DNA of 63,584 bases, from contig NW_020844827.1 in assembly GCF_003704095.1 (NCBI RefSeq), positions 248,001 to 311,584 on the forward strand. Direction: 5' to 3'. Under the pieces are notes generated by a model, which was given only the letters and a program-made list of their open reading frames with translations, did not search any database and was not told the DNA's origin. Source of the stretch: Pocillopora damicornis (taxonomy: Eukaryota). Of the stretch, positions 1 to 63,584 are shown piece after piece. How positions within the stretch are numbered: the first letter of the stretch is position 1; every line of letters starts with the position of its first letter. The position numbers were made by a program, and so were the translations under genes.

Positions 1-24100: not shown

Positions 24101-25976
24101 AAAAAGTTTTCCAATAGCTTATTCATGCTTTTTATAGGACAGCACAAATGGAGAATAAAATAGTGTCAAGCAAAGTTCCTTGTTTTTTGCTGTTATATTT
24201 AACTGGAGACCAGTCATTATGTGTGTGAGTGGGAGAAGGGAGGGAATGATGAAGCCCTCCCCCTCATAGACATAAAAAACTACCCCTTCCCCTATTGGAT
24301 TATAACTGGTCCCTAAATTGTAAGGAAAATTTTGACAAATGGTTGAGGTTACAGATTACACAGAGTCCTACAACTTAGACAAACAATCTCCTTCAGTGTT
24401 CTAATTTTTTACTTTGCCCACTGATCCAATCACAATTCAATATTTTAGAGGTAAACAAAACCTTCAAAAGTATATGGTAAAAGACATGATGGATGCCTGG
24501 ATGCCACAGCAAAGAGATCTGGGTCCAAGAAATGGTAACTGGTCACTTACTAGAAAAACAAATTTTTCACCCAAATTGGCCAAGTTTTTTTCTTTTTTCA
24601 GAAAACTACTTAAACAATGTGAGAGACACAGTGGACAAAGACTCCTGATGGTCAGTGCACTGGAATCCCTGTAGAGAGTCTGGCTGCAAGACCTGGTCAC
24701 GTCAATGTGTTGTGTTCTTGGGCAAGACACTTTACTGTCCCCATGCCTCTCTCCGCCCAGCTGTATAAATGGGTATCAGTGAACTGTCATAGACACCTGA
24801 TGAAATGCTGGGGGGGGTTACCCTGTAATGGGCTGACATCCCATCCAGGGGAGTGTCCTACTTCTCCTAGTCATTTCAAGTTATTGAAACCAGGATAAAC
24901 TCATGCTAGATGGGTCACTTGGCTTGAATACAGACTGATCCCTGTACCTCCCAAGATCTCATTAGTAATCCTCTTTACTGTTTGCCAAATAATTCTCATT
25001 ATGTTAGTTTGGAGAATTTGGTATTGGATCAATTAGTAGTCCCATAACTGATATTTTTCTTTATTCTCATCACTTGTCTGCATGATATTGTATAGTTATA
25101 GTAAGGAGAAATTCTATCTTGGTCACTCATGGGAGTTAAAGGGTTAAACTAATATATAGGATATGTTGCAACTCACTCGCCAAAACAGCTCAGGTATTCT
25201 TCTACAAAATCCACATAATCCAACAAGACACTCCAGGGCTTCATCAAATCTATGGCTCAGTAAACAGTCCAGCAGCATTCTTGTGAGATACGTGATGTGC
25301 TGCAGGCGATATGATCTATTTTGACCTAATCCAGGAAACAAATTTTAAGTTTATAGATTATCAAAGACTGATTACGAAAAAATGCAAGACAAAGGAATGT
25401 ACAATTTGGTTTGATTCCTTCCATCTTTCAAAACTAAAATATTACGATAACCATTCCCAAAGTTAAAGAGTACAAACTTTAAACCAAGGATAAAATTGCA
25501 CTACAACAGAACACATTCTTTCAAGGAAGCATATTTTAAACCATACTTGGCTCGTGAAACCTCAATCAATGGGGAAAGAACCTTTCTCAACATTAACTAT
25601 AATTCGCAATTCAATAAAACATCATCTTGCATTTCTCTTAAAAAATATATCCCGTTTTCAAATCTCATTCAGCTTTGACACGTTTCTTCACTAATTATGT
25701 TTTCTTTTTGTCTAACGATGCACTTGATCAAAGCCTCCATCGTTGCAGATTTCACAGTAACCACGTGTGATTTGTGGCACAACACAAATGAATTTCATGG
25801 CGAGAAAATTTTCCCAATACACTAAAGCTACTCAAAGAGGCAAAAAATTAGTTACACTCACCTAAAGCAAAGCTATGTTGTTTTTCTCGCCATATATGCT
25901 GGAATATACAGCCTTTAAACCACGCGTGGGGAGAGTTTTCCTTGTGTCTCGACCAGTACTGTGACACGGCCGCCAT
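21131..25976 (-). CDS. TAF1A: TAF1A (TAFI48), RNA polymerase I SL1 subunit
   Basis: Exons 25862-25976 (tentative first exon), 25177-25325, 23148-23686, 22096-22229 and 21131-21468. Motifs PELFWRTGSEVL, GVWDIFITRQVEML, NPNSHRYLYYFL, LDHAAC..AWKKLA and WWPQFHF match TAF1A signatures as recalled. Confidence 0.8.
22921..23124. mobile_element. TTAA-type MITE in TAF1A intron
   Basis: TTAA|CCCTATAACTCCC ... GGGAGTTAAAGGG|TTAG. Confidence 0.8.
23855..24100. mobile_element. Fold-back repeat with degenerate hammerhead-like motifs (Penelope/retrozyme-type family)
   Basis: Inverted arms ttagtattatc...gataatactaa and tail gcagcaccacagtttctttagaaac, shared with 35150-35350, 45009-45200 and 57487-57645. 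Confidence 0.6.
24630..24940 (+). mobile_element. CORE-like tRNA-derived SINE
   Basis: Contains tgtgttgtgttcttgggcaagacactttact, resembling the MIR/CORE domain, after a degenerate tRNA-like head. Confidence 0.6.
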
Positions 25977-27357
25977 ATTCTTTGTTTTCTATGAGTTAGT
26001 GGGTTGTGTACGCTTAAGTGAAAGATACTTCACAAAATAAGGCTTGAACAGAATAAATTCTGCCTCACAATGGGAGGGAAACCGAGTAAATGAAAGCAAA
26101 TGAATGAATTAAAGTTATTGCTATATTTGTAAGGCACTAGGGTTAAGAATTTTGCTAAAAATTTTGTAAGAAAAATTAAGCTTTTAATCCACTGATCGAG
26201 AGACACTGGAAACTAGTTTTTTTAAGTTGGAAATGGCGCCCTTGCAAACTATTGATAATGCTTGGACAGATGTTTTAATATCATAAAAAGGGCGTTTCAT
26301 GAAAGAAAAATAGACAGCTGAATGTCACAGCCCTGCTGTTTTCATTGGATTAGAGTTGATTTAACTGAAAGATAGAGCTTCTTTGAATCAGACATCCCTA
26401 CGGCACGGTACCTTGGGACAAGGTAAGTCATTTGAGACTATTTTGAGCGATTATCTTTGATTTTTTAGCGCGTCAGACTTGTCGGTTGAGTATCAACCCT
26501 AAAATTGACGCCGCACAAATAATATTTTGAACGTTAGTCTTCTGATCCAAGCACCTTCTTCAATTTGTAAACTTAAGAGGCTAAATTGTTCGTTTGATCG
26601 TTGTGTTAGCAGTAACTTTTGCGTGTGAAATCTCTACGCAAAAGTCAGAAGGTAATATTTTCAATCCGATTTTTGCATTACTCTTTTATGAAGCTGTAAC
26701 GTATACGAGCAGACAATTCATTCAAGCGCGATTAATTTTTAAAATCTCAATTTAATTTCGTGAATATTGAATTAATTGTCGATAATTTTTTTTTCATTTA
26801 ATTTAAAGCGCATTTTGATTTCAAATGTTTTTTTATGTTTTGAGAGGAGACTCAAAACACAGTGGTCTTTTCTGAGAAATGTTTTAATTAAATTGAGGGA
26901 AAAAAAGGATAAGATAAGAAAAGAAACATGGTTTTAACTTGCAGATGTAGATGTCTTCCATTGTGAATAAAGGTGATAACTGATTGTGACCCAAAAAGTA
27001 CATTTTGAAGGCTGTATACTCATCTTCCATACGTTGTTAAGAAGAAGTCCAAATAATCGTGGGAACCCTTGAGTTACCAGGACTTAATTTCTCCTCACAA
27101 TCAAATCAATATAATATCAAGCAGATAAGTGATGAGAATAACATAAATGATTAATTAGGATACGATCCAATAACAAATTCTCCAAAGTAATATCATAGGA
27201 AAGGGTATGGCAGACCGTAGGAAGAATTTCTAAAGGGCATCTTTCATGCTCTTCAAACTTCCAGCATAAATGATATCTTAATAAAGCCAGGCTGATGTGT
27301 TTCAAATAATAATGTGAATAGACATAAATTTATCTTAATAAATCATAGTTTTTCAGA

Positions 27358-30300
27358 ATGGGTAAAGTAGTTGCAGTAGCAGAAGAAAAGAAGCCTCGTT
27401 CAGCTGTGCAGGAGAAACCAAGCTTGTGGAATAAGTTCTTGATGTTTATGCTGTCACCAGCTGATCCATCCAATCTTGCTGTGTTGAGAATTGCATTTGG
27501 TATGTTTAGTTTTTACTGATCATATTTTATATATAATAGTAAATTTCTCTACCAGGTAACCCTTAAATGCAAACATCAGTTTTCTTAAGAAAGATGTTTT
27601 TTTGTCTTGTCACGAGCATGGAACAAAGAAAAAATTCTGAGTCCCCATGAGGAATCAAACCTCAGACCTTTGGATTTGCGCTCCGATGCTCTACCACTGA
27701 GCCACAGAGACTTTACGGTGAGCGAGGTCTACAACAAAGAGTCTCTGTGGCTCAGTGGTAGAGCATCGGAATGCAAATCCAAAGGTCTGAGATTCAATTC
27801 CTCATGGGGACTCATAATTTTTTCTTTGTCCCATGCTTGTGACATTAGATGAAAAAACATCTTTCTTAATTCTTTACCAAGATCAAAACTTACCATCTCT
27901 ACTATTTCTATCAGTTTTCTTGTTCTCCATACTGTTTTTTTACATTTCCTTATGTACTGACAAGGAGAATTTGTTCAACAATCAAGTCCTCCTTTAGGTG
28001 GTGATCATTTTTTTATTCTCATGACCTGAATGTTTGATTAAGGGTAGACACTTTTGGGAGAAATTAGATGCTTATCACTATTCCTAATATTTGCTCAAAT
28101 TACCTCCCATAGGTGACCAAGATAGAATTTCCCTCTACAATATCAATACAGTATTAAGCAGACAAGTTATTAGAATAAAGAAAAATATCAATCAGGGGAT
28201 TATTAGTTGATCCAATACCAAATTGTCAGAACTAATATTATGAGAATTGTATGGCAGACAGTAAGGAGAATTACTAATGAGATCTTGTTCTCCAGGATTG
28301 CTCATGATGGTTGACATTCCTCAAGAGCGCAGCATGTTATTCATTGAGGCACACTTTGGAGGAGACACCTGCCACTTTCCACTGTTCAACTTCATCAAAC
28401 CTCTAGCAGTTGACTGGATGCATGTTGTTTACCTTATTATGTTCCTTGGAGCTTGTGGAATTTTCTTGGGATTTATGTTTCGTTTAAGCTGCTTGTCCTT
28501 CTTGATAACCTACTGGTATATATTCCTGCTGGAGAAGTCCCGTTGGAATAACCATTCCTATCTGTATGGATTATTTTCAGTGATGCTTCTCCTAAGCAAT
28601 GCCAACTGTTACTGGTAAGTCTTGATCCAGTTTTGCTAAAATTAACAATTTGTTTATCTGTCAGCATGCCTCATGGAAATTGAAGTATGTGGAAGTTTGT
28701 GAGCAGGCTTCCTCTTTATTTGCACAGCAAGATGCAAGTTTCTCTGCCCACCTGCAGGGAGACTTGAGATAAATCAGGGAGAGTTTTGCTGCGGAATGTT
28801 GAAGCTTTGAATTGATTGACGCATAAGATACACTGGTGAATTCTGATTTGGTGGTTTTTTTTTTTCATTCAATGATAAATGAAATGGTTATTTTTTTAAA
28901 AATATTTTCATTCCTGTTACTCATTACTTCATTTTTTTCAGGTCTGTGGATGGGATTTTAAATCCCACGATAAAGAATTCCCATGTTCCAAAGTGGAACT
29001 ATGTTTTGCTGCGTTTTCAGGTAAATTAGTTTTTTTATAGCCCATCTTCTAAGGATTATAACTATACTTATCATATACAATGTATAGTTCAAGTCCAAGG
29101 TATTTACTAGCTTAACCCTTAACAGCTAAACATCAGATGAGTGTGCATATTCTCCATACTGTTCTTTATAGATATCCTAANNNNNNNNNNNNNNNNNNNN
29201 NNNNNNNNNNNNNNNNNNNNNNNNNNNNNNNNNNNNNNNNNNNNNNNNNNNNNNNNNNNNNNNNNNNNNNNNNNNNNNNNACCCCTGCATCACAAATATT
29301 CTCTTGATTGATAAACAAATTCTCCTCATCAGCACCTTAGGAAATGTTTGGAAAACAGTATTGAGAATATGCATACTGATGTTAGGGTGAAGAGAGTTAA
29401 AGGTTATAACAATAACCGAAAATTATGTTAATCATTAATGTCAAATAAATTAGACTAAGTGAAATTAGATTTGAGGATAGTAAACACATATCTTTCTCCT
29501 TGGTAGGTGTTTCTGGTGTATTTTTACGCTGGTTTGAAGAAAATTGACATGGATTGGATGACTGGGTATTCTATGACAGGTCTCTCACGCCAATGGGTGT
29601 TTGATCCATTCCGTTCTTTCCTTGACAATGAAGCTATTGACCTTTACCTTGTCCATCTTGGAGGACTGTTCTTTGACTTGTTCGAAGGCTTTCTTCTAAT
29701 TTTTGACAAGACACGCCCCATTGGAATCTTCTTTGGAGCCATGTTCCATGGAATGAACTCTCAGATGTTTCACATTGGTATGTTTCCATACACCATGTTA
29801 GCCACTTTGTTCTTGTTTTGTGCTTATGACTGGCCCAAGAAGCTCTTTTCGTGCATGCCCACCTTCATGAACATTATTTTACCTTCAAAAGAAGAACCTC
29901 AAGTTAGTGCACATTGTGTGTATCAGGAATCAGTCGAAGGTACAGCAAATGGCAAAGAACAAAGCAGTGAACAGAAGCCTTCAAAGAAAAGTAAAACGGC
30001 AACATTTAAACAGAAGGTGTTTGTGCTCATCACTCTTGTTTATATTGGAGTCCAGCTCTTTCTTCCATATTCACACTTTGTTACAAAGGTAAGGAAAAAT
30101 ACGCGTTAGCATTGTTGTTATGCGACTTTTCAACCCTTTCACCCCCAGTTGTGATCACCAAGGAATTTCTCCTTACAATATCCATACAATTTCAAGTAAA
30201 AAGGTAACAAGAAGATAGAATAACATCAGCAAGGAGATATTGCACGATTTGACTTCTAATACTCAGAACTAGAATCACATGCAACATATGGAGATGTTGT

Positions 30301-30635
30301 AGAGAATTCATATGTAGATCTTGGGAGTTAAAGACCTAAATGAGAGAGACCTTGAATAGTATTTTTTATGTACTGATCACCAGTTTTTGACGAATTAGCC
30401 AATCGGTTTTTTCAGTTTAACCCTTTAACTCCTAGAAGTGATTAACAGGAAACTTCTCCCCATAATATCCACACATTATTCTGCAAACAGGCAATGAGAA
30501 TATTCAAACTTATCAGATAGAAGCTGCTATCTTGATCTAGCACCAAGTTCTCATAACTAATTTATAAGTAAATGTTTAGCAGCTACAGGAGAGAATTAAC
30601 AATCAGATCTTGGGAGTTAAAGGGTTAAATAAAGC

Positions 30636-30672
<37 letters not shown>

Positions 30673-32718
30673 GAATATGAAGGCGATCTTGAATACTACC
30701 TAAGCAGAAGTGAAAATAAGCACTCATGCAGTGCTCTACCAACTGAGCTGATGCTTTGTTACTGCGCAAGTGGTGTTCATTACTGCAAAGATCACTTTCC
30801 TATTCACTTCTTTATCCACAGGTCACATATATGATTTTCATATATTCATTGTCATTTGTTAGAGACCTTGCGAGCCATTTTATAAAAGTGCCAACTCTTA
30901 CTTATTTTATTTCACATCATTTGATGTCAGGGTTACAATGCATGGACCCAGGGACTGTATGGATATTCATGGGACATGATGGTACATTCCTGGAGCACTC
31001 AACATGTCAGGGTCAAAGTAGTGGACCAGGTGTCTGGAGAGGTCACCTATATAAGGCCCTCGGTAAGAATCCCAGTTTTAAAATCCTATTATAATTTTGA
31101 TCATTTAAAACATATCTTAAGTGAAACCTCATTATTATGATAGTAATCGTGAGCGTGATCGTGACAACGACAATGATCGTAATTGGGGTGACCGTGACCG
31201 TGGGTGTGATCGTGACGGTGACCGTGACCGTGGTCGTTAACGTCATCGTCATTACTTTTTGTTGTTTGTAGGCGTGGTTAAGGGAACAGCGCCAGTCACG
31301 CTGGAACTCACACCCAGACATGATCAAACAATACATGACATGTATGACTGAGAAACTGACGGCTCACCAAGATCTGAACATCACCAAACCTGCTATTTAT
31401 CTGGACGTGTGGCGCTCAATGAACAGACGCTTCCAACAGCGTATGGTGGATCCAAACGTGGACATGGTCACGGCACCGTGGTCACCGTTTAAACAGACGC
31501 CCTGGATACAGCCCCTGCTGACTGAACTATCTCCATGGCGGGAGAAGTTGGTTCAGATCAGGAAAGAGCTGAAGGAAAAGTCAAACTTCAGTGAAATTAC
31601 CTTTGTGGCGGACTTTCCTGGTCTTCTATTGGAGAATTTTGTGGACGAGGAGCTGAACACATCATTGACTCTGCTGCACGGTAAATTCTCAAAACGTCTT
31701 GAAAGTAATCCGGTTTGCATTTGTTTTGTGTAACCTCTCCTCCCACCTCACAATAAGTCCAGGAAACTAGCGCCAACTTATCAACCAATCACACGTAGAC
31801 TAGAACCAGTCACGTGTCAGCCATTGAGGTTTTTCCCGCGCTTCAGCCAGTTCGCTCATTTCCATGAACAGTCCAATTTAGTAAATTTACGTGCGCGAAT
31901 TTTGCGTCATAGCGGCTCTGTCTTATTTCACTAGAACTTTTGCGCGGGAAATTTGCAAGCGGCCGGCCAAATTGACCCATTTGCGCATGCCTTACGCTCG
32001 ACTTCTGTATTTGTACATCCAGCCGTGGCATCGAAAGAAATGCGGGCGCACAAACCCAACGCGGTCAGATACTGAATCGATTTCCACTTTCTTTTAAGGT
32101 CAAGTAAAGGTGGAGTTTAACAAAACAAACCATACAGTGGAAGTAGGCGGAGAGATCTCCATTCCGTCCAATGACACACACGTGGTATACACAGTGTCCG
32201 AAACGCCCTCGTGTTGGATGTACATATTCACTAACACGACCGAGTGGAACAACGAGACTTTAAGGAACTGGATTCTACATCCGGGTAAGTTGCTATCCAG
32301 GCTGGGAAAATTTTCAACTCTCCGGGCCACTTCTCTCATTTGTTGATTTTTCACCTTTTTTTTTCCTCTGACAGAAACGTCTCCTTCCCAGCAGAAGAAA
32401 ATGGCTCTCAAAAACTTAACCGTGTTGGAAAACTTTCGATTATTTACTTTAGACAAGTTCTTCGTCTTTCGTCAGACCTTTTTGAATACGTATTATGCTC
32501 TGGTCCATTTGACTTTTGGGATCGAGTCCGAGTATTATGACGAAGAGGATGACGGGAATTCAAGCGAGCAGGAGACTGGGCATAAAGGAGATCAGGACGA
32601 GACTCCATCCAAGGATGATGACACAAGTTATGTGGGGGACAGTGGAGAACCACATGATCAAGGAGCCGAACACAAAGAGAGTTCACAAAGAAAAGAACAG
32701 CAGAAACAAGAGTTATGA
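27358..32718 (+). CDS. GGCX: Vitamin K-dependent gamma-glutamyl carboxylase
   Basis: Exons 27358-27499, 28296-28614, 28942-29020, 29507-30088, 30931-31062, 31272-31680, 32099-32284 and 32375-32718. Hallmark motifs: [56 protein letters not shown] and FVADFPGL. Confidence 0.95.
27587..27909. mobile_element. Palindromic (head-to-head) tRNA-derived SINE insertion with 12-bp TSD, nested in a MITE
   Basis: Arms 27585-27712 and 27740-27869 are inverted repeats. The right arm has an A-box (TGGCTCAGTGG) and a B-box-like GATTCAATTCC. ATCAGTTTTCTT occurs at both 27575-27586 and 27910-27921. Confidence 0.8.
30421..30624. mobile_element. Full-length piggyBac-like MITE with TTAA TSD
   Basis: TTAA|CCCTTTAACTCC ... 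GGAGTTAAAGGG|TTAA. Confidence 0.9.
31135..31255. repeat. Degenerate (GTGACC/GTGATC)n hexamer repeat in GGCX intron
   Basis: gtgaccgtgaccgtgggtgtgatcgtgacggtgaccgtgaccgtg seen directly. Confidence 0.8.
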
Positions 32719-33920
32719 AATATTTGCTTTAGACTTTTGGTTTTTTAGATTTTGGTTTTACGTTTGAAATGAGTTAAGACAGAAGCAAGTAACTTCATAT
32801 GCTTCTGTTTATTTTAACAGTTAGCTTAAAGAGGGATAAATTAGTTAACCATATCCATAAACATGATCAAAATCTAGTTTTGGAGAGGATAAAATGTTCT
32901 GAGGTAGTTTTCTTTGAATGTTTTTCTTTGAATTCAGAAATTTTCCCTTGAATTGATTCCTCTCTGAGGTTTTGGTTGATTTTGTTGGTAACCAGTTTAC
33001 TTTCTCTTGGGGAACATGAAAATATATTTTGATTGTAATGCCTTTTTGATCTAGTCTCGTTTCCCTATATTTGATTTTGTTTGTTAGCAAGACATGTTCT
33101 CTAGAAGTTTCATTTTTAACTGAAGCCCTCCAAGGAACATATCTTTTCTTGTTGTCAAATTGTTTCAAATTTCGCAGATTTTCCATTGGTCCGCCAAAAT
33201 CCCCTTAAAAAAATGTCTTGCCCTTTATTGTGAGCGAAGGTACTCTGTTTGCAGTGCCAGTGGTACAATGTAGAAAGTCAGCCTTGTAACTTAGGTGCAT
33301 GCAGTTCGTTCTTATGGGAAATGGTTGCCAGTTCTAGGCGTTTAGTTAGTCGGCGGTGCTTTAAATAAGTTCATTCTACCTCAATCCTTCATTAATTTTG
33401 TGCGCTTCATTTACGAACTGAAAGACTCGCAGTTGGCCCAAGATCAATTACAAGAAACGAACGTGTAATGAGCTTGGGCTGCCTGTGAACGACTGAAACA
33501 GGCGGGAGACGGTCATTTGTTTCTAATCGACCAGGTAGTCCCTAAAAAAACTTATCAATTTATGTTTTAAAATCTAGCATCTGAGTAAAGAGTGGAAAGT
33601 ATGTTCAGTGAGTGCGATTTCGCGACAGCTGCCATGCGTCAAAAACCTTTAACCATCAGTAAAGTTTGTGGGTCTCAAACAATTTTCTTTTTTCTCCTCC
33701 AGCCCCTTTCCCCCTATGCTTGCTACGTCCTTCATTCCACACATCCGCCTGATCCCTCTCGACTCGTCTATTGCTTCATCCGCTTTTTACCCGCAATTTC
33801 CTCCAGATTTTAGTATTATAGGGCATTGCGTGACCCTTATTCGTGTCACGGAGCTTACGTAATTAATGCTTTGCGTAGCTGAGGGGTCTAGGCGGTTCTC
33901 ACTTAATTTTTGCGACCACC

Positions 33921-35150
33921 ATGGGTCACAAAGAGAGCGACAATGATTCGGCTGCAACTGTAGATAAAGAAGACACGCTAGAGAAGAACAGTTTAGTAAG
34001 AATAGTCGTACTTGTAAATTCGTTCTTGTTCTCGTCATGTTTTTTCATGGGTAAATCTGTTTTCCCGGTAAGTATCTGTGTGAACGTTTGCAAATGTTAC
34101 TTTAGCTAGGACCTTTGATCATCTGAGAAAGCCGATTCTCTTTTACACCTCTTCCCAATCAAGCGAAGAGAAATGCTTCGTGTTACAAAAACCGGAGAAC
34201 GACCGCGCGCGCTTCATCGGTTGTGGTTAGTTAACTTGCGCCGGCATAATTTTGTGCATAATGACACAGTTGAAGCATCGAAAATAATGCCGGCTTTATG
34301 ACGAAACTTCTTTAAAAATTCCCTCTATGTTACAGTTCAACAAGAGATAAATTCTGAAGCCTAAGTACTGTCAACAGTTAGCCAGCTTTTCATGCTGGCA
34401 CTNNNNNNNNNNNNNNNNNNNNNNNNNNNNNNNNNNNNNNNNNNNNNNNNNNNNNNNNNNNNNNNNNNNNNNNNNNNNNNNNNNNNNNNNNNNNNNNNNN
34501 NNACAAAGCAAAATGAGTAAGGACACTTACAAGATGAATGTGACCAAACCAAAAGACGAAAAAATGAAACCCAAAGCATGATATATTCCGATGTGTTCCG
34601 CAAACTAGAAAATTGACCAAATAAATTACGCATAAACAGAATATATAATATGCAAATAAATATAACAAGTATAAAACTGATAACTGACATAGGACACCAA
34701 TGAAGACAAGAAACTAAACACCTAACACAAAACTATGAAACAACAACAACAACAAAAACAAAATAATAACACAAATTTTTGCACCTACACAAGATATTAT
34801 CTTGATTGAACACCAAAAAAGAACTGTTCCTTTGGGAGCTGATTATTAAAAATGAATGCTGTCAAAGTTGTCATAGTAACCACTAGGGACCTTCCACTAT
34901 ACTTGGAAAATTTCTTCAAAAAATGACAAGGATCATATCCATAGCCTGCCTATATTAGCTTAGCCGAACTGTAGGTCCATGTTAGTTATAGTTGTTCAAA
35001 GCTTAAAATGTAGCTAAATTATGTATTACTAAGTGTTATTATGCTGTGGAGGGAACTTCACTTTCAGAATTACTTATGTTTAAAATGAGTGTTAAGAATT
35101 GTACATCTAAGGAGAAAAAATATGTGCCTAGACCACCCCAAAGAAATAAA

Positions 35151-35181
<31 letters not shown>

Positions 35182-36560
35182 GGTCGGTGGGTGAGAGTAT
35201 AGCAGGTAATTTAATGCTAACAACTGAGTTGAAAACATAAATTGGCCTCCGTAAAGGGTAAAAAAGCTGACGTTTCAAGCATTAGCCCTTCATCAGCTTT
35301 TTTATCCTTTATGGTGGCCAATTCATGTTTTAAACTCAGTTGTTAACACCCCAAAAAAGACAGATTCTGGTGACTCTCATGGTTGTTCTAAACATTTGTC
35401 AACTCACCTCTAATCAACTCTATACAAGGATACTACCTTTACACCTCCCCTCGTGATCCTTCCTATCTACCAGTGGGTTTGTCGCTGATTGTAAAATTTT
35501 ATCTTTGTAGTAGAGCATGTGGGGATGACGTTTTTTATTCTTTGCTCTCTGGAATTACTTCACTGATCCCTCAGTCAATACTAACTCTACCTTTCAGGTC
35601 TACAGATGGTGATGACTGACACATCAGATAAAGCAGGTAAAAAAAAATTTTGCAATAATTTTTCTTGACTCTAGCCTCAAAAAACTTAACTGTGAAGTAC
35701 TGACTAGAGAATATTCTAACTCAAATTTTTCCTTAGTTACCTCTAAGGTGACAATTCCTAAATCAGTTTAACTTTCCTTTTCAATAATTCAAAAATAGGT
35801 CTGCAATGTGTGCTAAAAACTGACTGAAAATTTGGATTTTGCAGGTAGAGCTGCTGCTTTGGGTAAACTTGGTCTAGCTTTCTCTCTTGGAATCATGGCT
35901 GGTCCACTCATTGGTGGCTTTGTCACAGAGAAGTTTGGTGACAATACAACTGCTTTTTTAGCTTCAATATTGTCACTGGTATCTGTTATAACAATACAGA
36001 TGTTTTTACCCAAACACACAAAGTCACTGAACAAGCTAGATGCTGCAGGTGAGTGAGGTTACAAAGTTTTAGTATAATTGCTGCAGTTATTATAGAGATG
36101 CATGCATTCTGATTGGTCAAGGATGGCTTTCATGGAATCATTATTAACTGTCTTGATGTATGTCCAATGTTTCCATCTTATTCCCCTCCATAGATTCCAA
36201 AAGCCAAGACAAATCTATTCTTACAAAAACTTATGACTTGTTAAGTATACCACAAGTGTTGTACATGTTGGTGGCACAAGCAGCTTCCTTAGCGCCAGCA
36301 ATATTGATCCAGGCCTTAGGTCCAGTTATAAACATGGAGTATTTCAAAATTGGACCAAAGGAAAATGGTTTGTTTCTTGCTGGGATTGGTGCAGCCTCTG
36401 CTGTATGTATTGTATTACTAATAATTATGTAATATTGTAATTATTATTATTTTGTAATAATAATTAATGTAATATTGTAATTATTATTGTTTTGTAATAA
36501 TAATGCATTGTGTTACCAATAACTCAAAATCATCCTTGTCATCATCATTATTACTATTGT

Positions 36561-36591
<31 letters not shown>

Positions 36592-38476
36592 TGTGATTCT
36601 CATTATGTTAAATTTTCTGCCATTATCCTGAATTTTCAATGATACTCAGATTGAGATCAGATTCCCCCAAAGGAAAGAAAAACCCTCTAAAATGTGTCTT
36701 GTTGCCAAAGTGTGGCTTCAGAGGTTATTTGGCAGATGCATCCAAATAGTATTTAGAAGGCATGGGTTTGAATCCTGTCAAAGCTTCATTTTTTTTTCAG
36801 GCTCTTTTTCTGCATTTTCCAACACTGTAGATCACCTGTGAGGATATACTCCCATTATCCAAGTTGAATCTTATTTAACTGATTGTAAATTGTGATTCTT
36901 CTAACCCTCCATCATAGATAGATGCTAATTATCTCAGTCATTGTAAAATTGTATGTATTGTTTATAATTTTTTTTTTTTCTTTTGGGTTTAGATGGTTCA
37001 AGGTTTTGGAATTGGTATGCTCTTAAAAAGGTTTAGTGAATTTTCCCTTCTAATTCTGGCTGTTCTTATTTCTGGGTGTGCCTTTGTTTTGATGGTAGGT
37101 TCCCTTAGATATACATTCCTTTAATCATTGTTTTTTTTAACCATGACATAAATGTTTAGAGAAGTATATGTTACTTCAGAGAATTTTGATAGTACCTGGT
37201 AAAACATATCACTAAGTTGTGCCTATAAAAGCTGTCAAAATACAGACAAGTAAAATAAAAATTAGTAAAAATACTAACTTTTTATTAACAGAGTGTGAGG
37301 GCCACACTAGGGAATATTGGCCTGAGATAGTGACAGTACTATAACACAAAAAACACAGGGCCAATATTCCTAAGTGTACCTTGGGCAAGCAAGATTAGTA
37401 AAAAGTTAATTATGTGGCACTCAGACAAAACTTGTATAATTTGAATTTGCCAACTTTGGTGACCAAAAATACACAACGTATGACCATTTCCATAGAAACG
37501 GTTTGTATTGCAAAATTCTGATTGAGTAGGATCCAATCAAAATGCTTGGATTCACCTTGATACTATCTTGCCAAATAATACATAAATCTTATAAGACAAC
37601 TTTTTTTGATGGGTTAAGTATTGCTGAGTATTTTTACAAATTGTGCCTTTTTTTGATGAGCCCATAGGGTGAGTCAAAATACAAACTACGTGTAGAAATA
37701 CTCAGTGATACTGCACACCAAAATGTATAATAAGTTACTTATTATCCAAGTTTTTCTGTTCATTTCTCATAAGGTGGGAGAAGCAAATTAAAGCAGATAG
37801 AACAGCGTAGCATGCACAGCTGACTGGTTTAACCCTTTAACTCCCAGATCAAATTTGTAATTCTCCTTACTGTCAACCATACAATTCTTATGATGTTAGC
37901 TCAGAGAATTTAGTATTGGATCAACCAATTATCCCCAAAATATTGACATTTTTCTTTATTCTTATCACTTAACTGGTTGACATTGTATTGATATTGTAAG
38001 GAGAAATTCTGATTTGGTCACCCTTGGGAGTTAAAGGGTTAACAGGTTTTTTTTACAGTACAAAATAACCAACTGTACAGATAACCATACAATACCGCAT
38101 GATGTTTTTACTTAATCCTCTGGTTATTTGTACTCTACTAAGTGCAGTTAGCTGATAAAAACCAATATTTTCTCTCTTTTTATTGCAGTATTTTGCCACA
38201 CATACACTTTCGTACATTGCTTCACAAGTGATCTTGGTAATAGGATTCTCCATAGCACGAACAATGACAACTTCCATGGCAACCAAAGCTGTCAGCAGAC
38301 ACGACACTGGGCTACTCTTAGGACTTTGTGCAACATCTGAAGCACTCATGAGAACATTAGCCCCTGGAATTGGAACTTTTATGTTGTTACATTATGGCTT
38401 GGCATCACTTGGAGCACTGGGAAGTGCTATTGAGTTTGGCATGGCTATTATACTACTGGCCAAGAAACAAATTTAA
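33921..38476 (+). CDS. SLC22A18-like MFS transporter, paralog 2 (exon 2 not visible, probably in gap 34403-34502)
   Basis: Exons 33921-34067, 35598-35636, 35845-36048, 36194-36402, 36993-37094 and 38189-38476. Peptides GLQMVMTDTSDKAGRAAALGKLGLAFSLGIMAGPLIGG and TGLLLGLCATSEALMRTLAPGIG. Intron positions parallel paralog 1. Confidence 0.75.
35150..35350. mobile_element. Fold-back repeat with minimal hammerhead-like core on the minus strand
   Basis: The minus strand of ~35262-35300 reads CUGAUGA-AGGGC-UAAU-GCUU-GAAACGUC-AGC. Confidence 0.6.
37833..38038. mobile_element. Full-length piggyBac-like MITE with TTAA TSD (second subfamily)
   Basis: TTAA|CCCTTTAACTCCCA ... TGGGAGTTAAAGGG|TTAA. Confidence 0.9.
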
Positions 38477-39546
38477 GGCCTGAATCAAATAAACATGAAA
38501 AGACAAGCTTTTTAAACAGAACCATCCTCCCTAAAGGATAATTTTGATTATTAACCCTTAAACTCCCATGTGTGACCAAGACAGAATTTCTCCTTACAAT
38601 ACCAATACCATGTCAAGTAGACAAGTGATGAGAATTATATAGAGGGTCAACTTTGTTCCCAAGGTCTCTCTTCCTAGGGAGGGGTAGAGGAGACACCCAA
38701 GGGAACAACCCTTTTAAGTGCAATGAAATAGTGGACCTCTTTATTAAAACAAAAAGGATTTCAGAAGTAACATGTAGTACTAGGCAAATTAAAGGTACAA
38801 ACATATTGGAGGAAAGTATCATTTTATTAATTTACATCAAGTGACATAACTTACCGGTATATTTTACAAAAAAAAAAAAAAGACTGATTTTACAGATGTT
38901 GTGTGATATTATATAACAATGCTTGTGAGAAGGCAATAAATTAAAGATATGTTACAGATCCAACCAGAGTGATTCTTTTAAATTTTCAAGGGCAGAAAAA
39001 TTTAACAATAAACTTGAAAATCATACAAGACATATTTTAATAGCAGGTTGGAATTTATTCCCCCAAGTTATAAAAAAAGGAATTGACAAAATATATTAAA
39101 TATTTAAACTAAACATCAAAGGTGATAACTAACAGTACTTTTAATTCGATGCTATGCATAAATCAAGTATCACTGTTCAGAACACCTTTTATCATTTGAT
39201 ATCATAAACTTGAATTCTTTTGGTTGATTTATGGAGTTTGTGTATGATACCTGCTGTTAGGGTCAAGCAGATAAATATTAATTTCATCACTATGGTAATC
39301 ATAAAGTATTACTCATAAAATTATATTAATTTATTTTTGTTTGAGAAGCTATGTTACATGCGAGTCCAACAACATAAATATAACAGCAAAAAATAGTCAC
39401 ACCATGTTTGTAAAAGTATGCACTATTTCACAAATAATTTTCATGANNNNNNNNNNNNNNNNNNNNNNNNNNNNNNNNNNNNNNNNNNNNNNNNNNNNNN
39501 NNNNNNNNNNNNNNNNNNNNNNNNNNNNNNNNNNNNNNNNNNNNNN

Positions 39547-42298
<2,752 letters not shown>

Positions 42299-43739
42299 CT
42301 AACAAGACCTCTGCCACTGTTTAAAACGGTGAGCGAGCTAAGAAAGAAACTGCAATCAAATCACTGTCACGATCGGCGGTAATAAATCAATAAGCTTACG
42401 TTGCCAGTAACTTTTTTCAGCGATCCTATGAGCGTGTCACTGGAATAACCAGTTCGTCTGACTCCAGAATTCTCCTCTTAGTTTTCCTCTCACGTCGGCT
42501 AATCCTTGTGCGCATATTTCACATGGAATAGCAAAGGTTCGTCCGGCCATTTCTCATGAAAGGAGCATCAAAAATCCACAATGGTACATGCAATATTCAC
42601 TGGTCTAAGACTATTGATGTGCAAAGTAGCTTGCTAATTTCCAAGGCAACGAATTCATGCTTTGTTTTCAGAATTTTCTAGAAGGGCTCTAATAGACAAG
42701 CTGCCCACTGTCTGAAAAACTTCATAAAAAAAGAGTCTCCTGAAGTGCAATAATTATTTTTGGAGCTGTTTTTTCCTTAAATTTGTTCAAAGTAAACTAC
42801 GTGATCTCTCACTACGTCGAGAGGTCATTCGTTCCAGTCCACGGTCATCCTCTTTGTGCTTCACCGACTCGAAAAAAGTAGGTCTGCAATTAAACAAACA
42901 GACAAACAATCTTTTGACCTTTTATGGCCCAGGGTCTGAATATTAAGCGTCTCCTTTGGTTTTCATTTATTTCACATGATTTGAGCTTTGAGAATATTTT
43001 GGTACAAAATGCAAATACTTGATAAGCACCACCAACTGAGCTTTGTATTAAAAACAGCAGAACCAAAACCTGAAAATGAATTTTAGGTAGGTGTGTTTTC
43101 TCATTGCCAGTTCTACTAAGTCTTCCACCTCTAGGTGCTATTATAAACTTCCCTACAAACTAGGTTATAGAATTTGGTGTTCAAATTAAAGTAATGTAAT
43201 GGATCCACTGTGCTGCATTTTAAACAGTGAGACGAGTGCTCAAAATTGCTCTTACCTTGAGACAGTCTTCACCCTTTGACTCCAAAGAGTGGCTACCATC
43301 TCATTTCCCCTTACAATATTACCCCAGAATCACACATTCAGGTCATGAGAATAAAGAAAAAGATCACCAACTTGATTGTTAAACAAATTCTCCTTATCCG
43401 CACCTTAGGAAAGGTATAAAGAACAGTATGGAGAATATGCATGGAAAGGATTAAAAGTAACACAAATAATTGTCACTCATGAGTTAACACAATTCAAACT
43501 GACCATTTAAATTTATTTGACCAGCTATTACTAGTATGTTCCTGTTTATTGCAGTCACTGAATAAAATTCACACCAAAAAAAAAAATTCCCAAAGTTATG
43601 CTTTATACTACAAAACAATTCACCTTGCTAATTTTTTTTACCAATACAATGCACACAACAAGTATTTAGTATATACACTTATTCTGTGCTGTAGGCTTTC
43701 AAATAAATTATATTTATCAGTGATTTCTAGCATCTATCA

Positions 43740-44051
43740 GAAGAGTTAACTCATAATCATGGCTCAATGCTTAAGCTGATTGGAACATTTAACACCATGA
43801 ATGAGCTAAAGTTATTCTCTTCTGTCTAATAAATGAAGAGTTAACTTTTTTCGACTACTCATAATCATGGCTCAATGCTTAAGCTGATTGGAACATTTAA
43901 CCCCATGAATGAGCTAAAGTTATTCTCTTCTGTCTAATAAATGAAGAGTTCACTTTTTATGACTACTCATAATCATGGCTCAATGCTTAAGCTCGTGGGA
44001 ACATTTAACACCATGAATGAGCTAAAGTTATTCTCCTCTGTCTAATAAATG
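43740..44051. repeat. 108-bp tandem repeat, ~3 copies
   Basis: ctcataatcatggctcaatgcttaagct recurs at 43750, 43858 and 43966. Confidence 0.9.
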
Positions 44052-44622
44052 GTCTTTCCTTAATGTATAATGATCTAATTGTAGGTTTGTCAATAAATAG
44101 GATAAAATAGAATTACAATAAAATTGTAAACATGTCACAATTTTTTTCACTTGATCTCCCTTCAAAAGAGTTCTGAGTTGACACAAATTAATATTAAAAA
44201 AAGAAATTTATACTTGATGTTAGGCATATTTTTTAACAATTATCACCAGGAAGTAAATTAAGAAAAGTTCTAATAAAGAATCCATGATTTGAACAAGAGG
44301 AACTACAGTACAACAATTTGCCACAACAGCATGCACTGTTAGACACCTACTGTCCAATTATGCAGACATGACATGTACTCTGTCCACCTACACTGTCCCA
44401 CTAAAAGCATGATGCATCCCATTAGAGCTCAAATCGGGCAAGTGATAACCAATCATGTTTGAGAATTTTGTTGTAGTTTTGATTAACAGAAAAGTTGGAT
44501 AGGAAAAAGAAAAAAAAAATTAACAAAGATTATCATAACTTGCATTGGGCACATATTAACACAATCAAGTGAGCCATTCTCTTCTTTGGCTCGCCATTTT
44601 TTTTTTCTCTCAGCCACCTTAA

Positions 44623-44783
44623 CCCTTTAACTCTCTTAAGATTTCATTAGTAATTCTCCTTACTGTCTGCCATACAATTCTCCTGATGTTAGTTTGGAGA
44701 ATTTGGAATTAGATCAACCAATAAGCCCCTAATTGATATTTTTCTTCATTCTCATCACTTGTCTGCTTGTGGGACTTAAAGGG
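44623..44783. mobile_element. Internally deleted TTAA-type MITE
   Basis: TTAA|CCCTTTAACTC ... GGGACTTAAAGGG|TTAA. Confidence 0.8.
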
Positions 44784-45552
44784 TTAAGGCCAATTTGTTT
44801 TAGGCCATTACATTTGGTGCTCTACCTGTAATTTTCACACTTCCACTGTCAAGATTTAAATATGAATTGTCCAAAATATTTCCTTTATATTTCCAGGGTT
44901 GTCATTAGGAAATGGGATAGATTTAAAATCTGAACTGACTAAAAGGCTCAATTGAACAATGCTTGCATAGCAAACATGGTATGTCACAAAGCGGAGGAGG
45001 GGGGGTTATTTAGTATTATCAAATGAGTGGATAATGTACATTGGCCACCGTGAAGAGATTCAAAGCCCATATTTTAAGCAATAGTGCTTTGTCAGAGCCA
45101 ATGTTGGCCAATTTATGTTATCAACTCAGTTGATAAGACTAAATTACCTTGTTATAATCTCCTACTGATGCAGCACCACAGTTTCTTAAGAAACTTCCCC
45201 CCCCCTCCTTACTTCTAGGGGGGTCTGGTTGCACCCTCTTCCTGGAAAAAAATTGCAATTTCAAACTCTCCCAAGACGTGGGACATGATTATGTCCATAC
45301 TGGGACACAACTGACAGCTAGCATTCCACCGCCTCCTAGTTTCTAATGACAACTCTGTATGTTTTATAATTTTTAGCTCTAGGAATTTGGTTGTTACATC
45401 AAATAATATTACCTACTTGATATTTTCACTCTTAGCTTCACCTTTCTTCTCGAAAGTGTAATGACATTTTAAGCTAAAAATTTCTCTTTTAACTCGTGGT
45501 GATTGAGTAGGTTAAATCCTGTACAAAAACAGTTACATACAGCTCCGATTTC

Positions 45553-48500
45553 TTATGATCTAGGTAGCGAAGAACTTTTCCTGTCTCCTGCTTTAGCATC
45601 AGAACTTTCTTTGCCAACTTCTTGAAACTTATTTTCCTTCTTGTTAAACTCAAGTTCTATGTAAGCAGCTGGCTTGTTGCGCTCTCTGCCAGCTCTGTGG
45701 GGCACTTGTGGGGAACGTGATGCATCGCTTCTGCCACGTGGGCGATCATTCTGGGGAAAGTTTAGCTCGAGATAGTTGACAGTGTCTCCCTTATGAAAAT
45801 CTTTAGCAGAATGAATGTCTGGCAAGACAGTTGGTAGTGAGTGTCTTTTCTTTACCTCATCACTATGTATTTTCTGATCATTGGACTCCTGTGGACTATC
45901 AGAGCCACCATCTTGTGACGAATTGCTGCTGTCGTCATTGCCCTTAGCTTTAAGAGAATCCAAGTCTATTTCGGCGTATTCTGTGTGACCTGTTGAGTGT
46001 GTGTCGCAGTAACGGTAATCAGAGAATGGTTTCACCGTGCAAACAACTAGCTCTGGGCTTCCCTTGATTATTTCACTTATCTCCGAAACAGTGCGGCCGC
46101 CAACTTCAATCCCATTGATATCAAGGATTTGGTCTCCTGTATTAAGGGAGATGAAATAGAGTTATAAAAAAGAAGGTAAATTTTGAGCTACATTTTTAGA
46201 CACTTTTGTTAGGATACCTGTCTCTTCTCTAGGTGCTACACATTTCCATGTAATTTCATTTGAAGGATTTGGTGTTAGATCAACAGAACAACTTCTACCT
46301 GATAAGTTTGAGTATTCTGATTAACTGTTTGTGAGAAAATGGATGACTATTAAAGGGAGAAAATAGATTTTAATCACTTCTGGGAGTTTAAGGGAGAAAA
46401 TAGGTAAAATTAATTTAATTTGTCACGAGATGACAACCTGAGATGATAACCAGAGATGTCAACCTTTAAAATATGAAATGTAGGGATGGTTACCACTTTT
46501 GATAACATCCCTCCCCCATTAATTTCTTGAGCCCTTTTTCCTACACTCTCTCTGCAAAATGGAGTTTCTAAAATTAACACCATACTCCAAAATTGATGAA
46601 GGAAAATTACCAAATATGTGCTGGAGAACCAAACATGTTTTTCATGCAGGTCAAATTTATTTGATCTCCCCTTTCAAAAAAAAAATTATCTAAATTTATT
46701 GTTATTTAAGAAATTTGTCAGGAAACGAAGCAGGAGAGCAAGAGATTAATTTAGTATCTGCTCTATTTGACAGGCATAAAAACCTGTTATGTATTCATAT
46801 CTAACAAATTGATGGTTTTTTAATTGCTACATGCCAAACTATTAGGAACAAAATGTCCTAATATGACAGAAACCAATTTAAAAAAACAAGCACAATTTGA
46901 CAATAATATTTTGAAGTACAGCAAACATCACCATTATGAATTATATCTCAAGAAACTGAAAGTTCTAGAATTGTTATCAGATGATTCCTTCTAACAAAAA
47001 AAAACCGCCTTTGTTCCTTGTTGAGTCATGCATTTCACTTCCTCTCTAATTGTTTAAAAATGAGTCGAAAATCTTTTAAATTTAACCTGAAACTCGAAAG
47101 AGCAATTAAAATTGCGGTATCAGCGGAGGTAAGGGAGTTTGAATTTATGCCATGTTGAACAAATAAATGTAATATCATATCTTGAAAAACGAATTTTAGT
47201 TCATAATAAGTTATTGGACTCATGCAGATGTTCTGACGTAAAAAATGTAATAAAGGCGAAGCAATTTCTTCCCTTTAGAAAGTAAAAATGGGAAAAGGTG
47301 AACTTCCCTTAAAAAAACAGCAATTTTTTAAATAAAATTCCACTTTTTTTACTACACTAAACCGTTATCAATATCTTCTAGTCACAAAAGCCGCTGAAGA
47401 TTTGGTCGAATTTTTTTTTCCTTCGACGACAAAACAATGGATATTGATAAATGATGCAAACAGCTCGCGTGAATTTCGTGCAGTACGTCAATTTGCATAC
47501 GGAAATTAGCAGGTCTTGAACAGATGTAAAGTCGCTTTATGTCGCTTCTGAATAAGATATTAAAAGATTTACTAATTAGTCGAAAAGAACAATACCTAAA
47601 ATTCGTCTAAATCTTAACTCTTGTGAGATACAGGCTGTAGTGAACTAAAACTGACAGAAAACCACGTTAGATGGTAAATTGTTGCCACTTTGAAAACTTA
47701 CTGTGGTGACACGGAACAAAAATTTAAACAATTTAACAAAATTCTGTTCCAAATAAACAAAACACCTGTACTCCCTAAGAGTGATGTGGTCCTAATACAT
47801 GGAATAAATTTAATTCTGTTCATGAATTTTGTACGTTTTGTTCATCGCACAAAATTTGTGGATATTAACACCGATGTCTTCGTAAATTTTAACCGCAAGG
47901 GCAATTTATGTTGCTAGGATTAATTTATCTATGAAATTAGGCCCCACATTCAACAGAAAATTAGCGCTTTCTTGGTGTTTATCTGCCGCCAATTCTCAAG
48001 AGATCAGATGCTATCCGAATAAACAGTAGACGGCATGAAAAGAACCATGACATTACATCCTCCTGCAGAAGATTATGTTATAAAGTTCAGGTTACTAGTA
48101 AACATCACTGATCAAACTTTTAATTAAGACATAGAAGCTTTACATACCCGGCCTTAGGATGCCAGAAGTCGAAACAGGCCCATCCTCGAGAATTCTGTTG
48201 ACAAGGATAACTCCACCGACATTTTTAATTGTACAACCGAGCCCCTGTCCTTTCTCTCTCTGGATGGTTATCCGTTTGAGTCCTCCAGTTAGTTTGGTGC
48301 TTTTTCTTCTTATTGGATCGTTTTCCTCTTCGTTGAGCTCGTTCTCTTTAGCTATCTGTACTGATCGCATCCACATTTCTCTGTCCAGCTCAGAACTACA
48401 ACTGAAGCTGAAGAAAGGCTTCCCCTCTACGATCAAATTAAAACAGTGTTTGCGCTTCTTACTCTCGCACTTCTCTATGGATTCAATGTCCATCAGGAAG

Positions 48501-48676
48501 ATCCTTGCTTCCGCAGTTCGTCCTCTTTTCTGGTCGTCTTCCTTCTTGAAAGTGCACAGCATCTGTCGGTTCAAAACTACAAACCGAGGACGCCATTGCT
48601 TCAGCAAGCTGGTCTTTTTATGAAGGATCCCCTCTTTGATGACTCTTTTCTTCATCTTCATATTCCTTTCTGCCAT
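45553..48676 (-). CDS. PH + PDZ domain adaptor protein with tyrosine-motif tail
   Basis: Exons 48148-48676 and 45553-46136. PH domain: IKEGILHKK..WRPRFVVL..REMWMRSV. PDZ domain: REKGQGLGCTI..VNRILEDGPVSTSGILRPGDQILDING, spliced at PG|D. Confidence 0.85.
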
Positions 48677-50054
48677 GATACTGTTTTGCCGACCAATTTA
48701 TCAAACTCTAATCGGACAAAACAACGCTAAGAATGCTAGCCATTCTTGGCAATGAAGGTGTTTAGCAGCTTTGCTCTTGCTATATCATACCAGCTGTTAC
48801 GCGCCCTCGGAGCTACCCACGTAATCCTTCACCTCTTCATTTGACATTTAAGGCACTTGGACTCGTGATACACGTACTTCGAATTAGGTTTGGCCTCCTT
48901 ACTGTGTACCGCCAGAAAATTCTTAAAAACAAACTTGTTTGCAGACAAATACGCGATCGGCGCTAGCCTAAAGTCATTTGTTCTCTTCCTGCCGGGCCCG
49001 CTGATGACGACTTCCGTTTCGCTCTTACGACCGTTTTAGAGCCTTAAAAGGGTAGAAAGCCACGTGACTCACAACCGTTACCATCGGCATATGACGTCGT
49101 GATCGGATGATGCTCGGTATCGATTCGTTAAGCCCCCGCATTCTTGCACGAAGTTGAGTGTTGATAATTTCCGTTAAGCCAATTAACCCATATCATATCT
49201 TCGACGGACATATTTTCCACCTTTATTATGGCGAGTTAAAAGACACGTCAAAATGATCCCCATGATAAACAAAAGCTAAATTCAGAAAAAAATTATTTGC
49301 TAACAATTATCTCAACCATGGTATGGGCATCTCCCTTTTCAACATATTCCCTACAACTGAGGATAGGATGTCTACCCCCACTTCATGCTGTTTGAGTACA
49401 AGACAGTCTGCATAATTTACATTGTTGATTAGATTCCTGAAAAAACAAACTGAAACACACCTTCCTAGGGCAGGTTTAAAAACATTTGAATTCATCCTGC
49501 TGATCATTTGACAGCTAAGACGTAGAACCATTCTTATAGAAACCAAACGACTCCTCAAAACTCACTTTTATCAAAATATACACCATCATCACACACGCAC
49601 ACACTAGTCTAAAGCATCGGCTTTTCCAATCTTAACCCTTGAGTAGCAGGTCAATTACTCTCTATTGGATGATACAGACAAGAAAGCAGCTGAAACTTCA
49701 GACAGCCACATTGCATGAATCTTTTAGATGTAAACAGCTCAAAAGACTGATCAAATCATCAGAGCTGTGATCCCTTTAGTCCAAACAAGGAATGGAAGGC
49801 TCTACTTAACGCAGCCAGTTTGGAGTTTGAATCTACAGAAAGTAATTATGATACATTTGTTTGACCAGCCAAAACACGTCAGAAAAAGCTCTGTCTTTCT
49901 TCCCTCTTCAGAACTATGGTACATCCTAAAACATTTAACAAAGTCAGCCTGTGTACCAAACATTAAAACATATACATAAATGACAGTAACTAATAAAACA
50001 AAACAAAGCCCCTTTATCAGAAACACTTTAATTCACATTTTCTACAACATTTAT

Positions 50055-51204
<1,150 letters not shown>

Positions 51205-51947
51205 CTGGAGGAGGAAACATGTTTGAGATTAACTTCTCTCTACAAGCTTTGGTAAGCAAGTAAGGAACACAGGAATTAATGTAAGTGACACACAATGGAC
51301 AAAAGCCAAGACGATATACGGTACATCAGCCTTAGAGTTGTTCTCAATTGAAAAACCAAACCCAGAGTTATCAGCCAATCCATGCTATGGTCGATATCAT
51401 TGTTAGCCAGTGAAAACTCTAGGTAAAAACACACCAGCTGCGTTAAACGCGGAGAAATGAAAGTGACCAAATCACGAACAAGTTTTGAATCTGATTGGTT
51501 GAGAGGGTCACACAAGTCTTCTGGACCAATCACAGAGCACATTTATCACAACTAAAGCACTTGTGGATCACTTTTGACAACCAATTAAAAGCTGCTCAAA
51601 AATTTATTTCAGTAATTTGTTAAGAAAATTTGGCAGGCATTTAATGTTGAAGATTTTATGAATTTAAGAATACAAACTTCACTTTTTCACTGTTAACAAA
51701 TAAATTGAACTGATGACATGACAGTCTGGTCTATACAGCCTGCTCACTGGCTCGTTGCATGGAACTTTCTTGAGCAAGATTGCCGTATAACACCAAACTT
51801 CATTGTTCACACAGTTGTTTGATATAAGAAAACCACAGCAAAAATGATGCCCTTGGGTTTAGGCTTCCGTTTTAGAATAGTATGGTTCATATAGAACTAT
51901 AGCTACAACATACTGAAGGGACTTATATAAACTTAAAGATGCCTTAA

Positions 51948-52148
51948 CCCTTTAACCCCCAAGATCTCATCAATAATTCTCTTTACTGTCTGCCATACAG
52001 TTCTTATGATGTTACTTTGGAGAATTCGGTATTGGATCAACAAATAATCCCCTAATTACTATTTTTCTTTATTCTCATCATTTGTCTGCTTGATATTGTA
52101 TTGACATTGTGAGGAGAAATTGTCTTGGTCACTCATGGAGGTAAAGGG
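51948..52148. mobile_element. Full-length TTAA-type MITE
   Basis: TTAA|CCCTTTAACCCC ... GGAGGTAAAGGG|TTAA. Confidence 0.85.
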
Positions 52149-52502
52149 TTAACACTGTTTATGTCACTTATATCAGTTGCAAGGTTTTAAAAGGTATCAC
52201 TTAGACAACATAATACATGTCAGTTGATTAGCCCTTTAACTCCCAGAGGTGATGAACATGTAACTTCTCTCTTTAATATCCATACATTATCCAACAGACA
52301 GGTAGTGAGAATACTCAAACTTTTCAGGTAGAAGTTGTGATTTTGATCTAACACCAAATTATTGTCACTAAGTTACAATGAAATGTGAAGCAGCNNNNNN
52401 NNNNNNNNNNNNNNNNNNNNNNNNNNNNNNNNNNNNNNNNNNNNNNNNNNNNNNNNNNNNNNNNNNNNNNNNNNNNNNNNNNNNNNNNNNNNNNATACAC
52501 AC

Positions 52503-53894
52503 CAGTTATTTCCTGATCCAGACACATCAGTTATTGACTGTTGACAGTCAAATACGTCACGTAATGGACCTTTGAGAATCTCATTTACAACACCTTCCTC
52601 CATATCGATAACAACTGCCTAATTAAAGCCAAAAAGACATGGAAGTTATTTCACAAATTCTTAGCCAAGTGCTCTGAGAAGGCCTCAAAGATAAATTCTG
52701 GGAAGGAGCTTGACAAAATGAAATTACAGATTTATACGACAATACACCTTGGAAGTTCAAAATTACTACTATGAAGACACAAAGGCATGAAGAAGTCAAG
52801 CACCATTGACCCTTTCACTCTCAAGATCTTTCAAGTAATTCTCCTTACTGTCTCTCATACAATTCTTATGATACTGGTACAGATAATTTGGTATTGGATC
52901 AGTTAGCCTCTGGTTACACACCATTACTGAAATTTGAAACCAACAGAGAAGATCTTTACTATAATATTCTATAGAAGTGTATCAGGTGATGTACTCTGGC
53001 TTATAATAATCTACATACCCTTGCTTTTAATGATTTTATCTTCTGCTTTGCATTTCCCAATGGAATATCAACTGGATTTTTGTACCTAAAAAATGCAAAA
53101 AATACTAGCTGAAACAATTACTCTTTGAATTCATGTTTTTTCCTTTGCAACATAAACAAAACACATTTTGCTTGGCATACCTTGTATCAACATTACGAAA
53201 GAAACTGTTGAGAGATTCATCAAATAATCCATTCTAGAACAAAAACATAAACAGCCAGTATTTCAATGAAAATTAACATTAAACTGTTAATGTGGTTTTT
53301 GACTTCTATAAAAATTGCAGTGTACCTTATTTGTGCTGGCGTGTTCTCTCAAAGCCAAATCCCAAAATCGGCAACCAATCTAATTAGAGAGGGTGTTAAA
53401 TAAGGATAATGACATAGATACTCATTGAATTTCACTTGTTTTAATTAATAAGGACAAAAAATGAAACGAAAAAAACCAGAAACAATAAAAACACAAAACA
53501 CAAAAACAAACAAACAAATTTAAGTTTCAAGTTTACTACCTCTCGCTAATCAAGGCAAGGGGTATAAAATATTCTTTAAATATTACAATTACAAGGTCGA
53601 AGCCTTAAAAGAGCAGATAAAATGTATATCAAATAGCTCAGCAAATTTGAAAAGGGTAAAAAATTAGAAATTGCTGTCTGCAACGTACAAAAAATAGAGA
53701 AAAATACAAAAAAACCACACGCAATAGTTAATAACACAGAAATTTTCAAAAATCTATTAAAAAAAATTTGTCATAATGGGATAATGGGATCATACCAGAA
53801 GAAGAATTCTCTCACACGGTTCTAATAATTAAATACAGTAAACAAAAACACAAATTTAAGGTTGAGGAACTCACTTGGTTTCCACATTGTCCCA
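52503..53894 (-). CDS. TUBE1: Epsilon-tubulin, five 5' exons (opposite strand to the 3' half)
   Basis: Exons 53875-53894, 53326-53379, 53181-53233, 53019-53085 and 52503-52618 give GQCGNQIGCRFWDLALREHA...FFRNVDTR...SLKARAVVIDMEEGVVNEILKGPLRDVFD..SGSGNNW. Confidence 0.9.
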
Positions 53895-54210
53895 CTGAAA
53901 AAAAAAACGGAAAATAATAAAANNNNNNNNNNNNNNNNNNNNNNNNNNNNNNNNNNNNNNNNNNNNNNNNNNNNNNNNNNNNNNNNNNNNNNNNNNNNNN
54001 NNNNNNNNNNNNNNNNNNNNNNTCAAGCAGACAAGGAATGAGAACATAGAAAAATATCAGTTAGGTAATAATAAGTTAACCAAATTCCCCCAACTAACAT
54101 CTTGAGAATTGTATGGCAGATAGTTAGGAACATTGCTAAAGAGATCTTGGGATTAAAATGTTTTACTCTCACCAGCTGATCATTTTGTCATTTTCTTTTT
54201 CCCTTTTCAG

Positions 54211-55995
54211 CATCCTTGCCATGCATCAGCTAACTGAGTTTGCAGACTGTGTTCTTCCAATAGAAAACCAGGTAGGCATGATAATAAAGTAGTCTTTTAC
54301 ATTTACTTACTAGATATAATTTTTTTTCCTGAATTGAGCTTTTGTTGCCGCTGTAATTTTCCCAGATGATCATAAATTTTTGTGTGGGATAGATAAAGAT
54401 ACTCTGTAAAGAAGTATTAACTCAAAAAAAGATACAATTTGATTTTTCACAAGCATTAGACAGAAAAAAACTGTGAGTCTCCCATGAGGTATTGAAACCC
54501 AGATCTTCAGATTCTCTGCTCTGATCCTCTATCACTGGGTGAAAGTGAAGAACAGTTCCCAAAAGATACTGTTGGCCAACTGCTGGTTGACTGTCAACCG
54601 ATGGTTGGCCGGCAGTTAGCTGACAGATGGCCAACAGTCGGCCAACAGTTGGCTGATGGTCGGCCAAGAATTGGTTAGTGAAACAGGGGTGAAACAATTA
54701 CTATGGTCGCATGATCATGTTTCTTAATTTAAGACAATGATCGACATCTCTCCTTTGTCTTTGGAGTGTGAGTAAAACCCCTTCAACCCTCAAGAGTGGC
54801 TAGCGTCTAATTTCTCTTTACAATATCGTCCCTGAATCAAACATTGAGGTCATGAGAATTGAGGAGATGATCACAAACTCAAGGACCTCTTGATCATCAG
54901 CCAAATTCTCCTTGTAAGTACTACAAGGATTGAACATAGTACAGTATGGAGAACTTGTATACTGATGTTAGGGTGTAAACAGTTAAAACTGAAGGTGGAA
55001 GGACAAAAAATCCACTGACTAGACCCGAGTACAACACCTTTCATGTCCAAATTTTTCCAGCCTCTAGTTGTACGATGACCATATCATTTTCTCACTTTCT
55101 TTCCTCTCAGCATATGCTTCACTGTGGAAGAGAAAACATTGGGTGATTAATTTAGTTTATGATTATTTTCTTTGAAAAGGCTTTGGTGGACATTTGCAAT
55201 AAAGTTACAAGTGCCCTTCCACCATCCAAGACTGGTAAGAAGGTTTTCTCTTCAAGCAGCCAATCACGTGTTAAGGCCAGCAGTGCTGTTACATCAGGTG
55301 AAGGTGGTGTTGACCAAAGACCAGAGAAACCATTTGACAACATGAACAACATTGCTGCAAATCTTATACTGAACTTGACAAGCTCTGCCAGATTTGAAGG
55401 CTCCCTAAATGTTGATTTGAATGAAATCACCATGAATTTAGTGCCATTTCCCAAGATCCACTACCTGGTCTCCAGCCAGACACCACTGTACAGCCTCACT
55501 GATGTAAATCTTCCACCTCAACGACTTGATCAAATGTTTACAGACGCTTTCTCAAAAGATCACCAGCTCATCAAAGCTGATCCTAAACACAGCTTGTACT
55601 TGGCATGTGCTTTGATGCTCAGAGGAAATGTTGAAATTTCTGATATTAGGAGGAATATTGAAAGACTCAAACCTTCATTAAATTTTATTCACTGGAATCA
55701 GGAGGGATGGAAAACTGGACTGTGCTCTGTTCCCCCTGTAGGTCATCCATACTCACTGTTAGCTCTGTCTAACAATACATGCATCAGGCACACTTTTCAG
55801 GACCTCAAGGATCGCTTCATGAAGCTCTACAAACGTAAAGCTCATGTTCATCATTACACTCATGTTGATGGCATGGAAGTATCGCAATTTGACACTAGTT
55901 TAGACTCGCTTAACACTCTGATAAGCGAGTATGAAACCCTTGAAGCACAGATGGGAAGAGTTGTTGATGACATTCAACGCTTAACTATTGCCTGA
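54211..55995 (+). CDS. TUBE1: Epsilon-tubulin, last two exons
   Basis: Exons 54211-54271 (ILAMHQLTEFADCVLPIENQ) and 55180-55995 (PFDNMNNIAANLILNLTSSARFEGSLNVDLNEITMNLVPFP, WNQEGWKTGLC, LYKRKAHVHHY). Confidence 0.95.
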
Positions 55996-56466
55996 AGGAG
56001 AGTTTGGTTGAATTTTGAGAAGATTCTTGGAGAATTTCATCCCAGAAGATTGATATACTGGAAGGCATTCCACCAAAAATAACTGGCTTTTCTACATTTA
56101 AATTTCCAGTCTGTAGATAGAGCATTAATGTTCGTAGTTCTTGGACAGGCATTTTAGATAAGTTTGATACATCTTGTTGGTGTTAGAGATGGCAGAATGT
56201 ATTGCACTAATAAGAATTCTTGGTTTAAGTAGATGTAGTAGATGCAAGGGAATGGAAGAAGAGTAAAACTCTCTGAGAAGACACAACTGCACCAAAAAGC
56301 AACAATATCAAGGGCAAATCTATAAGATTTTAAACAACCCAAGTCCATTTTTTTTTAACCAAACAAAACATTGATATCAATACACAAACTCAGTAACAAG
56401 ACCACAATTTGTTTCTGTTGTATCTTTTTATTTAAACATAATTCTTGCTGCTGTGACAGTATCTGC

Positions 56467-58190
56467 TCAGTCAAACAATCCTGGAAGAGAAAGAAGAGCA
56501 GGTTAGTTCATCCTATACCAACAAATGAGGAGGAAAAATTCAAAGGGGAAAATTGCTCATGTACCAACATGATACAGTAGTTTTTTCACAACAAATTTCA
56601 AAAAAATAATAAATTCTACACCACAAAGCTACTGTATTATCAAATATTTAGGTATTTTACAACTAACTTCTTGAACTCATCATTTTCAATCATTTTAATT
56701 TTCCATGAACGAAACAAATTCCATGACTGTCAGAGGCCTGGAAGAGGATATTATTGAACTGCAGGACCCCTATAGACCCTATTACATCCTTCTAACCAAT
56801 TATAACCTGATGTAATATTACCAGCATTGATTAGTTATTAAAAAAAAGGCTCCCTAAATCTGAGTTTAAACTCACCAAATCCCATGTCATCATCTGATTC
56901 CTCAGATTCATCTTTCTTCTCTTCCTTCTTTTCTTCTTCCTTAGCCTCATCTCCACCACCAGCAGCAGGAGCACCACCACCTCCTGCAGCAGGGGCAGCA
57001 GCCCCTCCTGCACCAGGTGCACCAGCACTCTGGATAAGGCTTTCTAGACTGTGTCCCTCCAAGGCTTTGGCAAACAGTCCTGGCCAGAAGGGTTCTACAT
57101 CAACTTTGGCAGCCTTAATCAACTTTTCGATCTTTTCTGCCTGTTGAGTAACAGTAAGAATATAGTATATTAAAGCAAGAATACATTTCATATCCTAAGC
57201 ATAATTTTTATCTGTCAAGCAATATTGTACTGATTTCCAGGTTTAAACTGTGGCCAGGGCTTCAAGATTAACTTTCTATAGCAACTCCAGTTGTAAATTT
57301 AAACTTTACCATGCAAAATAATAATGCCAGTGCTTCCTCATCATTTTTCTCCTCACAAATTATATGTGTTAATATAACCCTTTCACACCAAAGATCTCAT
57401 CAGTAATTCTCCTTACAATTCTGCCATACAATTCTCATGATCTTAGTATTGAGAATCTGGCATTAAATCAACTAGTATACCTGAATAGCAGGTAATTTAA
57501 CGTTAACAGCTGAGTTGAAGACGTAACTTGGCCACCGTTAAGGGTTAAAAGGCTGACATTTCAAGTGATAGCCCTTCGTCAGAGCGATTATACTCTCCCA
57601 CTGACGCAGTACCACAGTTTCTTAAGAAACTTACCCCCTATATTCAGTATACCTGAATAATCCCCCTAGTAGATATTTTTCATTATTCCAGACACTTTTC
57701 TGCTCTATATTATATGGACATAAAGGAGAAATTCTGTCTTGGTCACACATAGAGTCAAAGGGTAAAAAGTTTCGTAAAATAAATTATTGTGCTTACCATG
57801 TTTATGCTTTAAATATGAAACCAAGAACAACCTTGTACCGAATTATGTCTGAACTGATTAATCGTAAAGACTTGGTTTGAATTGATGCATAAATCGATCA
57901 AAAACCAGCATTCACGTGGAAACTGGAAACATGTCACAGAATTCTTACATCTGGATTCGAAACTAATTTTCTAATATACTCACAAACAAGCGGCTCAGAA
58001 TTAAAAAAATTGGAATCACCCTTTTACGATCATATGTCAGAGGTGTAAGTTCATCACAGCCACTTAAAATTAACAATACTTATCCTGTAACAATTCCGCC
58101 ATTTTGATTATTACGTACCGTGATGGCGATTCCATCATCGTGGAGAATGAGAGCACTGTACACGCAAGCAAGTTCTGATGTTGATGCCAT
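56467..58190 (-). CDS. RPLP1: 60S acidic ribosomal protein P1
   Basis: Exons 58119-58190, 56876-57140 and 56467-56480 give [51 protein letters not shown]...EESDDDMGFGLFD*. Confidence 0.97.
57487..57645. mobile_element. Hammerhead-motif repeat nested in a MITE within RPLP1 intron 1
   Basis: The minus strand reads GCU-CUGACGA-AGGGCUAUCACUU-GAAAUGUC-AGC, with the family tail gcagtaccacagtttcttaagaaacttacccc. Confidence 0.6.
57990..58063 (-). ncRNA. Candidate intronic box C/D snoRNA in RPLP1 intron 1
   Basis: Minus strand: GUGGCU-GUGAUGA (C) acuuacaccu CUGA (D') caua UGAUCG (C'-like) ... CUGA (D) GCCGC. It has a terminal stem, is 74 nt long, and is sense to a ribosomal-protein host gene. Confidence 0.7.
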
Positions 58191-58528
58191 CGTTTAGTTT
58201 AATTTCTAACGTTACTTTTTTGTCAAAAAATACGGATGTAGGTTGCCTTGATAAAGCGATGGATGCGGATTCAAGGCCTTAGCTCGAGGCGAGAACTCTA
58301 CAACTTTAGTGACGAGTACGAGAGAAAGAAAGAGTAGTTAACGCGCGCAAAGTATTGTGGGACTTGTGACTACACATGGTTCAGCTCGCGCGCACTTTTG
58401 CGCAAAATAGCAACTCGGTTATAGTACTGTATTGAAATTGTAAGATTGTTTGCCTGAATTTTTTTTGATCATACCTTACCTCTTTTTGGTTACACGAAAA
58501 GTTAGCTAAGCATCTGAGATATTCTACC
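58191..58528. promoter_or_regulatory. Bidirectional promoter RPLP1 / ARM-Tudor gene with 5'TOP tract and ZNF143(Staf)-like motif
   Basis: Start codons diverge 338 bp apart. The minus strand has CTCTTTCTTTCTCT at 58334-58321, and 58370-58352 reads GTCACAAGTCCCACAATAC, resembling ACTACAnnTCCCAnnATGC. Confidence 0.55.
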
Positions 58529-61500
58529 ATGGCGCCTTCCAAGCGGAATAACGGCGACACGATCGAAGCTTTGAAAGATATCATCAAAGAATCTTTGCAA
58601 AATCCCGAGAGAAAGCAAGAATTCGTTGATGAAGGATCTGTAGAGCTTATTATTGGTAAGGAGGATCTTTTACTTAGGGTTAGTAATGATGTTTTAAAAT
58701 ATGGCTACCAGCTTTTAAATGCGCAACTAGAGTTTTGTTTATATTTTTTTGTATATACATGCGCGTGTTCAAACAACTTGATAATTGTTCTGGAAGAAAA
58801 AAGATCAATAAACACAGAACTTTGTACAAAGCGTAACCTCCGCGTAGTTTACTGCTTGATAAGCATGGGTTATACTTGGAAATGAACTAGATACAAACTC
58901 GGTTTTCCGTGTATAAATACGTCTTCTTGGAATGAATGCTAGGATCTTAGAAATTAGCTGTTATTTGGTGGCTGCGGTTGTCCTATGAAGGTCAAAGGTT
59001 TTCCGAAGGTCTGAATTTTATTCAATAGCTCACTGAATAATTGCATGCTTTTGTTGTGCATGTTTGCAAGCAAGTTAGCAAAAAGTAAGATTTTCGACTG
59101 CATAGCCTCGGATCGTGATGCTGCAGGCATCACCTCCCAGAGGGCATATGAGGGCATGAAATCCTGCCGATAATCACAGTTGTAAGAGGTGATTAACATG
59201 CAACTTCTCCTTACAATATCTATATATCATCTAATAAATACGTTATGAGAATACTCAAACTTACCAGTTTGAAGTTATTATCTTGATCTAACTGCACATC
59301 CTCATAACTCATTTACAGCAGGTAAAGAGCAGAATTAACAGTCAGATTGTGCGTTGTAGGTTTGTGTGACAAAAGAACCATTCCTTGGAGCCTTGGTGCA
59401 TACTGTGCAGCTGCCCTCAGAGTTCTCGCTTATGGAAACCCAAAAGTGAAGGCTAAGATCGTGGGACGTGGAGGAATTCCTCCAATGTTGAAGCTTTGTG
59501 ATCCTGAACTGTCACCTGAAGATACAGGTGTTGTGACATTTAACTAATTACACAGATTCTTTTACATTTTTGTCTGACAAACTATTACTGGGAGATCATT
59601 GAGAATTCTAAGTCAAGGAGGGAGGAGAGGGTGGAGGTTTGGAAAGTTATTGCTTAGTGTCATGCAAAGCTAGTGAGGAATTTCTATGGCCCCTTGAGAG
59701 GGTAGGGTGAGTCCACTCATTGGGAACATTCTCTTTGGTAGACAAGACTATCTAAAAAATCAAATGACGTGGCTTTTAGAGCTGAAATATTTCCCTGGTT
59801 TCAAAACTTCAGATTCATGTATATTGACTTAACTGCACATGAAGAGTTTGGAAGAGATACAGTAGCACAAAAGTTGGTGTCCTGAACCAAACTCTTTCAC
59901 CTCCATGAGTGACCAAGACAAAATTTCTCCTTACAATACCAATACAATGTCAAGCAGACAAGCGATAAGAATATAGAAAAATATCTATAAGGGAATTATA
60001 AGTTGATCCAATGCCTTATTCTCTAAACTAATATCATAAGAATTGTACAGCAGACAGTAAGGAGAATTAGTAATGAGATCTAGGTGCGAAAAGGTTAAGA
60101 TTTAAAGATGTAGGTTCTAGTTGGTAACCTGAGATGGATTATCCCATACAGGTCTGCATATCTAATAGCCAGAAGTGATTAGCAGGTAACTTCCCCTACA
60201 GTATCCAAACATTATTCAGTAAACAGGCAGTGAGAATACTCAAACTCATCAGCTACTAGATATTAGCTTGGTCGTACACAAAATTCCTGTAACCAATTTA
60301 CTAGGAAATGTGTAGCAGCAGCATGAGGGGAGAATTAACAATCAGATCTTGGGAGTTAAAGGGTTAAAAGGGCTTAATCAATCTCAAATAAATTTTGCCT
60401 CATAAGCGTGATTCTCTAATCAGGGTTAATTTATATTTTACCAGACACTGCAGAAGATGCATGCTGGAGATTTCTTGCTCATGAGCAGGCTGTTGCAGTG
60501 CTTCGTCTTGTCACCTTTCAGAGTAAAACATGTCAAACAGAGGTAGTCAGTGCTGGTGCAATCAAACTTCTTGTCAGAATGTGTGATATATTCAACCCTG
60601 AGGGTTTCCATGGCAACTGTTGTCAGCCCCCTTATTGGTCTTCCAGTGACGCAGTGCAACTACTTCATGACTTAACATACAGAAAGAAACTAGTTGGCCA
60701 ATTGAAAGAACTGAACCAGGACAATATCAGAGAAAAGGCTGTAAAGTTAATCAAAACTGGTGAGGAAATAAGTTGTGTTTCAGTCAAACCAGGCTGTTCA
60801 AACATATCCTTGTAACACAGATTGAATCTGTGGGATGAACCTCCTTCTATGGTAACTGCAGGTCAAAGTACTGTGTATTTTATTCAACCCTTTAACTCGC
60901 TGAAGTAATGAATTATGTAACTTCTCCCTATAATATCCATATATTATCCAGCAAAGAGGTAATGAGAATACACAAACTTATCGGGTAGAAGTTGTTATCT
61001 TGATCTAACACCAAGTTGTTGGAAGCAATTTAAAAGGAAATGGCTGGCAGGCAGAGGCAGAATTAACGATCAGATCTTGGGAGTTAACAGGTTAAGTGTA
61101 GAATTATGATTTGCAGGTCTAGTGAGTGGTGTGATACAAGTCAACAGGATGTACAGCATTGATTTATATGATACCACAATGGACTATCAGGATGTAAGAA
61201 TTACTGACGAGTTGATAAAGAGCCAGTTAATGTGGCCAAGAATGTCACTCGACGAAACTAAAAGTTCAGAGGATAAAGGAAAATATGTCAATGCTAAGGT
61301 ACAAGTTTGTACATGATTTAGATCATTATGAAGTCTATGTTACGTCTATCTTTTCTTTTGATCTGGTGGTCTGATTGTACAGGTAAGAGAAGTCATCATC
61401 AGAGTCGAGGGACTATTTCCGCTAAGGTTGNNNNNNNNNNNNNNNNNNNNNNNNNNNNNNNNNNNNNNNNNNNNNNNNNNNNNNNNNNNNNNNNNNNNNN

Positions 61501-63476
61501 NNNNNNNNNNNNNNNNNNNNNNNNNNNNNNNNNNNNNNNNNNNNNNNNNNNNNNNNNNNNNNNNNNNNNNNNNNNNNNNNNNNNNNNNNNNNNNNNNNNN
61601 NNNNNNNNNNNNNNNNNNNNNNNNNNNNNNNNNNNNNNNNNNNNNNNNNNNNNNNNNNNNTTACCCAGGTGATTGATGCATGTCACTTTTGGGCTCATGT
61701 TGGAGGTAAACCAGTGATTGAAAAGATGGAAGCAGTTAATAGAAAGCTGTTAGCACAGGTAATTCTAAACAGAGGCCAGAGGTTCTTGTAATCAGTCAAC
61801 CACTGAACTGATGAGTGAGTGCGAAGGAATTACTCTTGATAATATTTATACAATATCAAGCAGACAAGTGATAAGATCAAAGAGAAATTTTGAATAGGGA
61901 GATTATTACTTGATCCAATACCAAATTCTCCAGACTAACCACATAAGAACTGTTTGACAGAAGGTAAGGAGAATTACTATTATATCTTGGGAGTGCAAGA
62001 GTTAAGAAAGGAAAACTGACTGATATCTTGTATTCTTTTGTCATTTAGGAACAAATTCCTCTAGATGCCATTCCAGAACCTGGAACATATGTCTGTGTCA
62101 CTGAAATTGTTGCAGGTCACTGGAACTCCTACAGAGCTCAAGTCCTATTGGCAGATGATAGCACTGATAGCAGTGCTACTGTGCAAGTCTTTGCCATCGA
62201 CAATGGTTTCACTGGGACTGTTTCTGCTAACTGCTTGTATGTTTTACCAGAAGAACTACTTCAGATTCCTCCCCAGGTACTAACTCAGTTAAAAAAGAAC
62301 CTCAAGAAAAAGAACCTTAAGAAGCTCTTGATTGTTAAACAAATTCTTCTTGTCAACACTCTAGGAAATGTATGGAGAATATGCATACTGATCTTAGGGT
62401 GTAAAGGGTTATCTTTTTTGTATTACGAGCAAAATTCAATTTTCTGGTTCTAGGCAACCTTATGCTGCTTGTCTGGAATTCAACTACCACCAAAAAGTGC
62501 TGAAGTATTGGAACATGCTGCTGGTAAATACATGATACTGTATACTGCATGATGATAAAATCAGATTCATCTTTGTATGTGTATATAATGTTCTAGTCAT
62601 TAATATTGAATACTCATTCCTAACATATTTCAGGCACCCTTAGAAATTTAACTGAAGATGATAACTCAAATCGTCTTTATATCGCTGCTCAAGAAGGACT
62701 AGAATACCTTATCAAGGTGGGTCTTGTTTTAGTGAAAAGAGCATTGAGCATTCTGTGAGAATTGAGCCATAAACATTCCTGAGTAGAAACCCACGTTAAT
62801 AAGTTGTTACCCCTTTCTTCCATGAATTTATGAGAATTGCATGCTCAGGCTTAGGGCTCAAAATGACTGATGGTCAATGCACAAGGTCTGGTCAAATATA
62901 GGTTTTGCTCAGTCAACTCCTTGAATTGGAGGACAGTTTGTTCAGTAGTTTATGTTTGGAAAGAAGAATTTAATTCTGAACTAAGTTCAATTTTTAAATA
63001 CAGCTTTAAGACTTTTCCAGCATTTAGTTCAAGGCTACATGTACATTAAAGCTTGGTTAATATACCTCTTTGATGAGTTGTCTCCAAGCAAACATAGGTT
63101 TGACCACACCAGTTATCATTATTTGAGTGACAAGGCTTGTCATCAAGACATGTAAAGTAACAAACAAATGTTCTTCATGTCTGAAGTAAAATTAGATCTG
63201 GCCAGAGAAATCTGCATGACAACAGGATAATTTTCTTCTTCTGAGCTAAACAAACACTTTGCATATCTAATCTTATTGTTTCGATTTATTTAAATCACCT
63301 GTAAGGTTTTAGTTGGCTTACCCCTAATTAAACCAATATTGCTGCTCATTTTCAGCTGTGTACTGTCCCAAACAGAGATGTTTGTATCCAGGCTGTAGGG
63401 GCTCTCCTGAATCTTGCCATCAACAGTAAGGTGCAGGTCAGAATTGGATTTCTGGGAGGCATTCAAGCTCTCCTTG
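58529..63476 (+). CDS. Armadillo-repeat protein with embedded extended-Tudor domain; continues beyond window
   Basis: Exons 58529-58655, 59360-59527, 60445-60759, 61117-61298, (gap)61661-61758, 62049-62276, 62454-62523, 62634-62716 and 63356-63476, all phase-compatible where visible. ARM motifs: AAALRVLA..KIVGRGGIPPMLKLC, HAAGTLRNL, AVGALLNLA..GGIQALL. Tudor motifs: PEPGTYVC..SYRAQV..VQVFAIDNG..LPEELLQIPPQATLCCLSGI. Confidence 0.85.
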
Positions 63477-63584
63477 GTAACTTACTGTTTTTGCTCTGTT
63501 TTGATAGTTGGAAACTCATAATTAGGTCACTGCTCTGTTGATGGGGGTGACAAGGTGGCTCATGAGATAGCAGTCAGGAGTCAG

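Follow-up and report, generated by a model that had tools for sequence, protein, structure and literature searches.

A gene that is cut by the edge of the window (the whole stretch of 63,584 nucleotides of Pocillopora damicornis DNA that was analyzed) encodes, with high confidence, a six-repeat armadillo (ARM) solenoid from which an extended Tudor domain with swapped halves is looped out, followed by a C-terminal Schlafen AlbA_2 domain. Our best explanation as a whole, to which we assign a probability of roughly 0.55, is that this architecture serves an RNA-directed Schlafen effector; the RNA-directed role, taken by itself, is probable. Because the chain combines ARM repeats, a swapped Tudor domain and a Schlafen-type domain, the protein likely binds RNA and possibly cuts it, acting in defence or in a small-RNA pathway. 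The original prediction, made from the window alone, recognized the Tudor domain within the ARM repeats, and this part of its reading stands; it was incomplete in that the Schlafen domain, which is the main functional clue, lies beyond the window.

The gene lies on the forward strand, and nine exons are seen between positions 58529 and 63476 (Table 1), with GT-AG at every visible splice site and zero stops, before the window edge cuts the gene at residue 474 of about 918. All nine exons map to the P. meandrina protein P0002 with 0 to 2 differences each, and exon 3 shows 100% identity with P. damicornis pdam_00002622. One RNA contig of 1560 nt (run X4, record 21) spans exons 1 to 6 and exon 9 in order; the 153 letters that it carries between exons 6 and 9 are exactly exons 7 and 8, as matched by length, and it has 30 additional letters at the assembly gap. 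A second RNA run (X2, record 18) is concordant from exon 3 onward. The ARM and Tudor exons, which the original prediction had spliced into one protein, are thus joined in single RNA contigs and belong to one transcript. The run of Ns at 61431-61660, where missed sequence might have restored a canonical domain order, conceals about 30 coding bases of exon 5; orthologues have 11 residues at this position and no additional Tudor half, so that the unusual order is retained. Positions 61383-61430, considered as a further exon, are absent from the mRNA as judged by the RNA contigs and the orthologues, and this candidate was discarded. Neither the 5' nor the 3' border of the insert is marked by an intron, as they fall within exons 3 and 7. 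Beyond the window, P0001 and P0002 continue with ARM repeats 5-6, a linker, the Schlafen AlbA_2 domain, a coiled coil and a CaaX-like end. The mRNA is present in bulk RNA runs, and the neighbour of the gene, arranged head to head with it, is a ribosomal-protein gene, which suggests broad expression.

Table 1. Exons and domain features of the gene, in positions of the window.
Feature	Position	Strand	Content
Exon 1	58529..58655	+	Residues 1-42; start codon ATG, capping helix, ARM repeat 1
Exon 2	59360..59527	+	ARM repeats 1-2; residues 43-98
Exon 3	60445..60759	+	Residues 99-204; ARM repeat 2 helix 3, ARM repeat 3 helices 1-2 (60525-60581), start of insert at ~60588
Permuted half	60636..61241	+	Residues 163-245, in exons 3-4; from hhalign and secondary structure
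Exon 4	61117..61298	+	Residues 205-264; end of permuted half and low-confidence linker
Exon 5, visible part	61661..61758	+	To residue 307; first two strands and helix of canonical extended-Tudor N-part; start in N gap
Exon 6	62049..62276	+	Residues 308-383, phase 0-0; Tudor barrel, aromatic cage broken
Exon 7	62454..62523	+	Residues 384-407; last strand of insert and GIxP loop (to ~62492), then ARM repeat 3 helix 3
Exon 8	62634..62716	+	ARM repeats 3-4
Exon 9	63356..63476	+	ARM repeats 4-5

The ARM assignment is supported by Pfam (Arm, 56.6 bits at a cut-off of 20.6) and by the AlphaFold model, of which residues 35-543 align to 241 of the 242 residues of 4rzp_B (rmsd 2.2, Z 28.3); among the matches listed by Foldseek for the full model, all were ARM proteins. 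The model contains six three-helix ARM repeats and a cap, similar to Vac8, beta-catenin, ARMC5-like and designed ARM proteins. It differs from these in that a folded insert of 250 residues separates helix 2 of repeat 3 from helix 3, and the ARMC5 model itself falls below its cut-off (38-49 vs 79.9 bits). Helix 400-413, which follows the insert, sits in the solenoid, and the two ARM halves are predicted to close into a single solenoid around the insert. The insertion had been placed inside an ARM repeat from the sequence, and the continuous solenoid of the model agrees with this.

The insert itself has the elements and motifs of both halves of known extended Tudors, such as TDRD1 TD3 (4b9w), SND1/Tudor-SN, Papi/TDRKH and Drosophila Tudor 9-11. 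The two N-terminal strands, the helix, the barrel and the GIxP strand are present; Pfam TUDOR scores 52.4 bits (cut-off 23), with an E-value of 1.1e-6 for the barrel in exon 6, and the N-part and barrel of solved structures superpose on it over 110-126 residues at rmsd 1.6-2.9. Compared with these proteins, the coral domain has its C-terminal third placed first, with the cut at GIxP; it also carries an added helix of 20 residues, is devoid of the aromatic cage and its Asn, and occurs as a single copy inside an ARM repeat. For the swapped third, we compared profiles of the family alignment with the C-terminal third of canonical extended Tudors. Residues 150-262 matched the C-part of 81 canonical units with an hhalign probability of 95% (E 4e-8, score 37.5, 55 columns), while 200 column shuffles gave a mean score of 6.5 and a maximum of 14.1. 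The same C-part received a probability of 1% from the stretch after GIxP (family 398-500), and the other 7 segments gave 0.1-4%. The match remained at 95% after removal of 11 near-duplicate rows and reached 93% with 11 anthozoan-like rows alone; with the sponge Sycon alone it was weaker (66%, E 6e-5). The proposal that segment 60630-61240 corresponds to the C-terminal, SN-like half is therefore upheld by the profile comparison. Both halves score in 53 of 72 proteins with the family Schlafen domain, and all 53 have the C-terminal half before the N-terminal half, as had been predicted for the coral gene. Sycon was not scored by the family half-profile (2 bits), and hhalign was needed for it.

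Structural comparisons point to the same boundary. Solved extended Tudors align to the second half of the insert only, in sequence and in fold, ending at GIxP: Papi matches over 117 of 213 residues (rmsd 1.7, Z 12.6), and the SND1 alignment stops at the same loop. The permuted half is modelled with high confidence in two models as helix-strand-[extra helix]-strand-helix, an order of elements equal to that of the C-part; one of the two is a homologue model (pLDDT 90, pTM 0.83). A Pfam search of the permuted half alone gave no Tudor match, because the Pfam model stops before that part. Sequential fold aligners returned no row for this half; as they cannot display a permuted fit, this is uninformative on its fold. 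In the ESM Atlas the insert matched ordinary Tudor clusters only (0.82-0.85), and the whole protein had no usable match.

The permutation could be denied by assuming a canonical Tudor domain that ends early or borrows the next helix, with residues 163-245 as an alpha/beta insert of chance similarity. Some single-sequence searches lean this way: the canonical profile reaches into 398-440, and in P0002 it continues past GIxP into the ARM helix (82.3 vs 80.1 bits), where the best match of the C-part profile in such a search is an ARM repeat. The single-sequence HMM order test was tied, the permuted profile being better in 20 of 41 rows and worse in 21, and the 20-residue extra helix breaks up the match to the C-part. 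The P-P-Y-W motif at the cut is not conserved, even among other corals, so that the W is weak evidence alone; of the cut that the original prediction had placed at a GIxP/W loop, GIxP is borne out by the alignments that stop there, and the W is not. Against this assumption stand the profile-profile probability of 95% versus 1-2% downstream, with a far lower null maximum, the matching order of helices and strands in two models, and the place of helix 400-413 in the solenoid. In addition, the insert profile spans the unit borders of tandem Tudor arrays in one piece in 78 of 219 domains (at least 20 bits). We therefore regard a domain without permutation as very improbable, and circular permutation of the extended Tudor at the GIxP loop as supported by the sequence comparisons, with the two halves predicted to fold into one SN/OB barrel. 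Origin from adjacent halves of a tandem array is compatible with these data; it is unproven, as duplication of a single domain followed by trimming yields the identical order. The bit scores of candidate donor families (TDRD1 42, Tudor-SN 38, Tudor 9 38, Papi 36, Spindle-E 25) single out none of them.

The degenerate methyl-arginine cage that had been noted in the coral sequence (A356 at 62193, N359 at 62202 and F361 at 62208) extends to the family. A complete four-residue aromatic cage plus Asn is found in 0 of 39 family rows, compared with 65 of 79 canonical units; cage site 3 is aromatic in 0 of 39 rows and Asn is present in 1 of 39, and degeneration across the family is thus supported at the level of sequence. 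The Tudor barrel is absent from Sycon and from one Ptychodera isoform. In the fly piRNA pathway, cage-less extended Tudors are described as binding partners through other surfaces (accessible text of PMC12526068).

The Schlafen domain, read from P0001 and P0002, scores 43.5 bits with Pfam SLFN_AlbA_2 (cut-off 25.3), and its profile matches SLFN11 (E 2e-7), SAMD9, SLFN5, SLFN12 and SLFN14. It shares the AlbA_2 fold with mammalian Schlafens (SLFN11/12/13/14) and the SAMD9 effector domain, with its motif on the SLFN11 catalytic strand; SLFNL1 would be a further AlbA_2 protein of this type. The coral family differs from the mammalian proteins in having one lobe and no helicase, and its triad is E/D/R in corals and variable elsewhere. 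Coral E678, D683 and R685 align with SLFN11 E209, E214 and K216, which are essential there, and Schlafens without one of these catalytic residues are reported to be inactive (both from the accessible text of PMC9482658). A strict E-x4-E-x-K motif occurs in 0 of 39 rows; an acid/acid/basic triad occurs in 12 of 39, including the coral, or in 20 of 39 with D679 as a stand-in. Of 41 rows, 13 have E at position 678, 9 have N and 6 have D, and about half are basic at position 685. A set of charged residues is near-invariant among the 41 rows: D679 (37), H682 (33), E/D683 (36), R734 (38), D735 (39), R738 (39), D742 (39), E786 (38) and R807 (39). Homodimer prediction for residues 660-858, in which no alignment was used, scored 0.20 against a mark of 0.32 and carries no weight in either direction.

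An active nuclease is a tentative assignment. The same architecture might instead hold a Schlafen pseudo-nuclease, acting as a scaffold, as an inactive member of a complex of different Schlafens (like TOFU-1 or SLFL-3/4) or as an RNA binder. The missing strict triad and the variability at 678 and 685 speak for this, as does TOFU-1, which belongs to PUCH without catalytic residues (accessible text of PMC10567574). The near-invariant, family-specific charged set weighs against it in that it would fit a shifted active site; it would equally fit a binding surface. On balance, we consider a pseudo-nuclease unlikely, though a serious alternative to the effector that we prefer.

Orthologue searches, which the original prediction had called for, found the family in nine animal phyla, from sponges to ticks; it is a pan-animal family and not a coral oddity. 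Its members are named "uncharacterized" or carry automatic domain names. Arm, TUDOR and SLFN_AlbA_2 all exceed the Pfam cut-offs in 4 of the 4 first matches, and in 30 long matches chosen from 150 listed, SLFN_AlbA_2 was found in 28 and TUDOR in 23 at E<=0.01. Vertebrates, flies and nematodes were absent among the 23 named clusters of these 30. In an unrooted tree of 33 rows, built with a quick method, sequences of one phylum group together, and those of sponge, bryozoan and damselfly sit on long branches. A literature search that had subscription journals, supplements and ECOD-type databases outside its scope brought up no description of such a domain arrangement, and none of an extended Tudor that is permuted; the accessible portions of 10.1101/140376 and PMC11836899 contain nothing of this kind.

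A third reading takes the protein as an ARM-type scaffold in membrane signalling or trafficking, with Tudor and Schlafen domains for protein contacts only and no RNA defence. It draws on the similarity of the solenoid to Vac8, beta-catenin and designed ARM proteins, on the expression suggested by the ribosomal-protein neighbour and the bulk RNA runs, and on the CaaX-like ends: 11 of 43 C-termini, from anthozoans and amphioxus, have Cys at position -4, and such an end is missing from the other 32, some of which are possibly incomplete. Conservation argues otherwise, as mean identity is lowest in the ARM parts (19% and 24%) and highest in the Schlafen domain (36%, vs 19-31% elsewhere in the protein). 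Moreover, extended Tudor and Schlafen domains are both linked to RNA pathways in the accessible texts of PMC10567574 and PMC12526068. Such a scaffold seems to us quite improbable.

For the preferred RNA-directed effector, we propose that the Schlafen domain would bind and probably cut RNA. Docking onto partner proteins is predicted to fall to the ARM groove and the cage-less Tudor. The cut at GIxP would make neighbouring residues of the canonical chain the new ends, and the domain could therefore sit in a loop of its host. Oligomerization through the coiled coil might assemble a working Schlafen site, prenylation may tether the protein to membranes in anthozoans and amphioxus, and the protein may act in small-RNA (piRNA-type) processing or nucleic-acid defence.

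The closest comparison is with nematodes. In C. elegans, the cage-less extended Tudor of TOFU-6 recruits the single-domain Schlafens of the membrane-anchored nuclease PUCH, which consists of three distinct Schlafen subunits with one lobe each, has a transmembrane anchor and cleaves in a cap-dependent manner (accessible text of PMC10567574). Within one pathway, PUCH (TOFU-1, TOFU-2, SLFL-3/4) and TOFU-6 of PETISCO thus bring membrane-anchored, one-lobe Schlafens together with a cage-less extended Tudor, and the TOFU-6 domain (9g6z) fits the insert with Z 9.8 and rmsd 4.1. In the nematode these parts are distributed over several proteins, with a transmembrane helix as anchor, whereas the coral family unites them with ARM repeats in a single chain that has, in some lineages, a CaaX-like end; the likeness is a resemblance of parts only and does not imply orthology. 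By analogy, the family could represent an ancestral animal ribonuclease of small-RNA or antiviral function, with the Schlafen lobe, the cage-less permuted Tudor and the ARM dock all in one chain, joined in some lineages by a lipid anchor. Such a one-protein counterpart of PUCH-PETISCO would date from the common ancestor of sponges and eumetazoans, and would have gone unnoticed because it may be missing from the common model animals. We regard this as doubtful.

The family offers a case from nature of an extended Tudor fold that is circularly permuted and has been maintained across animals, and it illustrates how a domain cut at a loop becomes a cassette that fits inside a repeat protein and leaves the solenoid intact. 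It also adds to the Schlafens a group, spread across animals and unstudied so far, in which the Schlafen domain is physically fused to a domain of the piRNA-pathway type. Nematostella (LOC5514712) or Aplysia would provide a way to ask whether Schlafens of animals other than nematodes and mammals act in the processing of small RNAs or in RNA defence.

On sequence grounds, we put the probability that the insert of this Armadillo-repeat (ARM) protein is a circularly permuted Tudor domain at roughly nine in ten. For testing the two halves, a canonical reference of 81 units (out of 230 hits; at least 12 bits) from 21 chosen long multi-Tudor proteins was divided at GIxP, the loop at which the original prediction had placed the cut. 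In profile-profile comparison, the upstream, permuted half (family profile 150-262) matches the canonical C-terminal part (P 95%, E 4e-8, 55/60 columns) with a score of 37.5, against a maximum of 14.1 among 200 shuffles; this match persists after dropping 11 near-duplicates and is also present in anthozoan-like rows alone. Against the same part, P was ≤4% for the stretch following GIxP as well as for the remaining segments from ARM, Tudor and Schlafen regions. One point against the permutation is that the tryptophan at the cut site is not conserved. Solved extended Tudors find a counterpart in just the second half of the insert, ending at the GIxP loop in sequence, and likewise in fold (about 110-126 residues, rmsd 1.6-2.9), where the query was a homologue of 323 residues whose model reached pLDDT 90 and pTM 0.83. 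With family half-profiles, both halves score in 53 of 72 Schlafen-bearing proteins (a set containing isoforms), and the order is swapped in all 53; the remaining 19 lie below threshold for one or both halves. Also against the permutation, single-sequence searches for the order ended in a tie (20 vs 21 of 41 rows); the reason is that GIxP is followed by an ARM helix resembling the Tudor helix usually found there.

The plus-strand gene has nine stop-free exons inside the window, with GT-AG introns, none of which lies at either border of the insert. Exons 1-6 and 9 follow one another on a single 1560-nt RNA contig, which adds 30 letters at the N gap and 153 ahead of exon 9 (exons 7 and 8 by length), and a second RNA run matches from exon 3 onward (4 of 24 listed runs examined). 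These contigs provide the confirmation of splicing that the original prediction had called for: ARM and Tudor exons form one transcript, and the assembly gap cannot conceal a second Tudor half restoring the canonical order. The P. damicornis database model pdam_00002622 (P0001) matches exon 3 identically and omits the exon beginning in the N gap; it is 43 residues (exon 5) short there, and since its C-terminus differs from that of P0002, the complete P. meandrina protein (918 aa) used for numbering, it has no CaaX-like end. Copies of a ~210-bp element fill the introns, and adding up contig depth over these introns gives 10^4-10^5. Its 15-base end motif has 24 matches vs 0.24 expected, and we take its TTAA-CCCT ends to be reminiscent of piggyBac-type MITEs. 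Head to head with this gene (58529, plus strand) stands one for a P1-like 60S acidic ribosomal protein (58190, minus strand); their start codons are 338 bases apart, and they likely share a promoter. For the tubulin, L30e-family and PH-domain neighbours, no connection to this architecture was seen.

Features of the P0002 protein (AlphaFold model) and of the window
Feature	Position	Strand	Source or type
Cap helix and ARM helices	P0002 to residue 144		AlphaFold model
Insert	P0002 147-397		AlphaFold model
ARM helices, second set	P0002 400-541		AlphaFold model
Disordered linker	P0002 569-664		AlphaFold model
Schlafen AlbA_2 domain	P0002 about 666-815		AlphaFold model
Long helix	P0002 817-854		AlphaFold model
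Disordered tail, last residues CVIA	P0002 C-terminus		AlphaFold model
High-copy ~210-bp element, terminal inverted repeats	457-668, 22917-23128, 30417-30628, 37829-38042, 51944-52152, 60884-61095 and others		
Long tubulin C-terminal exon	55156-55995	+	neighbour
L30e-family ribosomal protein exon	51058-51228	-	neighbour
PH-domain exon	48143-48697	-	neighbour

Arm, TUDOR and SLFN_AlbA_2 all exceed Pfam cut-offs. In the model that AlphaFold gave for P0002 from a 41-sequence alignment (mean pLDDT 77, pTM 0.60), the third ARM repeat hosts the insert between its helix 2 and helix 3, in line with the insertion originally proposed. A designed ARM protein is matched at 241 of its 242 residues by residues 35-543 of the model (rmsd 2.2, Z 28.3), and many natural ARM proteins align across the same range, so the solenoid is predicted to close around the insert. 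In the linker (586-650, beyond the window), an arginine run is followed by an acidic Ser/Thr-rich motif, kept in stony corals through to Dendronephthya and in part in Nematostella, which is possibly an ARM-binding, nuclear-import or phosphorylation site.

The suggested orthologue search found relatives from sponge to arthropods: Porifera (Sycon), Cnidaria (corals, Dendronephthya, Nematostella, Actinostola), amphioxus, hemichordates, molluscs, an annelid, a nemertean, a bryozoan and arthropods (ticks, a damselfly), the named ones all annotated as "uncharacterized", "hypothetical" or by automatic domain name. They cluster by phylum in a quick, unrooted tree, as vertical descent since early animals would predict. 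Paralogues occur (P0069, P0119, P0143, P0192, P0043, P0048), more than one in Rhipicephalus microplus and two in Babylonia, and the tick copies have diverged within the permuted half. The sponge protein aligns in order along family residues 105-440 (P 94%, E 8e-8) and is without the Tudor barrel, which was detected in 0/9 Sycon cluster members, one being a 193-residue fragment. The barrel is a single phase 0-0 exon (window 62049-62276; see also P0019 and P0037), and about the same stretch is missing from Ptychodera isoform X2, a hint that the introns are conserved and that the exon is skipped. As to origin, the insert profile spans unit borders of tandem arrays as one piece in 78/219 domains, and the linkers are similar in length (39 family rows, median 32; 81 of 228 array rows, median 38; a measure biased by the profile). 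Capture from a tandem-Tudor array, as first proposed, is compatible with these sequence comparisons; so is duplication and then trimming of a single domain.

The aromatic cage, already suspected of being degenerate, is complete in 0/39 family rows vs 65/79 canonical units, which makes methyl-arginine reading unlikely; by both order and cage, the protein is not a canonical extended Tudor. Cage-less extended Tudors in flies contact partners via SN-like surfaces, according to excerpts of PMC12526068, and sponge loss of the barrel with the SN-like part retained would fit such partner binding. In excerpts of PMC10567574, the cage-less extended Tudor TOFU-6 of C. elegans binds the Schlafen protein TOFU-1, which belongs to the membrane-anchored piRNA nuclease PUCH, where single Schlafen lobes act as multimers.

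The Schlafen domain shows the strongest conservation within the protein, and its E678/D683/R685 aligns to SLFN11 E209/E214/K216 (numbering derived from the alignment), residues described as essential, with D252 dispensable, in excerpts of PMC9482658. The triad is strict in 0/39 rows and conservative in 12/39, and the protein does not qualify as a strict nuclease of the SLFN11 type; any catalysis is putative, and the main rival reading is a catalytically dead scaffold. The long helix next to the domain is a candidate oligomerisation element. A cysteine stands four residues before the C-terminus in 11/43 proteins (anthozoans, amphioxus), which we read as a predicted CaaX prenylation signal.

Every domain is already known and was listed by automatic annotation; no description of the family, of its permuted order or of the insertion was found in the literature searched (closed journals, supplements and domain databases lay outside the search). 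We conclude that the architecture is real and ancient. In our best reading, the protein would be an RNA-directed effector of the Schlafen kind, with its ARM and Tudor surfaces docking it, and may act in small-RNA processing or nucleic-acid defence.
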